In this document: positions 1 through 64,000 of the stretch, one piece after another | How the letters are laid out: every line of letters starts with the position of its first letter | Position numbering within the stretch: the stretch's first letter is position 1 | Sequence record: PZ452610.1 | DNA length: 64,000 bases | Reading direction: 5' to 3' (one strand) | From: a phage | Translations under genes and position numbers: made by a program | The notes under the pieces: generated by a model | Seen by the model: only the letters and a program-made list of their open reading frames with translations | Told to the model about the DNA's origin: nothing | The model's database searches: none

Positions 1-1739
1 TTAACTACGTCGTACACAGGGTTCTGAATCATTTCACGATATTCTGACTTTTCAAGGGAGCCTAATCCCTTGATGTATCGAATACTATGCTTAGGCAGTG
101 TATCTTTAACTTCTTCATACTCAGCTACAGTATAAAACCATTTTTGAGCTTTGCCAATTTGTGCAATAATTACAGGCGTTTTAACAAAGCGAATACGTCC
201 TTGTTCAAACAATTCAGGCCAATTACTAAAGAAAGCAAGCAAAGCCGGATAGATACTTCCAAGACCGTCGTGATCTGCATCAGTCATAATTGCAATATTA
301 CGATAGTTCGTATTCTCTGCCTTTTCACCAAGAATAAGACCTGTGATAGCACAGATATCAAAGAGCTCTTTGTTCTTCATCATATCAGCATATGACATAC
401 CCCAGCTATTCATCACCTTACCACGTAATGGGAATCCGCCGTGTAGTTCACGGTCACGAACATCAATGAGATAACCAATTGCAGAATCACCTTCTGTTAA
501 GAACAATGTCGTATCTGCATCTTTACCACATTGGTTAGCTTTAATATGCTTATGAACCTTAGCTTTAGTTGCCTTTTTAGCTGCTTTAGTTTCTGCAGCC
601 TTTTCTGCTGCCAATTTACGAGCTAATGCTGCTTCAACAATAGGCATAATCAAGGCTTCGTTTTTAAGAAGTGCCTGAGCAATTTTCTTAGCATCTAATT
701 GGATATGATTACGAATATCACCATACGTTGACGTTAAACGTTCTTTAGTCTGAGAATCAAAACGCATGTTGCTCATGTCTCTAATAAACATCAACATTGT
801 GAGGCATTCTTTAACACGAGCTTTAGTGACTTCAATACCCTTATATTTCTTTTTAATACCCGGCAAAAGATGTTCGCAGATATCGTCCATTACACATTCA
901 ACATGATGACCACCATTTTTAGTATGGATGTTATTCACATAAGTTAAATGACGGAAGCCATCTGGTGATGTTGTGAATGCTATAGAGACTTTATCATTTT
1001 CTTGAATGATGTTATCTTCACCAAATTGTTTAGCAAATCGTTTAAAATTACCATCAACCTTTTTACCATTAAATGTGAACTTGATATCAGGATAAACGAC
1101 TGCCAATGTTTGAAGTCGGTCTAAAGTAATATCTAAATAAATTTGAGATAAATTATGCTCTTCAAATGAAGAGAAATCAGGAGTGAAGATTACTTTAGTG
1201 CCTTTACCTTTAGATTTCTTAGAAGACCATGATTTGTTTTCCATTCCGTTTGAACAGTTAACAGTGATTTCATTTTCGCCATCTGACGTGATGCCTGTAA
1301 ACAACGTAGAGAAGATATTAGTTAAACTACTCCCGACGCCGTTCATACCACCAGTCTTGCGTTCAGAATCATCGCCAAAGTTACCACCAGCTTTTGGAAT
1401 AGTCCAGGCTGCTACAGGCCCAGGAATTTGTTCACCTGTTTGGTCGGTAACTAAACCTTGAGGAATACCACGTCCGTTATCTTCCACCGAAACTTGATTA
1501 TTTTTAATTTGCACATCAATTTTATTTGCAAACTTAAATGATGTACGAATAGCTTCATCAACCGAGTTGTCAATAATCTCATCGATTAATTTAACCAGAC
1601 CAGGAACATATTCAACTTGTTGATATTTACCAAACAAAAAACGCTCGTGGGCTTCTTTGGCCGAAGAACCAATATACATGCCACTACGTTTCTTAATATG
1701 TTCTACATCTGACAGTACCTTAATTTCATTTTTAATCAT
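1..1739 (-). CDS. 39: DNA topoisomerase II large (ATPase) subunit gp39, partial; C-terminal part runs off the window
   Basis: ATG at 1739 with SD GAGGAG; translation MIKNEIKVLSDVEHIKKRSGMYIGS... is a GyrB/ParE-type ATPase N-terminus; no in-frame stop to window edge. Confidence 0.85.
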   Translation of the reverse strand, partial: MIKNEIKVLSDVEHIKKRSGMYIGSSAKEAHERFLFGKYQQVEYVPGLVKLIDEIIDNSVDEAIRTSFKFANKIDVQIKNNQVSVEDNGRGIPQGLVTDQTGEQIPGPVAAWTIPKAGGNFGDDSERKTGGMNGVGSSLTNIFSTLFTGITSDGENEITVNCSNGMENKSWSSKKSKGKGTKVIFTPDFSSFEEHNLSQIYLDITLDRLQTLAVVYPDIKFTFNGKKVDGNFKRFAKQFGEDNIIQENDKVSIAFTTSPDGFRHLTYVNNIHTKNGGHHVECVMDDICEHLLPGIKKKYKGIEVTKARVKECLTMLMFIRDMSNMRFDSQTKERLTSTYGDIRNHIQLDAKKIAQALLKNEALIMPIVEAALARKLAAEKAAETKAAKKATKAKVHKHIKANQCGKDADTTLFLTEGDSAIGYLIDVRDRELHGGFPLRGKVMNSWGMSYADMMKNKELFDICAITGLILGEKAENTNYRNIAIMTDADHDGLGSIYPALLAFFSNWPELFEQGRIRFVKTPVIIAQIGKAQKWFYTVAEYEEVKDTLPKHSIRYIKGLGSLEKSEYREMIQNPVYDVV

Positions 1740-1777
1740 GTTGTCTCCTCGTTATGAAGGTATTCTATCATCCGAAA

Positions 1778-1800
1778 TCTAAAGCAAAAAGGGCCGAAGC
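1778..1800 (-). terminator. Hairpin AAGGGC-TTCG-GCCCTT followed by T-rich tract
   Basis: Perfect 6-bp stem with UUCG-type loop, TTTGCTTT tail on minus strand, right after the 1803..2225 gene. Confidence 0.5.
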
Positions 1801-1802
1801 CC

Positions 1803-2225
1803 TTATTTAAATTTAATTTTCTGAAGTGCATCAATTGCAGCCAAACGCCCTTGTTCACTTTTAACTGTAATGACCACATCACCTGATACGATCACCGAAC
1901 CATCAACAAATTCTATAGAGCCTTTTTTGAAATCGACAGCTGTATCTGGTTCCGGAACTTCTTCAAAGAATTTAAATTCTGCACCATAAATCAGAATATC
2001 ACCTTGCATACTAATGATTGTACGTCCAGGTCCATCGGTTTCAGCGGCAATCATTGAAACACCGTAGCCAATCATCTCTTCTACAATAAAATCTCTTGAT
2101 AATAAAACCGTATGCAGAGTAGTGTTAAGACGTTTACCAGTCGTATTAAGAATTCTCAAGAAATTATCTTCCTGTCCTTTGATAATACGATATTTCTTAC
2201 CAACTTCAAAACCTTTAAAAGCCAT
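1803..2225 (-). CDS. Hypothetical protein, 140 aa (39.x/goF region of T4 map)
   Basis: ORF with ATG start, tightly packed after the upstream gene; position only. Confidence 0.55.
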   Translation of the reverse strand: MAFKGFEVGKKYRIIKGQEDNFLRILNTTGKRLNTTLHTVLLSRDFIVEEMIGYGVSMIAAETDGPGRTIISMQGDILIYGAEFKFFEEVPEPDTAVDFKKGSIEFVDGSVIVSGDVVITVKSEQGRLAAIDALQKIKFK

Positions 2226-2227
2226 AA

Positions 2228-2407
2228 TTAACCCTTCTTAAGTAAGTCGTAAAAACCACCGTTCACATGTTTAGGAGCAGAAACCCGACGAGTAGACAGA
2301 CGATGACATTCAGGGCAAACATCGTTTTCTCGTTCAGAAATCCTTTTAATTTTTTCATATTCATGACCACAATCTTCAGATTGACATTTATAATCGTATA
2401 ACGGCAT
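2228..2407 (-). CDS. FmdB-family zinc-ribbon protein, 59 aa (below ORF-track cutoff)
   Basis: Hand translation MPLYDYKCQSEDCGHEYEKIKRISERENDVCPECHRLSTRRVSAPKHVNGGFYDLLKKG; CxxC...CPxC ribbon; SD AAGGAA before ATG 2407. Confidence 0.6.
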   Translation of the reverse strand: MPLYDYKCQSEDCGHEYEKIKRISERENDVCPECHRLSTRRVSAPKHVNGGFYDLLKKG

Positions 2408-2409
2408 TA

Positions 2410-2820
2410 TTATTCCTTAAAATGTGCTTTCAACATTTGATACAAAGACCATGCCTGGTCATTATTTTTGATAGTAATCGTCATCACAGGAAATTCAGAC
2501 AATTCATCAAGTTCACCAGAATCTTGCTCTTCGGACGCTTGATATGGATTTCCAACTTCGTCAAAGAACTCTGCTTCATTAGTGGAGAGCCAAATAAAGT
2601 TTTCATCAAGAATATCACCGCCTGTTGCGTATCCAACTGTGCCAGTAGATGTCACAATTTTAGTAGGACGACCAAGATGGTCAACATCTAATACTTTAAA
2701 TGGTTCCATGCCAAGACGTCGTGCATAAATCCCATTATCAGTGTGGTCTTTAATAAACTCTTCTTGGGCACGTTTATCTTTAAATTGGTACCATGAGTTA
2801 ACGCGGAATTTATTAGCCAT
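2410..2820 (-). CDS. Hypothetical acidic protein, about 136 aa
   Basis: Track ORF starts at TTG 2838; ATG at 2820 (MANKF...) has SD GAAGGAAA, preferred start. Confidence 0.55.
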
Positions 2821-3047
2821 TAGTAAGTTTCCTTCCAATAAGTTGTACCGTTTTCAGTGATTTCACGGAAGATACCATAGATGGGCATTTCATCGCCAAG
2901 TTTTTCGTAAACGTAAACCACTTCGGTGTAGCATAAAAATTCGGTCCAGTTTTTCTGTACAACAACTAAATCAGGATTAAACAGAACATCTTCAAACTCA
3001 TCGATGTTTGAATCGGTAGTTACGTTTTTAATGATTTGACGTTTCAT
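2820..3047 (-). CDS. Hypothetical protein, about 75 aa
   Basis: ATG at 3047 (MKRQIIKN...) preceded by SD AGAGGAGA; stop overlaps next start. Confidence 0.5.
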
Positions 3048-3104
3048 AATATTCTCCTCTTGTTTTGATAGGTCTATAGTATCATAGACCATAGTTGTTG
3101 TACA

Positions 3105-3629
3105 TCATTTTAGCAAAATAAAATCAACTTGTTCTGCCAATGAACGTCTAAACATTAATTGACAACTTCCGAGTATGAAATCAGGTGCTTCATAGACCGC
3201 GATGTAGTATCCTTTAGCTTTCAAGAGTTCAACATCCACTTGGTCATCAAACCATGCATAAACCGCGTCAACACTTTCAAATCCAAAATAGAACCCTTGA
3301 GCCCAATCTTCACTCAATTCAAATGTGTACTCAATTCTATGGTATCTTAAGATATTTTGTTCAAGGAGTTTGTCTTCATTTACTGTAGGACGATTAGGGA
3401 CATTATAGTTGTCGCCGTGATGGTAGAAGTTACCTGAGAGTATTCCATGCTTATCAAGGAATTCCCATGTTTCTTCAGAGTTGTCGGTGCCTGACCAACC
3501 GTACGGCGAGCGAGGTTCTTTATTCCAAGAGGTTTCCCAAATTCTGACGGCTTTACCGTCTTCGATAGCAATTCCTGGTAATGATTCACGTTGAGTACAA
3601 AAACTACGTTCTACGCGGTAAACTAACAT
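3105..3629 (-). CDS. Hypothetical protein, 174 aa
   Basis: ATG 3629 with SD GAGGAG; early promoter immediately upstream. Confidence 0.6.
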   Translation of the reverse strand: MLVYRVERSFCTQRESLPGIAIEDGKAVRIWETSWNKEPRSPYGWSGTDNSEETWEFLDKHGILSGNFYHHGDNYNVPNRPTVNEDKLLEQNILRYHRIEYTFELSEDWAQGFYFGFESVDAVYAWFDDQVDVELLKAKGYYIAVYEAPDFILGSCQLMFRRSLAEQVDFILLK

Positions 3630-3655
3630 ATTATTCTCCTCTGGTTGATATGGTT

Positions 3656-3684
3656 ATAATATCAAATCCAGAGGAGAAGTAAAC
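3656..3684 (-). promoter_or_regulatory. T4-type early promoter (GTTTAC - 17 nt - TATTAT)
   Basis: Minus strand GTTTACTTCTCCTCTGGATTTGATATTAT; spacer TCCTCTGG is complementary to the downstream SD region CCAGAGGAG. Confidence 0.55.
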
Positions 3685-3688
3685 AACT

Positions 3689-4108
3689 TTATGCGAAAGC
3701 AGCTGGGCTATATTTTTTAATTTGGAATTCAGGAACTACCATGAACTGTCCAGCGAAAACAATGTTATAAAGCTTAACACCATCTTCTACCCAACGGTCG
3801 CTAATAAATCCGGCGATTTGCTTAGTTTTCCACGGTGTTCCATCAGTTGCCGCAGCAATAGTGAATTCATGGTCTTTTTCAACAGAAACTGATCTGCATA
3901 ATCCCCATTTGAACGCTTTTTCTTCCGGTTCAATGAATTGGCTTTTAACGTAACCAATGTTACCATCAGCGTCACGAACTTTAACTTCGTTACGTCCAAA
4001 AACAGGATCACTCACAGAAAGAACTTCAACCAACTTCCCGGCAACTTTAGAGCGAGAAGCAACAGATACATATACGTAATCACCTGTAGAGAGATTTACA
4101 ATATTCAT
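3689..4108 (-). CDS. Hypothetical protein, 139 aa; member A of a 3-gene tandem paralog family
   Basis: Shares C-terminal motif GFISDRWVEDGVKLYNIVFAGQF with the next two ORFs; SD AAGGAA. Confidence 0.6.
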   Translation of the reverse strand: MNIVNLSTGDYVYVSVASRSKVAGKLVEVLSVSDPVFGRNEVKVRDADGNIGYVKSQFIEPEEKAFKWGLCRSVSVEKDHEFTIAAATDGTPWKTKQIAGFISDRWVEDGVKLYNIVFAGQFMVVPEFQIKKYSPAAFA

Positions 4109-4117
4109 AATAATTCC

Positions 4118-4573
4118 TTAAGCTTTACGAGGAGACACATAGCGAGTGATTTCAGATTCTTTAACAACTCGGAAGTCACCTAAGAATACGATATTGTATA
4201 ACTTTTCACCATCTTCAACCCATTGGTCACTAATGAAGCCACACATGGTATCAGTTGTGCTTGGATAGCCGTATTCATCGATGAAGTCAAATTCTTTATC
4301 AGTCTGGAATTCAACACCTTTACACAAGGCCCATTTGAACTGTGCATTAGGTTCAGTAGAAGCAAAATGAGCGCTCACATGAGTTTCCAAGAATTTAGGA
4401 CTTACGTAAGCATATTGAGTATCCTGACGTCCAAAACTAGGAATGATTCGAACTTTAACTTCTTTAATACGTCCCATGCCATTTGTGCGAAGTCCGACAA
4501 CTTCAACCAGACGACCTGCGGCTTTAGAACGGGATGCAGTTGATACACGCTTAATTTCACCAATAGTAATCAT
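4118..4573 (-). CDS. Hypothetical protein, 151 aa; paralog B
   Basis: C-terminal motif GFISDQWVEDGEKLYNIVFLGDF; ATG 4573 with SD AAGAGAGA; own promoter. Confidence 0.6.
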   Translation of the reverse strand: MITIGEIKRVSTASRSKAAGRLVEVVGLRTNGMGRIKEVKVRIIPSFGRQDTQYAYVSPKFLETHVSAHFASTEPNAQFKWALCKGVEFQTDKEFDFIDEYGYPSTTDTMCGFISDQWVEDGEKLYNIVFLGDFRVVKESEITRYVSPRKA

Positions 4574-4601
4574 AATTTCTCTCTTTGTTTAAATTGAATT
4601 C

Positions 4602-4630
4602 ACTATACTCCATCCATCCTTGGATGTACA
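4602..4630 (-). promoter_or_regulatory. Early promoter variant (TGTACA - spacer - TATAGT) for paralog B
   Basis: Minus strand GTACATCCAAGGATGGATGGAGTATAGT; same CCAAGGATGG spacer family as the 5159, 47180 and 48200 promoters. Confidence 0.45.
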
Positions 4631-4633
4631 ACA

Positions 4634-5128
4634 TTAATTTAGAATATTAACCACAGCACTACGTGGAACTACACTAAAATCACCTGCATGAACAACGTTC
4701 AGAAGTTCAACACCGTCTTCAATCCACTGGTCAGTTACCCAGCCACTTACCGGTCCAGCGAATGGTCGACGAATTGAAACTGCTTTACACAACAAGTCTG
4801 TAGGCTCGATAGGTTTAACTAAAGTACCGTACATAGAAGCGATGTCCATATCAAAGTGGAGACCATCTTTAACAGGTGCTTCTCCAATCAACAGTTCAAA
4901 GTCGGTGCTTGGAAGGGCGGTAGTAGAAATTGTACCATATGAATTTTTAATTTCTAAGAATAACCAAGGGCCTTCAGCTTGTTTGATGAAGTTAACAATA
5001 GTGAAACTATTACCTTGAGTGGCACCTAAAATTTCACAAAACTTTTCATAAGCTCGCACTGAAGCACCGTACCAGTTGATTTGTTTTTCGTCTTTCAGGA
5101 TGTAAGTGGCCGTAGTATTGATATTCAT
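4634..5128 (-). CDS. Hypothetical protein, about 164 aa; paralog C
   Basis: C-terminal motif GWVTDQWIEDGVELLNVVHAGDF; track start is TTG 5170, ATG 5128 (MNINTT...) preferred. Confidence 0.55.
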   Translation of the reverse strand: MNINTTATYILKDEKQINWYGASVRAYEKFCEILGATQGNSFTIVNFIKQAEGPWLFLEIKNSYGTISTTALPSTDFELLIGEAPVKDGLHFDMDIASMYGTLVKPIEPTDLLCKAVSIRRPFAGPVSGWVTDQWIEDGVELLNVVHAGDFSVVPRSAVVNILN

Positions 5129-5158
5129 AATGGTTTCCAGTTTGGTTAAGATAGAAAG

Positions 5159-5188
5159 ATTATACTCCAACCATCCTTGGTTGTAAAC
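5159..5188 (-). promoter_or_regulatory. T4-type early promoter (GTTTAC - 18 nt - TATAAT)
   Basis: Minus strand GTTTACAACCAAGGATGGTTGGAGTATAAT; near-identical copies at about 47180 and 48200. Confidence 0.55.
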
Positions 5189-5193
5189 TGTTT

Positions 5194-5871
5194 TTATCGC
5201 TGTTTTACACTTAACGGGTCAGGATTCTCAGGGACATCTTCAAGGCCAAGCGCATAACGCTGAGCATATTTTAACATCAAAATATCTTTAGCACAATCAT
5301 GAATACTATCATGGGCAACGAATCCTTTTAGCGTACCCATCGGTAATGGACACATACTTAATCCTCGTGTCAACGAGTAAGCTTCGATTGCTGTACGAAT
5401 ATCACGTTGAGCCCAGAATTTAACCGGTTCTAATTTATCAGTATCAATATCTGGTTCAAGAACACCTTCATCACGATAGAGGTCACGAATCAAATCGACC
5501 AAGATCGGGAAGTCAAAGCTCATACCACGGCACCACATCTGTGATTTCCATTGGTCAACTTTATTAGCTCGACAATAATCTAAAAAGATTTTAATGCCTT
5601 CAAGCGTAGTGACATCGTCTTCAGACGGAGCCAAGTTTTTACGTGCTTCAGCCGATTGTTCTTTCCACCATTTCATAGTGGATTTAGCGAAAACTCGCTT
5701 CCCTTTCTGAGAAGCTAAATTAAATTTAATTCGCTTACCTCGTTGAACAAGTTCTTCAAATGATTCAACAACTTCAGGGTCGGAATTATATGCAATAACC
5801 GCAAGGTCAATAACAGCCGCTTTTGATGTATTGCCGAATGTTTCAAAGTCTATAATAACATCAGTGCTCAT
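5194..5871 (-). CDS. dexA: Exonuclease A (DexA), 3'-5' exonuclease
   Basis: 225 aa, N-terminus MSTDVIIDFETFGN (DEDD exonuclease motif I); immediately downstream of dda as in T4. Confidence 0.85.
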   Translation of the reverse strand: MSTDVIIDFETFGNTSKAAVIDLAVIAYNSDPEVVESFEELVQRGKRIKFNLASQKGKRVFAKSTMKWWKEQSAEARKNLAPSEDDVTTLEGIKIFLDYCRANKVDQWKSQMWCRGMSFDFPILVDLIRDLYRDEGVLEPDIDTDKLEPVKFWAQRDIRTAIEAYSLTRGLSMCPLPMGTLKGFVAHDSIHDCAKDILMLKYAQRYALGLEDVPENPDPLSVKQR

Positions 5872-5880
5872 AATTTTCTC

Positions 5881-7194
5881 TCAAATAAAATGGACGTCAA
5901 AACGACCACGAGTCGTGCCGACATACAATAACTGTTTAGCTAATTCTGAATCGGCATAATGGATACACGGTGTATAAACAAAGGCCGTGTCAACAGACAT
6001 ACCCTGGGCCTTATGGAAGGTTGATACAGGTAGTGCCTTCACCTTAGTGAACATACGTTTAGCATCCCAGAATTCGCTCCATGGAGCTTTACCGCCTTTA
6101 TTCCAGAATTTATATGTTTCTGCGGTCTTAGCCAAAAACAAATTGAATTTATAAAGCTCTTCTTCAGAAGAAATAACCTTTATATCTTCACGGATGTATT
6201 CTTCATCATCACTATATGTTTCTACTGTAAGATTCCAGTATCGTATCATATATTCGCCTGAAACACCGCGTGCTTTAACGAATGTAGACGTTTCTACAGC
6301 ATCTCGAATACGAACGAATTGCCCGTTATTGAAAAGCATTTCGGTCATATTTTTGCCATCTAGCTTATATGTCTTAGTAAATGGCTCTTGTAGAACAATG
6401 ACTTCGTCTTTAATAAATGGCTTTTCTGTTTCGAGAAGTTTTCGGCGAATAATTGAATTTAACTTGTCCACCGACTTATTTGTGAATGCCATCATTCGAT
6501 TTTCGAAAAGGTCTTCAGGAGTTTTAACGACGTTAAAATAGTTCATCATATACGATTTAAGGTCTGTATATCCATGAACACCGTGCCCATCAACTACTTT
6601 ATCGTAAATCCATTTGCCATTACGAATATCAGTCGCAACATCAATAATTGGCGCATTGCTACGTTTAACTTCTGTAAGGTTGCATTGCACGAAGTCTTTG
6701 TGAGTGAAGAAAGGACTTAGATACGCAGTTGATTCGCCTGGGTCTACCGGACGAATCTGGCATCGGTCGCCGATTCCAATTACTGTGCACCATTTAGGGA
6801 TACTAGCTAACATTATTTTAAACAGAGGACGGTCGCACATTGACGCTTCATCAAATAACAGTACACGACACAAGGCTAAGTCGGGAACCTTTTTCTGTTC
6901 AAACAATACGTTTTCTTCGTATGTAGTTGGGTTGATTTTAAGAATGCTATGAATAGTCGATGCTTCTTGACCCGCAAGTTTGCTTAGAACCTTTTTAGCA
7001 GCATGTGTAGGGGCTGCTAAAATAATACCTGATTCTCCGGCAGAAATAAGAGCTTCAACGATGAATCTAGTAAGGGTTGTTTTACCTGTACCAGCAGGCC
7101 CATTAATAGTTACGTGATGTTTCTTTTCTTTAATAGCGTTCATAACAACGTTGAAGGCGTTTTTCTGGCCTTCAGTCAAATCATCAAATGTCAT
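5881..7194 (-). CDS. dda: Dda DNA helicase (SF1B)
   Basis: 437 aa; N-terminus MTFDDLTEGQKNAFNVVMNAIKEKKHHVTINGPAGTGKTT closely matches T4 Dda as I recall it; Walker A present. Confidence 0.95.
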   Translation of the reverse strand: MTFDDLTEGQKNAFNVVMNAIKEKKHHVTINGPAGTGKTTLTRFIVEALISAGESGIILAAPTHAAKKVLSKLAGQEASTIHSILKINPTTYEENVLFEQKKVPDLALCRVLLFDEASMCDRPLFKIMLASIPKWCTVIGIGDRCQIRPVDPGESTAYLSPFFTHKDFVQCNLTEVKRSNAPIIDVATDIRNGKWIYDKVVDGHGVHGYTDLKSYMMNYFNVVKTPEDLFENRMMAFTNKSVDKLNSIIRRKLLETEKPFIKDEVIVLQEPFTKTYKLDGKNMTEMLFNNGQFVRIRDAVETSTFVKARGVSGEYMIRYWNLTVETYSDDEEYIREDIKVISSEEELYKFNLFLAKTAETYKFWNKGGKAPWSEFWDAKRMFTKVKALPVSTFHKAQGMSVDTAFVYTPCIHYADSELAKQLLYVGTTRGRFDVHFI

Positions 7195-7502
7195 CGTAAA
7201 GTCCCTGCAATTGGAATACTAACAATACGGCCTGTGTCCAGGATTCGTTGATACAATCTTTGCGTCTCCGCATCTAGTTTAACGTGTTTCATTTCAAGCT
7301 TATTAAACCAGAACTTACGCGGAGTTTCGACCATTCTTAGAACTCCCATTTTTAAATCTGTTTTATACTGTGTTTTCAAAGTATCGAAAACTTTATCTGC
7401 AATATCCTTTCTAAAAAATACTGCAGGACGATGCTCATCAAGTGGAACCGGGACAGTAAATCCTTCCATATCTCGATAAACTATTGCATATACATAAACC
7501 AT
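7191..7502 (-). CDS. Hypothetical protein, 103 aa (dda.1 position)
   Basis: ORF between dda and the srd-like gene; start overlaps dda... stop. Confidence 0.5.
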   Translation of the reverse strand: MVYVYAIVYRDMEGFTVPVPLDEHRPAVFFRKDIADKVFDTLKTQYKTDLKMGVLRMVETPRKFWFNKLEMKHVKLDAETQRLYQRILDTGRIVSIPIAGTLR

Positions 7503-7504
7503 AA

Positions 7505-8251
7505 TTAACCTTTAATCAGTTGGAATAATGATGCGCTAAGTGGTAAGCCACGTTTCAATTTTAATTTACCAATGAAACCAATCTTTTCAAAACGTTGCAG
7601 ACCTTGGATAACTTTATCATATGTATCGAAAAGCGATTCAGCGTCAGTTAATTTAGTTTTAGTTTTCCAGTCAGAGCCTTTAAGAAGAACGTTGAGTTTA
7701 GTAAGTTCATGGCCTTCTGCTTGATGTGAGCCATTAATGCGTGCTTTCAAAGCAACAATTCTAAGTTTAGATTCGTTAGATAAAGGTTGATTTTTCATCA
7801 TGTTCGCCATATGCTTAACACGATTTTCACGTTTTGCTCGGATTTTTAAAATAGTACCATAAACCTTTTTGATTTGGGCCCATTTCTTCTCGTCGAGATT
7901 AAGTTTCTCTACTTTACGGGCCGAAGGATTGGCGATACGTCTTGCAATGGCATCGCGTTTCCCAATAAGCTCTTCTAATGTTAAATCAGAACGAGCGGTG
8001 TTATATTTTTTCTTAACCGGGATAACATTACCTTTAATGTAGCCTATATCATTATTAAAACGTTCTAAGGATAATTTCTCACCTTCAACAGAGTTATTAA
8101 AAGATTCACCTGAGTAAGCGCAGACCTTTTGATCAAGAATGTTTTTAAGGTAATTAAAGTCTAAGTTAAAATCCTTAGAGCGTCTCTTCGCAGAAGCTCT
8201 GGTGTGGTCAAGACGACGATTGATTTTGTTAATTTTATTATTTGATAACAT
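7505..8251 (-). CDS. Basic 248-aa protein at the T4 srd position; possible Srd-like factor
   Basis: Lys/Arg-rich; size and position match T4 srd (about 250 aa); contains a CxYSG...N..K segment resembling a degenerate HNH motif. Confidence 0.4.
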   Translation of the reverse strand: MLSNNKINKINRRLDHTRASAKRRSKDFNLDFNYLKNILDQKVCAYSGESFNNSVEGEKLSLERFNNDIGYIKGNVIPVKKKYNTARSDLTLEELIGKRDAIARRIANPSARKVEKLNLDEKKWAQIKKVYGTILKIRAKRENRVKHMANMMKNQPLSNESKLRIVALKARINGSHQAEGHELTKLNVLLKGSDWKTKTKLTDAESLFDTYDKVIQGLQRFEKIGFIGKLKLKRGLPLSASLFQLIKG

Positions 8252-8304
8252 AATATTTTCCTCTGTCTTACGGACGTTAAGGTCATTTAGCTGATAAGCT
8301 TATA

Positions 8305-8335
8305 ATATCATGCCCTCAGGTAGTGTACACTCTTT
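8305..8335 (-). promoter_or_regulatory. Early promoter variant (GTGTAC - 17 nt - TATTAT) upstream of the srd-like gene
   Basis: Minus strand GTGTACACTACCTGAGGGCATGATATTATAAG. Confidence 0.4.
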
Positions 8336-8404
8336 TTTCGTAAAATGCTTTAATTTTTTATGTGTTATAATGGTTCTGAGTTCCATCCGGTTATTCCAAT
8401 TCAG

Positions 8405-9013
8405 TCAGTAACTGACAATAGACAGATTCCAGATTGTATAACGTCCATCTTGAATAATAGAATCTACACGCAGTGTAGTCCCTATAGGGAGCATAAATTC
8501 ACATTCGTCAGATATAAGTCTAGCATTAGACCGTCTTGTCGCTTCAGGGAAAGCTCCATTGAACTCACAAGATGGCGCAGCCAGAATCATGTTAAGCATA
8601 TGTTCACGGAAGTTGAAAGCAAATGGTGCATCTTTGATGCAGAACATATTAAATGTTCCGTAAAAATTATACGAAGCAAAGTTACGTGCTACACCGAACA
8701 CTGGACTGAAGCTCATTACTCTGTCAAATTTAATAATACTACCAATGCCTTTATCATCAAGTGTAGCCATAGTTTTCTTAGAGATTCCACGATACATTGT
8801 CTCAGGAACAGAAGACGACCAATTTCTACGAACAATTGCACTTAAATCTTTTTGGATGCTATCAGGCTTGTTTTCCATACACTGCCATAGTACACTTTGT
8901 TCAATGTCACTGAATTGCTCATCGATTTTGTACTGAAGCATATCTTGATAATCCGGGCATTGAGCACGACGAACCATTTCTTCAATTTCACACTCGTTAT
9001 ACGGCATAAACAT
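8405..9013 (-). CDS. modA: ADP-ribosyltransferase ModA-like
   Basis: 202 aa; R (YRGIS) ... S (SFSP) ... E-x-E (DECEF) arrangement of R-S-E ARTs; paralog of next gene; T4 map position. Confidence 0.6.
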   Translation of the reverse strand: MFMPYNECEIEEMVRRAQCPDYQDMLQYKIDEQFSDIEQSVLWQCMENKPDSIQKDLSAIVRRNWSSSVPETMYRGISKKTMATLDDKGIGSIIKFDRVMSFSPVFGVARNFASYNFYGTFNMFCIKDAPFAFNFREHMLNMILAAPSCEFNGAFPEATRRSNARLISDECEFMLPIGTTLRVDSIIQDGRYTIWNLSIVSY

Positions 9014-9070
9014 TTAGGTTTCTCCTGTGGTTGATAAAGGTATAGTATCATCATCGGAAGAGTTTGTACA

Positions 9071-9652
9071 CTAAAAATTCAACATTTTCAAATGAATGAT
9101 TTTGTATAATCGAGATAAAGGGTCATATTCTAAGTCTTCAATTTCCACAATCTCAAATCTAGAGATACCTGAGACCATGTACTCTTGTTCAGATTCAATC
9201 ATATCTAGGACGTCAACACGCGTTTCTTCCATAACATGCTTAGGGTTCTTTCCGGCGAGTACAATGTTAATCATGTTTTGGTAGTAATCAAAAATGAATG
9301 GAGCATTCCTGAGACTAAGAATAGTGTACGTCTGATACTCCCAACTCCCAGAGAATTGACGAGCTGTACTGAAATCAGTTGTGAACGATGTTACTCGTCC
9401 AGGAGACCAATGGCATCCAACAGAAAGAAGGGAAAGACGTTCTACTTCTTCTGGAGTTACACCACGGTAGAGTTCTACTGGTACTGTAGAAGACATATGC
9501 TTACGAACAAGATGGTCTAATTCATAGTGGAAATCCGGGTCTTCCTTAGAATCGGTGCAAGCCCAGAGAATGTTTTGTTCTTGGCGGGTGAATTTGCTAT
9601 CAATCAGATTTGTTAGGTATTCGCGTTCTTGAAGTTCAGATTGACATGTCAT
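9071..9652 (-). CDS. modB: ADP-ribosyltransferase ModB-like
   Basis: 193 aa; YRGV ... SFTTDFS ... SEQEY motifs; paralogous to modA-like ORF. Confidence 0.6.
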   Translation of the reverse strand: MTCQSELQEREYLTNLIDSKFTRQEQNILWACTDSKEDPDFHYELDHLVRKHMSSTVPVELYRGVTPEEVERLSLLSVGCHWSPGRVTSFTTDFSTARQFSGSWEYQTYTILSLRNAPFIFDYYQNMINIVLAGKNPKHVMEETRVDVLDMIESEQEYMVSGISRFEIVEIEDLEYDPLSRLYKIIHLKMLNF

Positions 9653-9679
9653 GATAGACCTCCATTTAAAGATAAGCCT

Positions 9680-9708
9680 ATCATAACACGAGAGGAGGGA
9701 ATGTAAAC
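9680..9708 (-). promoter_or_regulatory. T4-type early promoter (GTTTAC - 17 nt - TATGAT) for modB
   Basis: Minus strand GTTTACATTCCCTCCTCTCGTGTTATGAT. Confidence 0.45.
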
Positions 9709-9872
9709 TACTTTTTAAGCTTTCCTACTAAAGGTCCATCAGGACCAGGTTGTTCTAACATGAATAACGATGCTTTAAAAAGCAATGCCAACCCTTTCAC
9801 CATTCGATACCATGTCTCAAAGTCTTTTTCCTTGATTTCTAGTAAGAATTTCTCTTTCAATTTCTCTTTCAT
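9708..9872 (-). CDS. Possible small ORF, 54 aa (not in ORF track)
   Basis: ATG overlaps stop of upstream ORF (ATGA coupling); translation MKEKLKEKFLLEIKEKDFETWYRM... Confidence 0.3.
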   Translation of the reverse strand: MKEKLKEKFLLEIKEKDFETWYRMVKGLALLFKASLFMLEQPGPDGPLVGKLKK

Positions 9873-10057
9873 TTCCAAGGACTCCATGGCGGAGGGTCGT
9901 CATAATAAGAGGCAAGGTCTTTCAGGGCTTCAACAGGTAAACTAAAGCCGTGTCGTTGTATAATACTATCTAGTTCATCGACAAGTTCACTACGATGAAC
10001 TTTAGGAGCCTCAACTTCAGGCTCATCAAACATACTCATCAAGTCCATATTATTCAC
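9869..10057 (-). CDS. Hypothetical acidic protein, 62 aa
   Basis: ORF in operon context. Confidence 0.45.
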   Translation of the reverse strand: MNNMDLMSMFDEPEVEAPKVHRSELVDELDSIIQRHGFSLPVEALKDLASYYDDPPPWSPWK

Positions 10058-10514
10058 CGAGATAAAAACTAGCCGGTTCAGAAAATGTTTCTAGTGCTAC
10101 ACCTTTTGTCTTAAAAAATTTCCAAATAGCTCGTTGCAAATGGATTAAATCTGCTAATGACGTAATAAAGTATTTTTTGGCAAAATACTTATGGTCTCGC
10201 TTTTCAAACAAGTCTAAACGCTTTTCAGGATTCACATAAACGGCATTTTCCGTAGATTCATAACCTAAGTCCTTTATGCCTTCTTCAAGACTAAACGGAG
10301 AATTTTTAGAATGAGTAATAGCTCCAACTCGCTCTACACGAATTTTGTAACCTTTAGGAATCTGCAATTTGCAGAATTCTTCTACGATATATTGCGGATT
10401 ATTTAGACTTTTGTTAATGAGAATAGCTATTTCTAGTGGAGTCTTATCTTCCACTGGTATATGTTTAAATGACTTGGCTTCAAGCAAATACATTTTAAAT
10501 AGCATAGCATCCAT
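10050..10514 (-). CDS. Hypothetical protein, 154 aa (mrh region of T4 map)
   Basis: ORF in operon context; start overlaps upstream stop. Confidence 0.5.
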   Translation of the reverse strand: MDAMLFKMYLLEAKSFKHIPVEDKTPLEIAILINKSLNNPQYIVEEFCKLQIPKGYKIRVERVGAITHSKNSPFSLEEGIKDLGYESTENAVYVNPEKRLDLFEKRDHKYFAKKYFITSLADLIHLQRAIWKFFKTKGVALETFSEPASFYLGE

Positions 10515-10720
10515 TATAATTTCCTCGATGGTTCACCCATATAAAGTTTTACAATACGTTCGCCTTCATCTTCGACGAGCTTTTCTTCATGTTTCTGGAA
10601 TTCTTTAGCCATATTCTCTTCAAGAACATCCAGCCAATCTTCTGGACCGACACCATCGTCCCAGCTTTTAAACCATTTAACTATCTTGTTCATTCGCAGC
10701 TCCCTGAGCTTGAACCACAA
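10514..10720 (-). CDS. Hypothetical protein, 68 aa
   Basis: ORF in operon context. Confidence 0.45.
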   Translation of the reverse strand: MWFKLRELRMNKIVKWFKSWDDGVGPEDWLDVLEENMAKEFQKHEEKLVEDEGERIVKLYMGEPSRKL

Positions 10721-10938
10721 TCAGAATAACTTGACCCGGAATCACCAGGCCAAGACGATACGTATGAATGATTATAACTTGAAGAGCTTGAAGCATTAAC
10801 CTGTTTTGTTTTTTGACGAACAACTTCTTCCATCATGCCGTCACCGATATATTCCCAACTTTTTTCGTGTGTATCAGGAATAGGCATCATACCTTCGCCT
10901 GGTTTAACAGCAAACAACTTCTTCAGTATCGTAAGCAT
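10690..10938 (-). CDS. Hypothetical protein with Ser-rich C-terminal tail, about 82 aa
   Basis: ATG 10938 after SD GAGGAA; C-terminus SSSSSYNHSYVSSWPGDSGSSYSDCGSSSGSCE; overlaps upstream gene by 35 nt. Confidence 0.4.
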   Translation of the reverse strand: MLTILKKLFAVKPGEGMMPIPDTHEKSWEYIGDGMMEEVVRQKTKQVNASSSSSYNHSYVSSWPGDSGSSYSDCGSSSGSCE

Positions 10939-11131
10939 TAATTGTTCCTCGAACAAAACGAACACCACCGTCATCCCAGCGGATTTCAGCATTAAATTTG
11001 ACGTCTTCACCATCCATCATGAATGAGTGTACGACTACATCATCGTAATATCCAAGACCGTATTTCAACGAAACTTCTTGAGCAATCAAAGCACCTAATG
11101 TGTTATTAGGTTTAATCCAACGATTTAACAT
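10904..11131 (-). CDS. Hypothetical protein, about 75 aa
   Basis: ATG 11131 (MLNRWIKPNN...) with SD AGAGGAG; track ORF extends upstream to a non-ATG start. Confidence 0.5.
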   Translation of the reverse strand: MLNRWIKPNNTLGALIAQEVSLKYGLGYYDDVVVHSFMMDGEDVKFNAEIRWDDGGVRFVRGTINAYDTEEVVCC

Positions 11132-11189
11132 ATTGTTCTCCTCTTGAGTAAGTAAGAATATCTTAACACAGTTTTTAGTGGTTGTAAAC

Positions 11190-11216
11190 TGTAGAAACAA
11201 AAAAAAAGGAATCCCG
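11190..11216 (-). terminator. Rho-independent terminator after soc
   Basis: Minus strand GGAATCC-TTCG-GGATTCC followed by TTTTTTTTT. Confidence 0.7.
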
Positions 11217-11234
11217 AAGGATTCCTTAAATTAT

Positions 11235-11471
11235 TTAACCACTTACTGGTGTAGGGGTAAACATTGCAGCGTTCTTAGTTTTCCAAGTTGCTGCATCAGA
11301 AACGACATCAGAATAAGCTGCCTTTTCTGACGGAAAGATTTGGTAATGAGAATCAGCAATCCGATGTTCGTTTGAATAAATCTCAAACGGAACAGAAACT
11401 TCCATACCTTTAACTTCTTTGCCTTCACCAGCAGGATGCGTAAAGGTTTTTATGTTTACATAACCACCCAT
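11235..11471 (-). CDS. soc: Small outer capsid protein Soc
   Basis: 78 aa; GYVNIKTF...HYQIFPSEKAAYS matches T4 Soc as I recall it; late promoter upstream. Confidence 0.85.
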   Translation of the reverse strand: MGGYVNIKTFTHPAGEGKEVKGMEVSVPFEIYSNEHRIADSHYQIFPSEKAAYSDVVSDAATWKTKNAAMFTPTPVSG

Positions 11472-11473
11472 AA

Positions 11474-11812
11474 TTAACTCCTTTGTTGTTTAATTACAGG
11501 TGTATTTATAATGAATTCCTGTGGAACAGTAAAATATCCGAATTTAGCTAATACAACAACATCACCATTAATGATTACTGGAGAATAATCATCTGAGTTA
11601 TTAAATTTCCAATGAAGCCTGTCATCATATCCATCAGAACCAAATGCTCGAGTAGCCGGTCTCCCGGCTTTTTGCCATGCATAAAAATCAAGTTTCATTT
11701 GCAACCCAATCAACCATATGTAGATGGTCTGATAATTGACTAACATGCTGAAGCTGATTAGACAGGAGCTTACAAATAAGCTCACTGTTATCATTTTTAA
11801 ATAGTTGGTCAA
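11474..11812 (-). CDS. Possible hypothetical ORF (soc.1/soc.2 region); start unclear
   Basis: Open frame only; internal ATGs lack clear SD; overlaps soc late promoter. Confidence 0.3.
   Translation of the reverse strand: MTNYLKMITVSLFVSSCLISFSMLVNYQTIYIWLIGLQMKLDFYAWQKAGRPATRAFGSDGYDDRLHWKFNNSDDYSPVIINGDVVVLAKFGYFTVPQEFIINTPVIKQQRS
11503..11510 (-). promoter_or_regulatory. T4 late promoter TATAAATA for soc
   Basis: Exact TATAAATA on minus strand about 32 nt upstream of soc ATG, followed by SD AAGGAG. Confidence 0.65.
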
Positions 11813-11860
11813 TACGTTTCTTATGAGCTTTCTTAAGCTGACGTTTATTTAAACGAGCCA

Positions 11861-12382
11861 TTAATAACCTCGGTCTTGACGAGCAAAGTTTTCAGCATTC
11901 TTCAGATAATACAGTTTAAAGATTTCTTCAGCAGAAAGACCCAGACCTTGGAACATGTTCAGAACGAAGTGCAGAATATCAATCATTTCGAATTTAATTT
12001 CGAGCTGGTCTTCGGGAGACAGTTCATCAATACGACGATTACGATATTCAGCATGTTGTGCTTTCCATGGCTTCCACACAGAGCTGGCAGCTTTTTCACC
12101 GTTGGACATACCACCAAGTGAAGTCAGCAGTTCACGGAATTCATCATCAATATAATCTTTCTGATTACGCAGCCAATCAACAACATCGCCAGCAGTAGCC
12201 AATTCATCAGGATGTTTGTTATGTTCAGGCTTGTCATTTGCCAGACGAACCTGTAAAGATTTCTGCATATCAAGCATTACCTGCAGTGGGTCTTTATCTT
12301 CGTGAATCAGAGCATTAAAATAAGCTTCTTCTGCTTTATCAACACCAGAAATAAGTTGTGAACATTCGTTAAAGTGTGCCAT
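11861..12382 (-). CDS. 56: dCTP pyrophosphatase gp56 (MazG-like dCTPase/dUTPase)
   Basis: MAHFNECSQL... with C-terminus EIFKLYYLKNAENFARQD matches T4 gp56; ATG 12382 with SD AAAGGAAAAA. Confidence 0.9.
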   Translation of the reverse strand: MAHFNECSQLISGVDKAEEAYFNALIHEDKDPLQVMLDMQKSLQVRLANDKPEHNKHPDELATAGDVVDWLRNQKDYIDDEFRELLTSLGGMSNGEKAASSVWKPWKAQHAEYRNRRIDELSPEDQLEIKFEMIDILHFVLNMFQGLGLSAEEIFKLYYLKNAENFARQDRGY

Positions 12383-12470
12383 TATTTTTCCTTTCAATTC
12401 AGTATAAGAGAATTAATTCTAACATTAATTTTATAAAGCGTAATAAATAATAGGTAACTAAGGAGATATT

Positions 12471-12668
12471 ATGTTTAAACTTCCATCGTTAATCAACGCT
12501 ATTAAAGGCAATAAAAAGAAAACTGCTATCGCTGCAATAGTTGTAGGTGGCATTATTTCATGGAACTTCGGGATTGCACCATTGTTAGTTGCCCATGGTA
12601 TTATAGTTCCTTCTGTTCCATTGGATACTGTAGTTGATTTGGCCTTTGCTATTATAGGGCTTGTTTAA
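12471..12668 (+). CDS. Small hydrophobic protein, 65 aa; only plus-strand gene candidate
   Basis: ATG preceded by strong SD AAGGAG at 5-nt spacing; predicted TM segment; stop overlaps the stop of convergent gene 61. Confidence 0.45.
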   Translation: MFKLPSLINAIKGNKKKTAIAAIVVGGIISWNFGIAPLLVAHGIIVPSVPLDTVVDLAFAIIGLV

Positions 12669-13687
12669 ATCTTCGAATAACGAGATAATCTCATTTTAGC
12701 ATGCAACCCACTTGAAATATTCTGTTTCATATATTCTAAAATTTCTTGTGGTGTTGCATTTTCTTTCATTACCATATCATTCACATCCTTTGATCTCCAT
12801 GGAGCTCGATCCCAGAACATGACACGTTCGCCTGCATCAACTAATCGCTTCATGCGAGCTATAGTATCTGGATGCCTAGGTTCATTATCCATTACCCATA
12901 CCCGACGTTCTTTAAATGGTACCACATCTAAATCTATTGAGCCGCCTGTAATAGCGATTGCATTGGGTATGAATAAACTATCAATAGGGCCTTCCATTAC
13001 CCAGACGTCTCCTTCCTTAACACGTTCAACACCATAAATTTTTGTTGCAGACTCAAACGCTTTAATAGTGATATATTTCTGAGGAGCATCTTTGCGAAGT
13101 GCACGTCCTTGAAATGACTCAGCCTTCCCGTCTTTATTAAAAATAGGAATCACTAAACGTGGTTCGGGAATCTCTTTCTTATACGTACCAGGTTGAATCT
13201 TGTTGACCAATTTAGGCCATTCTAATGTGAACCATAATCTGTTCCACGATTCTTTAGGAATACACCGAGACTTAACATATTTCACAATAGGATGCTCTTC
13301 AGGCAGCTTGTCCAGACGAGAACAAGACGGCAAAGAATTTATAGTCTTTTTCTCCGGTTCTGGTTTATGTTCAGGAACCTTTTCAATCTTTGGTTCCATT
13401 CTAGCTTTTTCTTTACGAACTTCCATTAGATATTCGCGATAAAGCTCTTCATCATACTCTTTTAAGTATCCAGAAATTGTATTGTGGTATTGACAGTTAT
13501 AGCAATGCACATTACCTGGAGTACCACCGTAATACCATCCGCGAGCTTTCATTGCATCTGTCTGGGAGTCGCCACAAACTGGACAACGAAACGTTAATTT
13601 AAATGTGCTTGAATTATTGATTTGTCTAAAACGAGGGAGGTGAGAAAACGCACGATAAGCAAATTCATTATCTATCCATTCAGCCAT
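12665..13687 (-). CDS. 61: DNA primase gp61
   Basis: 340 aa; N-terminal zinc ribbon (CPVCGDS...CYNCQYH), primase core; SD GGAGAAT before ATG 13687. Confidence 0.95.
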   Translation of the reverse strand: MAEWIDNEFAYRAFSHLPRFRQINNSSTFKLTFRCPVCGDSQTDAMKARGWYYGGTPGNVHCYNCQYHNTISGYLKEYDEELYREYLMEVRKEKARMEPKIEKVPEHKPEPEKKTINSLPSCSRLDKLPEEHPIVKYVKSRCIPKESWNRLWFTLEWPKLVNKIQPGTYKKEIPEPRLVIPIFNKDGKAESFQGRALRKDAPQKYITIKAFESATKIYGVERVKEGDVWVMEGPIDSLFIPNAIAITGGSIDLDVVPFKERRVWVMDNEPRHPDTIARMKRLVDAGERVMFWDRAPWRSKDVNDMVMKENATPQEILEYMKQNISSGLHAKMRLSRYSKI

Positions 13688-13726
13688 AGTATTCTCCAGA
13701 GGCCTTAAATTAATAAGGCCATCATA

Positions 13727-14221
13727 TCACAACTTATTAATATTTACTTTAATTCGCTTTCTTTTCTTGGAAGGAATTTGTTCTGGACCTTTATTTACGA
13801 CTGCACCTGTAGTTGTTCCTGATGCAATAGCTTGAGGGCTGCCACCTGAATCACCAGCCACCATATCCTCAAATAAAGGGAGTTCTTTAAATATTTCTTT
13901 CTGTTGTTCTTCTGTAATGTTATAGCGGGATGCTACGGCACTCCAGGCAGACATCATTGAGGCCATTCCATTAAGACCTGGAACAGTGCTCATCATTCGC
14001 TTCATTGAACGAACTGAAGCATGAAAAGGTGTATAAGCCGCTTTCTCTTCAGGAGTGGAAGGACGTTTAAGAACACTTCCACGTTCATCGATGATTTTGG
14101 CTTCGTATGCTTTCCATTCGGTAAAAGGTTTTTGCATTAGTCGAATAAACTTATATGCATAAACAGAATCTATTGCAGTGTTAATAATACCCATAGGTAC
14201 CTCCTGAGTATATTTAATCAA
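13727..14221 (-). CDS. Hypothetical protein, 164 aa (61.1 position)
   Basis: ORF; basic C-terminal tail KKRKRIKVNINKL. Confidence 0.5.
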   Translation of the reverse strand: MIKYTQEVPMGIINTAIDSVYAYKFIRLMQKPFTEWKAYEAKIIDERGSVLKRPSTPEEKAAYTPFHASVRSMKRMMSTVPGLNGMASMMSAWSAVASRYNITEEQQKEIFKELPLFEDMVAGDSGGSPQAIASGTTTGAVVNKGPEQIPSKKRKRIKVNINKL

Positions 14222-14411
14222 TTACAAAGATTGCTTTGTCACCATTTATATCTGTGACTTCATATGTAGTGCCTTCATACTGTGGAATATTCCAAATTAC
14301 ACCGTCATTAGCTTTTACGCTAATATGGCATTGGTGTTTTGAAACAACTTCATAATCTTCAAAACTTGTAAAAACACTAATTTTAGAACCAGTGCAAATT
14401 GCAGTAGTCAT
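14214..14411 (-). CDS. Hypothetical protein, 65 aa
   Basis: ORF in operon context. Confidence 0.4.
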   Translation of the reverse strand: MTTAICTGSKISVFTSFEDYEVVSKHQCHISVKANDGVIWNIPQYEGTTYEVTDINGDKAIFVID

Positions 14412-14412
14412 T

Positions 14413-15072
14413 TTAACCTCGATTCATAAATGCATTAAATATTTGGTCATCAACAGAAATTTCTAATTCGACTTCAATTGCTTCGGCCTTTTCTTCAGGT
14501 GGTAATTCGTATCCACACACTACAATTTTTTCATCGATATCAAAATATACAGAAGCAATACGATTAATGTTATTTTCAGTTAAGTCCAAATCAACATCAA
14601 CATCTTTTTGGCCTACACTTAGAGGATAACTAATACGGGTTATTTTATTATCTTTAACAAAGAGTCCACCAACATACTCTGTACTACGTTTGAAGTTTAC
14701 ACGTTTCCGAATTGAAAGATATGATACATCTTTACCGTGAGCTCGGCTCATAGGACATAATGAATAGCTAGAATAAGAGATGTCAAATCCTACACCTTCA
14801 ATATGAGCCAACGCGTCATGATTAAACCAATTATAATCATATGCCAAATCCATTATATTGTAATATGTGAAAGGCACAGGATTAACATCATATGTTGTAC
14901 CTTTAAAATCTGCCCAGGCAACGATTTCGTTATCTTTAACAATTACAAAAATTACACCAATATGGTATCCTTTATTATTTTCATTCGGCGTTATATTATA
15001 ACATTGTGCATTAGGAAATTTACCATATTTAAATGGTGCGTTTTTGTGCATATAATAAATCATATTATTCAC
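14413..15072 (-). CDS. Hypothetical protein, 219 aa (61.2 position; candidate AdfA-like anti-DarT factor by synteny only)
   Basis: Position between 61 and sp as for T4 61.2; no motif recognised. Confidence 0.5.
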   Translation of the reverse strand: MNNMIYYMHKNAPFKYGKFPNAQCYNITPNENNKGYHIGVIFVIVKDNEIVAWADFKGTTYDVNPVPFTYYNIMDLAYDYNWFNHDALAHIEGVGFDISYSSYSLCPMSRAHGKDVSYLSIRKRVNFKRSTEYVGGLFVKDNKITRISYPLSVGQKDVDVDLDLTENNINRIASVYFDIDEKIVVCGYELPPEEKAEAIEVELEISVDDQIFNAFMNRG

Positions 15073-15358
15073 CTGTGATTTCGGTTACGATATCTTTGTT
15101 ATCGAAATTAGGGTCACAATACAAAACATAGTTGTACTGCATGATACCGCCAGACTTAAGTTGTTCAACAACTTTATTAACCATATTAGGACGGTCTCGT
15201 TTAGTGATGTTCATGATATCAGAGAAGATTTGTTGTTCAACATCTTCTTGATTTGCAGTCATTGACCACTCACAGAGGTCTTTATCATAACCTGCCGTAA
15301 CTGGAGCCGGTGCACATGATACTGCAAGTAAGATTGCTGCCAATGATAACTTTTTCAT
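15065..15358 (-). CDS. sp: Spackle-like periplasmic protein
   Basis: 97 aa with N-terminal signal peptide MKKLSLAAILLAVSCAPAP; length and position match T4 sp (61.3). Confidence 0.55.
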   Translation of the reverse strand: MKKLSLAAILLAVSCAPAPVTAGYDKDLCEWSMTANQEDVEQQIFSDIMNITKRDRPNMVNKVVEQLKSGGIMQYNYVLYCDPNFDNKDIVTEITGE

Positions 15359-15387
15359 TTTAACTCCTTAGTTGATTTGATAGGACT

Positions 15388-15417
15388 ACTATACTATAGT
15401 CCATCTATAATGTAAAC
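15388..15417 (-). promoter_or_regulatory. Early promoter (GTTTAC - 18 nt - TATAGT)
   Basis: Minus strand GTTTACATTATAGATGGACTATAGTATAGT then SD AAGGAG. Confidence 0.45.
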
Positions 15418-15421
15418 AAGT

Positions 15422-15670
15422 TTATTCTTTTTCGCGAATAATAATTACTTGTTGAGGCTGCTGAGCCGATTTCTTTTCGGCAACGATAGACCAAATTAAA
15501 GTTCCAATCCAACCAATCATCGTCCAGTTAAAGAGTAAAGATACAAAGAAGATTGCTGTTGTGCTTTTTGTGCCACGAATAAGTGCGATTACCCAAGGCA
15601 ACATGTAAATGATGATTGAACCAATACCTGCGATTAAAACTGCTACTGAACTAGCTACGAATAATTCCAT
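15422..15670 (-). CDS. Imm_superinfect-family small membrane protein (superinfection immunity-like)
   Basis: 82 aa, two TM segments; motif AIFFVSLLFNWTMIGWIGTLIW resembles the GWxGIGWI signature of the superinfection-immunity family. Confidence 0.55.
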   Translation of the reverse strand: MELFVASSVAVLIAGIGSIIIYMLPWVIALIRGTKSTTAIFFVSLLFNWTMIGWIGTLIWSIVAEKKSAQQPQQVIIIREKE

Positions 15671-15697
15671 GTTAATTTCCTCTTGATTTGTTATGTT

Positions 15698-15727
15698 TAT
15701 AATATCTTGTTTTAACTTTGGCGTAAA
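15698..15727 (-). promoter_or_regulatory. Early promoter (GTTTAC - 18 nt - TATTAT)
   Basis: Minus strand GTTTACGCCAAAGTTAAAACAAGATATTAT. Confidence 0.5.
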
Positions 15728-15731
15728 CCAA

Positions 15732-16100
15732 TTAATTAAATTTGTTTAAACGTTCAATACACTGGACGTAGTTATTCGCGATTTGTTTCTGGGTAGGCTC
15801 TTTACCAGTTGTTTCAACATAACGAATGAATGCGATTTCAGTAGCCTGTAGACAATGTTCTTTAACGCGTTGTTCTTTTGACAATGCTACAGTATCAGAG
15901 TCACGATAACGTTGAGCATGGGCATCAGCTTGAATCATTCGATTACCTACAGTAACCGGGTCTTCCACTTCAACTTTAGGTTGGTCGTACTGTTTAACAT
16001 TCGGATTGTAAATCAATTGGCCAACGTTATTAGGGATAAAGCCATGGGCACCACATCCGGTTAATCCAAATACCATTGCTAAAGCGATTAATTTTTTCAT
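15732..16100 (-). CDS. Putative lipoprotein, 122 aa
   Basis: Signal peptide with lipobox LTGC (MKKLIALAMVFGLTGCGA). Confidence 0.55.
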   Translation of the reverse strand: MKKLIALAMVFGLTGCGAHGFIPNNVGQLIYNPNVKQYDQPKVEVEDPVTVGNRMIQADAHAQRYRDSDTVALSKEQRVKEHCLQATEIAFIRYVETTGKEPTQKQIANNYVQCIERLNKFN

Positions 16101-16128
16101 TTCAATTTCCTCTGTAGTTGATAGAAAG

Positions 16129-16158
16129 ATAGTAACACAGTATGTGGGGCTTGTAAAC
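16129..16158 (-). promoter_or_regulatory. Early promoter (GTTTAC - 18 nt - TACTAT)
   Basis: Minus strand GTTTACAAGCCCCACATACTGTGTTACTAT. Confidence 0.45.
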
Positions 16159-16171
16159 AGTTATTTTAAAA

Positions 16172-16381
16172 TTATCGAAAATCTGCTTCGAAAACTTTCT
16201 CGTCATTAACAAATGCTTTAACTAATGCTTTGTTCACTTCAGCAAGTTGTACCGTAACCCACTCGATTTCTTCGCGATCACCTGATAACATGATATCTTT
16301 AGTGAACATCTCACCGCTTTTAAACCAACCGATAAAAGTAACTTTAGTTAATTTGCTCATATTTCCTCGCAAAATGCCCAT
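16172..16381 (-). CDS. Hypothetical protein, 69 aa
   Basis: ORF; likely true start at internal Met MSKLTKV. Confidence 0.4.
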   Translation of the reverse strand: MGILRGNMSKLTKVTFIGWFKSGEMFTKDIMLSGDREEIEWVTVQLAEVNKALVKAFVNDEKVFEADFR

Positions 16382-16674
16382 TCAGCGTGATAAACTGTAG
16401 CGCCTTTAGTATCATTCATTTGAACTACATCTACCGGAGAAATTACTCGATAGAGACGTGGTTCACCTCCATAAGAGCGTGCTGCTCGTCCTGCATAAAT
16501 CTTTGCTAAACCGATATCTTCAGTAAAGAATACACGATCCAAGTTTTTCTTACGTCCAGTTTCAGACAGAACTCCTGTTTCTTCAGGAGGACAAAGCATG
16601 TTTTCGATGTTAGCTGAACTACTTGAACCGTGATAAAAAATCTTAAATTCTGCTTTACAATCAATGGTTTTCAT
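16357..16674 (-). CDS. Hypothetical protein, 105 aa, with H-G-S ... IYAG motif (possible minimal ART-like fold)
   Basis: ATG 16674 with SD GGAG; FYHGSSS followed about 40 aa later by GLAKIYAGRAA. Confidence 0.5.
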   Translation of the reverse strand: MKTIDCKAEFKIFYHGSSSSANIENMLCPPEETGVLSETGRKKNLDRVFFTEDIGLAKIYAGRAARSYGGEPRLYRVISPVDVVQMNDTKGATVYHAEWAFCEEI

Positions 16675-16700
16675 TTTGTTCTCCGGTAGTTGATAGGTCT

Positions 16701-16729
16701 ATAATAACACAACTACCGGAGAAGTAAAC
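16701..16729 (-). promoter_or_regulatory. Early promoter (GTTTAC - 17 nt - TATTAT) with spacer/SD inverted repeat
   Basis: Spacer CTCCGGTAGTTG is the exact complement of leader CAACTACCGGAG, which contains the SD. Confidence 0.6.
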
Positions 16730-17104
16730 TTAAAAACGTAATTTAGATATATCTGCGTTGATTTCGTTTTGGTTTGCGTCGTATGCAATTAAACGAACCG
16801 CTTTAGATGGGTCATTCAATGCATAGAAATGATGGAACATTGCTCGAACGATATCACCATTTACGAGTTCTACCTGGATAGGAGAACCTTTTTCGAGTTG
16901 GAAATGTTCATAAGCTTTGATGGTTCGCAGATAATCAAGTTTTTGATTTCCAGCTCCAACAATTTGTACGATACGTTTGCCCATGTTTTCCATACGAGAT
17001 ACAATAGTTTTAGGAGCAAGAATAACGTAGGTTGCCAGTGGAGAAACTACTTCAACAGTTGTGTTTTCGGTGATTGCAGTAAAAATTGCTTGAGACATAT
17101 TCAT
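16730..17104 (-). CDS. Hypothetical protein, 124 aa
   Basis: ATG with SD AAGAGGAAAAC; own early promoter. Confidence 0.55.
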   Translation of the reverse strand: MNMSQAIFTAITENTTVEVVSPLATYVILAPKTIVSRMENMGKRIVQIVGAGNQKLDYLRTIKAYEHFQLEKGSPIQVELVNGDIVRAMFHHFYALNDPSKAVRLIAYDANQNEINADISKLRF

Positions 17105-17164
17105 AATGTTTTCCTCTTGGTTGGTGTAAGTACATCATATCATGCCTAGAGGAAGATGTAAACC

Positions 17165-17195
17165 CAGAAAGGAGACCGAAGTCTCCTTTTTATTA
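17165..17195 (-). terminator. Hairpin GGAGAC-TTCG-GTCTCC after gene 41
   Basis: Perfect 6-7 bp stem with UUCG loop; T-rich flank on both strands. Confidence 0.55.
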
Positions 17196-18635
17196 AAATT
17201 TTAACTCATTGGCTAAGCTATCTAGGTCAGCACGTGTTGCTTTGGCTTTACCTACGCGTTCCGTACGATTCACCTCTGCCTGACGCATCTGAGCACCTGC
17301 GTTTTCATTTACTGTGTTAGGTGTGTTCATGCCTTCTTGCTCAATCTCAATCCATTTCTGGTTGCCTTTACGTACACCCATCAGGAATTTATTCCACTTA
17401 TTCTTATCGCCGTATCGTGATTTGATTTGTTTGATAAGTTGTTGTTCAGCTTGTGCAAGTTCTTCGGTTTCAATTACAGCCAACATGAAATCCGCCGTTG
17501 CTGGTAAACCTGCTGATTCTGCAATATCACTCATGTTCATGTCTGAAGCATCCCATGCTGCACGTCCTACTTGAGCTGCAGTCCATAGAACTGTTTCAGA
17601 TTCTACTGCTAATGCACGAAGTTCTTCTGCGATAGCTTTAACTAATGTGTAGCTATTTTCAGTGTAAACTCTGATACGACAAGACCCACAAATACCTAAG
17701 TAATCAACCATGATTACAGATGGTACAAAGTTCTTCTTAAGTTTTAACTCATTAAGCAATGCACGAAATGTATTAGCATTAGCTCCACCAGTAGGATACT
17801 GTTTAACTACTAAACGTCCTAATGTTGTTTTTGAACGCCATTTTTCCATCTTGGCTTTATATTCAGCATAAGATACGTTACCATCATCAATATCATCAAG
17901 TGATACGTCAAGCATGTTTGCATCTATACGCTTAGCACAAACTTCTTCAGCCATTTCCATAGAAATATAAAGAACGTTATGACCTGTTTGAAGATAATCT
18001 GCAGCAAGTGAACAAAGGCCTAAAGATTTACCAACGTTAACACCGGCCATTAAAACGTTCAGTGTACCTGTTTCTGCACCACCTTTGGTGATTTTATTCA
18101 GAATGTTTAATTTGAACGGGACCTTACGTGCTTTATTTAGATAAGAAAGCCAGCGTGCTTCATAATCTTCCATCCAGTCATGGCCAACATAACTATCAAA
18201 CGAAATTGAAAGTGCTTGACGCATAATATCAGGAATAGCTCCTACGTCAGGCATTTTCTTGTTACGTTGTTCTGGAGGTAGTTCAGCATTAGACTGAATC
18301 TCAATGATTTTGGATGTAGCATTATACATCGCTTTTTGCTGGACATATTTCTCAGTTTCTTTAACCAACCATTCATGGTCTTCAGGAGTATCAGCCAATT
18401 TTTCAATTAGGTCTGAAGTTCCTTTATATTCGGCTTCAGTTAAAGAACTGTTATCTAAAGCCACCTTTAACGCATTGATAGATGGCATTGCATTATATTC
18501 GTTAACGTGGCTCTTTATAATTTTAAAGACATTTTTTGCCGGTCCACGCTCAAAATACTCAGAATCCATATAAGGCCAGACCTTAGAAAAATAAGCCTGG
18601 TCATATACGAGATGAGACAAAATAATTTCTACCAC
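17193..18635 (-). CDS. 41: Replicative DNA helicase gp41 (DnaB family)
   Basis: 480 aa; MVEIILSHLVYDQAYFSKVWPYMD... and Walker A GVNVGKS match T4 gp41; start codon appears to be GTG. Confidence 0.95.
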   Translation of the reverse strand: MVEIILSHLVYDQAYFSKVWPYMDSEYFERGPAKNVFKIIKSHVNEYNAMPSINALKVALDNSSLTEAEYKGTSDLIEKLADTPEDHEWLVKETEKYVQQKAMYNATSKIIEIQSNAELPPEQRNKKMPDVGAIPDIMRQALSISFDSYVGHDWMEDYEARWLSYLNKARKVPFKLNILNKITKGGAETGTLNVLMAGVNVGKSLGLCSLAADYLQTGHNVLYISMEMAEEVCAKRIDANMLDVSLDDIDDGNVSYAEYKAKMEKWRSKTTLGRLVVKQYPTGGANANTFRALLNELKLKKNFVPSVIMVDYLGICGSCRIRVYTENSYTLVKAIAEELRALAVESETVLWTAAQVGRAAWDASDMNMSDIAESAGLPATADFMLAVIETEELAQAEQQLIKQIKSRYGDKNKWNKFLMGVRKGNQKWIEIEQEGMNTPNTVNENAGAQMRQAEVNRTERVGKAKATRADLDSLANELKF

Positions 18636-18644
18636 GATAACTCC

Positions 18645-19007
18645 TTAAAAGAATTTAAATTTTTTCTTGGTTCGTTCATTAAAAGCTTGTTGTACTTGCA
18701 TTGTAACACATTTTTCAACATGTGGTGCAAGTTCTGCTTTTCTGTCCTGGTCAAGAACTGCAAAGTCCATTACGATTTTACCATCAACCCAGTCTAGTTT
18801 TGTAATATAGACTATATGATGAGAACCATCTTCAAGTGTAATCAGAATCTCTTGAATGACATTTTCCATTGCTGAACGGATAATTTTAAGAGATTCATTA
18901 AACACTCGTTCTTTGCGAATGTCTTCCCCTTCCGAAGAAGGGGATTCATCAACGATTTCTAGATTTAAATCATCGAGATTATTCATCGAAATCTTCCATT
19001 TCGTCAA
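18645..19007 (-). CDS. 40: gp40-like head vertex assembly protein
   Basis: 120 aa ORF between uvsX and 41 as in T4; start may be internal Met overlapping uvsX stop. Confidence 0.5.
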   Translation of the reverse strand: MTKWKISMNNLDDLNLEIVDESPSSEGEDIRKERVFNESLKIIRSAMENVIQEILITLEDGSHHIVYITKLDWVDGKIVMDFAVLDQDRKAELAPHVEKCVTMQVQQAFNERTKKKFKFF

Positions 19008-20151
19008 GGTCGTTTTCTATATCTGCTGCAGACGGAGCATCAGAAGTTTTAACCGGAACTTTAGTTGTTGCTTTGCAATTAATAAGGTCGTTAACAGCGT
19101 CATCAACTTCTTTAATAGAAGAGATAGCACCTAGTTTATATTTAGTTTCAATTGCATCTCGGAAAGGTTTGTGTTTAAACAAAGGTCCCCAGAATTCTAC
19201 ACAATCGGTAGCTTTAGCACGCCATGATTTCTCTTCACGAATCATTTCGCCTGTTTCTTCGTCAAGGAATTCGCGAGCATACCACCCGGCTTTAGGCTTA
19301 ACAACAAATCCAATTTCAGTTGCCATTTCTAACAAGCCACTGAATGGGTCAATACCGCCATCAAAATTAACCGTGATCGGGAAAGTAGATTTCTCTTTAA
19401 CTGTACGAGATTTTTCCGCTTTCAACGTAAAGTCATAACCGGTCAATTCTGTACCTTCTTTAACCTGACGTTTAGAGATAAAAAATACCGTGTTGGCAGA
19501 ATAAAGAATACCTGTACCACCGCCCATAATCTCTTTAGGATACAATCCGCCGATTTCCATTGCTGTATGGTTGATTGCAACACATGGAATATCTTTAATA
19601 GTCAGATAAGGAGTCACAATGCGGAACAGAGATTTAAGTGCCTTAGCACGAGACATATCACCTACAACTTTCTCGTTCAATGCATCTTCGGTTTCTTTCT
19701 TAGATGCAGTATTACCAATCGAGTCAATAAAGATAATAACTTTATCACCGCGTTCAATAGCGTCAAGCTGATTAGTCATATCAACTTTAAGTTGTTCGAC
19801 AGATTGAATCGGAGTATGAACTACACGGTCTAAATCAACACCCATTGAACGAAAATAAGATTCCGAAGCACCGAATTCTGAGTCATAAAACAAACAGATT
19901 GCATCTTTATATTTCTTCATATACGCTGCAACCATAGTTAGTCCAAACAACGTTTTAAAGTGTTTAGAAGGAGCAGCAAAAATAGTTAAGCCTGATTGCA
20001 ACCCGGCATTCAGTGCACCACCTAATGCAATATTCAACATCGGAATACGAGTAGGGACTTCATCGCGATTATTAAACAGCTTAGACTTAGTCAAGTCTGC
20101 AGTCATTTTAGAAGTAGAAGCTTTAATCAGACGAGATTTTAAATCAGACAT
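18979..20151 (-). CDS. uvsX: UvsX recombinase (RecA-like)
   Basis: 390 aa; RecA-fold ATPase (Walker A in FAAPSKHFKT region); acidic C-terminal tail; T4 position. Confidence 0.95.
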   Translation of the reverse strand: MSDLKSRLIKASTSKMTADLTKSKLFNNRDEVPTRIPMLNIALGGALNAGLQSGLTIFAAPSKHFKTLFGLTMVAAYMKKYKDAICLFYDSEFGASESYFRSMGVDLDRVVHTPIQSVEQLKVDMTNQLDAIERGDKVIIFIDSIGNTASKKETEDALNEKVVGDMSRAKALKSLFRIVTPYLTIKDIPCVAINHTAMEIGGLYPKEIMGGGTGILYSANTVFFISKRQVKEGTELTGYDFTLKAEKSRTVKEKSTFPITVNFDGGIDPFSGLLEMATEIGFVVKPKAGWYAREFLDEETGEMIREEKSWRAKATDCVEFWGPLFKHKPFRDAIETKYKLGAISSIKEVDDAVNDLINCKATTKVPVKTSDAPSAADIENDLDEMEDFDE

Positions 20152-20249
20152 TGTATTTTTCCATAGGCATCATTATATTTTACTCATGTTTAAAAGATAA
20201 GATGATTATATACTAAGGGTTATACAGCATTTAAAACTTTAAATGACTC

Positions 20250-20798
20250 TTAACGAGCCCATTTGATGATTTCTGTAATCAAATCATTACGTTCGCTTGC
20301 ATTAAATCCTATAACTTTGTTAGCACCATCATGATTAAGTAATTGATACGTTTGGATTTTGTTATGAATTGCAAACTCTTCAAAATGTGAAATGACTGTA
20401 TTAAAACCGAATGAAGACAAAGTGATAAGGTCGTCTTCAAAACTTTCAGTCATTTCGTTACGTGTTAAAATAATTGTGAACACATCATGGTTTTGGCAAA
20501 GACGAACATAATCCTGTTCATAAACGTCAAGAACCGAGTCCGCATCTTGTCGAATACGTCCATAAACCCAGTTACTAATATATCCACGGTCTAACAGATA
20601 AATCTTAGTAGGGTCTAAATAATTCAACATCGTTTCGAAACAGCCAACTTCATTTCGAGACTTAACATCGAAACGTCCATCAACTGTTCGTTTAGGGAAA
20701 TCAATCTTTACATATCTTTCACTAATTTCCATTATGTCATTAATGAAAGTTGTTTTACCAGCATTATCCGGGCCATCTACTAAAATAATTTTAGCCAT
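20250..20798 (-). CDS. P-loop nucleotide kinase, thymidylate-kinase-like
   Basis: 182 aa; Walker A GPDNAGKTT and downstream LDRGYISNWVYG resembling the TMK DRY...S motif. Confidence 0.55.
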   Translation of the reverse strand: MAKIILVDGPDNAGKTTFINDIMEISERYVKIDFPKRTVDGRFDVKSRNEVGCFETMLNYLDPTKIYLLDRGYISNWVYGRIRQDADSVLDVYEQDYVRLCQNHDVFTIILTRNEMTESFEDDLITLSSFGFNTVISHFEEFAIHNKIQTYQLLNHDGANKVIGFNASERNDLITEIIKWAR

Positions 20799-20799
20799 T

Positions 20800-21699
20800 T
20801 TATTCCTCGATTACGACATCTTCATATTTAGGTATATTATACGGTGAAGAAATTAAAGCATTAAAGTAGATGAACTCACCAAGACCTGGATGAAATACTT
20901 CTTCAGGATTTTCGAAATATTGAATCTTCGGACGTCCTTTAAGAATTTGATAGTACTCAGTTTTAGTTGGTTTAAAAATTCGAATCAACGCTTCTTCAGG
21001 ATACTTATTTCTGTCGAAGCTATTATTTGGATCGGTTATATAAAGCGGTTGACCTAATTGAATTGCGCATTCAACAACTTGTTCAAAACGATAGCATGGG
21101 TCACTAATTCGAAATGGATGAAAAATACCATCTAGATGAATAGGAGCCAAATCACCTACAAGACGCTGCATGATGGAAGGACGTATAACTTTCTGCGTTA
21201 CGATAATCTTATTACCATCTGCACCTGCGTTAACCAGCACTTCTTTTTGACGTTCATTCAACACAGTAGTTTGAAGTGAACGATTAACCGACAACATATC
21301 AGTTTTTAAGAATTCGTCAATATAAAAACGTGGTTTATTAGGGTCTGCAGTGATATTGAAATTGAATTCCACATCAAAAGCGCCGTCATATCCAGTGATA
21401 TCTGTGATTAAAAAATCACAATCATAATAAGCAATTAATGAATCAACAACAAATTCATTTTCAGACCAGAAATATTTACGAGTGTTATACGCGTTATCTT
21501 TATACCATAATGGAACAAACTTAAATTCTGGAAAAAGACGTTCGCATTCTTTAATATCAGATGCATTACGTGGATATGTAATCACATCACCCGGATTAGC
21601 ACGGTGCAAATGAAGTTGGAAGTTGCCATCCTTAAGGATAGCATACTGTCCAGTTTCATAAGACCGCATACTCAAGATTGGTACGCGGAAAATAGCCAT
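20800..21699 (-). CDS. Hypothetical protein, 299 aa, at the T4 beta-gt position
   Basis: ORF between uvsX and 42 where T4 encodes beta-glucosyltransferase; no similarity to beta-gt recognised. Confidence 0.55.
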   Translation of the reverse strand: MAIFRVPILSMRSYETGQYAILKDGNFQLHLHRANPGDVITYPRNASDIKECERLFPEFKFVPLWYKDNAYNTRKYFWSENEFVVDSLIAYYDCDFLITDITGYDGAFDVEFNFNITADPNKPRFYIDEFLKTDMLSVNRSLQTTVLNERQKEVLVNAGADGNKIIVTQKVIRPSIMQRLVGDLAPIHLDGIFHPFRISDPCYRFEQVVECAIQLGQPLYITDPNNSFDRNKYPEEALIRIFKPTKTEYYQILKGRPKIQYFENPEEVFHPGLGEFIYFNALISSPYNIPKYEDVVIEE

Positions 21700-22415
21700 T
21701 AGTCAAGGAATCCTTTAACATAATCAAAATCACGTTCAAACACATGGGCACTTACCATGGTATGAGTATAATCACCAACTTCTACCCCACATTCGTTAGC
21801 GATATAATGAAGTAATTTTCCTTGGAGATAAAAATCCAACTGCATAACAACAGCACAGTTCTGAGAACGCATATGACAGTGGGTATAAAGCTTACCATCA
21901 CGAATATAATAAGTCACTGAGTCAGTACATGGATATTCAAGCGTTTCGTCCGAATCAAGCAAAGCCTGATCAGAACTTTCTAGAATTTGGAACACAACTC
22001 TTCGAGAGTTAGGCTTCTCTTTAAGTTCTTTTAGAAGAGCTGGTAATTGGGCCGCAATGCGAGGACCATAGAAAGTGTTGAAGTTCGCCGGCAAAACATC
22101 TGATTTTGGTTTAGAAATAAATTTAGCGACATTAGGATATGCCTTAAACGCTTCTTCTGCGTTGGTACCACCAGAAATCATAAACTTCCAGAAGTCTTCG
22201 GCATATTCATAAGAGATGCGGTTAATACGTGGGTCGGTCATTTTGAATGATGATGGAGTGTCAACAACTACTGTCATAGACCCAATTTCATTACAACGTC
22301 CAATACGAGAATCAGTTACGAATTCCGGGTTTTCTAAAATTTCACGATTGACTGCTTTAAATGCGGTTTGAAAATCTGCGGCTTTGATATATTTCATTGT
22401 GTTATGTTTTCCCAT
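21699..22415 (-). CDS. 42: dCMP hydroxymethylase gp42 (thymidylate synthase family)
   Basis: 238 aa; TS-family motifs SRRVVF, active-site PC (EYPCTDS), MRSQN; T4 position. Confidence 0.8.
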   Translation of the reverse strand: MGKHNTMKYIKAADFQTAFKAVNREILENPEFVTDSRIGRCNEIGSMTVVVDTPSSFKMTDPRINRISYEYAEDFWKFMISGGTNAEEAFKAYPNVAKFISKPKSDVLPANFNTFYGPRIAAQLPALLKELKEKPNSRRVVFQILESSDQALLDSDETLEYPCTDSVTYYIRDGKLYTHCHMRSQNCAVVMQLDFYLQGKLLHYIANECGVEVGDYTHTMVSAHVFERDFDYVKGFLD

Positions 22416-22457
22416 GTTTACCTCAATACAATTTATTATATACTCAATTCGTAAAGC

Positions 22458-22697
22458 TTATTTGAATTTCTTGACAATGTTGATATAACGTAAAGCTTCA
22501 GCATCGATACTTCCAAGAACACTATGAAGAAATGCATCAGCGTAGTATTCCAATTGAACAGGTTCTTTAATCACTTTAGCCGCTTTAGTTTCAAACAGGC
22601 CCATCAGGGCCTTTTTAAGAATTTGTTCGTTGCTGTTAATTTTCATAGTCAAAATCTCTTCATTAAGTTGGTGGTTAAAAGTTTTTCTAGAAATCAT
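22458..22697 (-). CDS. Hypothetical protein, 79 aa
   Basis: ORF in operon context. Confidence 0.45.
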   Translation of the reverse strand: MISRKTFNHQLNEEILTMKINSNEQILKKALMGLFETKAAKVIKEPVQLEYYADAFLHSVLGSIDAEALRYINIVKKFK

Positions 22698-23869
22698 TCC
22701 GGGTACCTCAAAGCGTCATCAGAGTTAGTTATATCAATAATAGATATAGAGTTTTCTGCTAACCCGTTTTTAGATAATTGACGTTTATAATATCTTTCAC
22801 AATATGTACACGTCGTCCCGCAGATTTCATTAGCACAATCGAAATCTGGATGTCTGAACCACCTTTTTTCTAAAAAGCCATCTAACAAAGAGGTTTCAAT
22901 ATTTACTGTATGTGAAAACTCAGTTTCGTTTTCAAGAGTGAAAATAGTCTCTAAAGGCTTCCACAGTTCTAACAAATTACCTTCAAACTTTTCAGAAGCG
23001 TATGCTTCAAGAACTTTCAAAATGTAGTCTGTGCTACCTGTACGTCCTGAAACTTTGAATTGAGTGATACCAATATCATTATAAAGTTTCAAATCTTGAG
23101 GACGAACAAAACGAGTTCTCAACCAGTTAAATGGGTCTGTATCACGAGCTTTAATACAGTGCTGCATAGGATATCCGTTTAAGGATTTAGCATCATCAGC
23201 TGTAACATCAGTACTATGGAAAATATAGCAAGAGTCACGATAGCTACAATGTGTTGTATACCCTTTACCAGCATTAGAACAGAACTCATTTACAAGAACT
23301 TCAAATATTATATTGTTCTTATTGCAAAACTCTGCTGCACGCTTCAGGAAAGAAACTGAACGGTTCTTATGAATTCCACAGCAGACCTTTTTGATATTAT
23401 ACTGGTCATGCAAGTATTTGATTTGAGTTACAGCATCGACATGTAGAATTGTTGAAACTTCAATCTCAATGTCTTTATTGACTTCACGAACAATTTCCAT
23501 AACAACAGGGTTAGCGATAGTAATACGCCATACGCCTATTGACCAAAGATACTGAACATAATCCTGAATAGCTTTCTTCTTCCACCCAACTAGTTCTCTT
23601 TTTGAACCAGGATTTATCGTGTTGAGTGTATAGTTAAAGCAAATACCTAATTCGTTACAACGTTTAACGTAATCTTCTAACATCTTTTTGTCAACGTCAG
23701 GAAGCCTAAAATCAGGTCTGGCTGCTACAAAAGCCATTTCTCTTGTAGAGCCGTATACTTCGTTTATCAAGCTATTAGGATAAGTTTTATTGAGCTCTAC
23801 GATTTTATCAAGAAGAGCTAAATCAAAATTCGTTCCAATTTTAAAAGTATTCATTTTTTTGCATCTCAC
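22694..23869 (-). CDS. Hypothetical protein, 391 aa, with C-terminal Cys cluster
   Basis: C-terminal CANEICGTTCTYC (C-x4-C-x3-C-x2-C); family not recognised; sits inside the sugar-nucleotide cassette. Confidence 0.6.
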   Translation of the reverse strand: MRCKKMNTFKIGTNFDLALLDKIVELNKTYPNSLINEVYGSTREMAFVAARPDFRLPDVDKKMLEDYVKRCNELGICFNYTLNTINPGSKRELVGWKKKAIQDYVQYLWSIGVWRITIANPVVMEIVREVNKDIEIEVSTILHVDAVTQIKYLHDQYNIKKVCCGIHKNRSVSFLKRAAEFCNKNNIIFEVLVNEFCSNAGKGYTTHCSYRDSCYIFHSTDVTADDAKSLNGYPMQHCIKARDTDPFNWLRTRFVRPQDLKLYNDIGITQFKVSGRTGSTDYILKVLEAYASEKFEGNLLELWKPLETIFTLENETEFSHTVNIETSLLDGFLEKRWFRHPDFDCANEICGTTCTYCERYYKRQLSKNGLAENSISIIDITNSDDALRYPE

Positions 23870-23910
23870 GTTAATTGATGCGATGGTTTTTGCAGGTCTT
23901 ACTTAAATTA

Positions 23911-24312
23911 TTATAGATTCGGTTTATATGATTTAAATGTTTCGAATTCGCCTTTATTCATAAGAGCTTTGAATTCGTCAGGACGCATAGCTTTGTCGTC
24001 GATAATCCAATCATATACTGGTTTATGTGTTAGCAAATTATGGTACTTCAAACCAATGTTTTCCAAGTTCTGAATCAGACTTGGGAGAATGTCAATTGCT
24101 ATACGACCAGGACCTACTGACTTCATACCGCGAGCAGTGTAAAGCGTTATGGTATGCCCTGCATCATACAGGGCATTAATAGCAGTCACCATTTCGACGT
24201 CTGGTTTGAAGTTCACGTAATCACGATTGTTATTCCACTCTGTTATACAATCATCGACATCAAAACAAAGATTAAGCATGTTTTCTACACGGTGCATTAG
24301 ATTCGTTCCCAT
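23911..24312 (-). CDS. HAD-superfamily phosphatase-like protein, 133 aa
   Basis: N-terminal FDVDDCIT (HAD motif I-like), TLYTARG (motif II), KPVYDWIIDD (motifs III/IV). Confidence 0.6.
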   Translation of the reverse strand: MGTNLMHRVENMLNLCFDVDDCITEWNNNRDYVNFKPDVEMVTAINALYDAGHTITLYTARGMKSVGPGRIAIDILPSLIQNLENIGLKYHNLLTHKPVYDWIIDDKAMRPDEFKALMNKGEFETFKSYKPNL

Positions 24313-25982
24313 TGATGAGTGATATCGCCACCGATTGGACGATAAGAAACACCAGTTTCTTTATCAGTTAGTACCCATTTACCAGGATTTTTTGTAATCA
24401 GAGTAGCCGTTACAGGTTCTGCTACGTCATAACTAATAGAGCCGTCCTGAAGTACACGGCCCATGTTACGTAATTGCTTAGTCAGAAGTTCCATACCTTT
24501 ATAATATGCGGCTACCGCTTTAAGTGGATTATTCTTGAAATAACCACCTAATGCAATCCAGATAATTGCTACAGCCAAATGATGATACTCGTTAAACGAA
24601 CTCATCTTTCCATATTTGTAAACTAATGGATTGATGTTAATAGTCACATTACAAGTTGTTTCGTCAATAGTAAACTGTCCCCAGGTCGGATTAGCGTTGA
24701 ATTCATCATAACCTGAAACAGCATAAAGCACTTTAGCTTCATCATACAATTTTGGCCCGTAAATCTTGGTTTCGCCAAAATATCCACGAGGGTCGATAAA
24801 CTTGACTTCGCCGTTATCAGTAATCATAGTATTACTGAAGTTCGGGTCACCGTGAATAACAGAGTACTGTCCCTGAGAACGGGTATGATAACGAATAAGA
24901 TGTTCTAAAGCTTGCTTCAGCATTGGCTTCAGACGTCCAATCTTAGTGTAGTTCACGTGTGTGATTTTACCAAATGAATCAATCAATGGCTGAATGCTTT
25001 CACAACGATCAATAACTTTCGTATAGAACTCTTTAGTGAAATCACGGCGAACAGTTTCAGGACTTACAAAATAAGTGTCTGTGCTGAATTTCAGTGCATC
25101 TAAAATTGCATCAACAATTTGTGGACGAGCAAGACTTGATTTGGATTTAATATATTCAAATGCTGGCTTACCTTTAATACGTTCCATTTCAAAATTATTT
25201 TCATTTACCGAAACTAACTGAGGAACTGAATCTGATTTCACTTTCAAATACCATGAAATCTCATCTTTTTGAAGAGCTCGACCTTGTTCGGTTAACGCGA
25301 ATTTAGTTACAGTTTCTTCGCCAATTTCAACTGCATTAAAACTACGATTAAGTTCACGAACTTCATGAGCTTTTTCAAGTTTAGGCATATCACCTAAATC
25401 AATTAGATTCATAAGCTCTGATTTATTGAATGCACTGCCGTAAAGGAATTCTACGAAATCACGTCCTTTGCAGTATTCATGAATTTCCTCATCAGTAGAA
25501 CCCATGTAGAATTCCCAGTCTTTGAACTGATAAATTCCTACAACATTACCGCCTGTTGAACCTACGTTAGTGATATTTTCACCATCGAAATTATATCGAC
25601 ATTCATCACCCTTAACATAGATTGCGTTAACATTCCAAGACCATGAACCAAAATCAGGAATAATATCACACCAGTTAACAATTACGTTATGGCCATCTAA
25701 ATCTTTGTATAATTTAGCAAGAGCATAAGCAGAACCATACGCTTCATCAACTGTACGAATAGTCACATTGAACCCTTCTTGCTCGCAATAAGCTCGAACA
25801 GTTTCAGCAAATTTTGAATGAACTACTACAATAATTTCATCTGCGCCAAGGTCAGAATAAATTGTATACAAATTGCTCAGAATAGTGTCTTGTTTATAGT
25901 TAACAAGAACTTTTGGAATATGATGCGTTATTGGATACAAACGAGTTGCCAGTCCAGCACCAAGAATAACAGCTTTTTTCAT
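24297..25982 (-). CDS. Bifunctional sugar-1-phosphate nucleotidyltransferase / APH-type sugar kinase
   Basis: 561 aa; N-terminus KAVILGAGLATRLYPITHHIPKVLV (NTP-transferase G-x-G-x-R-L); C-terminus HGDPNFSNTMITDNGEVKFIDPRGYFG (APH/ChoK catalytic loop). Confidence 0.75.
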   Translation of the reverse strand: MKKAVILGAGLATRLYPITHHIPKVLVNYKQDTILSNLYTIYSDLGADEIIVVVHSKFAETVRAYCEQEGFNVTIRTVDEAYGSAYALAKLYKDLDGHNVIVNWCDIIPDFGSWSWNVNAIYVKGDECRYNFDGENITNVGSTGGNVVGIYQFKDWEFYMGSTDEEIHEYCKGRDFVEFLYGSAFNKSELMNLIDLGDMPKLEKAHEVRELNRSFNAVEIGEETVTKFALTEQGRALQKDEISWYLKVKSDSVPQLVSVNENNFEMERIKGKPAFEYIKSKSSLARPQIVDAILDALKFSTDTYFVSPETVRRDFTKEFYTKVIDRCESIQPLIDSFGKITHVNYTKIGRLKPMLKQALEHLIRYHTRSQGQYSVIHGDPNFSNTMITDNGEVKFIDPRGYFGETKIYGPKLYDEAKVLYAVSGYDEFNANPTWGQFTIDETTCNVTININPLVYKYGKMSSFNEYHHLAVAIIWIALGGYFKNNPLKAVAAYYKGMELLTKQLRNMGRVLQDGSISYDVAEPVTATLITKNPGKWVLTDKETGVSYRPIGGDITHQWERI

Positions 25983-26023
25983 GTTGTGGTCCTCATTGGT
26001 AAGTAGGTGTATTGTACACTATT

Positions 26024-26167
26024 CTAGTTAAAGCATTCATACTTTGCTTGTAGTCCAATCATAATCCATCCAATTACAAGTGTTGGAATCATTACTGGAG
26101 CCGTTAAGCTCCAGTAGATAGTCATGACAAGCATCAATAGTAAAAGTCCTATTGTTATTGCTTTCAT
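26024..26167 (-). CDS. Possible small membrane peptide, 47 aa (not in ORF track)
   Basis: ATG overlaps the TGA of the SIS gene (ATGA coupling); MKAITIGLLLLMLVMTIYW... hydrophobic. Confidence 0.3.
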   Translation of the reverse strand: MKAITIGLLLLMLVMTIYWSLTAPVMIPTLVIGWIMIGLQAKYECFN

Positions 26168-26799
26168 TGTTCGCCTCGTAACATGGCACCTAGTGCACCG
26201 CCTGGATGGAACTTAAGAAAGTCATTAGAGGTAAATCCACGTTCAGACGAAAGGTTGATAGCAAACGTATCGATAAGCGCTAACAACAATGTAGTGGACA
26301 TAGTCGGAGCCAGAGAATTCTCATCAACCTCTACCGCGATGCCTGTACAGAAAGAGTAATCAAAAAGGGCTTCATTTTCTTGCGGAATGTCTGGGTTACA
26401 ATGCAACAGAATCTGTTTGACATTTGGACGAATCATTTTAAGATGCTTAGCCACGCCTATCATTTCTTCAGTCTTACCAGAACGACTAATATGAATCAAC
26501 ACATCATTAGGCGCAATGAATCCTGCATCACCGTGAGAATAATGCCCAGTGTTCAAGTACATACTCGGGATACCGAGTGAAGCAAATGTCTCAGAAGCTT
26601 TAGTTGCAATATTAGCATTCTTACCAACACCTGTAATAATTACTCGGCTTTCATAATTACTAAGTCCAGGGCGTCGAAGAGTTTCTAGAATAGCATTATA
26701 ACGAGCAGGGTTTTGACTAATTACTTTGGCCATAGCGGCCAAAGAAGAAGCTTGTTTTATGATTGCGTCAATAGCGATAGTAATAGGAGTAGTTTTCAT
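26164..26799 (-). CDS. Arabinose-5-phosphate isomerase-like SIS-domain protein (KdsD/GutQ type, no CBS domains)
   Basis: 211 aa; VIITGVGKNANIATKASETFASLGIPS...HGD...HISRSGKT and C-terminal HPGGALG parallel the E. coli KdsD SIS domain. Confidence 0.8.
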   Translation of the reverse strand: MKTTPITIAIDAIIKQASSLAAMAKVISQNPARYNAILETLRRPGLSNYESRVIITGVGKNANIATKASETFASLGIPSMYLNTGHYSHGDAGFIAPNDVLIHISRSGKTEEMIGVAKHLKMIRPNVKQILLHCNPDIPQENEALFDYSFCTGIAVEVDENSLAPTMSTTLLLALIDTFAINLSSERGFTSNDFLKFHPGGALGAMLRGEQ

Positions 26800-26839
26800 A
26801 TTTCTCTCATTTAATTAGTTTACCGTCCATGACATTATA

Positions 26840-29551
26840 TCAAAAATCGAACATATCGAACAGAGATGCTTTCTTCTCGTAATCGAGTTTCGCTGCTGAT
26901 GTGAATCCTTCAAGTGGTTTAATAAATGTCTTCTCAAGGAGAACAGTGTAGTCCATCCAATGAAGTACGTCATCTTTAATTAAATCTGTGATTTCAGTAC
27001 CAGAAGGCCATGCGATACATTTATCACCGAACGGGTTTCCTTCACGTAAAGGCAGAACATATACTTTTTCACCTTCTACAACTTGTGGAGCATCAATATT
27101 ACCTTTGATAGCTCTGTTATATGTCAGAATTCCACGAATATGGAACGGACATTTAGGACCAGGGAATCCACCTACATCATATTTAGCAATGTTATTCGCA
27201 GAAGATACCGACGCGATGCTAATATAATTCAATTGACGGAATTCTTTTTCAAACTCTTTAAAATATTCTTGTAATGATTCTTCACCTTCTTGAAGCATAC
27301 GACGAATACATTCTTTAAGAGCTTTCTGTACTGCTTTAGGGGTCGAAGATTTCTGAGTCTCTAGACCCATGATTTTGAGTTTAGGCTCAGCGTAACGAGT
27401 ACCTTCCATATCCCACACGTTTAATGCGTAACGTTTCTTACCAGTCCAGAATCCACCAATACCTTTAGAACCGAGCGGAGGACCAGCGATAGCTTCTCGG
27501 TCCATGAACATTAAGTGTTGTTTATTGTTCATGTATTCACACATTTCACGGAAACCTCTATCAATAGCAGGTTCCATACGTTCACGAGCGAACTTATCTA
27601 AGAAGTCTACCCAATGGTTGGTATCACGGAATTTAGATTCACCAACCTTATCGATAATTTTATCAGCAGATACGTAAATAGAGTCTGTATCACCATAAAG
27701 AACGAAAGCTTCACCTTCTGTACCACAAACTTCGTTCAGATATTCATTAACTTTACGTTCAATCCACTGTAAAGCCATTTGACCAAATGTTGTGATTGCA
27801 GTAGCATTACGCAAATCGTAATAACGGAACCAAACGTTGCCAAGTGCACCATAAAGTGAGTTGATAAGCAATTTACGGTTAATTTGTGCAGTCATACCTG
27901 CAACTTCAGTACGTTGAGCTCTAAACAACATTTCATTAAGAGATTTAGCAGACAACTTTTTAATCTTTTCTTTAATCTCGTCAGTGAAGTCGAAACGATA
28001 ATCAACATCTAATGGTTCGTCAACAGAAAGATTAGGATTATGCAACGCCTCTTTAATTATTTCACCATTACGTTGAGCCGCAAGCATATAACCTTTATGT
28101 TCTTTACGTTGATTAAAGACCTTAGTGATTTCAGTTGGAACTACACCATCACGGTCTTTATAATACATCATGCCATTAGGAGAACAACTGTACACATCTG
28201 AAGGACGTTCAGCGATTGCGTTAATATAATCATGCAGTGGAGCTACTTTAAACGTTCCTGCTATTGTTTCCGGGCTAATATTCACTTGGCGAATAATACT
28301 TGGATACAGAGATGTAAGGTCGAAACTCATTACATATTTGTATCGATTTGGAATAGGTTCCTTAACAAAAGCGCCAGGATAAGGTTGAACCGGGTGAGAA
28401 CGACCTTGTGGAATCACCTTGTTCTGCTCTTTAAGGCTATTAAAAATAATAGCATCCCATGTTTTAATTGGGCTAAACACAGATTGAATCTGTATCTTAG
28501 CATAATAACCCATGTCCAAACTCAAGTTGATGAACTGACGCTTAGCATCAATTTGCAATACACGATACACGTCGATAATGTTATAAGAAATATATCGTTG
28601 GTGATTGCTTTCACGAAGCTTAGAAATAGGGCCGTCATATTTCAGTTTACCAACGTTCAATTCAAATTCTGAAATGTAATCTAGAGAATACGACGGTTGA
28701 TTGGTAAAAGAGAATTTTTTGTAAAGGTCGATATAATCAAGAACAGAGATACCGAACAATGTAATGATTTCACGAGAACCATACATGTTTTCGATAACTT
28801 TAACACGAGTTTTACGATGCGGTGATAAACGTTTCGCAGTAGATTCGCCAAAAATATTCTTGATTCGGTTATACACATATGGAATATCAAATGACTCAAC
28901 GTTCCATCCAGTCAAAATGACAGGAGTTTTCTGTTGCCAGAAGTTGAGATATTCCATCAACAATTCTTTTTCGTTATCGAACGGCATATAAATGATTTTA
29001 TCGATAATTTCAGATGGAACTTCATCACCGCCTTGTTCTTGAAGCTTAGCAGCGATTTCAATAGACCATTCTTCTACATTACCATATGGAGAATTCAATA
29101 GATCAAATACGTAGAACCTGTCGTCAATTGAGTCATAATGGGTGATAGCATCAATCGGATGTTTTGCTTGTGATGGCTCAGGGAACCCATCCGGAGATGT
29201 TACTTCGATGTCGAAGTTAGCCACACGAATTTTTGTATGGTCGTATTTGATTTCATAGTTATAAGTGTCAGACAAATACGCCAATTTGAAATCGTCCATG
29301 CCAAGTGCTTCAAGTCCGATATCTTCCATGCGTTTAATCCATTGGGAGGCATCACGCATATTAGCGAACAACTTACGAGTACACGGCTTACCGTAGATAT
29401 CGAAATATTTCGTAGCCTGACTTTCCGGACAATGAGCAAACAGTGATGGTTTATATTCTACTTCACGAGTACGTTCACGGCCATTAGAATCGATGTAACG
29501 TTCAAAAATTGAATCACCAATCTGTTCAACCGTTAAGTAAAATTCTTTCAT
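26840..29551 (-). CDS. 43: DNA polymerase gp43 (family B); matches RB69 gp43 from memory
   Basis: 903 aa; N-terminus MKEFYLTVEQIGDSIFERYIDSNGRERTREVEYKPSLFAHCP..., exo motif FDIEV, pol motifs DTDS and KKRY. Confidence 0.98.
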   Translation of the reverse strand: MKEFYLTVEQIGDSIFERYIDSNGRERTREVEYKPSLFAHCPESQATKYFDIYGKPCTRKLFANMRDASQWIKRMEDIGLEALGMDDFKLAYLSDTYNYEIKYDHTKIRVANFDIEVTSPDGFPEPSQAKHPIDAITHYDSIDDRFYVFDLLNSPYGNVEEWSIEIAAKLQEQGGDEVPSEIIDKIIYMPFDNEKELLMEYLNFWQQKTPVILTGWNVESFDIPYVYNRIKNIFGESTAKRLSPHRKTRVKVIENMYGSREIITLFGISVLDYIDLYKKFSFTNQPSYSLDYISEFELNVGKLKYDGPISKLRESNHQRYISYNIIDVYRVLQIDAKRQFINLSLDMGYYAKIQIQSVFSPIKTWDAIIFNSLKEQNKVIPQGRSHPVQPYPGAFVKEPIPNRYKYVMSFDLTSLYPSIIRQVNISPETIAGTFKVAPLHDYINAIAERPSDVYSCSPNGMMYYKDRDGVVPTEITKVFNQRKEHKGYMLAAQRNGEIIKEALHNPNLSVDEPLDVDYRFDFTDEIKEKIKKLSAKSLNEMLFRAQRTEVAGMTAQINRKLLINSLYGALGNVWFRYYDLRNATAITTFGQMALQWIERKVNEYLNEVCGTEGEAFVLYGDTDSIYVSADKIIDKVGESKFRDTNHWVDFLDKFARERMEPAIDRGFREMCEYMNNKQHLMFMDREAIAGPPLGSKGIGGFWTGKKRYALNVWDMEGTRYAEPKLKIMGLETQKSSTPKAVQKALKECIRRMLQEGEESLQEYFKEFEKEFRQLNYISIASVSSANNIAKYDVGGFPGPKCPFHIRGILTYNRAIKGNIDAPQVVEGEKVYVLPLREGNPFGDKCIAWPSGTEITDLIKDDVLHWMDYTVLLEKTFIKPLEGFTSAAKLDYEKKASLFDMFDF

Positions 29552-29562
29552 TTAATTTCCTT

Positions 29563-29578
29563 TAGACGAGTTATTGTC
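29563..29578 (-). promoter_or_regulatory. Candidate gene 43 translational operator hairpin
   Basis: Minus strand AGAC-AATAACTC-GTCT (4-bp stem, 8-nt loop) directly abutting SD AAAGGAAA and the gp43 ATG. Confidence 0.5.
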
Positions 29579-29600
29579 TTTTGTTTGTTGATGAACTTAT

Positions 29601-29626
29601 TATACTCCAAATGGGACCGAAGTCCC
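29601..29626 (-). terminator. Hairpin ATGGGAC-TTCG-GTCCCAT after regA
   Basis: 7-bp stem with UUCG loop; weak T tail. Confidence 0.4.
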
Positions 29627-29632
29627 ATTGCT

Positions 29633-30001
29633 TTAATTACCAATTGTATATTTTGCTTTCAAAGTCCAGTCATCTTTCTGTTTAAAAGAGATAACACGGA
29701 AGTTATTAGTCAGGCCAAACAGATCTTCACGAGCAGAGTCTTCAATAACAATCAATCCCCAGTCTTCAAGCAACTGAGCAATCGAATCACGTCGCTGATA
29801 GTCTTCACCATCAATATCAACCTGACGTCCGTCCATACGCAGCATTTCTTTAAAGTGGACGATGTAATATTTACCTTGCTTTTGGAGGATATGACAAGAC
29901 TGGTAAAGGACTTTATCCTTGTTATTAGCGATGCCCATACGGGTTAGAGTCTCTTTGACTTTCAGAAAATCTTCAGGGTTCTTCAATTTAATTTCAATCA
30001 T
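29633..30001 (-). CDS. regA: Translational repressor RegA
   Basis: MIEIKLKNPEDFLKVKETLTRMGIANNKDKVLYQSCHILQK... closely matches T4 RegA; start at internal Met of track ORF. Confidence 0.9.
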   Translation of the reverse strand: MIEIKLKNPEDFLKVKETLTRMGIANNKDKVLYQSCHILQKQGKYYIVHFKEMLRMDGRQVDIDGEDYQRRDSIAQLLEDWGLIVIEDSAREDLFGLTNNFRVISFKQKDDWTLKAKYTIGN

Positions 30002-30003
30002 TT

Positions 30004-30567
30004 TTACCATTCCAATGCTAATTTTTTAAATTGTTTTTGTTCTTTTACGTTTTTAGTAACTTCTTTGAGAAATTCATCAGTGACCATGGCCTTCAGTTCT
30101 TTAAGGACTATTGGCAGCTTGTTATTTTTTTCAAGGAGCCGCTTATACTCGGTAGCATCATTCATGTTGATTGTGTAATGTTTCATCAACAGTTTGATAA
30201 CTAGTAACTCTGAAGTGTCTTCGACTAGTTTAGCCCATTTAGAGAATCGACGACCACGCGGAATTGCCGCCATCATATAGTTGAAGTGCGCTTCATCACT
30301 TAATTCAGAACCGACTAAGTTCATCATGTAAACGGCTGGCATACATTCTGGAAACTGGGATAACGAGTTCTCAACCATAAATTTTGAGTAGTCGACCTGA
30401 GCAATTGACATAGATTTCTTTTCATTAATAGCATTAATGATTTTAAAGAATTCATTCTCAGGTTTTTCTTTAAACATATCAGCACATTTTTGAATCGCAT
30501 CAGCGTCATTAGACTTCCATGCAATTTGGTGCTCGTTAAGCTGGACGTCATCATCGAATAAGTTCAT
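30004..30567 (-). CDS. 62: Clamp loader small subunit gp62
   Basis: 187 aa, same length and position as T4 gp62, adjacent to gp44. Confidence 0.85.
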
Positions 30568-30568
30568 A

Positions 30569-31531
30569 TTATTTCCAAGTCAGTTCACAGGTCAGTTGAA
30601 GAAGCATATACATAACATGTAATTCAATATTACTTGCTAGTCCATGAAACTTATTATTTTCGCCTGCAATTTCGTAAAGCGAAATAATACTTTTACCAGG
30701 TGCAACTTGGTCATAACATTCTGAAACTAATTTATCTATGAACCATGAATAATCTGCAGCATATTTTGGAGCTAATGCACGAAGTTGTTTGATATCTTTG
30801 TTCTTCATTGCTTCGATAACATCAGAGACTGTGCCACGGTCATTAGTTACGATAGACAGAATACCTGCATCAAGAACACCTTTAGACGAGTACTGGTCTA
30901 ATTGGCCAATTGTACGACGAAAGTCTGGGAAGTTCTTTTTAACCAGAGCTGCAACAACTTTCATATCAGCGATTTCGATATTTTCGTTCTTACAGATTTC
31001 AACCATACGATGAATCATTTTCTTCATCATCGAGATTTTATCTTCTTCAGTCGGACGACCGAATTCTATAACTCGACAACGGCTACGTAATGGTTCAATA
31101 ATTCCATCAATGTTGTTGGCAGTAATAATAATAGAACAGTTACTAGAGAATTCTTCCATAAACGTACGAAGGTGACGTTGTGATTCGGCGAGGCCACTAC
31201 GGTCAAATTCATCAATAACAATAACTTTAGGCTTGCCTTCCATTGAGACTGAACGAGCGAATGCAGTTAACGGACCACGCACAAAATCAATCTTACAATC
31301 AGAACCGTTGACGAACATCATTTCGGCATTGATATCATTACATAATGCTTTTGCTACGGTTGTTTTACCTGTACCAGGAGAAGGAGAGTGCAAAATAATA
31401 TGAGGAAGTTTTCCTTTAGATACTAAAGACTTGAATGTTTCATGGTCATACGCAGGCAGAATACATTCGTCAATGGAAGAAGGACGATATTTCTGTTCTA
31501 GAATGTGTTCTTTGGAATTGATAGTAATCAT
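30569..31531 (-). CDS. 44: Clamp loader large subunit gp44 (AAA+)
   Basis: 320 aa; Walker [11 protein letters not shown], Walker B VIVIDEFD. Confidence 0.95.
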
Positions 31532-31606
31532 GTAATTTTCCTCATTATCATTAAACTGGAGGATTTCTCCTCCATAATCGTATCACATTAAACGTAAATC
31601 TTTGTC

Positions 31607-32293
31607 TTAGAAGTCGTGAGTAGAATCGGCTTCCATTGCAATAACATAACTTACTTGAGAGCTTTCAAACTTGGCTGCAACTTTATCACCAGCTCCCCAC
31701 AACATTACTTTATAGTTACCTGGCTGGATTTTCATATTAGCCATATTGATTACAAAGTTAAAGTTATTAGAACCATCATAATCGGTAAGAGTCAAAGAAT
31801 ACTTAGGACGAGTTAGTCCGGAATCTTCAACTTTATTGTAACCGTTGATAACAATTTTACCATCTTTATTTGTAATAGCAATTGTATCAATCTGGAGACC
31901 ACGTGAAACTCGAAGCAATTGTTGAAGGTCTTCAGCTTTAATTTCAGTAATCACAGAAGCCACCGGGAATTGAATTGGCTTATTAGGAAAAACAATGGTG
32001 CTCTTGTCGGCAGCAGGCCAATAAACTGTGGAACGTGTATCTGCAATTTTAATATTGCCATCGGTGTGCATTGAAATTTCAGCATCATCAGACACTAGAC
32101 TCAAAATGCTTAAGAAGCTATTCAAATCATAAAGTGCTACGTCAAAATCAATTTCATCGGAGATATTTGCTTCTGCATAAGTGGTGCCATTAACTGCACG
32201 GGTCATAATAAATTTACCTTGACTCAGCAGAATGCCGGAGTTAATAGAGGCAAAGTTTTTCAGAATAGCGATAGTATCTTTAGACAGTTTCAT
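31607..32293 (-). CDS. 45: Sliding clamp gp45
   Basis: MKLSKDTIAILKNFASINSGILL matches T4 gp45 N-terminus; ATG 32293 with SD AAAGGAAA. Confidence 0.9.
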   Translation of the reverse strand: MKLSKDTIAILKNFASINSGILLSQGKFIMTRAVNGTTYAEANISDEIDFDVALYDLNSFLSILSLVSDDAEISMHTDGNIKIADTRSTVYWPAADKSTIVFPNKPIQFPVASVITEIKAEDLQQLLRVSRGLQIDTIAITNKDGKIVINGYNKVEDSGLTRPKYSLTLTDYDGSNNFNFVINMANMKIQPGNYKVMLWGAGDKVAAKFESSQVSYVIAMEADSTHDF

Positions 32294-32335
32294 TTTATTT
32301 CCTTTCAAGACAATTCAAAGTTTATAACAAATTTA

Positions 32336-32752
32336 TTATGCAGCAACCATCTGCTTTTTAATAGCTTCAGGCAGTGATTCAATATATTCTGGAATTTTAG
32401 AAGCAACAATTTCGCCAGCTGCAATTAATTGTTCATCGGCATCAACACAGTAGAAATCTTCCAGACGCTCAGAACCATCTTTATCAAGAACGATTTTTCC
32501 ACCTGCTTCAATAGAATCTTTATAGTGCTTACGCATCAGATGAATCCACATATCAGATACATCGTTATCAATAAAACCATAAATCATAAAACGAGTTTCT
32601 TGTGGCAAAGATTGAAGCTTTTTAGCACTTGCGTCATCACAATGCAGGACCCATGCTTTACGAACACGATTATGGTTATGCGGGTTAGCGTCAGTACGGA
32701 TAGAAGTAACTTTCAGATCAGCAGCAGTGAAACCTTTAGCAGTAGTAAACAT
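32336..32752 (-). CDS. rpbA: RpbA-like RNA polymerase-binding protein
   Basis: 138 aa ORF at the T4 rpbA position between 45 and 45.2. Confidence 0.5.
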   Translation of the reverse strand: MFTTAKGFTAADLKVTSIRTDANPHNHNRVRKAWVLHCDDASAKKLQSLPQETRFMIYGFIDNDVSDMWIHLMRKHYKDSIEAGGKIVLDKDGSERLEDFYCVDADEQLIAAGEIVASKIPEYIESLPEAIKKQMVAA

Positions 32753-32764
32753 ATTATTTCTCTC

Positions 32765-32965
32765 TTATTCGTAGAAGTCAGTAACTGTCCATGCGGAATT
32801 GCGATTAGACATTATTTTATTATACTCATCTTTAAAAGCAGATTTGAGCATTTGTTCAGTAACAATATGTTCTTCACCTGAAAACGTATTGGTCAAAACA
32901 TATTTTTTAATTTCAGGGACAACAAGAAGATGTTGTCCGGTTGAATACTCCATGTTGTTCTCCAT
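32765..32965 (-). CDS. Hypothetical protein, 66 aa (45.2 position)
   Basis: ORF in operon context. Confidence 0.5.
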   Translation of the reverse strand: MENNMEYSTGQHLLVVPEIKKYVLTNTFSGEEHIVTEQMLKSAFKDEYNKIMSNRNSAWTVTDFYE

Positions 32966-33007
32966 TTAATTTGATGTGGTCATTATAACCACATCGTGTT
33001 AAAGCGT

Positions 33008-34696
33008 TTATGAAACAGTCATTACAGTAAATCGTCCAACTTTGCTCATTTGAAGATGTTGTCCATAACGTTGAGGGTCATGGTCTCTATGAGAAATAAT
33101 GAACACGTTAGTATTTTGTAAACTTCCAAGAATGGTATCTATAGCCTTAACAGCCTCAGAATCTACAGCGCCGTCAAAAACTTCGTCAAGAATAAGAGTG
33201 TTGATTTTAACACCAGAGACCTTTTCAGCAATATCTCGCCATGTAAACAACAATGCGATATCGATACGTGCCTTTTCACCTTGACTAAATGAAGCATAAC
33301 TAAAATCTTCACGACCACGTGATTTTATAGATTCATTGAATTCTTCATCAATAGAAAACACGTAATCGGCTTCCATGATTTTAAGATAATGGTTAATCTG
33401 CTTGTTGAACAGAGGCACATATTTTTTAATGATAGCACCTTTAATACCAGAATCTTTTAACATATCTGTGATAATACCACGATGGTATTTTTCAAGAACG
33501 ATATCCGATTTTGTTTTAATGATTTTATCAAGTTCTTTTTGAAGCAAAGCTATCTCATCGGCATGGTCGATAAATTCCGCCGAGGCTTGTTCTATTGCAG
33601 CTTTAACTTTCTTAGCTTTATCAATAGTGGCAATCATTGCTTGTTTCTTGGTACGAATATCAGATGCAAGGTCCTGCTTAGTCTTAACATTAGCTCTATA
33701 TTCGTCCACTAGGACACTCAGATTATCTCTGTGGCAGGTAAGTTGCTCGAATGAGTGATTACATTCATGAAGCTTATCGGTAATCTTAGAGACAATAGGG
33801 TCACCCTGGTGCAACTGTGATGCGCAAGTAGGACATGTACCGCCATCATGATACATCTTAATAACTTTGTTATATGAGTCAATTTTAGATTTAATCAAGA
33901 ATGCTTCTTGTCCTATCTTGTTGAATGCCTCAGTAGGGTCTTCGTCAAGAACGATATTAAGTAGACGCTCGTTAGCTTCTTCGATTTCTGCTTTTAATGA
34001 CCGAGCTTCTTTGGCTAGGTCGTCGTACATATTCTGTAGACGCGCTACATTATCACCAGATAATTTCTTTTGACGTTCGATGTTCTCATTATAAATCTTA
34101 ATTTGTTGGATAATACCATCTTTCTTGGCATCGAGAACTTGTCCCTGGGAATTAAGTTCTCGAACTTGAGACTTATTGATTTTATCCATTTCAGCGAGTG
34201 TGCCAACTTCTAATAAGTCTTCAACAAGCTTTCTGCGAGCAGGGGTGCTAAGAGCCATGAAAGGGGTATACCCTGCCGTCCCAAGCACAACGATTTGTTT
34301 AAAAGACGCGTATGACATTCCGATGCTACGTTCAAATTCTTCTTGGAAGTCACGACTGCTGGCAGATTCATCAAGACGAACACCGTCAACGGAGATTTCG
34401 AAAATATTGGGCTTTTGGCCACGTTTAATGAAGTATTTTTTACCATCGAATTCCATCCAAAGCTCAACTAAGAGCTCTTTCTTGTTCGTGCTATTAATGA
34501 TTTGTCCTTTCTTAACATCACGAAATGGTTTACCGAAAAGTCCGAAAGTGATGGCTTCTAACATCGTAGATTTACCACCGCCGTTTTTACCAGTGATTAA
34601 TGTCTTTTGGACTTTATCTAATTGGATATCAATAGGATTCCCACCTACCGACATGATGTTTTGATAACGAACACGATTTAATTTAAATGATTTCAT
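33008..34696 (-). CDS. 46: Recombination endonuclease subunit gp46 (Rad50/SbcC-like ATPase)
   Basis: 562 aa; Walker A GKNGGGKST, central coiled-coil with CPTC zinc hook, Walker B LILDEV. Confidence 0.95.
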   Translation of the reverse strand: MKSFKLNRVRYQNIMSVGGNPIDIQLDKVQKTLITGKNGGGKSTMLEAITFGLFGKPFRDVKKGQIINSTNKKELLVELWMEFDGKKYFIKRGQKPNIFEISVDGVRLDESASSRDFQEEFERSIGMSYASFKQIVVLGTAGYTPFMALSTPARRKLVEDLLEVGTLAEMDKINKSQVRELNSQGQVLDAKKDGIIQQIKIYNENIERQKKLSGDNVARLQNMYDDLAKEARSLKAEIEEANERLLNIVLDEDPTEAFNKIGQEAFLIKSKIDSYNKVIKMYHDGGTCPTCASQLHQGDPIVSKITDKLHECNHSFEQLTCHRDNLSVLVDEYRANVKTKQDLASDIRTKKQAMIATIDKAKKVKAAIEQASAEFIDHADEIALLQKELDKIIKTKSDIVLEKYHRGIITDMLKDSGIKGAIIKKYVPLFNKQINHYLKIMEADYVFSIDEEFNESIKSRGREDFSYASFSQGEKARIDIALLFTWRDIAEKVSGVKINTLILDEVFDGAVDSEAVKAIDTILGSLQNTNVFIISHRDHDPQRYGQHLQMSKVGRFTVMTVS

Positions 34697-34941
34697 ATGT
34701 ATTCTCTTCGAATGAAGTCCTCTACATATTTTAACATGTCATCTCTATCAGCAAAATACTCATCTAGTTCTGCATACATAACAACACCCGGTGCGTACTC
34801 ACAGGTAACATACATTGTTCCAAAGAAACGAGGAGTTGTCTCCTCATAATTCTCAGTCCATTCAACGATACCAATATAACCGTCACCAATACTAAATTCG
34901 TGACGATGGATTTCATAGTCAGTCTTCGTCATTATACGCAT
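34693..34941 (-). CDS. Hypothetical protein, 82 aa
   Basis: ORF between 46 and 47. Confidence 0.5.
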   Translation of the reverse strand: MRIMTKTDYEIHRHEFSIGDGYIGIVEWTENYEETTPRFFGTMYVTCEYAPGVVMYAELDEYFADRDDMLKYVEDFIRREYI

Positions 34942-35176
34942 CCTCGATACATGCTTCAGCCATTTTAAGAATAGAGCCAGGAGTATCGTTGTCCATTATA
35001 TTAAAGCTAAATTCAATAGCCCAGTCGGTACAGACATGAACGGCTTTAACTTCATTGCCTTCAACGCGTAATGGCTCAATCCAATACTTGATAGTGTTCT
35101 CGAATCCATCATCATCTTTAACGTCTATTTCAACTTCAAGCCCAAGCCCGGCATTGTTAAATTCATCTAAAGTCAT
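34919..35176 (-). CDS. Hypothetical acidic protein, 85 aa
   Basis: ORF between 46 and 47. Confidence 0.5.
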   Translation of the reverse strand: MTLDEFNNAGLGLEVEIDVKDDDGFENTIKYWIEPLRVEGNEVKAVHVCTDWAIEFSFNIMDNDTPGSILKMAEACIEDAYNDED

Positions 35177-36192
35177 TGTGTTGCCTCAATATAAAGTTCG
35201 TTAGAATATTTGACCAGCGCTTCTCTGTCTTCGTCTGAGATATCTGGAATCGCGTCAATATATTCTTTAATGATATCTTGAAGTGATTTAATCTCGATTT
35301 CCTGGTCGTCATCAGATTCAACACTGTTATCAACTTTAGAAACCATACGAAGAGAGTGAACTACTTTTTCAAGTTCAGATTCAAACTTAGTCAACTCTGA
35401 ATCAATTTCTGATACTATAACACGTACGGCTAGATTAGTATAATCAGAATAATTGATTTTGCCTTTAAACGGATAAGTGATTCTTCGATGCCATGTTGTT
35501 TCATTAGGAATAAATTCCATACGTTCAACATCAGTGTCAAATACCCAGAATCCACGCGGGTCGTTCTCATCACCTGCAGTAAGGGTCCACGGTGTTCCAA
35601 TATATTTGACGTTAGCAGCTTCAGAGATTGTGTGGAAGTGGCCTGACCAGACTTGTTTATAAGTCTTTAAGAAATCAGGTTCAAGCCCATGAGACTTCAT
35701 CCCTTTATAGAAATAAAAGCCGTTCAGTTCCCAGTGCCCAACACAATACGCAGCAGAAGAAGTCTTGATGTGCTCTAAGATTTCACCTGTATTTTCTTCA
35801 CACATCCATGGAACGATATCAATCAGACATCCGTCAAAATCTACAGTAGTCGGATGCTCATAAATAGTAAAGTTTTCAAATTGAGTTAACAATTCAGAAA
35901 CAGTGTTAGGTGTTATTGTATTCTTAAACGCCATGTCATGGTTTCCTATCGTGACATGAACGTGAATGCCTGCTTTAGAAATCATATCAACGATTTCACG
36001 ATTGAATTCCATTGTACGATGTGTTATTGCTTTACGGACGTCAAACCAATCACCGTACTGAATCCAAGTTTTAATCCCGTGTTTCTTAGAGTATTCAATT
36101 GCTTGTCGAATACCATCACGTTGAATATCTTGAACCCATGGGTCGTCTTGTTTGACTCCGATATGGAAGTCGCCTAAGTGCAAAATTTTCAT
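35173..36192 (-). CDS. 47: Recombination nuclease subunit gp47 (Mre11/SbcD-like)
   Basis: 339 aa; phosphoesterase motifs LHLGDFH, GNHD, GHWE. Confidence 0.95.
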   Translation of the reverse strand: MKILHLGDFHIGVKQDDPWVQDIQRDGIRQAIEYSKKHGIKTWIQYGDWFDVRKAITHRTMEFNREIVDMISKAGIHVHVTIGNHDMAFKNTITPNTVSELLTQFENFTIYEHPTTVDFDGCLIDIVPWMCEENTGEILEHIKTSSAAYCVGHWELNGFYFYKGMKSHGLEPDFLKTYKQVWSGHFHTISEAANVKYIGTPWTLTAGDENDPRGFWVFDTDVERMEFIPNETTWHRRITYPFKGKINYSDYTNLAVRVIVSEIDSELTKFESELEKVVHSLRMVSKVDNSVESDDDQEIEIKSLQDIIKEYIDAIPDISDEDREALVKYSNELYIEATQ

Positions 36193-36230
36193 ATTATTTC
36201 CTCATTAGTTAATTCATTTTATCATCCGTT

Positions 36231-36262
36231 TATAAAGCAAAAAAGGAACTCCGAAGAGTTCC
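36231..36262 (-). terminator. Rho-independent terminator
   Basis: Minus strand GGAACTC-TTCG-GAGTTCC followed by TTTTTTGCTTTAT. Confidence 0.65.
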
Positions 36263-36435
36263 TATCCACATAGTACACCGTACAGAGGCTCATTTGAACT
36301 TTTAAATCGAATTGGCTTGTACGTAATAGTTCCTTCGGCTTTAGCTTTATCATAAGACTCTTTAAAACGTCTCATTCTTTCTGCTTTGCCTTTACGGATT
36401 TTATCGAAATTTTCAGAAGTCGGGATGTTCGTCAT
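36262..36435 (-). CDS. Small basic protein, 57 aa (below ORF-track cutoff)
   Basis: Hand translation MTNIPTSENFDKIRKGKAERMRRFKESYDKAKAEG...; SD GAGAGG; stop abuts terminator. Confidence 0.45.
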   Translation of the reverse strand: MTNIPTSENFDKIRKGKAERMRRFKESYDKAKAEGTITYKPIRFKSSNEPLYGVLCG

Positions 36436-36474
36436 GCATAAGCACCTCTCAGAAAATGCCTAAATCAATTTCTC

Positions 36475-36696
36475 TCATCGTTTCCACCATTTCTTAACTT
36501 GAAATGAATCGGCCCACACGAGTTGTTTTGGGTCTGCCTTTACAATAGGCGGACAAATTTCTGTAATAGAACCGTCGTGATATTCCTTTTCAGAAATTTT
36601 AACACAAAGAGGACCTCCCAATTTAAGGGTGAACCCTGCGTTCAGCTTCAGACGTTTAAACTTTGTTTGAACTAGCGCCATTAATGATGTCCTCAA
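36475..36696 (-). CDS. Hypothetical protein, 73 aa
   Basis: ORF in the 47-55 interval where T4 carries alpha-gt. Confidence 0.45.
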   Translation of the reverse strand: MRTSLMALVQTKFKRLKLNAGFTLKLGGPLCVKISEKEYHDGSITEICPPIVKADPKQLVWADSFQVKKWWKR

Positions 36697-36979
36697 TAGC
36701 CTGACGAGTAGTAACCCACTGGATTTTAATTAACTTGTCATTGTATGGTTGTCGTAGAATATCCCGAGATTTCTTAATAGCATATTCGTAAGCTTCGAAG
36801 TTGTTTTGAATTGCTGCTTCTTGAGCATGAGCATAAAGACGGTTTAGTTCAAAACGATTCTTTTTAAGAATCTTTTCGGATTTTTTACGTGCTTCAGCTT
36901 CATTTTTCTTTTGGATTTCTTGTAGCATTTTAGCTACTGCATCTTCTGCTTCTTTATTTTCAATAATCTCGGTAGTCAT
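36656..36979 (-). CDS. Hypothetical protein, 107 aa
   Basis: ORF; charged, helical composition. Confidence 0.5.
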   Translation of the reverse strand: MTTEIIENKEAEDAVAKMLQEIQKKNEAEARKKSEKILKKNRFELNRLYAHAQEAAIQNNFEAYEYAIKKSRDILRQPYNDKLIKIQWVTTRQAIEDIINGASSNKV

Positions 36980-36980
36980 A

Positions 36981-37196
36981 TTATCTCATTAAATTAAAAT
37001 AAAAACGTCCATCCTCTTCAATACAGAACTCATACTCAACTGGAGTCCCATTTATCGAAAATGACACGTCATGTGGGTTCAAAGGGTCGATGTCAAAATT
37101 AATTTTAAATTCACGACCCAACAGTTTTACCAAATAAGGGATTGCTTCGTCAAAAGGTTCTTCTAAGTAGTTAGAGATGTCAATTGTCATCCTCAT
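36981..37196 (-). CDS. Hypothetical protein, about 71 aa
   Basis: Track ORF overlaps the gp55 C-terminus; internal Met start about 37196 minimises the overlap. Confidence 0.45.
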
Positions 37197-37755
37197 ATAA
37201 AAAATCCAAACTAGGCGAATCGCTAACAACTTCCTTCTTTTCAGCCCCAGGAGCTTTATAAGCGGATTCTTCATAATGCGTCATTTTATCGTAGATGTCT
37301 TGAATAAACGTTTCATCTACTAACGCTACCATATCATCGTCATGACTGTCGTAGACATTATGAACGAAGTAACTATATTTCTTTGCAACTTCCTTACGTT
37401 CTTTTTTGATACGTTGGACAAAAGCATTAAAACAAGCTCGAGTTATGTATGCATGTGGGTTATTGTACTTAGTTTCGTCGAAATTATGAAGTCCCTTAAT
37501 AGAGGCTTCAATCCCATCTGCAATCATCTCCTGCTTCCAAGACTGGGTATATCCTGAAAAGTTGAAACGTTTGGACAGGCCTTCGGCGATAAGCATAATT
37601 GCTAAACCGATGGTATCATTCTGACGAATAATTTTGTTTGGGTCTTTATTATTTAAGAGCTCCTTTTTCCACTCGATTATAGCGGCGAGAAGCTCTTTAT
37701 TATTCACATAGTTATTTTTAGGTTTTTGTTCAGTCATAAGTACCTCTTGGCTCAA
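37180..37755 (-). CDS. 55: Late-transcription sigma factor gp55
   Basis: 191 aa; [69 protein letters not shown] matches T4 gp55. Confidence 0.95.
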
Positions 37756-37809
37756 TTCATAGGTCTATTATATCATAATATTTAGAGACCTATCTTAAAG
37801 CACGAGATA

Positions 37810-38079
37810 CTATCGGAGCAAACAATAAGCCTGAAACACTTTTTCCATTAAACGTTTGAACTCATGGATATCGATATAAAGCTCAGTAAGACCTGCATTA
37901 TAAAGAAAATCTAAAAAGTTCTCATGTGTTTCGTTATAGTCGCCTTCGTTTAATTGAGATACATGAGTTTCCCAAAAACCAACACCTTTAACGAATGGAA
38001 AATACGTGACTTTCATGTATTCGTCAACATAAAATTCGCCCAGCTTTTCTTCAGTTATACTGATTCGAGTTAATTTCAT
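37810..38079 (-). CDS. Hypothetical protein, 89 aa
   Basis: ORF in 55-nrdH small-gene array. Confidence 0.45.
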   Translation of the reverse strand: MKLTRISITEEKLGEFYVDEYMKVTYFPFVKGVGFWETHVSQLNEGDYNETHENFLDFLYNAGLTELYIDIHEFKRLMEKVFQAYCLLR

Positions 38080-38303
38080 TCTAGTTCCTTTGCTGCTTCA
38101 AGAGCAGCATCCAGCGAATCAAATTGGTCAACGAAATCAATATTCAACGCATCGTCAACCGTAGCATATAACCACCATTGTTTGAATTCGTATTCAAGAA
38201 TAAATCCAGGACCTTCAATCTGAGGAAGACCTAGGCTATTTGTACCAACTTCGTAACCAGCTAGACGCAGGTCATTAATCAAAGTTTCTGTTAATACGCT
38301 CAT
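38076..38303 (-). CDS. Hypothetical acidic protein, 75 aa
   Basis: ORF, start overlaps upstream stop. Confidence 0.45.
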   Translation of the reverse strand: MSVLTETLINDLRLAGYEVGTNSLGLPQIEGPGFILEYEFKQWWLYATVDDALNIDFVDQFDSLDAALEAAKELE

Positions 38304-38671
38304 TTTGCCGCCTTAACAATTTTCAGGTCAACGAATTTTTTCTTACGTTGATTTTTCATACGACGGATAGTCTTTTCAGAGATTTCATGTTTCTGATAAG
38401 CTTTAGATTCAACACCAAATGCAGCAACGTCAAATTCAGAAAGAATATATTGTACTAGAATTTCACGAATAGAATTACGTCCAATTTTCTGGTCGTGTTT
38501 TTGCATGATTTCATAAAGACGGAATTCCCACGCATCAAGAACTTGAGGAGTAACAATATTGCCAGATTCCAGAAGAGCAACAACTTTATCGAAAGCGAAA
38601 GAATTAACTACGTTTTTGATTTTAGTAGACATATTATTTTCCTCGGTTATTTTATTATCCAACGAGGGCAT
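38300..38671 (-). CDS. Hypothetical protein, 123 aa
   Basis: ORF; likely start at internal Met MSTKIKNV. Confidence 0.45.
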   Translation of the reverse strand: MPSLDNKITEENNMSTKIKNVVNSFAFDKVVALLESGNIVTPQVLDAWEFRLYEIMQKHDQKIGRNSIREILVQYILSEFDVAAFGVESKAYQKHEISEKTIRRMKNQRKKKFVDLKIVKAAK

Positions 38672-38698
38672 TATACTCTGCTCTCAAGAGTCTGTACA

Positions 38699-38938
38699 CT
38701 ATTTTTTAAGCATGAAAAGCAAGTAATTTGTATCGCGTGGGCTGATATCGACACCCATATCAAAGATACCTTTATATATTGGGTATTTGTTTTCGGTTGT
38801 ATCGAAGCTGAAACTATTTCCATCACAACTAACAGTAATAGCATCTGTTAAAATGTCATACTCAATCCTAACAATTGAATCCCCAATTTTAACGTCGAGG
38901 TGTTTTTTGAATTTGATAAAATCTAATTCTTGGGCCAT
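38699..38938 (-). CDS. Hypothetical protein, 79 aa
   Basis: ORF. Confidence 0.45.
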   Translation of the reverse strand: MAQELDFIKFKKHLDVKIGDSIVRIEYDILTDAITVSCDGNSFSFDTTENKYPIYKGIFDMGVDISPRDTNYLLFMLKK

Positions 38939-39001
38939 GATATTTTCCTCATTTTAAGACGATAGGAAGTCATGTTATTATCTTCCTATCGTTGTATATT
39001 A

Positions 39002-39202
39002 TTAACCGAACTTTTTAGCGCCTTTCCAGCCTTCGTACATAACTGCGCAAGTCAATAGCACGGCATGTTGGCATTCTTTGTATTTGTAAATCCAGAACCA
39101 GCGTAAAAAGTCTTCATCCTCAACACCGTTGAGTTTCATATTGGCAAAGAATTCGGCACGTTCTTCACGAAGTTGCCATGACACAATATTTTCAGGATTC
39201 AT
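39002..39202 (-). CDS. Hypothetical protein, about 66 aa
   Basis: ATG 39202 overlaps upstream TGA (ATGA coupling). Confidence 0.45.
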   Translation of the reverse strand: MNPENIVSWQLREERAEFFANMKLNGVEDEDFLRWFWIYKYKECQHAVLLTCAVMYEGWKGAKKFG

Positions 39203-39333
39203 TTTGTGTTCCACGCCCCATTTTCATCGATGAACTTAATCCAGTCATTTACAGACCATTTAGTTGTATCACCCTTTGGATTAACATTTAAAGTATATAA
39301 TCCCTGCTTAAAAAGCATTCGTTTGATATTCAT
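39199..39333 (-). CDS. Hypothetical protein, about 44 aa
   Basis: ATG 39333 with SD GAGGAA; track ORF extends upstream in overlap with neighbour. Confidence 0.4.
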   Translation of the reverse strand: MNIKRMLFKQGLYTLNVNPKGDTTKWSVNDWIKFIDENGAWNTK

Positions 39334-39340
39334 AATTTCC

Positions 39341-39661
39341 TCAACTGTAACGATAACATTCGTTAGCTTTACGTTTGGCTTCAGTATGAGAAGTATTATA
39401 ATCATACTCTTCTTTACTGTAAACATCTTTTTTCAACTTACGAACTTCTTTGCGGAGTTGTCGATTCATTTCGTTCTTGACTTCAGAATCAACGCCTTTC
39501 ATACGCTTCCATTTATCAGAGCGGAATATGTTTTCAACCATGTCTTTGTGGCTAACACCGTCAGGAGCTTTACGTTTACCAAAATAGTCATAATCGCGAA
39601 CTTTCAAATCTTTACGACGATACGTTTTACCCATAAGTACCTCAGAGGTTGATTGATACAA
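39341..39661 (-). CDS. Hypothetical basic protein, 106 aa
   Basis: ORF; Lys/Arg-rich. Confidence 0.5.
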   Translation of the reverse strand: MYQSTSEVLMGKTYRRKDLKVRDYDYFGKRKAPDGVSHKDMVENIFRSDKWKRMKGVDSEVKNEMNRQLRKEVRKLKKDVYSKEEYDYNTSHTEAKRKANECYRYS

Positions 39662-39890
39662 CGCGTTTGATAAAATTCACTTCACTTACTGAAAGGTCTT
39701 TAAGACCGATTGATTCTAAACGCTGAGTAAGCGTCAACATCGGGATATAATCCCAATGAGTTTTATTTGCTTGATAAGTACGAACGCCATTAGCAATTTC
39801 AACATGCAAATCGGAAATGGTAACGAATACCGGACGTTCGTCATTAACTTTAAGGGTTAGAACAACTTTCTTTGAATCTAAACTAATCAT
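39642..39890 (-). CDS. Hypothetical protein, 82 aa
   Basis: ORF. Confidence 0.45.
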   Translation of the reverse strand: MISLDSKKVVLTLKVNDERPVFVTISDLHVEIANGVRTYQANKTHWDYIPMLTLTQRLESIGLKDLSVSEVNFIKRVVSINL

Positions 39891-40108
39891 GACTTAATTT
39901 CCTTCGCAATTGAACAGAAGATACCACGGTCACAAAGCATTTCACCAATTTCTGGATATTTGATTGAACGGTACCAAACATCCAGGCTTGAAACTCTGGT
40001 TATCTGTACTGCATTACCGTTGACAGAATAGTACTGGTCAACCTTAATTTCTTTATCTTCAATTGTCATTTTATTTTCCTCTGTGGTAGATGGTGTTAAT
40101 CTTAACAT
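39887..40108 (-). CDS. Hypothetical protein, 73 aa
   Basis: ORF. Confidence 0.45.
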   Translation of the reverse strand: MLRLTPSTTEENKMTIEDKEIKVDQYYSVNGNAVQITRVSSLDVWYRSIKYPEIGEMLCDRGIFCSIAKEIKS

Positions 40109-40236
40109 ATCTATCGAGGATGTAAACTGGTTTTATGAAAATATTTTTGATTTGAGAGGGGCACAAGGAGATAGTGAAGTGAAGATTCCAATGGATTATA
40201 TTAGAAATGAGATAAAGAAGACCAGGCGGCACCTGG

Positions 40237-40560
40237 TCAATCTTCTATGATATCAGAGTCGTATCCTAATGAAATCAAGGACTTTTTAAACTCTGCAATA
40301 TTCTTTTGTTTCTTATCATTTAAAAATATGACAGGATAACGAATATTAAGTGAAGTGAATCCTGCACGTTTAGCAAGAGATACGATTAAAGGTCGGTCAT
40401 ATTCAATCTTACCATTATTAGTGAGGACTTTATAAAATGTATAAGGAGCATTGAGCTCCTTTAAAAGTTTTGTAACAGTATAACATCCTGGACAACGTCC
40501 TACTTCTTCAGGGATGCCATAAATTTCAATCTTGTTCTTTAAGTTCGAGTTTTGTTCCAC
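40237..40560 (-). CDS. Glutaredoxin/NrdH-like redoxin; start uncertain
   Basis: Thioredoxin-fold segment KIEIYGIPEEVGRCPGCYTV (CPGC active site); likely GTG start near 40560 after AAGGA; track ORF extends to 40689. Confidence 0.55.
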   Translation of the reverse strand: MEQNSNLKNKIEIYGIPEEVGRCPGCYTVTKLLKELNAPYTFYKVLTNNGKIEYDRPLIVSLAKRAGFTSLNIRYPVIFLNDKKQKNIAEFKKSLISLGYDSDIIED

Positions 40561-40843
40561 GAGAAATAATTCCTTGGTAAGCCCAATAAGGAGGATTAAC
40601 AGAATCCTCGCCAGAGTTTTCTTCAGGAAAATAAACCTGGATAACAAATCCAGATGCATCAAAGGTAAAATAAACCGTAGGCAGTTCACCTAACAATTCG
40701 GCACGAGCATTAATTTCTTCGAGATCTCGTTCACGTCCAGCCCAAAAACTAGGATTTAGATTACATTCGTAAAAATAATAGTCATTACCGAACATATCAA
40801 ACCCCTTCCAACTCTCTACCACATACCGCTCAAAACTAATCAT
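40526..40843 (-). CDS. Hypothetical protein, 105 aa
   Basis: ORF. Confidence 0.5.
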   Translation of the reverse strand: MISFERYVVESWKGFDMFGNDYYFYECNLNPSFWAGRERDLEEINARAELLGELPTVYFTFDASGFVIQVYFPEENSGEDSVNPPYWAYQGIISRGTKLELKEQD

Positions 40844-40845
40844 AA

Positions 40846-41061
40846 TTAAGCCTTTTTATCAAGAACAGAATTCAGTTTATTAGTAATTTTGTCCAAACGT
40901 TCATTGAATTCGCTGGAGGATAAACCCTTTTCCGGAGAAATTAAACTAATCACGAAAAATACACCAGTAAAAGGAATAAGAAAAATAGCTCCAACTGCCA
41001 TAAACAAAAAGAACGTTACAGTTGTAAGAAAATCAGCTAAACCTTTACGAAATTTATACAT
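40846..41061 (-). CDS. Small membrane protein, 71 aa
   Basis: Hydrophobic TM segments FLFMAVGAIFLIPFTGVFFVISLI. Confidence 0.45.
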   Translation of the reverse strand: MYKFRKGLADFLTTVTFFLFMAVGAIFLIPFTGVFFVISLISPEKGLSSSEFNERLDKITNKLNSVLDKKA

Positions 41062-41172
41062 ATTTACCCTTAATTAATTAACCAAGCATTGATAAGCAAA
41101 CCATATTGCGAATAAAATTCTGGACCAAAATGAAAAATCATATCATTTATAGTATCCATAATGTAGTTCAAT

Positions 41173-41643
41173 TTAATCATGTTTCCACACCCCATTGGTA
41201 TTCGACCAAAGTCGCTGATTATCTGATCCTCGCCACAGTTTTTTGGTCGGAAGATTTTTCTCATACTTCCCATCAATAATAACATCAACATATTTAAGCA
41301 TTTCTAGTTGTTTAATATCTTCAAACTTATATCCTGTCCACAACCAAATGCTTTTATTGGGATAAATATTTTTTACTGTTTGAACAATGCAATGAACAAC
41401 ATCTCTATTATCAGGATAGAGAGGGTCGCCTCCGGTTATAGTCAATCCTTCTATATAATCATTATTCAAACATTCAATTAATTGTTCTAGTGTCTCTCCA
41501 GTGAATGGAGCACCATTTCTAGCGTTCCATGTTGATTTATTATAACACCCTTCACATTTATGCAAACAACCTGTAACGAAAAGAACGACCCTGCAACCAG
41601 GGCCATTCACAAAATCGCAAGGATAAAATCTATCATAATTCAT
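41173..41643 (-). CDS. nrdG: Anaerobic ribonucleotide reductase activating protein NrdG (radical SAM)
   Basis: 156 aa; Cys cluster CLHKCEGCYN; immediately downstream of nrdD. Confidence 0.9.
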   Translation of the reverse strand: MNYDRFYPCDFVNGPGCRVVLFVTGCLHKCEGCYNKSTWNARNGAPFTGETLEQLIECLNNDYIEGLTITGGDPLYPDNRDVVHCIVQTVKNIYPNKSIWLWTGYKFEDIKQLEMLKYVDVIIDGKYEKNLPTKKLWRGSDNQRLWSNTNGVWKHD

Positions 41644-43457
41644 TGGTGTTTAACCCTATGCATGATTTCTTTATTTTTACCGAGATTAAATCCGCGTTCG
41701 TTCGGATTTCCCAAATAACCGCATGTTCTTCTTATGGTGTTCATCTTTTTAGGATCAGTTTCTCCGCAAACTGAACAAACAAATCCGTTTTCAGTAGGAG
41801 TCATTTCATGGGTACTTCCACATGTAAAACATTTATCTACTGGCATATTAACACCAAAATAATCTAAATGTTGTGCAGCATAATCCCAGACAGCCTCAAG
41901 TCCCTTTAAATTGTTTTTCATATCTGGAAGTTCAACATAAGAAATGTGACCACCTGTCGCAATGAAATGATATGGCGCTTCACGAGAAATCTTTTCAAAC
42001 GGAGTAATATTTTCTTCTACTGAAACATGGAAACTATTAGTGTACCAGCCTTTATCTGTAACATCTTTTACACTTCCATATTTTTCTGTGTCTAGTTTAC
42101 AGAAACGATAACAAAGGTTTTCAGCAGGTGTAGAATACAAGCTAAAAGCAAACCCAGTTCTTTCAGTCCATTGTTTAAGAAGAGCATTCATTTTAGTTAA
42201 AATTTCTTGTCCAATATCACGTCCGACAAGAATATTCAATTCGTGGATACCAATGTATCCTAAAGACACTGAACTTCTACCGTTTTTAAATAACTCAATT
42301 ATGTCGTCATCAGGTTTAAGACGAACCCCGAATGCACCTTCTTGGTAAAGAATAGGAGCAACAGTCGCTTTAACTCCTTTTAAGGAACTAATTCTACACA
42401 TCAAGGCTTCAAAACACAGATCCATACGTTCATTGAATAATTCAACAAATTTCTGTTCATTGAACTGTGTTCCAATATAAGAATCTAATGCGATACGAGG
42501 AAGATTCAGTGTTACAACACCGAGATTATTACGTCCATCAAGAATTTCATTACCAGTCGAATCTTTCCATACGCTCAAGAAACTACGGCAACCCATTGGA
42601 GAAACTGGAACTGAAGAACCAGTAATAGCTTTATTATTCTTAGCTGAAATAATATCAGGATACATTCTTTTGCTTGCGCACTCTAGAGCAAGCTGCTTAA
42701 TATCATAGTTCGGATCGTCTTTATAAAGATTAACACCTTCTTCAACGAACATAACAAGCTTAGGGAAAATAGGAGTTATTCCATCACGACCAAGACCTTT
42801 AATGCGGTTTTTAAGAATTGCCTTCTGAATCATTCGTTCAGTCCAATCGGCCCCCGTACCAAATGTAATTGTTACAAAAGGTGTTTGTCCGTTTGAACTA
42901 AAGAGAGTATTTACTTCATATTCATAAGCTTGGAACGCGTCATAGACATCTTTTTCTGTTTTGGATTGAGCATAATTCAACGCATCAGCGATTTGCCATT
43001 TTTCCGCATCTTCAACATGTTTAGCGTATGTGCGTTTAACATAAGGAGAAAGAACTTTATCGACATTTGCAAATGTAGTTCCGCCATACTGATGTGAAGC
43101 AACTTGTGCAGTAATTTGTGCCATAATTGCAGTAGCAACACCAATCGATTTAGGCGTTTCAATTTGAGCATTGCCTAATTTAAATCCGTTCTCAAGCATC
43201 CCCTTTAAATCGACTAAACAACAATTAGTAAACGGAAGAGCAGGAGAATAATCAATATCATGCATGTGGATAATTCCACTTTCATGCGCATTCATAATAA
43301 AAGACGGGACCATATTTTTGGCAATGTGCTTAGACACAATACCAGCCATAAGGTCCCGTTGAGTTGGAAAAACACGAGAATCTTTATTAGCATTCTCGTT
43401 TAAAAGGTCTTTATTAGTTTTATGAATTAATCCTTCAATTTCTTTTTCAATTTTCAT
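41640..43457 (-). CDS. nrdD: Anaerobic ribonucleoside-triphosphate reductase NrdD (glycyl radical enzyme), uninterrupted
   Basis: 605 aa; C-terminal zinc ribbon CFTCGS...CSVCG and glycyl radical motif RRTCGYLGNP; no intron-like interruption. Confidence 0.95.
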   Translation of the reverse strand: MKIEKEIEGLIHKTNKDLLNENANKDSRVFPTQRDLMAGIVSKHIAKNMVPSFIMNAHESGIIHMHDIDYSPALPFTNCCLVDLKGMLENGFKLGNAQIETPKSIGVATAIMAQITAQVASHQYGGTTFANVDKVLSPYVKRTYAKHVEDAEKWQIADALNYAQSKTEKDVYDAFQAYEYEVNTLFSSNGQTPFVTITFGTGADWTERMIQKAILKNRIKGLGRDGITPIFPKLVMFVEEGVNLYKDDPNYDIKQLALECASKRMYPDIISAKNNKAITGSSVPVSPMGCRSFLSVWKDSTGNEILDGRNNLGVVTLNLPRIALDSYIGTQFNEQKFVELFNERMDLCFEALMCRISSLKGVKATVAPILYQEGAFGVRLKPDDDIIELFKNGRSSVSLGYIGIHELNILVGRDIGQEILTKMNALLKQWTERTGFAFSLYSTPAENLCYRFCKLDTEKYGSVKDVTDKGWYTNSFHVSVEENITPFEKISREAPYHFIATGGHISYVELPDMKNNLKGLEAVWDYAAQHLDYFGVNMPVDKCFTCGSTHEMTPTENGFVCSVCGETDPKKMNTIRRTCGYLGNPNERGFNLGKNKEIMHRVKHQ

Positions 43458-43927
43458 TTTAAACTCTTTCTAAGCTGCTTTTTGAATGAAGCTATTAATT
43501 GTGTTTTAGTATCAGATTCATTATATTCAAATCCTCTTTGAAGCATCTCAGTCATCATTTCCTCTTTACCTAGTCTTGAGAACTCTTTAGTTTTGTCTGG
43601 AACAAAATTAGGATGGATATTATTATCAGAATAATCTTGTTTCAAATAAGCAAGAAGAGCTTCAAGCCATTCGAGGTAATCAACGTTTTGACCTTTAAGA
43701 CCAGAACGGTTGAACTTATGCTTCATTTGACCTTCTGCTGCATTGCACAGGTTACATAGTAAACCACGAACCTTACCAGCTTTTGGCCCGTTTAATTCAT
43801 GGTCGTGGTCAAGATGGTTACCTTGAACATCAGGGTCTAATTCACGGTGGCAAATAGGACACTTACCATTCTGTGCATCATAAAATTTTTGTTTTTCTTC
43901 TTTATATTTTGCGCCTGATAATAACAT
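43454..43927 (-). CDS. 49: Endonuclease VII gp49 (Holliday junction resolvase)
   Basis: 157 aa; Cys/His cluster CPICHRELD...HLDHDH...CNLCN. Confidence 0.9.
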   Translation of the reverse strand: MLLSGAKYKEEKQKFYDAQNGKCPICHRELDPDVQGNHLDHDHELNGPKAGKVRGLLCNLCNAAEGQMKHKFNRSGLKGQNVDYLEWLEALLAYLKQDYSDNNIHPNFVPDKTKEFSRLGKEEMMTEMLQRGFEYNESDTKTQLIASFKKQLRKSLK

Positions 43928-43964
43928 GATAAACCCTTACCTTAAATAGATAAGGGTATTTATA
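43928..43964 (-). promoter_or_regulatory. Late promoter TATAAATA plus hairpin upstream of gene 49
   Basis: Exact TATAAATA (minus) 30 nt upstream of ATG; inverted repeat CCCTTA/TAAGGG spans the leader. Confidence 0.6.
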
Positions 43965-44154
43965 ATTTAGTAAACGTTATAAAAGTCTCGATGGAAACGC
44001 TTATACTGACGAATCATTCTTTTAGTAGGACGAGTTTCTGAAATAATTGAAGTCCTCATATTTGGATTGTTTGGGGCCCAATCATAATAAATTTCCAGGA
44101 TTTTTGCCCATTTTTTCTTTCGCCATAAAATAGTTCAGTTTTCATAATAAGCCC

Positions 44155-44568
44155 TTAACTTAAACGTCTTTCTAAATATTCAATGTATTCCGCGGCGGCT
44201 TGCATCAGATTACCTTCATAACCGTCATTATTTTCTTGACCGGCTAATTTAGCTAAAGCATAAGAAATACGTTCACCTTCGAATTCGCCAAGACCACCAT
44301 CACAAACTACTTGGTCAATTTCTTCGAGTTCATCTATTGAATGGGATTCCCAGAAGCACCAAAGAGAAGTATCACGGTCATAGATGCAAAGTTTCTCACC
44401 TGTGTTCAACATCACTTCGATAATGCCATGGTCGCCATAACCATCTTCGGTAGTAGTACCAATTACCTTGATGATTGTTCCTTTCTTTAATTCAGGAAAC
44501 TTGACTTGTAGTTCTTCATCTTCTTTAACAATCTTGAACCATTTACCGCGAGTTTCAGAAATATTCAT
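44155..44568 (-). CDS. Hypothetical acidic protein, about 137 aa
   Basis: ATG 44568 (MNISETRGKWF...) one nt after upstream stop; track ORF extends upstream in overlap. Confidence 0.5.
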   Translation of the reverse strand: MNISETRGKWFKIVKEDEELQVKFPELKKGTIIKVIGTTTEDGYGDHGIIEVMLNTGEKLCIYDRDTSLWCFWESHSIDELEEIDQVVCDGGLGEFEGERISYALAKLAGQENNDGYEGNLMQAAAEYIEYLERRLS

Positions 44569-44569
44569 A

Positions 44570-44740
44570 TCAATATTCTCTATAAAAGTTACGATGAGAA
44601 CGTTTAGCTTTGCGAAGCTGACGTTTAGTAGGACGAACTGTAAATGGTTGTCCAGAGAAAAAATTCGGATCGGTTTTAATAAGCAAATACCAATCATGTT
44701 TGCCATTTTTTAATAAACGGTACAATAATTTAACTTGCAT
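44570..44740 (-). CDS. Small basic protein, about 56 aa
   Basis: Track start is TTG 44767; ATG 44740 with GGGAAGAG upstream; basic tail RQLRKAKRSHRNFYREY. Confidence 0.4.
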   Translation of the reverse strand: MQVKLLYRLLKNGKHDWYLLIKTDPNFFSGQPFTVRPTKRQLRKAKRSHRNFYREY

Positions 44741-44868
44741 AATAATCTCTTCCCATTTCCATATCAATTAATTCATTTATTGAAGGTTCATCATAACACG
44801 TTTCTTCGTCGTTGTAAACTGTTTCGACGTCTGGCTCGACCGTCTCCCATCGAGCCGAATACCACGGT

Positions 44869-45225
44869 TTAACCGCGGAGTTTATTGATCTCTTCATAAT
44901 CAACCCAGGATTCTAGCCCAGATGGCAAATCAGATTCAATTTCCCAAAGAAGCTCTTCAATGGCTTGCAGGCGATTATATTCTTCAACGGTAATGGTAAC
45001 CATTGGTGCAACCGGTTCTGCCTTTTTAACAATCATATCGTTCATCAGGATGTAAAGGTCATCACGAACGACAGTGTCGTTCCAACCCCATGATTTGGCT
45101 TCATAAGCTAATGATGAAGGGAGCACATTTAAAACTTCAATAATAGTTGGAGCATCAGGACCAAGTTCATTGGCACAAACTTCGTATACATCTTGGAAAT
45201 CTTTAAGATTTAATGAATATGTCAT
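44869..45225 (-). CDS. Hypothetical acidic protein, 118 aa
   Basis: ORF. Confidence 0.5.
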   Translation of the reverse strand: MTYSLNLKDFQDVYEVCANELGPDAPTIIEVLNVLPSSLAYEAKSWGWNDTVVRDDLYILMNDMIVKKAEPVAPMVTITVEEYNRLQAIEELLWEIESDLPSGLESWVDYEEINKLRG

Positions 45226-45485
45226 TTAAAATATTCTCGTAGTTGGTCAAAGCCACCGATCGAAGTTCCATCAGGAGCAAACACTTGAGGCATAGTCAAT
45301 CCAACTTGTGATTCACGTCCAAGCTTAACCAGAAGCTCAGCAATTTTCTCATCATCAAAAACACCTTTTTCTGGCATAACGTTAATGAATTCGAATGGTT
45401 GTTTCTTAACAGTCAGCAATCGTTTCGCATTATCACAATAAATGCATTTATGAATAGTAGAGTCATACCCGTACACTTTAAACAT
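45222..45485 (-). CDS. nrdC: Glutaredoxin/thioredoxin NrdC
   Basis: MFKVYGYDSTIHKCIYCDNAKRLLTVKKQPFEFINVMPEKG... closely matches T4 NrdC; CIYC active site. Confidence 0.9.
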   Translation of the reverse strand: MFKVYGYDSTIHKCIYCDNAKRLLTVKKQPFEFINVMPEKGVFDDEKIAELLVKLGRESQVGLTMPQVFAPDGTSIGGFDQLREYFK

Positions 45486-45891
45486 TATTTTTCCTTTCAT
45501 CGATTAAATATGCAACGCCAAATACAATACATGTAATAAAACCTGTGATACAGATAGAAACCAACAACACTGTACCAAAGAACCAAATCAGGTTATCTTT
45601 AGTAGTTTGTTTTATATCCATCTCACGAATTTCTATAGCTATAGTATCACCTTTATTCAGAAGCGTATAAAACGACGGTGATACATGCCTGTCAAAAACT
45701 CGTCCTTGCTCATCTTTATAGACTGCAATAAATTCTAATTTAGAATATTTTCCTGTAGATTGACCTGAGATTAATTCCACTACCTCCACAGGAATTACTT
45801 TAGTTTCCATGTAAGTATTCTGACTGTTCCAAATGAATGGAATAATAGCAAAAACTAAAGCTGCGATAAAACAACGAAGGCTATATCTCAT
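45478..45891 (-). CDS. Membrane protein, 137 aa
   Basis: N- and C-terminal TM segments. Confidence 0.5.
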   Translation of the reverse strand: MRYSLRCFIAALVFAIIPFIWNSQNTYMETKVIPVEVVELISGQSTGKYSKLEFIAVYKDEQGRVFDRHVSPSFYTLLNKGDTIAIEIREMDIKQTTKDNLIWFFGTVLLVSICITGFITCIVFGVAYLIDERKNNV

Positions 45892-46196
45892 TATAATGTT
45901 CTCTCAAATTTGTGGAAGCATTTACGGCATTTCAATTTCAAGTTATCACTGGTCCAGTTAACCAGTTGGACTTGGATAGTTCCACATTCCGGACATGGAT
46001 GTTTTGCTGCCGATTTGGCAGCATTTTCACGTCGTTCAACCATTTTCATGATTTCGTTCCATGCTGGAGGAACGAACTCTTCTTCACCGTGGATTTTATC
46101 TCGCTGAACAAATTCAATCTTTGAACTATCGTCAATAAACTTAACCAAGCGGTGATTAGTGTTCATATCAATATCCTCTAAAAGACGTAGTTTCAT
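45891..46196 (-). CDS. Zinc-ribbon protein, 101 aa
   Basis: C-terminal CPECG...CRKC. Confidence 0.5.
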   Translation of the reverse strand: MKLRLLEDIDMNTNHRLVKFIDDSSKIEFVQRDKIHGEEEFVPPAWNEIMKMVERRENAAKSAAKHPCPECGTIQVQLVNWTSDNLKLKCRKCFHKFERTL

Positions 46197-47140
46197 TATA
46201 ACACCTCAATGGCATTTCGTAAACCATCCGCTTTCGCATTCAGAGCTTTTAACGATTTAGTCTGTTCTTTAATCTGGGCTTCGACTTCTTTCAGACGAGA
46301 TTTGAGATATTCGCGTTCTTCGGCCATGATATCGACCTTTTCTGCTTTAGGTTCTTTAATAGGCTTAAACACATTAGGGTTCTTCAGTTTAATTTTAATT
46401 CGAGAACTGAATAACATTGAACCGTTATCTTCGGTTTCGTCGAACATTTCAACAACATCCATAGTCTGTAACATCATGCGAAGTTTATAAGACAGAGAAC
46501 GAATGGTTTTGTTGCGCTTATTAATTTCTTCGGCTTTCATGGTACCGAGATTACGTGAGTAATAATAAGGAACCTGGATATCAATTGATAACGATGCGTT
46601 ACCATTACCAGTTGGTTTGAATACTGCAGTAACCCAATCTTTAACATGAACTTTATTTGTACGACCATCGCCGCCTGTGAATAATTTACGTGAATGTTTA
46701 AAAAGCATATTCACTTGGTTATTGAATTCACAAGCAAATTTATCAGCAAATTTAGTTTCAGGAATGGTGGAGAACCAATCAGCTAAATGAGTCTTTTTAA
46801 CATCATTAACAATAGTGAATTCAACCAAATCGGTTTTAGATGTCACAGATTTAATAAAGCTCGGTTTCATAAAGTTTTTAATGTTATCACGAGCCACAGT
46901 AGAAGATAATAAACGAGAACGTTTGAACCATTGAAGCAACGTCCCTAATGAATGAGAATATGCATTTTGAGTATCTTTACAGATATGATTTTCTTGGCCT
47001 GTGTATGTACCAAAATCGCGAAGAATACCACTTACTACATCTCGGTGTGGAACATCAAATCCTAATGAACCAGAAGCACGTTGGGCATGAACGTTAGCGA
47101 TAAGACCTGCAAAGTATTCAATGTAATGTGAACGTGTCAT
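46196..47140 (-). CDS. Hypothetical protein, 314 aa, C-terminal coiled coil
   Basis: First of three consecutive 314-331 aa ORFs, each behind a near-identical early promoter. Confidence 0.6.
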   Translation of the reverse strand: MTRSHYIEYFAGLIANVHAQRASGSLGFDVPHRDVVSGILRDFGTYTGQENHICKDTQNAYSHSLGTLLQWFKRSRLLSSTVARDNIKNFMKPSFIKSVTSKTDLVEFTIVNDVKKTHLADWFSTIPETKFADKFACEFNNQVNMLFKHSRKLFTGGDGRTNKVHVKDWVTAVFKPTGNGNASLSIDIQVPYYYSRNLGTMKAEEINKRNKTIRSLSYKLRMMLQTMDVVEMFDETEDNGSMLFSSRIKIKLKNPNVFKPIKEPKAEKVDIMAEEREYLKSRLKEVEAQIKEQTKSLKALNAKADGLRNAIEVL

Positions 47141-47179
47141 AATATTTTCCTCTCGTTAAGATAGATTCATTATACTCCA

Positions 47180-47210
47180 ACCATCCTTGGTTGTAAACTA
47201 TTTTATGATT
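47180..47210 (-). promoter_or_regulatory. Early promoter (GTTTAC - CCAAGGATGG spacer - TATAAT)
   Basis: Plus strand attatactccaaccatccttggttgtaaac; same as the 5159 promoter. Confidence 0.55.
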
Positions 47211-48162
47211 TTAACGCATTCATTGCGTTAAAAAGTTTAGAATACTGCAACTGGAGATTCGTTACAACACTTTGAGCATCACGAAGCTTAGCTTGTGCTT
47301 TGTCAAGTTCAACAGACAGTTGGTCCATAGTGGCCTTGATTTGATTGTAATGGTAATCTTCGGCCGGAAGAAGGTCATTAGAAACATTTAGTTTTACTGC
47401 AGACAGTTTGCACACATTTGGCAAACCTTTAAACATTGATTTACCCGAAGTAGAATAAGCACTTAGGACTTCGGCCTGTTCAATTGGGGTCCCAGTAAGC
47501 GATGCTTCAAACAATGCATTTTCCTTTTTAAGATTTTGATAATATTCGGAGTCTTTGTGCCACCATGGCGCAGGAACCTTTTTACCAATAGATACACGAG
47601 CCTGGATAGCGATATGGCCCTTATTCTTGATAAGGTCGATAATATTAAGCTCACGAGAATAAATCGCTTTAATCTGGTGGATATTATCACCTAAAACTTC
47701 CAACGCTTGGTGGAATACACGAGCGACATTATCATTCTTAGGTTTATACGTAAGAGTGAACTCATTCTCACTGATAACCATGATTTCCAACTTATCGTAA
47801 GTATATTTCAAATGTTTCATGTTAATTGCTTGAGGACGAATACGAGAAGCAATGGCCATCAGATTGTTAAGGTTATTCCGGAACTGCTTAGCGAAATATT
47901 GTCCTTCACCGCCAATACAAAAATTACGAAGTTTCTGTTTGGCCAATAAACGGCTGAACTCACCATTTTTAATGAACTCTTTAACGGGTGTGTTAGTAAC
48001 GCATTCAAATTGAGTAAACTTACGAGAAGTAATCCCATAATATGAACAGATTTCCTCAATCTCTTCAGGAGTCTTTACAGGCATACGGATAGGATTAGGT
48101 CCTGGAGTATATGCGTTCGAGGTAAATTCTTTGATAAGTTCTCTACGTGTAATAAAAGCCAT
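47203..48162 (-). CDS. Hypothetical protein, 319 aa, C-terminal coiled coil
   Basis: ORF with own promoter. Confidence 0.6.
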   Translation of the reverse strand: MAFITRRELIKEFTSNAYTPGPNPIRMPVKTPEEIEEICSYYGITSRKFTQFECVTNTPVKEFIKNGEFSRLLAKQKLRNFCIGGEGQYFAKQFRNNLNNLMAIASRIRPQAINMKHLKYTYDKLEIMVISENEFTLTYKPKNDNVARVFHQALEVLGDNIHQIKAIYSRELNIIDLIKNKGHIAIQARVSIGKKVPAPWWHKDSEYYQNLKKENALFEASLTGTPIEQAEVLSAYSTSGKSMFKGLPNVCKLSAVKLNVSNDLLPAEDYHYNQIKATMDQLSVELDKAQAKLRDAQSVVTNLQLQYSKLFNAMNALKS

Positions 48163-48199
48163 TTTATATTCCTCATGTTGAAAAATTTATTATACTCCA

Positions 48200-48230
48200 A
48201 CCATCCTTGGTTGTACATCATTCCTTAAGA
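48200..48230 (-). promoter_or_regulatory. Early promoter of the same family (TGTACA variant)
   Basis: Plus strand ttatactccaaccatccttggttgtacat. Confidence 0.5.
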
Positions 48231-49213
48231 AGTTTTACTACCTGAATAAGATTAGCTCGTTCTGTTTTATTTTTACCGTTTAAGCCTGCTAATCGTGAGA
48301 TTTCATCGTCAGTCTGTTGAATAGTTACATTAAGTTCGTTAATCAAAGCTTCAAAGTATTTGATTTGCTCAGCATGTTTTGATTCAAATTTCTGAACCGG
48401 AATAACGTCTTGGTTCAGTTCATCAATAAGGTCTTTAAGAGCATCTTCTTGGTTGATATCATATTCAACTTCTTTTATTTCTTCAACGAGCTCGTCTTTA
48501 TATCTAACGTCTTTTAGTCCTGGAGCTGGTCCTGAAATCTCTTCTTTAAGAGTACAAACATACCCAATACGGTATCCAACGCCGTCTCGCTTGATATCAA
48601 CTTCGTCGATAAATCCACAATGTTTAAGTCCAGAGCCGATTATGTCAAAATATCCTTGACGTCGTCCTTCAAACGTTACACGAACTACTAAGACGGTTTT
48701 GCCACCGACCTTTTGAAGCTCACATTTATAAAAGTTTGTTGAACCTGAATAACATGGATGAGTTTTAAAGTTCATCTGACGATCTAGGCCCATTTGTAAA
48801 CGTGCTGTTACGGCCATAAAACGTGTTTGGTTCTCGTTAAGATGAGCAACAATCCATTTCAAAGGCATTTTACCCTGTTCACGGCCGAACAAATCAGTAC
48901 GTCCTAGATTACGCAGGATGTTGTTAGAGTTAATCATCGACAGAACGTTAAGTTTATTCAGCGCGCTGAAGATTCCATCAGCCATTGATTTTCCATAACC
49001 TTTACACGCTTTAATAAGTGCTCGCGGCAGATTAGTATAGATTTCAGACGGCATATGAAAATCAAATTTACTAGTCAGTAATTGATGAACTTGGATAGCA
49101 ATTTGCTCATAATTAAGTGCTCTGCGATCGTTATGGTCTTTAAACCATACTTTAATCTGTGAAGCACATAAACCGTTAATTTCATGTTTTACCGCATCAG
49201 ATGTAATGCTCAT
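48218..49213 (-). CDS. Hypothetical protein, 331 aa, C-terminal coiled coil
   Basis: ORF with own promoter. Confidence 0.6.
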   Translation of the reverse strand: MSITSDAVKHEINGLCASQIKVWFKDHNDRRALNYEQIAIQVHQLLTSKFDFHMPSEIYTNLPRALIKACKGYGKSMADGIFSALNKLNVLSMINSNNILRNLGRTDLFGREQGKMPLKWIVAHLNENQTRFMAVTARLQMGLDRQMNFKTHPCYSGSTNFYKCELQKVGGKTVLVVRVTFEGRRQGYFDIIGSGLKHCGFIDEVDIKRDGVGYRIGYVCTLKEEISGPAPGLKDVRYKDELVEEIKEVEYDINQEDALKDLIDELNQDVIPVQKFESKHAEQIKYFEALINELNVTIQQTDDEISRLAGLNGKNKTERANLIQVVKLLKE

Positions 49214-49275
49214 AACTATTTCCTCGGATTGAATTGGAACTCAAAACCATTATAACCCGTCCTTGGGTAAAGCGT

Positions 49276-49803
49276 TTATGCGTGAACCGACTTTAAACGT
49301 TCTTCAAATTTCCGAAGAGTACTAATACGTTCTGCTTTCTGTTTTGTATAGTTTGCAATACGTTCTGAAGTGAGAGCGTATCGTTCGTTTACTGTTTCTT
49401 TCATGAAGTCAGGGATTTCACGAGAAGCTTTAATTTCATCAAACTTATCGAGTACTGCCTGGTCTTCAGCAATTAAATTTTCGTACATCTCGATATCTTT
49501 CTTGATGAAGTCGATATCTTCCTGGGTTACTTTGGATAAACGAGATGCTTTATCCTTTTTGTACTGCTCGTTAGTTTCACGAGACCAGAATAATGTACGT
49601 TTTTTGTTAGTGTTTTTGTAGACTTCCACAATTCCAACTGAATCGATGATAACAATCCAATTCCAGCGAGATTTGAAAATCTGACCTCCGTCCACGGTAA
49701 TCTCGTTACCATAAGCAATGTCATTAAAGAACTTACTTTGTGCTTCGGATTTAAATTTACCGTCGTTATAATTTACCAGGTTGAAAATATCTTTAGCGTT
49801 CAT
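49276..49803 (-). CDS. Hypothetical protein, 175 aa
   Basis: ORF; promoter GTTTAC - 17 nt - TATTAT at 49824-49858 upstream. Confidence 0.55.
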   Translation of the reverse strand: MNAKDIFNLVNYNDGKFKSEAQSKFFNDIAYGNEITVDGGQIFKSRWNWIVIIDSVGIVEVYKNTNKKRTLFWSRETNEQYKKDKASRLSKVTQEDIDFIKKDIEMYENLIAEDQAVLDKFDEIKASREIPDFMKETVNERYALTSERIANYTKQKAERISTLRKFEERLKSVHA

Positions 49804-49823
49804 GTTTTACCTCCAGTAGTTGA

Positions 49824-49858
49824 TAGGTCTATAATAACATAACCATAGACCTTGTAAA
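49824..49858 (-). promoter_or_regulatory. Early promoter (GTTTAC - 17 nt - TATTAT) with inverted repeat AGGTCTAT/ATAGACCT
   Basis: Minus strand GTTTACAAGGTCTATGGTTATGTTATTATAGACCTATC. Confidence 0.55.
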
Positions 49859-49861
49859 CAA

Positions 49862-50149
49862 CTAAAAGAAACTTTTTTCGGTATTTTTTCCACTGAACCA
49901 AACAGACTTCGGGATTTTTTGTAATTTTTCAGATTTAAGTTTCTCTTCCTGTTCTTTCTTATATACACCCTTGTCGTACTGGAGCATCTCTATGACATTC
50001 TTTTGCAAACGATCTAAGGTAATTAAGGCTTTAGTTTTTCCTTTCAAGGAAGAGTCCTGGCGAACCTCCTCGCTATATTGCATTGTAGAACTAACCATAC
50101 GATGAGCATAGAGTTCGACTGCGGCTTTAATTTTTTGCATAAAATCCAT
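49862..50149 (-). CDS. Hypothetical protein, 95 aa
   Basis: ATG 50149 with SD AGAGGA. Confidence 0.5.
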   Translation of the reverse strand: MDFMQKIKAAVELYAHRMVSSTMQYSEEVRQDSSLKGKTKALITLDRLQKNVIEMLQYDKGVYKKEQEEKLKSEKLQKIPKSVWFSGKNTEKSFF

Positions 50150-50287
50150 AACATATCCTCTTTGATTTGTACATCATTATTTTTAAATATTTCTATGCCC
50201 TCAGTAGGTTCCTGGTGTCCTTCTTTGAGGTAAGCCATATGATTATTCATCTTTATGGCTTTTGTTACCTCAGAACTTCCTATAAGC

Positions 50288-51289
50288 TTATTTCAGTAAA
50301 GTAACTTCCGAGATTTCTTCCCAACCATCTTTATCAGTTGAAATAAAATCTGCTACATAAAGAGCCGTACGTAATGATACATTGCGAAGACGAGATACGT
50401 TAGCCTTCATCCAGGACAATGCTTTATACGTTTCTGCATCCGTCAGACCACGTTTCTGCATCATGTCAGTAGATAATATTACATCTTCAACTCGAACCAT
50501 AATCTCTTCATTAGAGTGTACTCCAAGGTCGAGATACACTGAACGAGATACTAAAGCTTGAAGGTGTGGAGCAAGTTTCGAACCCCGTTCTAACTCTTTA
50601 TCGATATCAACGTTTGTAATGAAAACGATAGTACCTTCAAACTCAAATTCTTTATCAATACCCTTATCCTCGAGATAAGATGACGCAGTGCTCCAACAAA
50701 CTTTGCGTTTATCTCCGGTATCTAATGCTGCTTTAAGAAGGTTCAGGATGTCCATATCTGAGAATACGTCAACGTCATCGATTAAGAGAACGCTGTCTTC
50801 ATCACGGTTGAGCCAAAGTTGTTCGTAAAGGCCAATACCAGAGATTTTACCATTAATGCTTTTGTATTTGATGAAACCATTATCATTAGCATTATTAAGT
50901 GCTTTATCCAGAGAATACGTCTTACCAATACCAGCTGCACCTGAAATAATGAGTGAACGAATTTTGCCATCGATAATGCCATTCGTCATCATGTTCATTA
51001 CTTTAAAGCGTTTGTTGATACGGGTTTTCATATCTTCAGTGCTTTCAACAACTGCAACTGGTGATGTCTCAACTCCTTCCATTACGATGTCTGATTTGAA
51101 GACCCATACTCCACGTTCAGAACCATCAATCATAACGAAAATTTTACCATCACCTAAGTGGGAACATTCAGGATTAAGCTTTGCCGGGAACCAGGTCTTT
51201 GTGGCAACATAAGAACCAGAGATTTCGTTATTACGATAGATACCTTTTTTGATTTGAACGTTGAACATTTTATTCTCCAATTTACTCAT
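50288..51289 (-). CDS. P-loop ATPase, 333 aa
   Basis: Walker A GAAGIGKT, Walker B VLLIDDVD. Confidence 0.65.
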   Translation of the reverse strand: MSKLENKMFNVQIKKGIYRNNEISGSYVATKTWFPAKLNPECSHLGDGKIFVMIDGSERGVWVFKSDIVMEGVETSPVAVVESTEDMKTRINKRFKVMNMMTNGIIDGKIRSLIISGAAGIGKTYSLDKALNNANDNGFIKYKSINGKISGIGLYEQLWLNRDEDSVLLIDDVDVFSDMDILNLLKAALDTGDKRKVCWSTASSYLEDKGIDKEFEFEGTIVFITNVDIDKELERGSKLAPHLQALVSRSVYLDLGVHSNEEIMVRVEDVILSTDMMQKRGLTDAETYKALSWMKANVSRLRNVSLRTALYVADFISTDKDGWEEISEVTLLK

Positions 51290-51357
51290 TTCGTTTCGAT
51301 AGGTCTATAGTATCATATCCTAAAAGCATGTACACTACTTTTTAAAAATATTTTAAC

Positions 51358-51385
51358 CCCCTAAAGGGACCCGAAGGTCCCCACA
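51358..51385 (-). terminator. Hairpin GGGACC-TTCG-GGTCCC
   Basis: Perfect 6-bp GC stem with UUCG loop after the 51387..51653 gene. Confidence 0.55.
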
Positions 51386-51386
51386 T

Positions 51387-51653
51387 TTACTTATCACACT
51401 TAGCAACATAATTAGGCATATCACAGAATACAGAGCGAGTAACTACTCGACCCTTTGACCATGCTTCAGTTGCTTGTCCGGCCGTGCTATTAATATAGCT
51501 TGATTTAATGTTCTCAATACCCTGAGAATGTGATGCATTTACCGAACCGTTAGAAGGCCCAGAAGACTGGTTACCACCAGCTCCTGCGCCCGTGGTAGCA
51601 CCAACAGAGAATGCCATCATTACTGCGAATAAACCAATTACTAATTTTTTCAT
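51387..51653 (-). CDS. Secreted small protein, 88 aa
   Basis: Signal peptide MKKLVIGLFAVMMAFSVGA; Gly/Ser/Asn-rich mature region. Confidence 0.5.
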   Translation of the reverse strand: MKKLVIGLFAVMMAFSVGATTGAGAGGNQSSGPSNGSVNASHSQGIENIKSSYINSTAGQATEAWSKGRVVTRSVFCDMPNYVAKCDK

Positions 51654-51684
51654 ATTTACCTCAAGTTAATGGTTATTTATCTAT

Positions 51685-52674
51685 TTATTTATAGTAAGAA
51701 TTATGATTTTCGAGATAGACTTGCTCAAGGAAGTCATCCCAGAAACTCATATCTACTTTTTGTTGCATACCGTTCTTAGCGGCTTGTTCTGACGCATGTT
51801 CAACTTGGTCAACGATATCTTCTAGGAATTCTTGCACAGTTTTAAACGTATGTTTACCAAGCTTAACATCGAGAATAAATGGAGCATCCTGAAGTGGGTA
51901 AACCAGGTCGCCGGTTTTGTAAATTTCCAATAATTGAAGTCCACCACGACATGCATGACTCAATGCTTTCCAGTCAATACCTTCGTTAGCTTCTGCCTTA
52001 CGAGCACGTTCGCCATAGTTCTCTTCCAGTTTAACCAGGATGGCATTGAACTCTTTATTGGTTAACGTATCTTGGAATTTACGGTCTAACAGATTATAGA
52101 ATGTTTGCTTACCTGTTTTCTCGTTTTCGGTTTCAACCCATGAAGCAAATTCACCTACAGGCAGAACATTCTTCATATGTGATAAACGAATTACTGCACC
52201 ATTATCAAAGTATTGTCCCCATTCATTAGAACGTTTAAGGGCTTGACGAAGAACAGCCAGTCGAGAACCCTTGACACCGTATTTAGAAGCTTGCTTACGG
52301 ACATACCCTAAATAAGATTTCATGTTAGTGGTATAGAAACGAGACCTGTTATCTTGAATATACTTCCATACATCAGGCAAATCAGATTTAACTACTAGAC
52401 TTTGTGGAGTGTGAAGCATATCTAATGCGACGGTTTCACCATCTGCAGCTAGTTTAAAGAAATATTTGAGACTATATAACTCATGGTCCACGTCGTCTTT
52501 TGTGTTCTTAGAAGATGTGTTATTCGTGTTCTTGCTCATGTGTTCTTTAACGTTACCGGTCAAGATATCACGAGCATGAGGGACATAAATTTCTTTAAAA
52601 TCGACGTCAGATTCAGGAGTAGACGTTCCATAAAGGTGGCTACCAAAGTAGCCTTTCATAATTGTTTTCATCAT
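51685..52674 (-). CDS. Pol-beta-superfamily nucleotidyltransferase-like protein, 329 aa
   Basis: N-terminal GSHLYGTSTPESDVDF fits the G-S-x9-13-D-x-D nucleotidyltransferase signature. Confidence 0.6.
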   Translation of the reverse strand: MMKTIMKGYFGSHLYGTSTPESDVDFKEIYVPHARDILTGNVKEHMSKNTNNTSSKNTKDDVDHELYSLKYFFKLAADGETVALDMLHTPQSLVVKSDLPDVWKYIQDNRSRFYTTNMKSYLGYVRKQASKYGVKGSRLAVLRQALKRSNEWGQYFDNGAVIRLSHMKNVLPVGEFASWVETENEKTGKQTFYNLLDRKFQDTLTNKEFNAILVKLEENYGERARKAEANEGIDWKALSHACRGGLQLLEIYKTGDLVYPLQDAPFILDVKLGKHTFKTVQEFLEDIVDQVEHASEQAAKNGMQQKVDMSFWDDFLEQVYLENHNSYYK

Positions 52675-53144
52675 TTAGCCTTATATTCAAGAGTAGGACA
52701 GACTTTTTCTTTACGAGCTTTAAGGTATTCGCCTATTAATGATTTCTTACGTTCAATAGGCTCAAGTCCATTTTTAATTCGTTCTTGGTTTTGCGCAATG
52801 AGCTCAATTTCTTTATAATATTTTCTGTCGTTATATTTGTCTAACAACCAAGACGGACCAATTACCAACCCGGTAGCAATAAAAGCCATGACTGCTACAA
52901 TTAAAATGCCTACACCAATTGAGGCTGGAACTAATGTCCATAGACTGCTAAAAACAAAGAATTTAGTTAAAATTTCCTGGCCAATGATTGTGACTGCTGC
53001 TAAAATCGCAAATCCAATAATTGAAACAGCCAATACCGGGATTAACGTTTTCCAAAAATAAGCACACAACGTTTTCGGACGATTCCATGTACTATTGAAC
53101 GCGGCATAAATTTTAAAGTGCCAAGAGTTTTCATTGATAATCAT
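52671..53144 (-). CDS. Membrane protein, 157 aa
   Basis: Two or more TM segments. Confidence 0.5.
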   Translation of the reverse strand: MIINENSWHFKIYAAFNSTWNRPKTLCAYFWKTLIPVLAVSIIGFAILAAVTIIGQEILTKFFVFSSLWTLVPASIGVGILIVAVMAFIATGLVIGPSWLLDKYNDRKYYKEIELIAQNQERIKNGLEPIERKKSLIGEYLKARKEKVCPTLEYKAK

Positions 53145-53153
53145 AATAATTCC

Positions 53154-53696
53154 TTATTTCAAAGTTGGGATAATAGAATCGAGATAAGCTTTAAGAGCAA
53201 CTGCTTCATCTTTGTCTAATGTAACGATATGTTGACGAAGGTCATCAATTTGACGAATAACTACAACATCGCCATCTTCATAAGAAGGATTAACGCCTAG
53301 GACCGTTGTATAGTCAGGGCGGTCCTGATTTGTAATAAAAGCATTACGGCATTTAGCCCATTGAAGTTTGGCCTTTTTGGCTATTTCAGATTCCATTAAT
53401 TCTTTCACCTTAGTGACGAATGTTTTCCAATTATTGATAGAAAGGCATTCATCTTCTGTTTCGATATTAACCCCACTATAAAGACCGTGATAAAAACGAA
53501 CTTGAAGGTCTTCATCGATGTTAATTACAGATGCATGGCCTGGCGGATTGAGTTTCAAAATCTTGTCCAGTTCCATAGGAAGAATAGTAACAGAATCATC
53601 TTCTTGTGTCAGAACGTAAGCATAACCACGTTTTTCGATACATAAATCACCAAACAACTCGGTTGTTTCAATTACAATTTTCATATTATTCACCAA
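53154..53696 (-). CDS. Hypothetical protein, 180 aa
   Basis: ORF. Confidence 0.5.
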   Translation of the reverse strand: MVNNMKIVIETTELFGDLCIEKRGYAYVLTQEDDSVTILPMELDKILKLNPPGHASVINIDEDLQVRFYHGLYSGVNIETEDECLSINNWKTFVTKVKELMESEIAKKAKLQWAKCRNAFITNQDRPDYTTVLGVNPSYEDGDVVVIRQIDDLRQHIVTLDKDEAVALKAYLDSIIPTLK

Positions 53697-53869
53697 TTAA
53701 AGTTTCAACAAAATTCACCAAAGCATTCTGGCACGCATCAACCTGATTTTCATAAAAGTCTCCGTTATCATTTACCGCGTGATAAGCTACATCATTCAAA
53801 TCTGAATCGGCTTCACGTAGGTCACGGATAAGGTCCATCAATTTATTAGCTTGTTCACGGGTCATTTTA
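53690..53869 (-). CDS. Small acidic protein, 59 aa (below ORF-track cutoff)
   Basis: Hand translation MTREQANKLMDLIRDLREADSDL...; ATG overlaps stop of an upstream 36-aa ORF. Confidence 0.35.
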
Positions 53870-53980
53870 CCATACTCGTTTCAATAAGATTCACTATGCC
53901 GTTTACCATGTTATAAGTAAACATCGGATAATTGTATTGTACTACAACATAAGCGATAAGCAAAAGTTTCATTTTGTTCT
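53870..53980 (-). CDS. Possible 36-aa hydrophobic peptide with own early promoter
   Basis: Promoter GTTTAC - 18 nt - TATAGT at about 53985-54015, SD ACGGAGAA, MKLLLIAYVVVQYNYPMF... Confidence 0.3.
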
Positions 53981-54029
53981 CCGTTTGTTTTGGTAGGACT
54001 ACTATAACATAGTCCTACCAAGATGTAAA

Positions 54030-54236
54030 CTACCGATTGTGTTTTAAATGTTGATAAAGTTCTTCAACTTGTTTTGGGTCTAAAACAATTAGGTCATTTT
54101 CTTGGCGAAGATAAATCCATCCCTTATCCCCAGGACCATTTTTACAAAACATTGCCACCATATCATCATCTTCAGCGCTTTCAGGTAAAAGTTCAAGCAC
54201 ACCGTCTTCAGATTTTCTAGTATAATCGTAAAGCAT
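54030..54236 (-). CDS. Hypothetical acidic protein, about 68 aa
   Basis: ATG 54236 (MLYDYTRK...); track ORF starts at non-ATG upstream. Confidence 0.45.
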   Translation of the reverse strand: MLYDYTRKSEDGVLELLPESAEDDDMVAMFCKNGPGDKGWIYLRQENDLIVLDPKQVEELYQHLKHNR

Positions 54237-54246
54237 AATATCCTCA

Positions 54247-54423
54247 CATAATCTCGTTAACATACATTTGCAATTCAGTGTGGGCGTCGGCCATCTTTTT
54301 CATAGCTCTGTTAATGTCGATGTCTCCATCTTCGCACCCATGAGCATTTTCCCAATCAGATACCGCATTAGCATACTCTTCAATCAAAAACATCAACTTA
54401 GAAATCTTTTCTTTACGTGTCAT
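54247..54423 (-). CDS. Small protein, 58 aa (below ORF-track cutoff)
   Basis: SD AGGAGA before ATG 54423; MTRKEKISKLMFLIEEYANAVSDWENAHG...; own promoter and upstream terminator. Confidence 0.45.
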
Positions 54424-54489
54424 AGCGTTCTCCTATAGTAAGTAAGGACTACTATAACACAACCTGAGGAGAAGTAAACTGATAGATGC

Positions 54490-54520
54490 CAAAAAGCCCC
54501 AACCATAAGGAAGGGGCTAG
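54490..54520 (-). terminator. Terminator after rI
   Basis: Minus strand AGCCCC-loop-GGGGCT followed by TTTTTGG; early promoter GTTTAC - TATAGT just downstream. Confidence 0.55.
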
Positions 54521-54524
54521 TAAA

Positions 54525-54827
54525 TTAGATAGATGTAGGCTCTAATTTTATTTTCATGAACTCGGCAAATTGTCTGGCAGTTTTTATGCCTTGTTCATGA
54601 CATTCAAATGCATCATCACAGGGACTATTTTTGTAATGCTTTGCCATATACTTATAGAATTTTTCAGAATTCTCGACATTTTGAATTTCAAACAAAGTAT
54701 ATACGTTTTTAATCCCTGATTCCATAAAGTTATCAAAATATGGGTCGATATATGCAGTACCAACGATAGGAGTTGTTGCTGCAAAAAACCCCAGCATCGC
54801 CATGACAGCTATCGCTCTTAAGGCCAT
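54525..54827 (-). CDS. rI: Antiholin RI (lysis inhibition)
   Basis: 100 aa; MALRAIAVMAMLGFF... signal-anchor and DPYFDNFMESGI closely match T4 RI. Confidence 0.85.
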   Translation of the reverse strand: MALRAIAVMAMLGFFAATTPIVGTAYIDPYFDNFMESGIKNVYTLFEIQNVENSEKFYKYMAKHYKNSPCDDAFECHEQGIKTARQFAEFMKIKLEPTSI

Positions 54828-54839
54828 ATAGGCCTCCTG

Positions 54840-55052
54840 TTAATTTTGGCCAGTATTTATTTTTCGCCTTTGGACGGCCTTAACATCTGTGAGGTATTTT
54901 TCCAGCTTGCGCTTGCGTGTATAATCAGCTTTAGAACCAGTTTGACGGATATCCTCGTTTAAATGAGAAATAGAATGTCCTAATTCTCTTCGGATTTCAT
55001 CCAATTGGGTTACAGTAAGATTACGAAGTTGTCTTTCGTTTAATTGCTGCAT
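54840..55052 (-). CDS. Hypothetical protein, 70 aa
   Basis: ORF between rI and tk. Confidence 0.45.
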
Positions 55053-55079
55053 ATATACCTCTTGGTTAGATATTAGTAT

Positions 55080-55661
55080 TTATAACAACCCTGTCAAATC
55101 ATTCCAATGCTTCCGGCATAATGACACGTATCTATCGGTATCACCAATTTCAATTTGACTGCCATCTGTAATTGGAAGTCCGTCTTCCGTGACTCTAGCT
55201 ACCATTGTGGCCTTTTTACCGCAATGACAGACACCTTTAAGTTCAACAAGCTTATCGGCAATAGCCATTAATGCTTGAGAACCTTCAAATAGATTACCTT
55301 TAAAATCTGTTCGTAGTCCATATGCCATTACTGGCACATTGTATACGTCAACAATACGACTAAGTTGATACACCTTTTCAGTAGTTAAGAACTGAGCTTC
55401 GTCAACAAATACACAGTGAATATCCTTTTGTGCTGCAGCCCATTTATAGAATTCAAAGATATCCATGTCTTTTGTAATTATATTGGCATCCTGACGAATA
55501 CCAATACGAGAGACTATTTCACCTTTTGAATCACGAGTATCAATAGCCGGTTTAAGAACTAATACACCCATGCCACGTTCTTTATAGTTATGTGCGGCAG
55601 TAAGTAATGAAGAAGACTTACCAGCGTTCATAGCGGCATATGTAAAAATTAAACTAGCCAT
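55080..55661 (-). CDS. tk: Thymidine kinase
   Basis: 193 aa; Walker A AAMNAGKSS, zinc ribbon CHCGKK...CRKHW. Confidence 0.95.
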   Translation of the reverse strand: MASLIFTYAAMNAGKSSSLLTAAHNYKERGMGVLVLKPAIDTRDSKGEIVSRIGIRQDANIITKDMDIFEFYKWAAAQKDIHCVFVDEAQFLTTEKVYQLSRIVDVYNVPVMAYGLRTDFKGNLFEGSQALMAIADKLVELKGVCHCGKKATMVARVTEDGLPITDGSQIEIGDTDRYVSLCRKHWNDLTGLL

Positions 55662-55670
55662 AAGAGTCCC

Positions 55671-55853
55671 TTATAGTGAATTCACGTAGTCAATGAGTTC
55701 TTGTTCTTTCCTGTCAAATGATTCCAACAATGCTTGATATTCTTCATCTGTTAAAGGAGCATATTCATCGTACGCATTGGTGGCTGCTTGCTCATCCAAT
55801 AGGTCATGGATAAGTTCGAATAGTTTAGCTTTCTCTTCTTTAGTTAATTTCAT
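55671..55853 (-). CDS. Hypothetical acidic protein, 60 aa (tk.1 position)
   Basis: ORF. Confidence 0.45.
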   Translation of the reverse strand: MKLTKEEKAKLFELIHDLLDEQAATNAYDEYAPLTDEEYQALLESFDRKEQELIDYVNSL

Positions 55854-56056
55854 TTAGGTTCACCTTCTTTAACGAAATCTGGGTAAGGGTAAAATCCTGA
55901 GTAAAACCCTTCACCTTTATGATTGCTACAACCTTTGTTCGAACAGTAACACCAATAATCAAAATCACAAGCCATTTCGTCATTGCATAAAGCAAAAACT
56001 ACAGGCCATTCGCATTTTTCGCATTTAGCACCTGTAAGAATTTTTGTTTGACTCAT
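55850..56056 (-). CDS. Cys-rich small protein, about 68 aa (tk.2 position)
   Basis: CEKCEWP...CNDEMACDFDYWCYCSNKGCSNH; ATG 56056 overlaps upstream stop. Confidence 0.45.
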   Translation of the reverse strand: MSQTKILTGAKCEKCEWPVVFALCNDEMACDFDYWCYCSNKGCSNHKGEGFYSGFYPYPDFVKEGEPK

Positions 56057-56265
56057 AACCATGTCACCTTTAAGCAATATTCTTCTACATGTTGTTTACG
56101 GCCTTTCTTATCAATAAAGGTATATTCAACGAATGTTCCGATGTAGTCTTTATCTACATCATGTGGACTATTAATTGGACATTTGGTACGACAAATGCGT
56201 TCCCATTGACGAATAATTACTGCCTTATTCTTTGGGTCATATGGATGTGGATAATGTATATTCAT
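56053..56265 (-). CDS. Hypothetical protein, about 70 aa (tk.3 position)
   Basis: ATG 56265 overlaps stop of the macro-domain gene. Confidence 0.45.
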   Translation of the reverse strand: MNIHYPHPYDPKNKAVIIRQWERICRTKCPINSPHDVDKDYIGTFVEYTFIDKKGRKQHVEEYCLKVTWL

Positions 56266-56759
56266 AATAACGGTTCCCAATCAACAATCACAATTTCTAG
56301 TTTAGTGGAATACGTATCTAAAATCTCTTCGATGACATCCCAGTTTCCGCCACCGATACCTGCACCAATTCTTGGCATATAAATTACAGGCTTTGTTATC
56401 TTATTCTTTCCGAATTCATTTAATTCTATTATACAATTCATTAAAGCAGAGTACTCAAAATTAGGTCCCGGCTCAAACTGCGTATAAAGATTAAAGCAAT
56501 AAGCTTTATGGGTCTTAAAATATTTTTCATAAACCGAATAAGTCCCGAGTTTAGACTCGTCTCCGAATTCGGTTTGAAGTTTATCGGCTTCCAGAATTTT
56601 TGGATAAGCCTTTGCTAATTGTCCTGCCACACCGGCGCCCATTGTATGAAAACAATTACACCCATGAGCAATATTATTACCTTTAGAAAACAGGGCGACA
56701 ATATCGCCCTTGATATAGTTTTTAATCACTTGCTGCAAGTCCTCTAGTATAAGAGTCAA
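56262..56759 (-). CDS. Macro-domain protein, putative ADP-ribose binding/hydrolase (tk.4 position); non-ATG start
   Basis: 165 aa; Gly-rich motifs NIAHGCNCFHTMGAGVAGQL and PRIGAGIGGGNW typical of macro domains. Confidence 0.65.
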   Translation of the reverse strand: MTLILEDLQQVIKNYIKGDIVALFSKGNNIAHGCNCFHTMGAGVAGQLAKAYPKILEADKLQTEFGDESKLGTYSVYEKYFKTHKAYCFNLYTQFEPGPNFEYSALMNCIIELNEFGKNKITKPVIYMPRIGAGIGGGNWDVIEEILDTYSTKLEIVIVDWEPLL

Positions 56760-57069
56760 CTAGACGGTCCACCATAGAATTGCATGCTGCCTTATCTTTA
56801 GGTTCCGCCACCGAGCATTCTAATATTTGCCATTTTTTATAGTATCTTTTAATTAAGGTAGACGCCTTGAACCTACTAGACGCCCCATCTTTTTCTCCGT
56901 CTTTATACGCGTATAACAATTTTTGTGAAAAATCTACTTTACACTCTTGACTTTTACCACAATAATCAGACGCCGTTCTGTTTGTATACTCCGTTACATC
57001 AGTATATGTAGTATTAGCAAGAGCGTTAAATGAAACCAAGCTAACTATTAAAGCCAACATTTTGGTCAT
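56722..57069 (-). CDS. vs: Secreted protein, 115 aa, at the T4 vs position
   Basis: Same length as T4 Vs; N-terminal signal peptide MTKMLALIVSLVSFNALA. Confidence 0.45.
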   Translation of the reverse strand: MTKMLALIVSLVSFNALANTTYTDVTEYTNRTASDYCGKSQECKVDFSQKLLYAYKDGEKDGASSRFKASTLIKRYYKKWQILECSVAEPKDKAACNSMVDRLVDSYTRGLAASD

Positions 57070-57608
57070 TCTTTTATTTCCAGTAGTTTATTTGATTTAA
57101 GGTAATTAGCCTTTTCTAGGACTTCAGAAGCATATTTACTTCCAGCACTTGTCTTCCATCCCGCATTATATGAGGATATGGCTTTTCTTATATCCCCGTT
57201 ATGTATATTTAACCAATAAGAAAATTCGATATAAGCCCATCTGGCTGAATTAGACCGCTTAGATAGCATTTTCTTAATTTGGGCATCAGTCATATTATAA
57301 CCAAGCTGGTTAATTCTTGCCCTCATTGTTGGTAGATAGTTTTGGAACATTCCATACGCATGGTGACCTTTCTTATCTTTAAGATTAATACCGGCAGATG
57401 ATTCTTGCCATAGTATTGCGGCCATTATGTATCCAAGTCCTTTCTTATGCATATTTTCATGCGTTTTAAATTTTCCATCCTTAGAAAACTGTTCCCCAAA
57501 CTGATAAGCATAATTCAAGTTATCGAGTTGGACATTACTAAAAGTATGCTCGGAGCTATGTGCTGATAACGAAAGAGCAAATAGACCAGCGAGTAGTGCT
57601 TTTCTCAT
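57066..57608 (-). CDS. vs.1: Secreted lytic-transglycosylase-like protein (vs.1 position)
   Basis: Signal peptide MRKALLAGLFALSLSA; SLT-like catalytic segment AAILWQESSAG. Confidence 0.6.
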   Translation of the reverse strand: MRKALLAGLFALSLSAHSSEHTFSNVQLDNLNYAYQFGEQFSKDGKFKTHENMHKKGLGYIMAAILWQESSAGINLKDKKGHHAYGMFQNYLPTMRARINQLGYNMTDAQIKKMLSKRSNSARWAYIEFSYWLNIHNGDIRKAISSYNAGWKTSAGSKYASEVLEKANYLKSNKLLEIKE

Positions 57609-57616
57609 GTTTACCT

Positions 57617-58075
57617 CTAGATTTTAATCACTGCTTTAGAAGCTTTTCCTGGTAGTCGTTTACTGTTAATAATAGCCATTCTGCATTGAAGAGTCTTCAT
57701 TTTGAATGCTGGATTTTCGCGACAAACTGTAAGTCCTAACCAAAGATTTCCATCAGTTATTTCTAAACGGCCTGGGCGATATTCGACACCTTCGACAAAA
57801 TCTTCATCAACATCTGGACGGGCTGGCATTGATAAAAATTCTGCAACTTCTTTAACATGATTTTTTACTTTATGAAATAATTCAAAAACGTAATTCTCAT
57901 CTATTTCTCTCTGGATGGCACGATCTAAGAGATGTTGAGAATACTTGATATGAAAGCCTGGTAGTCCAAGAGACTTTGCAGCATCTTTTATACTGGCATT
58001 TATTTTGCGGAACTCCGTTTCAAAGATTCGACGGAGTTTATTGCGGCGGATAAAAACGTCTGAATTGATAGTCAT
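57617..58075 (-). CDS. regB: RegB site-specific endoribonuclease
   Basis: 152 aa; MTINSDVFIRRNKLRRIFETEFRKIN... and C-terminal RLPGKASKAVIKI match T4 RegB. Confidence 0.9.
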   Translation of the reverse strand: MTINSDVFIRRNKLRRIFETEFRKINASIKDAAKSLGLPGFHIKYSQHLLDRAIQREIDENYVFELFHKVKNHVKEVAEFLSMPARPDVDEDFVEGVEYRPGRLEITDGNLWLGLTVCRENPAFKMKTLQCRMAIINSKRLPGKASKAVIKI

Positions 58076-58103
58076 TTTGATTTCTCCTCTAGTTGACAGG
58101 TCT

Positions 58104-58132
58104 ATAGTAACACAACTAGAGGAGAAGTAAAC
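58104..58132 (-). promoter_or_regulatory. Early promoter (GTTTAC - 17 nt - TACTAT) for regB with spacer/SD inverted repeat
   Basis: Spacer TCTCCTCTAGTTG is the exact complement of leader CAACTAGAGGAGA; covaries with the 16701-16729 promoter. Confidence 0.6.
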
Positions 58133-58431
58133 TACTCTTTGAAAGGAATTAACTTTTTAACTGCTTTAGATACTTCGTCACGAACCTGGTGGAAGTTCTT
58201 GAGCTGTTCAAGGCGTTGTTCGTAATACGCAATCTCATCTTCTTCAAGACAATCGTCAGCGTCTTCTTTCAGATATGCCTTGTACTCATTAAAGAGGGCC
58301 CATAGGCGGTTCTCAAAGTCATCAAGGCTTTGAATTTTCTTGTGCTTCGGAACAAGGCCAAAAGGATTGCTTTCAGTTATGCGTCGAGATGCTTCATAAT
58401 GAGTTCCAAAGCCTGATAGGATTTGAGCCAT
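58132..58431 (-). CDS. Hypothetical protein, about 99 aa
   Basis: ATG (MAQILSGF...) overlapping upstream stop; track ORF begins further upstream. Confidence 0.45.
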
Positions 58432-58676
58432 TAGTATTTTTCCTCTGGTTGAAATACCGCACGACAAGCCCACATACTAGCTTCCTTTAGGCGTTCTTTA
58501 GCACAGTTCAATTGGGACAAAGCTGTCAAAGCTTCAGGAGTATTCGCAGACGACGCTTCTTCCGCCAAGGCATCGAAAATAAGCCCTAATCGAACTTCTG
58601 CATCTTTAATAGCGTTCACTTTACCGATTTTATCATCGGTATGCGGCTTGTAGCCTTTGATGTCTTCAATCGACAT
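58431..58676 (-). CDS. Hypothetical protein, about 81 aa
   Basis: ATG 58676 with SD GAGGAA; track ORF extends upstream in overlap. Confidence 0.45.
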
Positions 58677-58890
58677 AAGGAATTTCCTCATCGGTGGCAA
58701 GGTCATATTCGACCAATTGGATAGGCTCATTAATACCATATCCACGTACAGTGATATCGGTTGTCGGATATTTTCCAGTAATATCACCCATTCTAAATGC
58801 TTCAGTGAATGATTGCTCGCCTGAGCAACTAAACCAGGCGGCAAAACATTTTAAAACATCTTCAGACCCTTCTATAATCAATTTAGCCAT
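58666..58890 (-). CDS. Hypothetical protein, 74 aa
   Basis: ORF immediately after the GrcA-like gene. Confidence 0.45.
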   Translation of the reverse strand: MAKLIIEGSEDVLKCFAAWFSCSGEQSFTEAFRMGDITGKYPTTDITVRGYGINEPIQLVEYDLATDEEIPYVD

Positions 58891-59252
58891 TATAGACTCT
58901 CAGTAAAGGTACGAGCGATAACGTCGCGCTGCTGTTCCGGGGTCAGAGAGTTAAAGCGAACTGCATAACCGGATACACGGATGGTCAGCTGTGGATATTT
59001 TTCCGGATGCTTAACTGCATCTTCCAGAGTTTCGCGACGCAGAACGTTAACGTTCAGATGTTGACCACCTTCAATTTTAACTTTAGGTTGATGTTCAATT
59101 TCAATTTCACGGGCATTCAAACCGTAGAAAATTTCCGGGTCTACAATAGCGTCTTCTTTAAAAGTCTTAGAGACGATAATCCGGGCTTGAGTACCGTCTT
59201 CAAAATAAATAGTGCCTTTATGTGCACCTTCAAGAATTTGATATGCTTTCAT
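58890..59252 (-). CDS. GrcA/YfiD-like autonomous glycyl radical cofactor
   Basis: 120 aa; C-terminal [25 protein letters not shown] is the glycyl-radical signature; SD GAGGT. Confidence 0.75.
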
Positions 59253-59258
59253 ATAACC

Positions 59259-59567
59259 TCAATTAGAAAATAAATTTATCCAAGTTTTTTCTTTAATCAA
59301 AAATGGGTCAGAACTAAACGCCATTAAACTTTGAGTGATTAATCCCTTAAATGGCCCATCAATAAATTCCATTTTGAAATGCGGAATACTAGTCATCAAC
59401 CGTGCGTTAGGAGCAGTACAAAGAACCTGCTGCCCTGCGAACGGACCTTTAGTCAAACGGTATCGTTTAGGTTTAAAATGGTAAATCTCGTAATTTTCTA
59501 CAAGAGCCCTTTTATTGCATACTGGGCTGTTATAACAATATTCAAAAACTTCAATAGTGGTCATCAT
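59259..59567 (-). CDS. Hypothetical protein, 102 aa
   Basis: ORF. Confidence 0.45.
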   Translation of the reverse strand: MMTTIEVFEYCYNSPVCNKRALVENYEIYHFKPKRYRLTKGPFAGQQVLCTAPNARLMTSIPHFKMEFIDGPFKGLITQSLMAFSSDPFLIKEKTWINLFSN

Positions 59568-60103
59568 TGCATTCCAATCACAAAAAATTGAGGACGAGCA
59601 TTACCGCCGATGCAATATTTGCTTTTGCAGCAGTACTGTACTGTTTTAATATGGACATTGTAAATCTTATCCATATCAGGAGCTTTAATAGGCTCGTCAA
59701 TTATATACAGAATACGAGAAAGCGTTAATCCACGGAATTTAGAACCTTCATTGCCAATAAAACTACGAACAGAATCAGTAAATAAACGGAATCGAATATC
59801 ATCGCTAGAATAACGAGAAAATTCTTTTTCAATGTTACCAGCAGAAATTTTAGCATAAGCTGAAGTATTAGAAAGAACAATAACTGTTCCGCCATCATAC
59901 AGCCAATTAGCAGCAAAGTTAGTCACAGCAATTGATTTACCGGATTGTCTGCCACCGTCTAAACGAAGTGTACAGTACTGCTTGAGTACGTCTTCAAACG
60001 GTGGGATATAACCGTTCTTACAAATTTCTTCTACTCTAGCATCAGAATGGTGTGTAAAAGCATTCATCAGGGATAGATAAGGTCCAGTTAAAAATGTTCT
60101 CAT
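59564..60103 (-). CDS. Hypothetical protein, 179 aa, possible P-loop
   Basis: GGRQSGKS Walker-A-like and ILYIIDEP Walker-B-like segments. Confidence 0.5.
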   Translation of the reverse strand: MRTFLTGPYLSLMNAFTHHSDARVEEICKNGYIPPFEDVLKQYCTLRLDGGRQSGKSIAVTNFAANWLYDGGTVIVLSNTSAYAKISAGNIEKEFSRYSSDDIRFRLFTDSVRSFIGNEGSKFRGLTLSRILYIIDEPIKAPDMDKIYNVHIKTVQYCCKSKYCIGGNARPQFFVIGMQ

Positions 60104-60276
60104 TTAGTTTCTCTTTTATGTTGGGCCATTCCGTGGCACATGTTAGGTCCTTCGACTCGCTATGTAAACCCATTACCGCACTTGGGCTCGACATTATTAC
60201 AGGTTGGAAAAGGTACATCACTCAGAGGACTCGACGTTCATGAGGAGAGGTTGCGTTTCCCTTTATTAGGCAAGAA

Positions 60277-60606
60277 TTATACTCTAGGCTTTTGAGCTTG
60301 TTTGGTATTGGATTCCCATGCGGCTTTGGTAATTTTGTTAGTGGCATAACCAAAGGCATTAGATAGAACACCTTTAGAGTTGAATACATCCAATCCAATA
60401 AGTACACCGGCTGTGTTAAATTTAGGAGCAAAGTACGCATTAGTTTTAGAAAGAGCTTTTTTCAATTCAGGGTCTTGAACCAAACCATCAAAAACGCCTT
60501 TACTATTTACTTTATATGTTACTTTGGGATTTTTACCTTCTTCGATAGCAGCTTTCTGTTCCGCAGATAATGTAACTTCAGTGATAAACTCCTGATATGT
60601 TTTCAT
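60277..60606 (-). CDS. Internal-protein-like head protein with capsid targeting sequence
   Basis: 109 aa; N-terminus MKTYQEFITE matches the T4 IPII/IPIII capsid-targeting leader; adjacent to denV. Confidence 0.65.
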   Translation of the reverse strand: MKTYQEFITEVTLSAEQKAAIEEGKNPKVTYKVNSKGVFDGLVQDPELKKALSKTNAYFAPKFNTAGVLIGLDVFNSKGVLSNAFGYATNKITKAAWESNTKQAQKPRV

Positions 60607-60614
60607 TTTGTTCC

Positions 60615-61028
60615 TTAGTAAATTGATTTACCATAGTATTTGTACCAAGTCGGACGTTGAGCAATTTTTTCATCTAAGCGTGCTTGACTTATCGCAATGG
60701 ACGCTTCGGACGGGACGTAATTATTACGAAATTCTACAGGAATGTCGGAAATATCCTGGACTGTCGTGTCCTTGATTTTGAAACCACGTTTCAAGCATTC
60801 GGCGATTAGCTCGATTTGACGTAAACGTAAAAATTCGAGTTTGTCGTAAAAGAATGTTACGTGACCTGTGCCTAAGATAAATGTTGGAGAGATTTTAAAA
60901 TCCTTTACACGTTTACCGTTTTGAACATGTTTACGGACTGCACCAAATACGCGTGGTAATTCACGATACTCAGCCATAAGATGTTGGTCGGACAGTTCAG
61001 AAACAAGTGTTAAATTGATACGAGTCAT
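60615..61028 (-). CDS. denV: Endonuclease V (DenV), pyrimidine-dimer DNA glycosylase
   Basis: [35 protein letters not shown]... matches T4 DenV; ATG 61028 with SD GGAGGAAA. Confidence 0.95.
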
Positions 61029-61086
61029 AATTTCCTCCAAGTAGTTGATGAATGTATAGTATCAAAACTCTTGGAGGAAGTAAACA

Positions 61087-61368
61087 CTATTTTTCTGAAG
61101 CGCCTGAAATATATTTTTCAAGACGTTGTTTCATCAGCGAGCCGTTCTTAGCGATTTCTTCCGGTTTATCGCACATACGCAACAAGGCTTCAAGCTTAAC
61201 GATATCACTGGTGCGCTCAAATTTGCGAGTATCTATCTTACTGGCAAGTTCAGAAATACGTGCTAATAGACTTTCAGCTTCAACCAAAGCTGCACCTAGC
61301 TTAGTTGCAAATGTGTCAGTAGCTTCGTTAAGAATAGATTCTGATAAAAATTCACTATATGTTTTCAT
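61087..61368 (-). CDS. Internal-protein-like protein, about 93 aa, with capsid targeting sequence
   Basis: ATG 61368 gives [10 protein letters not shown]...; overlaps lysozyme stop (ATGA). Confidence 0.55.
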
Positions 61369-61853
61369 ATATACGCTTTCCAAGTTCCTGTTTTAAATGT
61401 TGAGATTACGCGTTTCGCTCGATTAGGTGTCTGACGGTACCATTTAGATTGGGCTAGATTTACTGCCGCTTCATCCCAACGTTTCTGTTGAAGCATACGA
61501 AGAGAATTAGTAAAACCAGCGACGCCTGCTACACCCATTTGGAAGACCATATTGACCAATGCACATCGACGAACCGCATCTAAAGAATCATATACCGGTT
61601 TAAGTTTAGCATTACCCAAGATTCCGCGAACGGCTTTATCAACGTCTTCATTAAATAGCTTTTCAGCCTCATCAAGGGTAATTGTACCGTTGCATTTACG
61701 TCCGATCATTCTGTCAAGTTCAGCTTTAGCTACGGCTAAAGACGGGTTCTTTGTTACTAAATGGCCTATGCCAATCGTCCAAAAGCCTTCAGTGTCTTTG
61801 TATAAAGTCAGTCTAAGACCTTCGTCATTACGAAGCATTTCAAATATATTCAT
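61365..61853 (-). CDS. e: Lysozyme e (endolysin)
   Basis: [32 protein letters not shown]... matches T4 lysozyme; catalytic E11/D20/T26 context present. Confidence 0.97.
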
Positions 61854-61882
61854 AATACCTCCCACGTTTATAGGAGGTATTT
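61854..61882 (-). promoter_or_regulatory. SD-sequestering hairpin upstream of gene e
   Basis: Minus strand ACCTCC-TATAAACGTG-GGAGGT places SD GGGAGGT in a stem; same arrangement described for T4 gene e. Confidence 0.5.
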
Positions 61883-61887
61883 ATTAC

Positions 61888-62346
61888 TTATAGGATGGTA
61901 GTGAGCACCTTATATAATGATTTACCCATTACATATTCCCATTGAGAAGGTTTAATTAAAGCGAATGCATCAAATTCAGGAATCTGTCGTCCGTCTGGGA
62001 ATGTATGATAGGAATTACAAACACTGTTTCTGAATTGCTCGTGCTCTACAGGGATGGTATATAGGAACAGATGAATATTCTTATTGTCTGAGTAATGATG
62101 TTCACCTAGGTCTTTCAGGAAGGCAGGGTCATATTGTGTAAACCCAGTTTCTTCTTCGCATTCACGAATAGCGGCTTCAATAGGAGATTCGCCAGGTTCG
62201 ACACGGCCTTTAGGAATATCCCACCGATGAGTTAATGCACCTTTAGGACGAGAACCAGTTACACGCCCCATGAATAACTCTTTATCTTCGGTAAGGAAAA
62301 TAATACCGGCTGATAGCTCTTTCACTTTATTTTTCTTACTCATCAT
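61888..62346 (-). CDS. nudE: Nudix hydrolase NudE (e.1)
   Basis: 152 aa; Nudix box GRVEPGESPIEAAIRECEEETG. Confidence 0.9.
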   Translation of the reverse strand: MMSKKNKVKELSAGIIFLTEDKELFMGRVTGSRPKGALTHRWDIPKGRVEPGESPIEAAIRECEEETGFTQYDPAFLKDLGEHHYSDNKNIHLFLYTIPVEHEQFRNSVCNSYHTFPDGRQIPEFDAFALIKPSQWEYVMGKSLYKVLTTIL

Positions 62347-62587
62347 CTCGGTCCCATGATTTGGCCATTAATTCGGACATAAATTCTTCAATGCGCGTTT
62401 CTTTAGATGGACTTTCACTATTAGAGACCGCAAGTTTGTAATCTGCAATAGGACAGAACATATCAAGGTCCGTATTAAGGTCGTCTTTGATTTTTTCTTC
62501 TGACACATCTTTATCGTATGTGTACAGATAACTATCACATGATTCTGATTTAATGTAAATTGCTATACTCATCTCAAATTCCTGCAT
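62336..62587 (-). CDS. Hypothetical acidic protein, 83 aa
   Basis: ORF. Confidence 0.45.
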   Translation of the reverse strand: MQEFEMSIAIYIKSESCDSYLYTYDKDVSEEKIKDDLNTDLDMFCPIADYKLAVSNSESPSKETRIEEFMSELMAKSWDRDDE

Positions 62588-63060
62588 TCGGTAATAAAAC
62601 GTTCAACTTCATTATTCTTGGCCTTTATCTTGTCTTTATGTTCTTGTAAACTACTTTTAATAAGATTAATAATGATGGCGGCGGTACCGCCGCCAATGAT
62701 GCCACCAACAACACTTATGATACTAGATGCTAATAAGATAGCAATAATATCAACAAAACTGAAAGAACTCACCTTAGTACTAAAAAACCATACCGACGGT
62801 GCAAATATAATCCATCCTGTTATCCATTGGCACTTATTGAAAAACTTTTCAAGATCAGCTTGAGTTGTTCGTATTACTTCATCGATAGGTTGATATCCAT
62901 TAATGTATCTGTTCACAATAATACCTGCTGGCTGGTCGATTTTAAATTCTTGGCAAATACGTTTCACTAAGTAGGATGGACATCCTGTCCAATCTACTGA
63001 ATAGTATGAAATACCTTCATTGCCATCGTCTATATTAGACCAATATGTTTTGTTAATCAT
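62569..63060 (-). CDS. Membrane protein, 163 aa
   Basis: Central TM segments IIFAPSVWFF and IIAILLASSIISVVGGIIGGG. Confidence 0.5.
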   Translation of the reverse strand: MINKTYWSNIDDGNEGISYYSVDWTGCPSYLVKRICQEFKIDQPAGIIVNRYINGYQPIDEVIRTTQADLEKFFNKCQWITGWIIFAPSVWFFSTKVSSFSFVDIIAILLASSIISVVGGIIGGGTAAIIINLIKSSLQEHKDKIKAKNNEVERFITECRNLR

Positions 63061-63746
63061 TACCAGCCTTCCATAGGGAATTCCAGATAAACTTGGGTAT
63101 TGACACGAATTTCATTGGTAATCTTTTTAACTCGGTCTGTATTACGAGATACACGTCCGAACCAACGCCATCCATTACTAATTGCACGAGAACCAGTGTG
63201 CCATGTTTGCCAATCAAACTGAAGAAGAGTACGATCTGGAGCTTCCCATTTCTCTAGTTCGCCTTTTTCGATTTTTTCGAGGACTTCTTTGTGCCACTGG
63301 CGATAGATAAGTTCGCCATCAGGAATCTGACTGAACTCTGCAGTTCCTGTTGCAAAATGAGTAGGACACACATCAGCGTTAACAAGACCAAGAATATGTT
63401 CAGACAAATAGCGAGGATTGTCATAGTCAGGTTGTCCTGCAGTAATAAAATGTTGACCAACCGGAATATCCGGGCGTGGTACGTCATCATGGTGATAACC
63501 AGGAATAGCAGGATACCAACCAGGCATCAGCATATGGACTCGTGAATCAAATACTACATCCGAGTCTTTCCAATCGTCAGGGAGATTTTGGATAAAGCTA
63601 CGAGTAATTGGACCGCCGTTATCAAAAGCAAAATTCAAATCGCAATTAAAGAACATAGGCTCGTTTTTAATCTGGTCATTTTTAATCGCATGAGCAAAAC
63701 CACCTACTGCACGAGCTTGACTATTAAACACTTTAGAACTATTCAT
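63060..63746 (-). CDS. Hypothetical protein, 228 aa
   Basis: ORF; Trp/His-rich, no family recognised. Confidence 0.55.
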   Translation of the reverse strand: MNSSKVFNSQARAVGGFAHAIKNDQIKNEPMFFNCDLNFAFDNGGPITRSFIQNLPDDWKDSDVVFDSRVHMLMPGWYPAIPGYHHDDVPRPDIPVGQHFITAGQPDYDNPRYLSEHILGLVNADVCPTHFATGTAEFSQIPDGELIYRQWHKEVLEKIEKGELEKWEAPDRTLLQFDWQTWHTGSRAISNGWRWFGRVSRNTDRVKKITNEIRVNTQVYLEFPMEGW

Positions 63747-63747
63747 A

Positions 63748-63954
63748 TTATTTTCCTCGACATTCTTTAATGAAATTTTCTAGATTGGTAGATTCAATAG
63801 CTTTTTTACGAGCTTCTGCGTGTTCTTCTTCAGACAATTTACATTTATAATTGACCCAGACGTTATGGTCGAAACTAGTCGTGGCATATAATAACAATGC
63901 TCCAACGAATAGCAAAAACGGCGATAAGAATACAAAACCAGGAACACCATCCAT
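63748..63954 (-). CDS. Small membrane protein, 68 aa
   Basis: ATG 63954; N-terminal TM FVFLSPFLLFVGALLLYA. Confidence 0.45.
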   Translation of the reverse strand: MDGVPGFVFLSPFLLFVGALLLYATTSFDHNVWVNYKCKLSEEEHAEARKKAIESTNLENFIKECRGK

Positions 63955-64000
63955 ACTGTAAGCCTTTTGTAATACTGCAACAGAAAGAGCTGCGTAAAAA

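Follow-up and report, generated by a model that had tools for sequence, protein, structure and literature searches.

A single-SIS-domain homologue of D-arabinose-5-phosphate isomerases linked to the DNA-modification genes of an RB69-type phage

Why a phage should carry its own homologue of a bacterial sugar-phosphate isomerase, and where the pentose phosphate formed by such an enzyme would be used, is the question raised by this locus. The window analysed here is the whole 64,000-nucleotide stretch of phage DNA in record PZ452610.1, and the gene under study is the following:

26164..26799, minus strand: single-SIS-domain D-arabinose-5-phosphate isomerase homologue (RB69 gp55/ORF055c orthologue), assigned by its SIS domain, profile matches and fold

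A preliminary description, made from the sequence alone, had read this gene as a KdsD-like arabinose-5-phosphate (A5P) isomerase ending before the CBS domains. Over the 3.1 kb surrounding the gene, the sequence matches E. coli O157 typing phages 3, 6 and 13 at 100% identity and RB69 at 98.2%, which identifies the window as coming from a Mosigvirus (an RB69-type, T4-like phage). The encoded protein is 100% identical to its RB69 orthologue over residues 18-211. Based on homology, fold, active-site residues and gene linkage, we consider with a probability of about 0.85 that the gene encodes a stand-alone A5P isomerase feeding D-arabinofuranose (D-Araf) to DNA arabinosylation.

Publications (2018, 2026) and databases already contain the gene, its annotation and the role proposed for it, so the isomerase finding brings no new biology. 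The typing-phage records carry the GenBank label "kpsF: arabinose 5-phosphate isomerase", and the RB69 name is RB69p055/ORF055c. Arabinose was found on RB69 DNA, with ORF055c and ORF53_52c proposed as UDP-arabinose genes (Thomas et al. 2018, PMC6024577), and in a Butyrivibrio protein an ORF53_52c-like region is joined to a C-terminal SIS domain that is a homologue of ORF055c (PMC6024577). Mono- and di-D-arabinofuranosyl-5-hydroxycytosine were subsequently described on RB69 DNA (Lee et al. 2026, PMC13326640), the sugar on 5-hydroxycytosine (5hoC) being alpha/beta-D-Araf (PMC13326640). Arabinosylated 5hoC in virion DNA is documented for RB69 by LC-MS and NMR (PMC13326640) and for Mosigvirus NP (PMC13390438).

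Family and active site of the isomerase homologue

The open reading frame starts with ATG and encodes 211 amino acids. A motif check of the translation places VIITGVGKNANIATKASETFASLGIPS at residues 53-79, HGD at 89-91, ISRSG at 104-108 and HPGGALG at 198-204, and every motif listed in the preliminary description is present. Alignment to E. coli K-12 KdsD, a check that this description had proposed, gives 36% identity across the SIS domain (KdsD residues 23-202, E = 1e-33 in BLASTP), a similarity far above chance. The phage protein ends 7 residues past HPGGALG, and KdsD extends to residue 328. Pfam detects one SIS domain (1e-10, above cut-off) and no CBS domain in the 211 residues; with the stop at residue 211, the earlier claim of an ending before the CBS domains holds. 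The missing CBS region is real and not new, CBS-less isomerases being an established subclass (3etn, 5uqi).

The top NCBIfam profiles are KpsF/GutQ TIGR00393 (2e-32), KdsD (7e-31) and GutQ (9e-23), followed by other SIS families at 1e-6 or weaker. No GmhA profile matches at E <= 0.01, and no HxlB or GlmS profile of NCBIfam competes. The scores lie under the curated cut-offs (112.9 vs 203.7 bits for TIGR00393, 107.7 vs 505 for KdsD) because these models include the CBS half, with only positions 47-202 of the 328 in the KdsD model being covered by the phage protein. Formally, its sequence would not qualify it as a full-length member of KdsD/GutQ/KpsF. In PHROG, the match is to phrog_5670, 'arabinose 5-phosphate isomerase' (E = 4e-116).

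Structural comparison gives a similar ranking. Sequence matches in the PDB are led by 3etn (2.6e-25, 92 bits; chain of 220 aa) and 5uqi (4.1e-23, 85 bits; 198 aa), followed by 2xhz (3.5e-19, 72 bits) and 3fxa (54 bits). An AlphaFold2 model, computed from a 41-sequence alignment, has a pLDDT of 94.4 and a pTM of 0.90. Its best Foldseek matches are 2xhz (TMt 0.90), 3etn and 5uqi, the last two falling in the top five with TM values of 0.79-0.89; 5uqi bears the title 'E. coli CFT073 c3406 in complex with A5P'. The first GmhA structure appears at rank 49 with a TMq of 0.55, behind three arabinose-5-phosphate isomerase structures. A lead for GmhA or another SIS family, named in the preliminary description as contrary evidence, was thus looked for and not found among profiles or folds, where KpsF/GutQ/KdsD lead.

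The active-site residues of KdsD, which we take to be K59, H88, E111, E152 and H193, align with K60, H89, E112, E157 and H198 of the phage protein. These five residues are invariant in alignments of 17 and 41 sequences, down to 40% identity. In 2xhz, titled 'Probing the active site...', alanine occupies the position of wild-type KdsD K59, corroborating this lysine as an active-site position. Best profiles, best folds and a conserved active site together support the reading of a KdsD-like A5P isomerase, and we infer isomerase activity for this phage protein from its sequence.

Gene block downstream of gene 43 and the proposed pathway

The isomerase homologue is the first gene of a tightly packed minus-strand block spanning 20250..26799. 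The gene upstream of it and the remaining members of the block are as follows:

26840..29551, minus strand: T4-type DNA polymerase gp43, directly upstream and 40 nt from the isomerase
26024..26167, minus strand: 47-aa hydrophobic ORF (RB69 gp54 region); phrog_3610 (6.8e-27), 'unknown function'; 100% identical in RB69
24297..25982, minus strand: AfhE-like bifunctional enzyme of 561 aa (RB69 gp52:53); NTP_transferase domain and weak kinase-family matches; 99-100% RB69 identity
23911..24297, minus strand: AfhF-like HAD phosphatase (RB69 gp51); TIGR01689 EcbF/BcbF capsule biosynthesis phosphatase (2e-13); phrog_1238
22694..23869, minus strand: Peptidase_U32-family protein (RB69 gp50); Pfam PF01136 (7.5e-11); weak UbiU match
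22458..22697, minus strand: 79-aa ORF (RB69 gp49); homologues only in Mosigvirus, some truncated
21699..22415, minus strand: ThyA-like 5-hydroxy-dCMP (5hodCMP) synthase (RB69 gp48); Thymidylat_synt (2.3e-15); 99.2% identical to gp48
20800..21699, minus strand: putative first DNA arabinosyltransferase of 299 aa (RB69 gp46:47); 99-100% RB69 identity; assignment from PMC13326640
20250..20798, minus strand: thymidylate-kinase-like nucleotide kinase (RB69 gp45); 99.5% RB69 identity; weak dTMP kinase match; PMC13326640, Table 1

The module proteins are each 97-100% identical to their RB69 counterparts, and gp46:47 and gp52:53 are intact single ORFs here, unlike in the old RB69 record. A terminator scan found no minus-strand terminator-like site between gene 43 and the module, no MotA-box pattern occurs upstream of the isomerase gene, and a promoter scan of positions 20000-30000 returned 33 promoter-like sites where 37 would arise by chance. 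The ATG of the 47-aa ORF overlaps the isomerase stop codon (ATGA); this ORF is matched in neither the Acj9 nor the PAU locus, and its match in Klebsiella phage Kpn BM7 is non-significant (E 0.059). The AfhE-like enzyme consists of an N-terminal sugar-1-phosphate nucleotidyltransferase and a C-terminal kinase. For the phosphatase, the TAATG overlap with the upstream stop suggests a start at 24297, although the open frame reaches 24312; public records mislabel this phosphatase as 'phosphoheptose isomerase'. The first arabinosyltransferase (299 aa) has no Pfam match. The second arabinosyltransferase, RB69 gp3, is not in the window, which begins at RB69 position 3742, just past gp3.

The published proposal for UDP-Araf synthesis runs from gp55 (D-ribulose-5-phosphate to Araf5P) through gp52:53, likened to AfhE of HY126, and gp51, likened to AfhF (PMC13326640). 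The AfhE-like enzyme is assigned two steps, Ara5P to Araf-1,5-P2 and Araf-1-P to UDP-Araf, and the AfhF-like phosphatase the step between, Araf-1,5-P2 to Araf-1-P (PMC13326640). In Table 1 of that study the formation of 5-hydroxy-dCMP by gp48 is experimentally confirmed, and the gp55 step is a computational proposal that is not flagged as confirmed (PMC13326640). The need for additional pentose phosphate inferred in the preliminary description fits this pathway, phage DNA carrying arabinosyl-5-hydroxycytosine being the destination of the sugar.

Applied to the present locus, the isomerase would convert D-ribulose-5-phosphate from the host pentose-phosphate pathway into D-arabinose-5-phosphate, whose C5 phosphate would permit only furanose ring closure. 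The cyclisation of a 5-phosphorylated pentose as furanose only may, in our own interpretation, be a chemical reason for a pathway that starts at A5P. The AfhE-like enzyme would then phosphorylate C1, the AfhF-like phosphatase would remove the 5-phosphate, and the AfhE-like enzyme would make UDP-D-arabinofuranose. The phage arabinosyltransferases would put D-Araf on the 5hoC that replaces cytosine in phage DNA, and the arabinosylated DNA would be protected from host nucleases. The gene marks phages that make their own activated D-arabinofuranose for DNA hypermodification. Whether a phage resists restriction enzymes and CRISPR, and how sensitive it is to type IV systems such as GmrSD/BrxU, depends on arabinosylation of its DNA, a trait that matters in the choice of therapeutic phages.

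A separate observation concerns the U32 protein of the block, for which PMC13326640 has a single entry, "Sugar or heterocycle reductase", and does not refer to U32, chorismate or prephenate. The U32 proteins RlhA, TrhP and UbiU/V act in hydroxylations that do not require O2; 5-hydroxycytidine in 23S rRNA depends on RlhA, and prephenate is the oxygen donor of UbiU/V (PMC5727448, PMC6599085, PMC10990095). Related phages encode a type II chorismate mutase, a prephenate-making enzyme, beside the U32 gene (Pfam 46.8 and 37.3 bits, above cut-off). In Proteus phage PM2 and Kpn BM7 the mutase gene separates the U32 gene from that of the 5hoC synthase, and in Shewanella phage Thanatos-2 it immediately follows the U32 gene. 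For the phage chorismate mutase, 52 phage records spanning about 12 host genera were found; of the 25 rows listed, 19 have thymidylate synthase and/or peptidase named in the annotation under the match. Kpn BM7 also encodes a DAHP synthase. The U32 gene itself is found in 222 records at at least 80% identity, the matches listed all being from Enterobacterales or Shewanella phages; those listed include no Acinetobacter phage, against 57 Acinetobacter records with the isomerase.

Because U32 relatives hydroxylate without O2, a chorismate mutase gene adjoins the U32 gene in related phages, and the published 5hodCMP synthase requires O2 according to the literature, the gene neighbourhood suggests that the U32 protein may give or support a prephenate-dependent, O2-independent route to 5-hydroxycytosine under anoxia. 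Only one of the four Fe-S cysteines of UbiU aligns on the phage U32 protein, and BLASTP comparisons of that protein with UbiU, UbiV, TrhP and RlhA are not significant. Thirteen cysteines, including two four-cysteine groups, are conserved among the phage U32 proteins. In the window, the 79-aa gp49 fills the slot held by the chorismate mutase in related phages. Its reading as a diverged chorismate mutase was considered and rejected, since it has no Pfam match, no similarity to phage chorismate mutases and homologues in Mosigvirus only.

Distribution of the isomerase and alternative readings

The linkage of the isomerase to the pathway genes extends beyond Mosigvirus. In Acinetobacter phage Acj9, the isomerase adjoins orthologues of the AfhE-like enzyme, phosphatase, 5hoC synthase, transferase and nucleotide kinase, and in the unrelated jumbo phage PAU an isomerase homologue lies two genes from an AfhE-like gene. 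Other phages have the module without this gene. Kpn BM7 keeps the AfhE-like enzyme (43% identity), phosphatase (67%), nucleotide kinase, U32 protein (86%), 5hoC synthase (78%) and first transferase (69%), and its whole genome contains no match (E <= 1) to the phage isomerase, E. coli KdsD or gp3. At E <= 1, neither the isomerase nor a KdsD homologue was found in the whole genome of Thanatos-2 or in the locus of Proteus phage PM2, the rest of the module being present in both. The isomerase is an accessory, non-universal part of the module, an observation that is new here. Since KdsD and GutQ are present in the host, and the module occurs without the isomerase in some phages, the isomerase is not essential to the chemistry.

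The gp3-type second transferase is confined to Escherichia/Shigella Mosigviruses and Acinetobacter phages. Record counts for gp3 and the isomerase nearly coincide, at 137/137 in Escherichia phages, 13/14 in Shigella phages and 55/57 in Acinetobacter phages. Escherichia, Shigella and Acinetobacter phages, the lineages in which a second or third arabinosyltransferase occurs, are also the main carriers of the isomerase. Thanatos-2 and Kpn BM7, which lack the isomerase, have the first transferase only; in the literature, Thanatos is mono-arabinosylated with a single transferase. A strict rule equating the isomerase with poly-arabinosylation was rejected, as the isomerase also occurs in Serratia, Yersinia and Enterobacter phages, which lack the gp3-type transferase, making the link between isomerase and chain length one-directional only.

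The demand for arabinose was estimated from about 62,800 cytosines per genome with 1.0-1.8 arabinose each; assuming a burst of 100-200, a textbook-level figure, this corresponds to ~0.6-2.3e7 arabinose units per cell. The production of Kdo amounts to ~2-4e6 per cell per generation. As a rough comparison, the arabinose demand is several-fold the Kdo made per cell per generation. The most economical reading is that the isomerase would boost flux on top of host KdsD/GutQ. A further suggestion, offered tentatively and at less than even odds, is that it may be no redundant copy of host KdsD but a demand-matched, unregulated (CBS-less) flux booster setting how heavily the DNA can be arabinosylated. 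If so, loss of the gene would shift di- to mono-arabinosyl-5hoC or reduce the burst with the modification kept, and would change sensitivity to modification-dependent defences.

The absence of the isomerase from phages that still have the arabinosylation module also fits an SIS isomerase acting on another sugar phosphate (G6P/F6P or heptose phosphate), with A5P supplied by host KdsD/GutQ. The substrate range of single-SIS proteins is not uniform: Listeria 3fxa, which falls in the same fold cluster, is presumably a glucose-6-phosphate isomerase, so that specificity among single-SIS proteins is not guaranteed. The isomerases that are proven or bound to A5P nevertheless outscore 3fxa (92, 85 and 72 vs 54 bits), the five KdsD active-site positions are invariant, and the GmhA, HxlB and GlmS profiles do not compete; no other pentose or hexose is reported on RB69 DNA (PMC13326640). 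This reading is therefore considered unlikely. RpiR-type SIS domains among the weaker profile and fold matches raise the thought of a non-catalytic, sugar-phosphate-binding sensor or regulator, comparable to the effector domains of RpiR, MurR or NanR. Such a role is extremely improbable, given that Pfam detects no DNA-binding domain, that the phage family shows no variation at the catalytic Lys, His and Glu positions, and that the fold matches to regulators are at least five orders of magnitude weaker than those to isomerases.

The remaining alternative accepts the predicted reaction and differs in the destination of the product, with the gene acting as a KpsF-like auxiliary metabolic gene that provides A5P for Kdo and hence for host LPS or capsule synthesis during infection. 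The classical role of the family lies in Kdo, LPS and capsule synthesis, the RB69 record notes a similarity of the gene to 'polysialic acid capsular expression protein GutQ', and the neighbouring phosphatase matches a family of 'capsule biosynthesis phosphatase'. However, the gene is located inside a DNA-modification module, by a 5hodCMP synthase and a DNA arabinosyltransferase, and the annotation of the RB69 neighbourhood includes no gene of the Kdo pathway. RB69 DNA carries D-Araf as its sugar, and the isomerase accompanies an AfhE-like enzyme even in the unrelated PAU, leaving a supply of Kdo very unlikely as the purpose of the gene.

Comparison with known systems

The closest known system is RB69 gp55/ORF055c (NP_861745.1), which is effectively the same protein in the same place after gene 43 and with the same downstream module; its orthologues include gp83 of Acinetobacter phage DLP3 and the members of PHROG 5670. 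Bacteroides fragilis 3etn and E. coli CFT073 c3406 (5uqi), which we take to be proven arabinose-5-phosphate isomerases from Woodard-lab work, are likewise about 200 aa long and SIS only, with the HPGGALG-type C-terminus aligned and about 30% identity to the phage protein. They come from capsule or genomic-island contexts, whereas the phage isomerase belongs to a putative nucleotide-sugar pathway for DNA modification.

E. coli KdsD, GutQ and KpsF have the same predicted reaction, sharing the SIS domain and the five active-site positions with the phage protein, but possess a tandem CBS region of about 120 residues that the phage protein lacks. Their product leads to Kdo, whereas that of the phage isomerase is proposed to lead to UDP-Araf. 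Listeria monocytogenes lmof2365_0531 (3fxa), GmhA and RpiR/MurR have the same SIS fold with markedly weaker matches, and their substrates are different or their roles non-catalytic. At the level of the pathway, the locus corresponds to the 'Afh' type of RB69, DLP3 and HY126, all linked genes being found here within 20250..26799 on one strand.

Modules complete except for the isomerase

The module is otherwise complete in Klebsiella phage Kpn BM7, Shewanella phage Thanatos-2 and Proteus phage PM2, encompassing the AfhE-like protein, phosphatase, 5-hydroxycytosine (5hoC) synthase, first transferase, nucleotide kinase and U32 protein. No homologue of the isomerase or KdsD was detected genome-wide in Kpn BM7 (L008-L011) or Thanatos-2 (L015-L018) at E <= 1, nor at the PM2 locus (L007), and a gp3-type second arabinosyltransferase was likewise absent from both whole genomes and the PM2 locus. 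These three phages presumably draw arabinose-5-phosphate from the host KdsD/GutQ.

Reading frames around the isomerase

On its minus strand, the window has one intact ORF of 299 aa (20800..21699) for the gene that the old RB69 record divides into ORF046/047, and one of 561 aa (24297..25982) for the gene it divides into ORF052/053. The published claim that these splits are sequencing errors is independently supported here, since both genes are intact. Two smaller genes of the module also merit description:

26024..26167, minus strand: strongly hydrophobic 47-aa ORF, its start overlapping the isomerase stop
23911..24312, minus strand: small HAD-type phosphatase (RB69 gp51, AfhF-like; NCBIfam EcbF/BcbF)

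The ATG of the 47-aa ORF is shared with the isomerase stop codon (ATGA), an overlap suggesting that the two genes are translationally coupled. This ORF matches phrog_3610, labelled as of unknown function, and its RB69 counterpart is 100% conserved, being annotated there as a shorter 36-aa version. No match was found at the loci of Acinetobacter phage Acj9 or the unrelated jumbo phage PAU, and only a non-significant one in Kpn BM7.

RefSeq phage records and PHROG 1238 name the gp51-type phosphatase "phosphoheptose isomerase". This public label looks wrong, because the protein's NCBIfam match is to capsule biosynthesis phosphatases of the EcbF/BcbF type, and RB69 gp51 is treated as a phosphatase in the literature (PMC13326640). 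A TAATG overlap suggests 24297 as the true start, giving 128 aa.

The U32 gene and a candidate anaerobic route to 5-hydroxycytosine

22694..23869, minus strand: Peptidase_U32-family gene (RB69 gp50), a module member
22458..22697, minus strand: 79-aa ORF (RB69 gp49), at the position of chorismate mutase in other genera
L007 7013..10196: U32/chorismate mutase comparison locus, PM2
L006 7001..9095: U32/chorismate mutase comparison locus, Kpn BM7
L015 12001..13391: U32/chorismate mutase comparison locus, Thanatos-2

In PM2 and Kpn BM7, the latter also encoding DAHP synthase, a type II chorismate mutase gene is flanked by those for the U32 protein and 5hoC synthase; in Thanatos-2 it immediately follows the U32 gene. 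This mutase was found in 52 phage records spanning about 12 host genera. The gp49-type ORF, which has no detectable similarity to the phage mutase, occurs in Mosigvirus only and is shortened to truncated forms of 47-58 aa in some relatives; it may have replaced the mutase gene or be undergoing decay.

The U32 proteins RlhA, TrhP and UbiU/V are O2-independent hydroxylation factors linked to prephenate (PMC5727448, PMC6599085, PMC10990095), and by analogy with these family members the phage U32 protein and mutase may constitute an anaerobic route to 5-hydroxycytosine. Such a route is not discussed in the RB69 paper (PMC13326640). Phages of Acinetobacter, a strict aerobe, that carry the remaining pathway genes have no U32 gene (none among 222 U32 records).

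The phage U32 protein carries a C-terminal C-x4-C-x3-C-x2-C cluster (residues 345-357, ICGTTCTYC), kept in the homologues from phages of Escherichia, Klebsiella and Proteus, and a second, mid-protein group of four cysteines. Together, these groups suggest two metal or Fe-S sites, whose putative layout appears to differ from that of UbiU, TrhP and RlhA.

Follow-up and report, generated by a model that had tools for sequence, protein, structure and literature searches.

Gene content and organisation of the locus

The window, i.e. the whole 64-kb stretch of phage DNA that was analysed (sequence record PZ452610.1), belongs to a Mosigvirus, an RB69-like T-even phage, and was 100% identical over 22 kb to the E. 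coli O157 typing phages 3, 6 and 13. Identity to RB69 near the operator site ranged from 99.5 to 99.8%, with 99.8% over the 401 nt around the site. On the basis of the ORF list and Pfam, the replication genes were found in the order 45-44-62-regA-43 on the minus strand (Table 1). The product of gene 43 matched the RB69 gp43 structures PDB 1CLQ and 1IG9 at all residues 1-903 (2095 bits), i.e. a cognate repressor of the T4/RB69 type is encoded in the window as a full-length RB69-type gp43. The spacer between regA and gene 43 comprised 81 nt and contained, in 5′ to 3′ order, a UUCG hairpin, a GGAG motif, TATAAT, an A/C-rich leader, the operator hairpin and the Shine-Dalgarno sequence.

Table 1. 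Genes and leader features around the gene 43 operator, with positions in the window.
Feature	Position	Strand	Basis or remark
gp45, sliding clamp	31607-32308	-	ORF list, Pfam
gp44	30569-31531	-	ORF list, Pfam
gp62	30004-30567	-	ORF list, Pfam
regA (translational repressor), CDS	29633-30010	-	Pfam PF01818 Translat_reg, E = 4.9e-60; RB69 annotation agrees
regA stop codon TAA	29635-29633	-	
Upstream hairpin AAUGGGAC-UUCG-GUCCCAUU, 8 bp, UUCG tetraloop	29610-29629	-	after regA stop, before GGAG-TATAAT
GGAG between hairpin and -10, candidate RegB endoribonuclease site on read-through transcripts	29605-29608	-	inferred
TATAAT, -10 of presumed gene 43 middle promoter (T4 P43 equivalent)	29599-29604	-	conserved sequence
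Predicted 5′ end of promoter-proximal gene 43 transcript and A/C-rich single-stranded leader	29580-29594	-	start ~29592-29594, inferred from TATAAT and T4 P43
Operator hairpin AGAC-AAUAACUC-GUCU	29564-29579	-	5′ arm 29579-29576, loop 29575-29568, 3′ arm 29567-29564
Shine-Dalgarno region AAAGGAAA, single-stranded 3′ part of operator	29556-29563	-	directly adjoins hairpin
gene 43 AUG	29551-29549	-	
gene 43 (DNA polymerase gp43), regulated gene and repressor	26840-29551	-	903-aa ORF; Pfam DNA_pol_B_exo1 and DNA_pol_B

Directly 3′ of gene 43, a 211-aa ORF with a SIS domain (sugar isomerase, Pfam PF01380) was located at 26164-26799 (minus strand), a position occupied in T4 by imm.1, imm and gene 42. 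The annotations of the identical phages for the 22-kb stretch also included GlmU-like and U32-peptidase genes. RB69-type phages arabinosylate hydroxymethylcytosine, and sugar enzymes such as the SIS-domain protein could be involved.

Operator hairpin

A stem of 4 bp with an 8-nt loop had been described in the earlier note directly 5′ of the gp43 Shine-Dalgarno sequence, and the hairpin was present as written at 29579-29564 of the minus strand; the sequences given there are in mRNA sense, i.e. the reverse complement of the plus strand. With its 4 + 8 + 4 = 16 nt the hairpin was identical in sequence to that of RB69 (NC_004928), and its loop AAUAACUC was the same as the T4 operator loop, which is found at the same place before gene 43. 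The 3′ end of the hairpin (29564) is followed without a gap by the Shine-Dalgarno region (29563-29556), and the distance from hairpin to AUG is 12 nt. In RNAfold predictions, the minimum-free-energy structure of the 101-nt leader included both the operator hairpin and the upstream UUCG hairpin, and the Shine-Dalgarno sequence was not sequestered by the operator hairpin.

The predicted stability of the operator hairpin was low, -2.2 kcal/mol versus -5.2 kcal/mol for the T4 hairpin and -11.1 kcal/mol for the upstream hairpin. In total, 784 Watson-Crick hairpins with a 4-bp stem and an 8-nt loop were counted in the 64-kb window, and the octamer AATAACTC was not enriched in it (6 copies, 3.8 expected). 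Folding of the whole leader gave a z-score of only -1.76, and the region does not stand out on thermodynamic grounds alone. Taken purely as a structure, the small hairpin is thus not beyond chance; judged from the sequence comparisons below, its significance comes from homology and position.

Two more copies of AATAACTC with 4-5 complementary flanking bases were noted, at 42773-42780 and 11595-11602 (both minus strand). These mini-hairpins were rejected as operators: they lie inside long ORFs (41640-43457 and 11474-11812, respectively), gave no covariance-model score, and are probably due to chance.

Conservation and covariation of the operator

A search of IMG/VR with the gp43 N-terminus returned 2 loci only, and an annotated phage collection was used instead, which supplied gene 43 leaders from about 25 T4-related phages. 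A hairpin with the loop consensus AAUNACUY was identified in 13 of these, representing at least 10 genera (Tequatro-, Mosig-, Dhaka-, Gapriver-, Winkler-, Kanagawa-, Karam-, Moon- and Bragavirus, together with Klebsiella phages). Within the 13 phages, loop positions 1-3 and 5-7 were invariant, and the stems had drifted through AGAC/GUCU, AGCCU/GGGCU, GACC/GGUC, AGUCC/GGACU, AGACU/GGUCU, AGUC/GACU and UUCU/GGAA. Nevertheless 90.8% of the stem cells were paired, with double changes at 3 of the 5 pairs, and the covariation score of 0.851 (shuffle mean 0.254) was reached in none of 500 shuffles. When the register was slid as a control, operator pairing fell to 20-42%. An AAGGA-type Shine-Dalgarno sequence followed the hairpin in all aligned relatives.

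A covariance model was built from 11 phages of other genera, with no Mosigvirus among them, and run against both strands of the window with filters off. The sole significant match in the 64 kb was 29541-29582 on the minus strand (33.1 bits, E ~2e-4), the next best match scoring 13.7 bits. An Rfam scan of 29450-29750 with E-values up to 10 returned chance matches only (snoRNA, miRNA, plastid UTR), and there is no Rfam family for the gene 43 operator. Annotation pipelines will therefore not label the operator, which reflects a gap in curation and not in knowledge.

Two classes of spacing between operator and AUG were seen among the relatives. The short, RB69-type spacing was found in Mosig-, Dhaka- and Gaprivervirus and in the Klebsiella phage Biddle, and the long, T4-type spacing has a spacer of the (A/G)UAAAC type, of which Moon- and Karamvirus have an altered form. 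The Klebsiella phage Wolf_ER13 has a naturally weakened stem, AUACU/GGUCU, in which one pair is broken and the loop AAUAACUC is intact; AGACU/GGUCU of the Klebsiella phage Roth01 served as the reference for this stem. No such hairpin was found in the gene 43 leaders of the distant relatives KP27, CF-SP2, IME13, AS4 and AbTZA1.

An extra small ORF was located between regA and gene 43 in RB14, UP19, CIP9, CF1, RZ, PG7, Bragavirus and CF-SP2, annotated as 43.1-like in RB14 and as hypothetical proteins elsewhere. In the small-ORF phages, the module of upstream hairpin, TATAAT and operator stays directly before gene 43, as if travelling with the polymerase gene; in CF-SP2 (Gelderlandvirus), which has a 705-nt insert, the operator was not recognisable in the leader. 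In the Serratia phage 4S, an annotated homing endonuclease gene lies between regA and gene 43; its operator hairpin is identical to that of RB69, with no clear upstream hairpin or TATAAT.

Upstream UUCG hairpin

The earlier note had also pointed to a second, stronger hairpin further upstream. That hairpin is real and indeed the more stable of the two (-11.1 versus -2.2 kcal/mol), but it lies outside 29552-29600, and it is not part of the operator. Its 3′ end was found 30 nt upstream of the operator hairpin, with the two loops 48 nt apart. In an alignment of 12 relatives, 93.8% of the cells of its stem were paired and 7 of the 8 pairs had double changes; the hairpins used for this covariation were selected by visual inspection, and the homology of the two most distant ones is not certain.

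In phage SA79RD the same hairpin carries the annotation of a predicted terminator, and so does a hairpin in the equivalent position after regA in KP27. As in terminators, the structure is a stable, G+C-rich stem-loop (8 bp, UUCG loop, -11.1 kcal/mol). A consensus terminator scan accepted it on the plus strand only and not on the gene (mRNA) strand, where the tail of the hairpin is UGGAGUAU and the U tract amounts to no more than AUUUGG, with U residues from the stem-end AUU only; the corresponding tracts are UUAUUU in T4 and UUUUU in Dhakavirus. A textbook intrinsic terminator was accordingly rejected, as the poor U tract of the mRNA strand failed the scan. Because of this U tract, the hairpin is described here only as terminator-like or 3′-protective, and the efficiency of termination at it is uncertain. 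It is a separate, regA-distal terminator-like element and no second part of the operator. Its predicted role would be to close the 45-44-62-regA transcription unit, by terminator-like action or by protection of the 3′ end.

Presumed promoter, predicted transcript start and candidate RegB site

The middle (MotA-dependent) promoters of T4 need an excellent sigma-70 -10 sequence (TAtaaT; PMC2988021), preceded at a distance of 12 ± 1 bp by a MotA box, (a/t)(a/t)(a/t)TGCTTtA. The hexamer at 29604-29599 agrees with this -10 sequence in full. A MotA-box-like core, ACTT, was found at 29623-29620 (minus strand) in the loop of the upstream hairpin, 15 nt before TATAAT and with one mismatch to GCTT. Its spacing fits GCTT-N13-15-TATAAT, and in T4, 17 nt separate the equivalent GCTT from TATAAT. 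The T4 promoter P46 also has an ACTT core (PMC2988021). The annotation of SA79RD places a middle promoter at the equivalent site, with one mismatch, and in KP27 a terminator and a middle promoter are likewise annotated after regA. The sequence GGAGTATAAT, or a version of it with the GGAG varied at 1-2 positions, was kept in T4, RB69 and eight further T4-related genera; the Moonvirus CF1 has diverged further, with GATAAA in place of TATAAT.

The start of T4 P43 transcripts has been mapped to T4 coordinate 29933 (Hinton review PMC2988021, Table 1), which lies 5 nt downstream of the T4 TATAAT and leaves 3-4 nt to the T4 operator hairpin. Since this start is downstream of the upstream hairpin, T4 P43 transcripts do not include that hairpin. 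By analogy, the promoter-proximal gene 43 transcripts of the present phage probably start about 13-15 nt before the operator hairpin and likewise would not carry the upstream hairpin. The A/C-rich leader UCAUCAACAAACAAA was conserved in Dhakavirus.

In most of the related leaders examined, the GGAG motif, or the alternative RegB motif GGAU, was kept at its place between the upstream hairpin and the -10 sequence. The RegB consensus is GG*AGRAYARAA, and RegB processing stimulates gp43 synthesis in T4 (PMC3014915). Compared with this consensus, GGAGUAUAAUA matched at 5 of the 7 downstream positions, and GGAG at 29605-29608 may be a processing site on read-through transcripts. More tentatively, and with more doubt than confidence, the UUCG hairpin, GGAG, TATAAT and the operator could be taken together as one co-inherited cassette, in which the hairpin would end or protect the upstream transcripts and a RegB cut would free the gene 43 RNA. 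If this were true, RegB cutting at GGAG would account for the stimulation of gp43 synthesis that has been reported for RegB, and the cassette would stay with gene 43 when mobile ORFs insert after regA.

Autoregulation and alternative explanations

The gp43 proteins of T4 and RB69 are autogenous translational repressors, which bind a hairpin together with sequence overlapping the ribosome binding site (Uzan & Miller, PMC3014915). According to this 2010 review, the operator hairpin has 18 bases in T4 and 16 in RB69, and the loop nucleotides including UAAC are common to both. Later studies covered the binding of RB69 gp43 to its own operator (PMC3014915), and the primary RB69 operator work is that of Wang, Pavlov & Karam 1997 and Petrov & Karam 2002, as cited in the same review. 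Both polymerases have also been described as autogenous repressors that bind RNA, with different RNA specificities (Borjac-Natour et al., PMC535899).

The interpretation in the earlier note, i.e. an autoregulatory operator of gene 43, was supported by the identity with RB69, the identity of the loop with T4, the covariation of the stem, and the unique covariance-model match. The comparison with published T4 and RB69 operators that it had proposed gave the same result, in that the 110-nt leader is that of RB69, the loop is that of T4, and the 16-base hairpin is as given in PMC3014915. On these grounds the segment 29556-29579 (minus strand) is, with high confidence, assigned as an RB69-type gene 43 translational operator with the known mechanism. 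In this mechanism, gp43 that is not engaged on DNA would bind AGAC-AAUAACUC-GUCU and the adjoining single-stranded Shine-Dalgarno segment. The bound protein would block the loading of ribosomes at the gene 43 AUG, and polymerase synthesis would thereby be limited by the free pool of gp43, not engaged on DNA. Binding and repression would be expected at the operator of the window from what has been reported for T4 and RB69 (PMC3014915, PMC535899), the RB69 RNA being identical to it.

The low stability of the hairpin (-2.2 kcal/mol), the 784 similar hairpins in the window and the lack of octamer enrichment are what would be expected of a chance fold in an A/T-rich leader, and an absence of autoregulation of gene 43 would not be without parallel, as some T4-related gp43 proteins do not autoregulate (PMC3014915) and the hairpin was absent in KP27, CF-SP2, IME13, AS4 and AbTZA1. 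However, the leader is that of RB69, one of the two phages in which operator binding has been studied, the loop is kept and the stem covaries in at least 10 genera, and the covariance-model match is unique, which leaves a chance fold with no autoregulation extremely unlikely. Slightly more room, though still very little, is left for a hairpin that acts in cis without gp43, as a stabiliser against RNase E or 5′-end decay or as a tuner of access to the Shine-Dalgarno sequence, or that is the target of another repressor such as RegA. The hairpin would lie at most 15 nt from the 5′ end if transcription starts at ~29592-29594, as predicted, and regA is located directly upstream, RegA being known to bind A/U-rich ribosome binding sites (PMC3014915). 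A purely structural role, however, would not hold 7 of the 8 loop positions across genera over a drifting stem, the hairpin leaves the Shine-Dalgarno sequence unsequestered, and the SELEX consensus of RB69 RegA, AAUAAUAAUAA (quoted in PMC3014915), is absent here. A stabilising role could coexist with the operator function.

It was implicit in the earlier note that both hairpins might belong to one extended, bipartite gp43 operator. Both are conserved and adjacent to gene 43 even in phages with an extra ORF after regA, and both would be present on transcripts that read through from promoters further upstream. Against this, the T4 P43 transcript begins downstream of the upstream hairpin, a TATAAT promoter sequence lies between the two, the hairpins are a widely varying distance apart (14 nt in SJ_PmiM, 21 in T4, 30 here, 39 in CF1), and a single hairpin with a ribosome-binding-site segment is what has been described (PMC3014915). 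The probability of a bipartite operator was therefore regarded as negligible, and the single RB69-type operator hairpin with its adjoining Shine-Dalgarno segment is retained as the assignment.

The operator is already known as the RB69 gene 43 translational operator, and nothing novel is left for the hairpin itself; its intact state only confirms the phage as an ordinary RB69-type T-even and raises no new question at the locus. Translational repression by a replication enzyme that binds RNA has a classic example in the gene 43 operator, a short regulatory RNA which the author of the earlier note could recognise from sequence alone. The comparative by-products of the analysis, i.e. the AAUNACUY consensus in at least 10 genera, the two spacing classes, and the natural AGCAACCU loop in Muldoonviruses described below, are of modest specialist interest.

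Variant loop in Muldoonviruses

In the Muldoonviruses, represented by the Serratia phages PS2, Muldoon and SP1, AGCAACCU was found where the operator loop of gene 43 would be. The PS2 leader reads UGUCC-AGCAACCU-GGACG, followed by the conserved tail GUUAAACUA...GAGGA...AUG, and Muldoon and SP1 have one extra G. The Cronobacter phage VP8 was 98.9% identical to Muldoon over the operator region and would be expected to share the loop. T4 gp43 reportedly selected AGCAACCU, which is four positions off the wild type, as the "major variant" loop in the SELEX of Tuerk & Gold 1990. Whether any natural phage has a variant "-CAAC-" loop was posed as an open question in the 2010 review (PMC3014915). No report of a natural AGCAACCU loop was found in a full-text literature search, and full-text searches with the loop octamers gave nothing but siRNA and miRNA papers on other subjects.

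Comparison with known operators

The T4 gene 43 operator is reportedly that of Andrake et al. 1988, and is said to be the RNA targeted in the first SELEX, by Tuerk & Gold 1990. RB69 gp43 binds the operators of both phages, whereas T4 gp43 discriminates against that of RB69.

The leader of the window and that of RB69 do not differ at any position between -110 and +12, counted from the gene 43 AUG, and have the same 16-nt hairpin adjoining the Shine-Dalgarno sequence. No difference in the operator was detectable, although the genome here is that of an O157 typing phage and not RB69 itself.

The T4 operator, AGCCU-AAUAACUC-GGGCU, has the same 8-nt loop and the same position, and its upstream context is also shared: regA stop codon, UUCG hairpin (AAGGGGC-UUCG-GCCCCUU in T4) and GGAGTATAAT. 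The T4 stem, however, has 5 bp and is closed by U-G, versus 4 bp closed by C-G here, the distance from hairpin to AUG is 18 nt in T4 (AUAAACUAAGGAAUAUCU) versus 12 nt, and the distance from the -10 sequence to the hairpin is 8 nt versus 19 nt. According to PMC3014915, the T4 and RB69 hairpins are identical in their top 10 bases, whereas in the genomes 9 of the 10 agree, the loop-closing pair being U-G in T4 and C-G in RB69 and the window.

In RB49 (Krischvirus), a small hairpin, CUUUC-GUAAAU-GAAGG, likewise lies directly before the start codon of gene 43. Its 3′ arm includes the Shine-Dalgarno sequence, and it has no AAUNACUY loop. The RB49 loop is given as UAAA in PMC3014915, according to which the 3′ bases of the loop matter for binding.

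The gene 32 protein of T4 is likewise a replication protein that represses its own translation via the mRNA leader (PMC3014915, PMC535899). Its operator consists of a pseudoknot and an unstructured A/U-rich tract and is bound cooperatively, in contrast to gene 43, whose operator is a simple hairpin, with nothing to suggest a pseudoknot (PMC3014915).

Follow-up and report, generated by a model that had tools for sequence, protein, structure and literature searches.

What does the absence of a-gt from the interval between genes 47 and 55, where T4 carries it, say about the DNA of the phage that lacks it? The first-pass annotation of the DNA analyzed here had noted this absence and, together with a lack of b-gt and dam, had taken it to fit a phage whose hydroxymethylcytosine (hmC) is not glucosylated. 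We addressed the question in the window, i.e., the whole stretch of 64,000 nucleotides that was analyzed, and in the genome to which it belongs. The window is the reverse complement of NC_041863.1 from position 147739 to position 83740, with 2 mismatches in 64,000 bases. This record is Escherichia coli O157 typing phage 3 (Straboviridae, Tevenvirinae), a member of Mosigvirus, the genus of RB69; its 168,733 bp are what we call the complete genome in all searches. Positions 35100-37800 of the window, which cover the interval, were 100% identical in Escherichia coli O157 typing phages 3, 6, and 13 (megablast).

Gene content of the gene 47-gene 55 interval

The left border of the interval is gene 47 (35173..36192, minus strand), which encodes an SbcD-like recombination nuclease subunit (76% identity to T4 gp47 and 100% to RB69 gp47; PHROG 100, E = 1.6e-135). 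The right border is gene 55 (37180..37737, minus strand), encoding the late sigma factor (91% identity to T4 gp55; PHROG 234, E = 3.9e-68). Between gene 47 and the first small ORF lies a 69-bp spacer (36193-36261), and four small genes, all on the minus strand, fill the remainder. The one next to the spacer (36262..36435) encodes a 57-aa protein with 76% identity to T4 a-gt.2 and 95% to RB69 a-gt.2 (Pfam DUF5486, E = 4.5e-28). It had been described as basic, and so it is, with a pI of 9.78 and 13 K+R versus 7 D+E. The next gene (36475..36681) is the ortholog of a-gt.3, with 69% identity to T4 a-gt.3 and 98.5% to RB69 a-gt.3; its product falls in PHROG 1648 (E = 2.9e-34), and a Pfam search assigned it to no family. 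It is followed by the ortholog of a-gt.4 (36656..36979; 107 aa; 58% identity to T4 a-gt.4; Pfam DUF2654, E = 1e-27) and by that of a-gt.5 (36981..37196), which encodes an acidic protein of 71 aa (pI 4.3) with 47% identity to T4 a-gt.5 and 100% to RB69 a-gt.5 (Pfam DUF5491, E = 5.8e-13). The start of a-gt.5 overlaps the end of gene 55. The sizes first given for the small ORFs are right for the 107- and 71-aa products; the third, 73 aa, is obtained for the a-gt.3 ortholog only from the upstream TTG at 36696, and the protein has 68 aa from its ATG.

A spacer of 69 bp and four small genes leave no a-gt in the interval, as had been claimed, and the T4 gene order (55, a-gt.5, a-gt.4, a-gt.3, a-gt.2, mobB, a-gt, 47.1, 47) bears out that T4 has the gene at the matching place. 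The proposal that the small ORFs are found there instead of a-gt has to be abandoned. They are orthologs of T4 a-gt.2 to a-gt.5, at the identities listed above and with E values of 3e-24 to 1e-14, and because T4 has the same four genes, they are not stand-ins for a-gt. The difference from T4 lies in three other genes, 47.1, a-gt, and mobB (a homing endonuclease gene), which make up about 2.28 kb in T4 and are lacking here. For a-gt.2 to a-gt.5, the names thus denote position, not function; the genes persist in phages without a-gt. Homologs of a-gt.4 were detected by tblastn in 1443 phage records, including those of Acinetobacter, Vibrio, and Aeromonas phages, and the gene is thus broadly kept among T4-like phages. 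The small ORFs fall in PHROG families of unknown function, and a literature search on the functions of a-gt.2 to a-gt.5 gave solely a remark of 2006, which counts a-gt.4 as a conserved ORF whose function is not known (Nolan et al. 2006, PMC1524935). We also considered whether the 107-aa ORF might be Emp, the growth-inhibiting early peptide of Mosigvirus (bioRxiv 10.64898/2026.09.14.751387), and rejected this assignment, since Emp adjoins motA, outside the interval.

Glucosyltransferase and Dam genes in the complete genome

We then looked for the missing genes elsewhere. No homolog of T4 a-gt (400 aa) was found between a-gt.2 and gene 47, and the best tblastn match reached an E value of 1.4 when the genome was searched and of 2.6 when the window was. 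When the whole 168,733-bp genome was searched by tblastn with T4 a-gt, b-gt, dam, 47.1, mobB, and segA, nothing better than E = 0.39 was returned; in the same genome search, the positive controls gp47, gp55, gp56, gp61, and imm were recovered with E values of 1e-31 to 0. The complete genome therefore contains no intact homolog of a-gt, b-gt, or dam detectable by tblastn, in agreement with what had been reported from the window for the latter two. The best match to T4 Dam had an E value of 1.4, and that to the T2-type ba-gt (query from RB27) one of 0.82, both in the complete genome; searches of the window with these queries found nothing either. A scan of stop-to-stop ORFs of at least 100 aa for the motif [DNS]PP[YFW] yielded two only, of 159 and 109 aa, which are too small for a Dam-type enzyme and are not methyltransferase-like in context either. 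The slot between genes 61 and 56 holds a 65-aa ORF (12471..12668, plus strand) with 98.5% identity to RB69 ORF029w.

As no homolog of a-gt, b-gt, ba-gt, or dam is present in the genome, the DNA of this phage is not expected to be glucosylated or Dam methylated. The absence of the glucosyltransferases is an already known trait of the genus Mosigvirus and is not new here: it was published in 2018 that RB69 has no identifiable homolog of a-gt, b-gt, or ba-gt (PMC6024577), and the same study lists O157 typing phage 3 as one of those phages that have a homolog (at least 97%) of RB69 ORF53_52c.

The enzyme encoded at the gene 42 position

At the position of T4 gene 42, we found a gene for a 238-aa enzyme of the thymidylate synthase family (21699..22415, minus strand), with 25% identity to T4 gp42 and 99.2% to RB69 gp48, whose product matches PDB entries 9iqc, 9ir2, and 9iqu at E = 8e-161. 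In an alignment with E. coli ThyA numbering, the residues of this protein at positions 143, 169, and 177 are E, N, and D, respectively (L143E, D169N, and N177D). T4 gp42 has D at all three positions in the same alignment, and the thymidylate synthase of the phage itself shows L, D, and N, respectively. With its N at 169 and 25% identity, the protein is unlike a dCMP hydroxymethylase of the T4 gp42 type, which has D at ThyA 169. RB69 gp48 converts dCMP into 5-hydroxy-dCMP with molecular oxygen and flavin (Lee et al. 2026, PMC13326640), an activity that is predicted by D169N in E. coli ThyA numbering (PMC13326640). From its sequence, we predict that the product of 21699-22415 is a 5-hydroxy-dCMP synthase rather than a dCMP hydroxymethylase.

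This prediction bears on the reading with which we began, in which hmC would be made as in T4 and simply left unglucosylated, so that the DNA would contain bare hmC. Such a phage would be expected to lack a-gt, b-gt, ba-gt, and dam homologs, as this one does, and to have a thymidylate-synthase-family gene at the gene 42 position, in which Pfam indeed sees only Thymidylat_synt. However, that gene is far closer to the gene of RB69 gp48 (99%), a demonstrated 5hodCMP synthase (PMC13326640), than to that of T4 gp42 (25%), and it carries the D169N signature, which T4 gp42 does not have. In addition, the genome encodes two GT-B transferases and an arabinose-phosphate pathway (see below), and the DNAs of RB69 and of Mosigvirus NP, both of which have been measured, are fully arabinosylated (PMC13326640, PMC13390438). 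We therefore regard bare hmC as very improbable. Of the initial statement, "not glucosylated" holds, given that a-gt, b-gt, and ba-gt are all missing, and "hmC" probably does not, given the gp48-type enzyme with D169N and the arabinosylation cluster of RB69. The distinction has practical weight, as equating a T4-like phage without glucosyltransferases with one that has bare hmC would lead to wrong predictions on how sensitive this phage is to restriction, Type IV systems, and CRISPR.

The arabinosylation cluster of RB69 and the two putative arabinosyltransferases

The RB69 gp45-gp55 cluster is retained in the window at 97 to 100% identity. It includes a gene of the RB69 modification cluster for a nucleotide-kinase-like protein (20250..20798, minus strand; 99.5% identity to RB69 gp45), which gave no Pfam match and whose role is a prediction in RB69 too (PMC13326640). 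Beside it, in the slot of T4 b-gt, lies a gene for a 299-aa protein (20800..21699, minus strand) to which the predicted structure assigns the GT-B fold of glycosyltransferases and which is the predicted first DNA arabinosyltransferase. Searches of Pfam and of PDB sequences with this protein were without match; the GT-B result agrees with the one obtained for RB69 gp46:47 (PMC13326640). Between the gene 42 position and gene 43, the genes of a putative sugar-nucleotide pathway (22694..26799, minus strand) are 97.7 to 100% identical to those of RB69 gp50, gp51, gp52:53, and gp55. They encode a U32-peptidase-like protein, a phosphatase-like protein, a fused nucleotidyltransferase and kinase, and an arabinose-5-phosphate isomerase with a SIS domain, and the Pfam matches in this region are Peptidase_U32, NTP_transferase, and SIS. 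The genes for the isomerase, the phosphatase, and the kinase plus nucleotidyltransferase are thus all present, with pathway roles that are predictions (PMC13326640, PMC6024577).

The second transferase, a homolog of RB69 gp3/ORF003c (99.7% identity), is encoded at 147861-148961 of NC_041863.1, between gene 39 and rIIA.1. The gene sits 122 bp past the first base of the window and, being outside of it, could not have been seen in the first-pass annotation. Its product corresponds to the glycosyltransferase of phage HY126 in PDB entry 9iqz (E = 8e-250). Both GT-B glycosyltransferases, the homologs of RB69 gp46:47 and gp3, are therefore encoded by this phage. In BLASTP comparisons of the T4 transferases with the two putative arabinosyltransferases, no sequence-level similarity was detected, and on the structural models it is by fold alone that the two groups appear to be linked. 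Even for RB69, both the sugar specificity of the transferases and the identity of their nucleotide-sugar donor are predicted (PMC13326640, PMC13390438).

In another reading, the sugar would be glucose: two divergent GT-B enzymes, using UDP-glucose as the donor, would have replaced a-gt and b-gt, and the DNA would still be glucosylated. We give this reading very little credence. The sugar in RB69 DNA is arabinose, not glucose (PMC6024577, PMC13326640), and the same holds for Mosigvirus NP (PMC13390438); the transferase gene is clustered with those for an arabinose-5-phosphate isomerase and a sugar-1-phosphate nucleotidyltransferase/kinase; and the acceptor base would have no hydroxymethyl group.

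A different cytosine hypermodification as the likely reason for the absence of a-gt

In RB69 DNA, 5-hydroxycytosine is found in mono- and poly-arabinosylated form, joined by an ether bond directly at C5 (PMC13326640). Arabinosyl-hmC had been reported in this phage by Thomas et al. 2018 (PMC6024577), an assignment that was corrected later (PMC13390438), and in the DNA of Mosigvirus NP, dC with one arabinose and dC with two were measured at a ratio of 1:4 (PMC13390438). The literature that we searched contained no chemical analysis of the DNA of O157 typing phage 3; by analogy with RB69, we infer that it has the same modification, and the order of its transferases likewise. In our opinion, it is very probable that the lineage uses another cytosine hypermodification, arabinosyl-5-hydroxycytosine, and that the a-gt module (mobB, a-gt, and 47.1) is absent for this reason.

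The steps that we propose derive mostly from near-identity to RB69. The gp56 dCTPase would deplete dCTP, and the flavin-using thymidylate synthase homolog (21699-22415) would hydroxylate dCMP at C5 to give 5-hydroxy-dCMP, which would be phosphorylated and then built into DNA. An NDP-arabinose donor would come from the products of the isomerase, phosphatase, and kinase/nucleotidyltransferase genes (22694-26799), and the two GT-B transferases (20800-21699 and the gp3 homolog) would place one or two arabinoses from it onto the 5-hydroxyl in DNA. In such a phage, a hydroxymethylcytosine-specific glucosyltransferase would be without substrate. Since this replacement chemistry was already worked out in 2025-2026, our analysis offers little as a discovery and more as a correction.

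A hairpin and a candidate middle promoter in the spacer

Read in the sense of the genes, the 69-bp spacer has the order hairpin, T6, TGCTTTA, 11 bp, TAAAAT, a GAGG ribosome-binding site, and the ATG of gene 47. A pattern scan identified the hairpin, GGAACUCUUCGGAGUUCC followed by U6 (36244..36263, minus strand), which resembles an intrinsic terminator. It begins within the stop codon of a-gt.2 and has an 8-bp stem, a UUCG loop, and a predicted fold of -13.9 kcal/mol. At the level of sequence, the terminator noted at first sight is thus confirmed. A candidate middle promoter (36216..36239, minus strand) lies upstream of the ribosome-binding site of gene 47; composed of the MotA box TGCTTTA, an 11-bp spacer, and TAAAAT, it matches the middle-promoter consensus of T4 and RB69 (PMC1524935). 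The pattern TGCTTYA-N11-13-TANNNT was found 14 times in the window versus 1.84 times expected, and none of 100 shuffles reached 14; a MotA homolog is encoded in the complete genome. These features suggest that the spacer has terminator and promoter activities: the hairpin would close the group of four small early/middle genes, a-gt.2 to a-gt.5, and the MotA-type match would then precede genes 47 and 46.

Units of the same composition, including the UUCG-loop hairpin, occur at this site in other phages. T4 has two, one after a-gt.2 (before mobB) and one after a-gt (before 47.1); in the Jiaodavirus Mineola, a-gt is flanked by one on either side, the Dhakavirus KIT01 has one after a-gt.2, and the Mosigvirus window has a single copy. 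The latter aligned with the T4 copy after a-gt.2 at 24/34 identities and with the copy after a-gt at 27/34, the second alignment containing more gaps. We made this comparison to see whether the spacer might be a hybrid of the two T4 cassettes, which would mark a recombination scar; the two similarities are about equal, and they locate no crossover.

Variation at the gene 47/a-gt.2 site and origin of the absence of a-gt

The content of the site between gene 47 and a-gt.2 differs between genera. It holds mobB, a-gt, and 47.1 in T4, a-gt alone in Mineola, a 256-aa ORF without Pfam match in KIT01, an HNH-AP2 endonuclease gene in RB49, and three small ORFs plus an unannotated 47.1 homolog in the Gelderlandvirus CGG4-1; it is empty in Acinetobacter phage Apostate and in the Mosigviruses. 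Homologs of a-gt were found in 657 phage records, essentially those of Tequatrovirus (at least 90%) and of the Klebsiella phages of Jiaodavirus (about 66%). Between T4 and Mineola, a-gt is 64% identical, and gp46 and gp47 are 67% and 70% identical, respectively. A neighbor-joining tree of gp47 plus gp55, which as a tree of two genes is no reliable species tree, placed T4 together with the Mosigvirus (94.5% of 200 bootstraps) and Jiaodavirus next to Gelderlandvirus. Given this grouping, and since Tequatrovirus and Jiaodavirus are the only genera in which a-gt was seen, every scenario, be it one of loss or of non-acquisition in Mosigvirus, needs several gains, transfers, or losses.

Although a slot that is this variable, with other inserts in related genera, might suggest a recent deletion or an assembly gap in one isolate, this is the least tenable of the explanations and can practically be dismissed, because 147 phage records show the gene 47-gene 55 interval uninterrupted (136 with an identity of 95% or more), the independently sequenced RB69 shares the layout, and the spacer is a whole terminator/promoter/ribosome-binding-site unit with no remnant of a-gt. 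The interval described here is the ordinary Mosigvirus arrangement.

The mildly new angle of our analysis, and the sole one, lies in the putative cassettes that border the a-gt module. PeSLs are composite terminator/promoter cassettes that have been proposed to shuffle modules in T4-like phages (PMC2839356, PMC4122927). The hairpin/MotA-box cassettes could be their middle-promoter counterparts, at which recombination would insert or remove DNA modification modules at the gene 47/a-gt.2 site across Tevenvirinae; we put this forward tentatively and think it somewhat unlikely. If true, it would provide a concrete route for the switch of lineages between the glucosyl-hmC and arabinosyl-5hoC chemistries.

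Comparison with PeSLs, T4, and RB69

Like the PeSLs, the cassette in the window joins a short stem-loop to a candidate promoter at the borders of a variable module (Arbiol et al. 2010, PMC2839356; Comeau et al. 2014, PMC4122927). It differs from them in its promoter, as the published PeSLs have an early-promoter consensus and the cassette has a MotA-dependent middle consensus.

With T4, the phage shares orthologous genes 46, 46.1, 46.2, 47, and 55 and a-gt.2 to a-gt.5 in the same order, as well as the UUCG hairpin and MotA-box cassette after a-gt.2. In T4, by contrast, mobB, a-gt, and 47.1 (2.28 kb) separate a-gt.2 from gene 47, and a-gt is followed by a second hairpin/MotA-box cassette. The b-gt gene of T4 adjoins gene 42, its dam gene lies between genes 61 and 56, and its gp42, with D at ThyA 169, makes 5hmdCMP.

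RB69 is by far the closer relative. Its record is annotated with the same gene order, 47, a-gt.2, a-gt.3, a-gt.4, a-gt.5, and 55, its small proteins are 95 to 100% identical to those of the window, and a-gt, b-gt, ba-gt, and dam are all missing in both phages (PMC6024577). Besides a few amino acid changes, the two differ in that the split gp46 and gp47 of RB69 are one 299-aa ORF in the window and that the split gp52 and gp53 are one 561-aa ORF. The single 299-aa ORF supports the remark that the split between RB69 gp46 and gp47 is a sequencing error (PMC13326640).

Cassettes and genes at the a-gt slot

In several genera, the sites that bound the a-gt module (mobB, a-gt, and 47.1 in T4) carry a UUCG-loop hairpin, after which come a MotA-box and a -10 element. 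The window carries one such cassette (positions 36216 to 36263), T4 (L002) carries two (38680 to 38731 and 36585 to 36623), as does Jiaodavirus Mineola (L008; 3430 to 3452 and 4697 to 4760), and Dhakavirus KIT01 (L010) has one at 3166 to 3210. They look like middle-promoter counterparts of the PeSL cassettes, the composite terminator/promoter elements published for T4-like phages. Sequence comparison of the window cassette with the T4 copies identified no crossover point in the cassettes.

In KIT01, the a-gt slot holds an ORF of 256 aa (L010, 3299 to 4069) for which a Pfam search gave no match; Dhakavirus has also been listed among the 5-hydroxycytosine phages (PMC13326640). In Salmonella phage CGG4-1, an unannotated plus-strand ORF lies immediately upstream of gene 47 (L009, about 3597 to 3737), and its predicted translation (MITYLGILSLLTGLYLFGRACWVGFFSTPDGF...) is clearly homologous to T4 47.1. 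Since CGG4-1 has this 47.1 homolog without a-gt at the gene 47 site, 47.1 is not tied to a-gt.

Putative arabinosyltransferases and gene positions compared with RB69 and T4

Window position 1 falls within gene 39, 122 bp short of the RB69 gp3 homolog, so that a key modification gene lies just beyond the sequence given. This second putative arabinosyltransferase is found at 147861 to 148961 of record NC_041863.1 (E. coli O157 typing phage 3) and matches PDB 9iqz with an E value of 8e-250.

Whereas gp46/gp47 and gp52/gp53 are each two ORFs in the RB69 record, the window has a single minus-strand ORF per pair, of 299 aa (20800 to 21699) and 561 aa (24297 to 25982), respectively. For both pairs, the comparison fits with frameshifts or sequencing errors having entered RB69's old record, and the gp46/47 split has been stated to be a sequencing error (PMC13326640).

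The gene 61/gene 56 interval, which contains dam in T4, instead harbors a 65-aa homolog of RB69 ORF029w (12471 to 12668), on the plus strand, opposite to every neighboring gene. The genes imm and imm.1 are located between genes 42 and 43 in T4, whereas their window homologs (15422 to 15670 and 15732 to 16100, minus strand) lie near sp and dmd, and arabinose pathway genes occupy the T4 position.

Follow-up and report, generated by a model that had tools for sequence, protein, structure and literature searches.

Phage proteins that neutralise SIR2-domain NADase defence proteins include DSAD1, the SPbeta phage inhibitor of DSR2, which comes from another phage group than the locus described here, acts on another target paralog and is compared by function only. 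In bacteriophage T4, NrdC.5 neutralises Dsr1, a SIR2-type defence protein, and its gene nrdC.5 restores infection in the face of this defence (Srikant et al. 2022, PMC9391042). This is the only activity known for the NrdC.5 family, and it is known for the T4 member alone. As for RNA-level control, in the T4 lysozyme type the ribosome binding site is sequestered in long transcripts; the structure forms in read-through RNA only and is absent from transcripts of the proximal promoter. Early genes can also be preceded by promoter-early stem-loops (PeSLs), with the PST/T4 consensus TTTACW-N17-TAYWAT (Arbiol 2010 PMC2839356; Comeau 2014 PMC4122927). PeSL cassettes recombine, and mini-circles result from recombination between copies (PMC2839356).

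We analysed a 64,000-nucleotide stretch of phage DNA (sequence record PZ452610.1), called the window hereafter, which belongs to a Mosigvirus, i.e., an RB69-like T4-type phage, and is 100% identical to the E. coli O157 typing phages 3/6/13. Of the nrdC-nrdC.10 hyperplastic region, the locus makes up the nrdC.3/nrdC.5/nrdC.6 segment; it is syntenic with T4 nrdC through nrdC.10, except that, compared to T4, the window lacks an NrdC.4-type gene and has its nrdC.7-like gene elsewhere. The three consecutive genes of 314-331 aa announced by the original prediction are all there, as neighbouring minus-strand ORFs of 314, 319, and 331 aa (w314, w319, and w331; Table 1); what it had left unrecognised is that they are homologues of T4 nrdC.3/.5/.6, that a relative has an anti-Dsr1 role, and that the spacer shared by their promoters is a covarying hairpin.

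Table 1. Features of the nrdC.3/nrdC.5/nrdC.6 segment and of the related cassettes in the window.
Feature	Position	Strand	Support or detail
w314, NrdC.3-type putative early gene, 314 aa	46196..47140	-	T4 NrdC.3 58%, phrog_1435
w314 C-terminal heptad helix, aa 265-314	46199..46348	-	heptad score 265-314; AF2 helix 273-313, pLDDT 66-80
w319, NrdC.5-type putative early gene, Pfam DUF7235, 319 aa	47203..48162	-	PF23882, phrog_2351
w319 C-terminal heptad helix, aa 267-319	47206..47364	-	heptad score 267-319; AF2 helix 267-318
w331, NrdC.6-type putative early gene, 331 aa	48218..49213	-	T4 NrdC.6, phrog_2257, PF26899 relatives
w331 C-terminal heptad helix, aa 281-331	48221..48373	-	heptad score 281-311; hub-family alignment
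Long-form cassette before w314	47169..47197	-	-35 TTTACA 47197-47192, -10 TATAAT 47174-47169
w314 cassette hairpin CAACCA-AGGA-TGGTTG	47193-47178	-	then GGAG 47178-47175
10-bp stem-loop, 3' end of w319 coding sequence	47209..47233	-	~11 nt upstream of w314 -35
Long-form cassette before w319	48189..48217	-	-35 TGTACA 48217-48212, hairpin 48213-48198, -10 48194-48189
Short degenerate cassette before w331	49249..49272	-	CTTTAC 49272-49267, TATAAT 49254-49249
w331 cassette weak hairpin ACCC-AAGGAC-GGGT	49268-49255	-	
Long-form cassette before MotB.1-like gene (4634-5128)	5159..5188	-	identical to w314 copy
Variant cassette before MotB-like gene (4118-4573)	4602..4630	-	TGTACA, TATAGT, hairpin CATCCA-AGGA-TGGATG

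The three proteins are related to their T4 counterparts to very different degrees. From sequence comparison, w314 is the NrdC.3 orthologue: the 58% identity extends over 314 aa, so that homology is full-length, NrdC.4 is matched with an E value of 5e-5, and w314 matches phrog_1435 (E 4e-101), a family that also contains T4 NrdC.4; PF26897 is carried by its database relatives. Between w331 and T4 NrdC.6, residues 27-159 show 37% identity (E 2e-18), and w331 matches phrog_2257 over its full length (1-331, E 4e-127). It has the N-terminal and central regions in common with T4 NrdC.6, which, however, lacks the C-terminal helix (profile positions 1-266 only) kept in w331 and in the Dhakavirus homologue. 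As for w319, it scores 413.7 bits against PF23882 (cut-off 30; residues 15-318 covered), a model that scores T4 NrdC.5 at 420.6 bits, and matches phrog_2351 (E 3e-99); it occupies the slot between the nrdC.6-type and nrdC.4/.3-type genes, as judged by gene order in T4 and LHE83. Pfam and PHROG family, genomic slot, length class, and C-terminal helix are thus all common to w319 and T4 NrdC.5, but the two are only 25% identical over 308 aa (E 3e-10), and the Mosigvirus type forms an isolated 50% cluster of its own, which was the sole match of an exhaustive search with a w319-type query among 1.84e9 representatives. With such an identity to T4 NrdC.5, w319 is an unproven candidate anti-Dsr1 protein. 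To judge from divergence, evolution is much faster in the three genes of the array than next to them: NrdC.8, NrdC.10, and NrdC, which flank them, are 83, 78, and 90% identical to T4, against the 25% of w319.

No direct pairwise similarity was found among w314, w319, and w331, and they fall into separate groups when the tails are removed, a treatment survived by the N-terminal ~220 aa that NrdC.3 and NrdC.4 have in common. Remote links were searched for with enriched profiles and with bridging families from other T4-type genera. In local hhalign comparisons, the sole direct link (w314-w319) joins NrdC.3/4 to NrdC.5 (88.6%, C-terminal 70 columns); NrdC.5 and NrdC.6 match the hub family phrog_26858 (70% over 200 columns and 74% over 176 columns, the latter in the central and C-terminal regions), while the KpV477 family matches NrdC.3/4 at 92% and the hub at 68%. 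The direct NrdC.5-NrdC.6 and NrdC.3/4-NrdC.6 hhalign comparisons were not significant, and the reversed-profile controls all stayed at or below 0.5%. PHROG cross-matches have E values of 1e-4 to 1e-7, the C-terminal modules of the families align end to end, and a C-terminal HMM had no matches among reversed-sequence decoys. Secondary-structure elements follow the same order in both AF2 models (w314 and w319), one of which has a pLDDT of only 42 and the other of only 57, the N-terminal helical domain 1-85 of w314 being confidently modelled; with these weak models as queries, fold searches in BFVD and the PDB were uninformative. The comparison of profiles and structures by which the three proteins were originally to be related, thus, yielded no pairwise similarity but did yield transitive links, of 68-92% probability and partly via the coiled-coil segment, together with a common element order in two weak models; from these profile links, we propose that w314, w319, and w331 are remote paralogs in one T4-phage-restricted superfamily. 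Their expected divergent N-terminal regions and heptad-rich C-termini were both seen, the heptad signal being limited to the last ~45-50 residues (Table 1). To call them “coiled-coil proteins” is right for this tail, which all three possess, but the coiled coil makes up ~15% of each protein, and the remaining ~85% is predicted to be globular alpha/beta.

On the coding strand, the cassette reads gTTTACA-accaaggatggttggag-TATAAT, that is, a -35 element, a 17-nt spacer, and a -10 element. Its 29-nt string occurs exactly at 47170-47198 and 5160-5188 and with 2 mismatches at 48190-48218, with 0 matches in shuffles. The spacer is identical at 17/17 positions in the w314, w319, and MotB.1-like copies, whereas all other pairs of early-type promoters in the window have at most 8/17 spacer bases alike (median 5); the cassettes, thus, are a real promoter sub-family, beyond what the promoter consensus alone would give. 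As had been claimed, the same cassette precedes small paralogs at 4600-5190, two of them, which are MotB/MotB.1-family proteins, once as an exact copy and once as a variant. We defined an early promoter by a TTTACA-like -35, a spacer of 16-18 nt, and a TATAAT-like -10 located before a Shine-Dalgarno sequence (SD) and a start codon; the elements at 47197-47169 and 48217-48189 score 11/12 and 10/12. The -35 of the w319 cassette abuts the w331 stop codon. The element before w331 departs from this definition: it reads cTTTAC-ccaaggacgggt-TATAAT, with hexamers 11-12 nt apart and without a TG extended -10, and is homologous to an element found after nrdC.8 in T4 and LHE83. As this element lacks canonical spacing, expression of w331 may rely on transcripts that read through from the nrdC.8-like promoter (49858). 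The idea of one promoter for all three genes, thus, stands for w314 and w319 and fails for w331, and alignment of promoters across the window brings out a distinct spacer sub-family with the w331 copy outside its canonical form. In T4, nrdC.3, nrdC.4, and nrdC.6 are early as RNA and as protein, and nrdC.5 is early as RNA and middle as protein (PMC9697503 supplements); as the w314 and w319 cassettes are canonical sigma-70/T4-early-type promoters and the T4 homologues are early, early expression of w314, w319, and w331 in this phage is plausible by analogy.

The spacer contains the hairpin CAACCA-AGGA-TGGTTG, 7-13 nt past the upstream stop codon. Variants were collected from Mosig-, Tequatro-, and Dhakavirus and from metagenomes; they have an invariant core CAAGGAUG (CA-AGGA-UG), with a 4-nt loop and a covarying stem of 5-8 pairs. 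The w314-type hairpin folds with a dG of -6.9 kcal/mol (variants -6.9 to -8.4), compared to about -2.2 for shuffles; the w331 hairpin, at -4.9, does not differ from its shuffles and barely folds. In an alignment comprising only 8 distinct variants, and in which the inner four pairs are partly fixed by the selection filters, 97.9% of the cells are paired, both sides change in 4/6 pairs, and covariation scores 0.80, whereas shuffles score 0.19 (0/500 as high as the alignment) and slid registers 0.03-0.12. The stem of the MotB-like copy carries a compensatory A-T to T-A change, and four G·T cells pair in the sense RNA only, as G·U wobbles, the other strand having A·C mismatches. The T4 genome holds exactly four copies of the hairpin, all intergenic, and generic NGGA hairpins are not enriched in T4. 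Unlike in the ordinary early promoters of the window, whose anti-SD spacers act in the T4 lysozyme manner in read-through RNA, the hairpin stands free of SD pairing; this also sets it apart from the sequestration of the T4 lysozyme-type ribosome binding site, the AGGA-loop hairpin being self-contained.

The cassettes also coincide with breaks in DNA homology, with T4 as well as with a Dhakavirus, as in PeSL-type shuffling: homology between T4 and the window ends at the w331 cassette (window 49245), and LHE83 has only an 88-nt segment in common (47205-47120), located there before a different gene type. Like PeSLs, the cassettes are short conserved sigma-70-type early promoters followed by an SD and a start codon, in hyperplastic regions and at the borders of replacements. 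In PeSLs, however, the stem-loop is a transcription terminator placed upstream of the promoter, whereas the cassette hairpin lies within the -35/-10 spacer, with an invariant AGGA loop and without a U-tract. A PeSL-like upstream stem-loop is strong in one of the five cassettes, that of w314 (dG -9.9, z -3.7, equalled in stability by 0/200 shuffles and not followed by a U-tract), and marginal before the MotB-like gene (z -2.4); the other three cassettes have none.

Could these be ordinary phage ORFans, that is, unrelated proteins with convergent coiled-coil tails, behind cassettes made identical by recent gene conversion and with no further function? Pairwise similarity is indeed absent, the Pfam and PHROG families differ for all three, and gene conversion does give identical 30-mers within one genome. 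Nevertheless, the profile links far exceed the reversed controls and reach beyond the coiled coil, both AF2 models have the same element order, and gene conversion alone does not predict a hairpin that covaries in three genera and in long and short forms, which makes this explanation quite unlikely in our view. Very unlikely as well would be a role of the inverted repeat in DNA only, be it as the operator of a dimeric repressor that shuts off these particular promoters or as a cruciform or recombination hot spot. The repeat does sit exactly between -35 and -10, a classic operator position, and cassettes fall at mosaic junctions, PeSL cassettes being known to recombine (PMC2839356). But the arms differ between copies of the same genome with pairing kept (CAACCA/TGGTTG vs CATCCA/TGGATG), which argues against base-specific recognition of the arms by a protein; the G·T cells are pairs in the sense RNA alone, and cruciform extrusion is unlikely from a 6-bp stem with a 4-nt loop.

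Two known RNA-binding systems come to mind for a hairpin acting in RNA. The host regulator CsrA has the SELEX consensus RUACARGGAUGU, whose GGA is presented by the loop of a hairpin (PMC4347634). In read-through RNA, a CsrA dimer could bridge the high-affinity loop GGA and the GGA of a downstream SD ~30-35 nt away, leading to translational repression, or abundant early transcripts could act as a CsrA sponge; transcripts from the gene's own promoter lack the hairpin and would escape. The invariant core in a 4-nt loop on a covarying stem speaks for this, as do the GGA of the downstream SDs, the T4 variant CCACAAGGAUGUGG, which contains ACAAGGAUGU (10/10 to ACARGGAUGU; 10/12 to the full consensus, including ACA), and the unusual stabilisation of CsrB during T4 infection (PMC9697503). 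As in CsrB/CsrC hairpins and CsrA-repressed leaders, a short hairpin exposes GGA in its loop, with a core that fits CARGGAUG; the putative cassette site differs from these in being phage-encoded, in overlapping a DNA promoter, and in having CCA for ACA in most copies. This CCA of the window variants (9/12) replaces a reportedly invariant ACA, GGA-rich SD-like loops may have other origins, there are just 4-5 copies per genome, and no connection of CsrA with T4 gene expression emerged from our search of the literature; we, thus, see a CsrA site as possible but doubtful. The same rather low credence goes to an RNA processing module in which RegB/S1, whose site is GGAGRAYARAA in single-stranded RNA (PMC1702504), would cut the GGAG immediately 3' of the stem in read-through RNA, uncoupling the cistrons and leaving the upstream mRNA with a 3' end protected by the hairpin. 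Long forms carry GGAGUAUAAU(A/G), a 9/11 match with U tolerated at position 5, the hairpin follows the upstream stop codon closely, and w314, w319, and w331 have SDs of the GAGG rather than the GGAG type. Still, the first G of GGAG is within the stem, and the hairpin occurs without GGAG in short forms as well as in the T4 nrdC.4/rIIA.1 variants, so RegB cannot explain the conserved core and leaves the invariant AGGA loop unaccounted for. A more ambitious and, to us, unlikely combination would be a dual element of ~30 nt, early promoter as DNA and covarying CsrA-type hairpin as RNA, sorting read-through from promoter-proximal mRNAs through CsrA or a phage analogue, and serving a modular counter-defence array of paralogs that would combine a shared C-terminal docking helix with N-terminal “warheads” for different defence systems (directed at Dsr1 for NrdC.5).

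The best overall explanation, which we hold to be reasonably probable, is an array of remotely paralogous early counter-defence genes in the nrdC region of an RB69-like phage, combined with cassettes that would be at once promoter, junction, and RNA hairpin. The cassette would act as an early promoter for w314 and w319 each, as suggested by consensus match and T4 timing, and would serve as a gene-swap junction between related phages, where the boundaries are observed and recombination is the presumed mechanism. Read-through sense RNA would carry the hairpin, with its invariant core and covarying stem, followed in the long form by a near-consensus RegB site; its most likely role would be to bind a factor or to guide processing, and read-through and promoter-proximal transcripts would thereby behave differently. 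The proteins would share a plan in which a helical N-terminal part that evolves fast is followed by a weakly conserved core of central helix and beta-sheet, a proline-containing linker, and a C-terminal heptad helix of ~45 residues, which probably serves in oligomerisation or docking. Since T4 NrdC.5 neutralises Dsr1 and the array evolves fast compared to its neighbours, its products may be early-expressed counter-defence or host-takeover proteins of differing specificities.

The gene families and the promoter type are already known, the RNA element possibly being new. Should the hairpin be functionless, nothing would set the locus apart within a hyperplastic region that is well known; conversely, a covarying stem, a CsrA-like loop, and a RegB-like site in a promoter spacer would unite DNA promoter, RNA signal, and recombination junction in one element. 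Few inhibitors of SIR2-type defence are known, T4 NrdC.5 among them. If NrdC.3,.4,.5, and.6 are paralogs built on one scaffold, two to four counter-defence candidates adjoin NrdC.5 in every T4-, RB69-, and JS98-type phage, and their common C-terminal helix would be a handle to find a common partner.

The 3,075-bp region carrying the three genes studied here matches E. coli O157 typing phages 3, 6, and 13 at 100% identity and many RB69-like phages at 97%; typing phage 3 belongs to Mosigvirus, Tevenvirinae (NCBI lineage). The three ORFs of the original prediction, of 314, 319, and 331 aa (w314, w319, and w331), are all present with the lengths and positions it gave them. We read the gene order against the T4 reference annotation, the minus strand being used throughout (see the table). 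No homologue of nrdC.1 or nrdC.4 was found in the window. Whereas T4 carries nrdC.7 between nrdC.8 and nrdC.6, the nrdC.7-like gene of the window is located after nrdC.2 and before nrdC, whose start it overlaps.

Genes and sequence elements located in the window
Feature	Position	Strand	Remark
nrdC.10-like	50288-51289	−	78% aa identity to T4
nrdC.9-like		−	between nrdC.10-like and nrdC.8-like
nrdC.8-like	49276-49803	−	83% to T4
w331	48218-49213	−	after nrdC.8-like
w319		−	after w331
w314		−	after w319
nrdC.2-like	45891-46196	−	49% to T4
nrdC.7-like, membrane protein, 137 aa	45478-45891	−	41% to T4 NrdC.7
nrdC	45222-45500	−	90% to T4
MotB/MotB.1-family paralogs, three in tandem	3689-5128	−	139, 151, 164 aa; downstream of dexA
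29-mer, exact	47170-47198; 5160-5188
29-mer, two mismatches	48190-48218
Cassette before small paralogs, exact; variant	5159-5188; 4602-4630
Cassette + leader segment, 88 nt	47205-47120		common to LHE83
10-bp stem-loop	47209-47233	−	in last w319 codons
Promoter-like match	46223-46195	−	overlaps last w314 codons
Ordinary early-type promoters	3683-3627; 16728-16672; 17162-17102	−	spacers TCTCCTCTGG, TCTCCGGTAGTTG, TCTTCCTCT
Second promoter-proximal repeat family	49858-49803; 16728-16690; upstream of 51289		TAtTATAGACCTATCAAC
8-pair hairpin	57481	−	T4 counterpart at 62144

The gene families, like the promoter type described below, are of known kinds. w314 is 58% identical to T4 NrdC.3 (NrdC.4 is also matched, E 5e-5), w319 is 25% identical to NrdC.5 across 308 aa (E 3e-10), and w331 is 37% identical to NrdC.6 over the first 170 residues of the latter. 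The Pfam model DUF7235 is matched by w319 at 414 bits and also by T4 NrdC.5, and the PHROG families are 1435 (w314), 2351 (w319), and 2257 (w331), all of unknown function. T4 NrdC.6 (275 aa; L001:8067-8894) stops about 45 residues early and is devoid of the terminal heptad helix, which is kept in w331 and its Dhakavirus homologue. The three genes occur in more than 100 sequenced phages, where their annotation is either “hypothetical” or, erroneously, “thioredoxin”. In many GenBank records, this label covers the three genes and nrdC.8-.10, and it has apparently spread from the name of the neighbouring nrdC; a thioredoxin domain is absent from all genes so labelled in the records matching 46196-49270. 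Database relatives are shallow and restricted to T4-type phages. An exhaustive hmmsearch of 1.84 billion representatives with the w319 profile returned nothing beyond its own cluster, its IMG/VR relatives are two near-identical contigs, and an NCBIfam search gave no match. No relative has a solved structure, the PDB sequence search returning coiled-coil noise only.

Pairwise BLASTP detected no direct similarity among the three proteins, and hhalign gave no signal with shallow alignments (Neff ~1.5); a signal arose only once paralogs from T4 and Dhakavirus were added along with bridging families. Using the conserved NrdC.10 as anchor, we examined the corresponding locus of eight further T4-type genera; in most of them it holds between one and three proteins, 260-340 aa in length. 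In iterative HMM searches of all ORFs from these loci, NrdC.3 joins NrdC.4 over about 220 N-terminal residues, a link that persists after cutting the C-terminal 75 residues, and all three window proteins reach a bridging protein, Q7622_338 (family phrog_26858, hereafter the hub); with their tails cut, they fall in separate groups. An HMM built on the C-terminus of NrdC.5 and run without iteration matches Q7622_338 (E 1e-6), CF1_335, and T4 NrdC.3 (E ~2e-3), and none of the reversed-sequence decoys scores against it. PHROG cross-matches link NrdC.4-type proteins to phrog_26858 (residues 52-316), and Q7622_338 to the families of NrdC.6 (residues 151-336, E 1.5e-6) and NrdC.5 (residues 269-336, E 1.8e-7).

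With hhalign in local mode on the enriched alignments, NrdC.3/4 was linked to NrdC.5 at 88.6% (70 C-terminal columns) and to the KpV477 family at 92% (133 central columns), while the hub was linked to NrdC.5 at 70% (200 columns), NrdC.6 at 74% (176 columns), and the KpV477 family at 68%; all 15 reversed-profile controls stayed at or below 0.5%. AlphaFold2 models were weak, that of w319 being unusable (pLDDT 42) and that of w314 confident only in part (pLDDT 57). The order of elements is the same in both: helices at the N-terminus come first, followed by a long central helix, three strands, one helix, two more strands, a linker, and, at the C-terminal end, a helix of 41-52 residues. Twelve proteins from six families can be aligned over the full length of their C-terminal modules, all with a linker that contains proline and with R-x-[KR]-L-x-x-A-h-x-x-L-K as the ending. 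Foldseek found only the orthologue and low-TM matches to uncharacterised T4-type proteins in BFVD, and nothing at E ≤1e-3 in the PDB. We consider it likely that w314, w319, and w331 are remote paralogs that have their C-terminal module in common and differ in a hypervariable N-terminus. The divergent N-termini noticed originally are confirmed, and the heptad periodicity attributed to the C-terminal tails is limited to the last 45-50 residues.

The original prediction, whose description as a whole is largely right but incomplete, placed each of the three genes, and the small paralogs as well, behind the same promoter. Its 29-mer occurs exactly upstream of w314 and at one distant site and with two mismatches upstream of w319, zero occurrences being expected by chance. 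Read on the coding strand, this cassette has the canonical promoter layout (G)TTTACA / 17 nt / TATAAT, the −35 box of w319 being TGTACA. A catalogue of early-type promoters upstream of a Shine-Dalgarno (SD) sequence and an ORF yielded 16 candidates in the whole window, all on the minus strand; spacer identity is 17/17 among the three cassette copies and at most 8/17 (median 5) for every other pair. The “variant at 49250” upstream of w331 is, however, a different element, in which CTTTAC and TATAAT are 11-12 nt apart with no TG before the −10 box. This short form is homologous to an element that both T4 and the Dhakavirus LHE83 carry after nrdC.8, where it reads TG-G-TATAAT, an extended −10. 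As for the small paralogs, two of the three genes do lie behind a cassette. In T4, no cassette precedes nrdC.5 or nrdC.6. A search of IMG/VR with the loose DNA pattern CAAGGATGN{3,9}TATAAT was dropped, as it gave chance matches in unrelated contigs. The promoter-like match at the end of w314 (10/12; TTTACG, 17 nt, TG-TATAAT) is probably due to chance; its −10 box coincides in part with TAATG, where w314 stops and the nrdC.2-like gene starts, so that no leader is possible for the latter.

The common spacer is itself an inverted repeat, CAACCA-AGGA-TGGTTG. The other copies all keep the pairing but with different bases, their arms being CTTCCA/TGGAGG, CAGCCA/TGGTTG, TTGTATCA/TGATATAA, CATCCA/TGGATG (MotB-like gene and Dhakavirus contigs), TTGCCACA/TGTGGTAT (T4 nrdC.4), TTACCACA/TGTGGTAT (T4 rIIA.1), AGCCA/TGGCT (T4 nrdC.3), and TTATACCA/TGGTATAA (short form, where the −10 box is the 3' arm). 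Computed on 20-nt segments of eight distinct variants, 97.9% of cells are paired, both sides have changed in four of the six pairs, and the covariation score is 0.80, versus 0.19 for shuffles (0/500 reach 0.80) and 0.03-0.12 for slid registers. The two outer pairs, which lay outside every selection filter, are paired in 15 of 16 cells. Four G·T cells pair on the sense strand only, a point in favour of RNA. The hairpins fold at −6.9 to −8.4 kcal/mol, shuffles at about −2.5; the copy of w331 is weak. In T4, the number of such hairpins is exactly four, upstream of rIIA.1, nrdC.3, nrdC.4, and nrdC.7, and every one of them is intergenic; hairpins of the generic NGGA type show no enrichment there (36 vs. 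~29 in shuffles). Rfam gave no match in the whole window at gathering thresholds.

What would such a hairpin do? It lies 7-13 nt past the upstream stop codon, and transcripts begun at the cassette's own promoter do not contain it. An intrinsic terminator was rejected for lack of a U-tract, and an RNase III site because the stem is too short. Two candidate models come from motif resemblances in the sequence. The invariant core CAAGGAUG resembles the CsrA SELEX consensus RUACARGGAUGU, in which GGA occupies a hairpin loop (PMC4347634); 10/12 positions agree in the T4 variant and 9/12 in that of the window. The RegB/S1 site GGAGRAYARAA (PMC1702504) is matched at 9/11 positions by GGAGUAUAAU(A/G), directly 3' of the long-form stem, a motif missing in short forms and two T4 copies. 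An 8-pair hairpin, GTTTTCTA-AGGA-TGGAAAAT, with the same UA-AGGA-UG core, lies within the vs.1-like coding sequence, and T4 has it as well; its conservation could be that of the coding sequence, or the hairpin could be a further copy of the RNA signal.

BLAST places the small paralogs in the MotB/MotB.1 family, and a dexA.1/dexA.2-like identity was rejected. They are 30-43% identical among themselves and 34-47% identical to T4 MotB or MotB.1, and two of the three carry the AGGA-hairpin cassette; T4 has motB.2, motB.1, and motB at this site. Three ordinary early-type promoters have pyrimidine-rich spacers complementary to the SD region of the gene that they drive. RNA that extends from the −35 box to ATG folds with the whole SD base-paired (−23.1, −22.6, and −10.0 kcal/mol), and RNA begun after the −10 box leaves the SD free (0 to −0.4); according to these folds, transcripts that read through would thus be translationally silent for these genes. 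A second promoter-proximal repeat family, consisting of the −10 box and the first ~15 transcribed bases, recurs among early-gene promoters, those of nrdC.8 and nrdC.10 included; T4 has it, as TACTATACAACTATCAACT, upstream of nrdC.8 and nrdC.10.

The cassettes also coincide with breaks in gene content. DNA similarity between the window and T4 spans nrdC.8 and ends at 49245, inside the short-form element, beyond which nrdC.7 comes next in T4 and w331 in the window. The segment of cassette and leader common to LHE83 lies there upstream of an NrdC.4-type gene; T4 has both the nrdC.3 and nrdC.4 types, the window only the former, and LHE83 only the latter. This pattern is as published for the promoter-early stem-loop (PeSL) cassettes (PMC4122927; PMC2839356), whose PST/T4 promoter consensus is TTTACW-N17-TAYWAT (PMC4122927). 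However, the terminator stem-loop upstream of the promoter that defines PeSLs is found at only one of five window copies, without a U-tract. The 10-bp stem-loop UUUUUAACGC-AAUGA-GCGUUAAAA (dG −9.9, z −3.7) lies 11 nt before the w314 −35 box and is followed by an A-rich, not U-rich, stretch.

In T4, nrdC.3, nrdC.4, and nrdC.6 are early RNA/early protein genes and nrdC.5 is early RNA/middle protein (Wolfram-Schauerte et al. 2022, PMC9697503 supplements), and nrdC.5 restores infection by a deletion mutant on cells with the sirtuin-domain defence protein Dsr1 (Srikant et al. 2022, PMC9391042). Our analysis adds the identification of the three genes with nrdC.3, nrdC.5, and nrdC.6, along with this anti-Dsr1 precedent, a covarying RNA hairpin within the promoter spacer, mosaic junctions at the cassettes, and evidence for a single, rapidly evolving superfamily whose members share a C-terminal helix.
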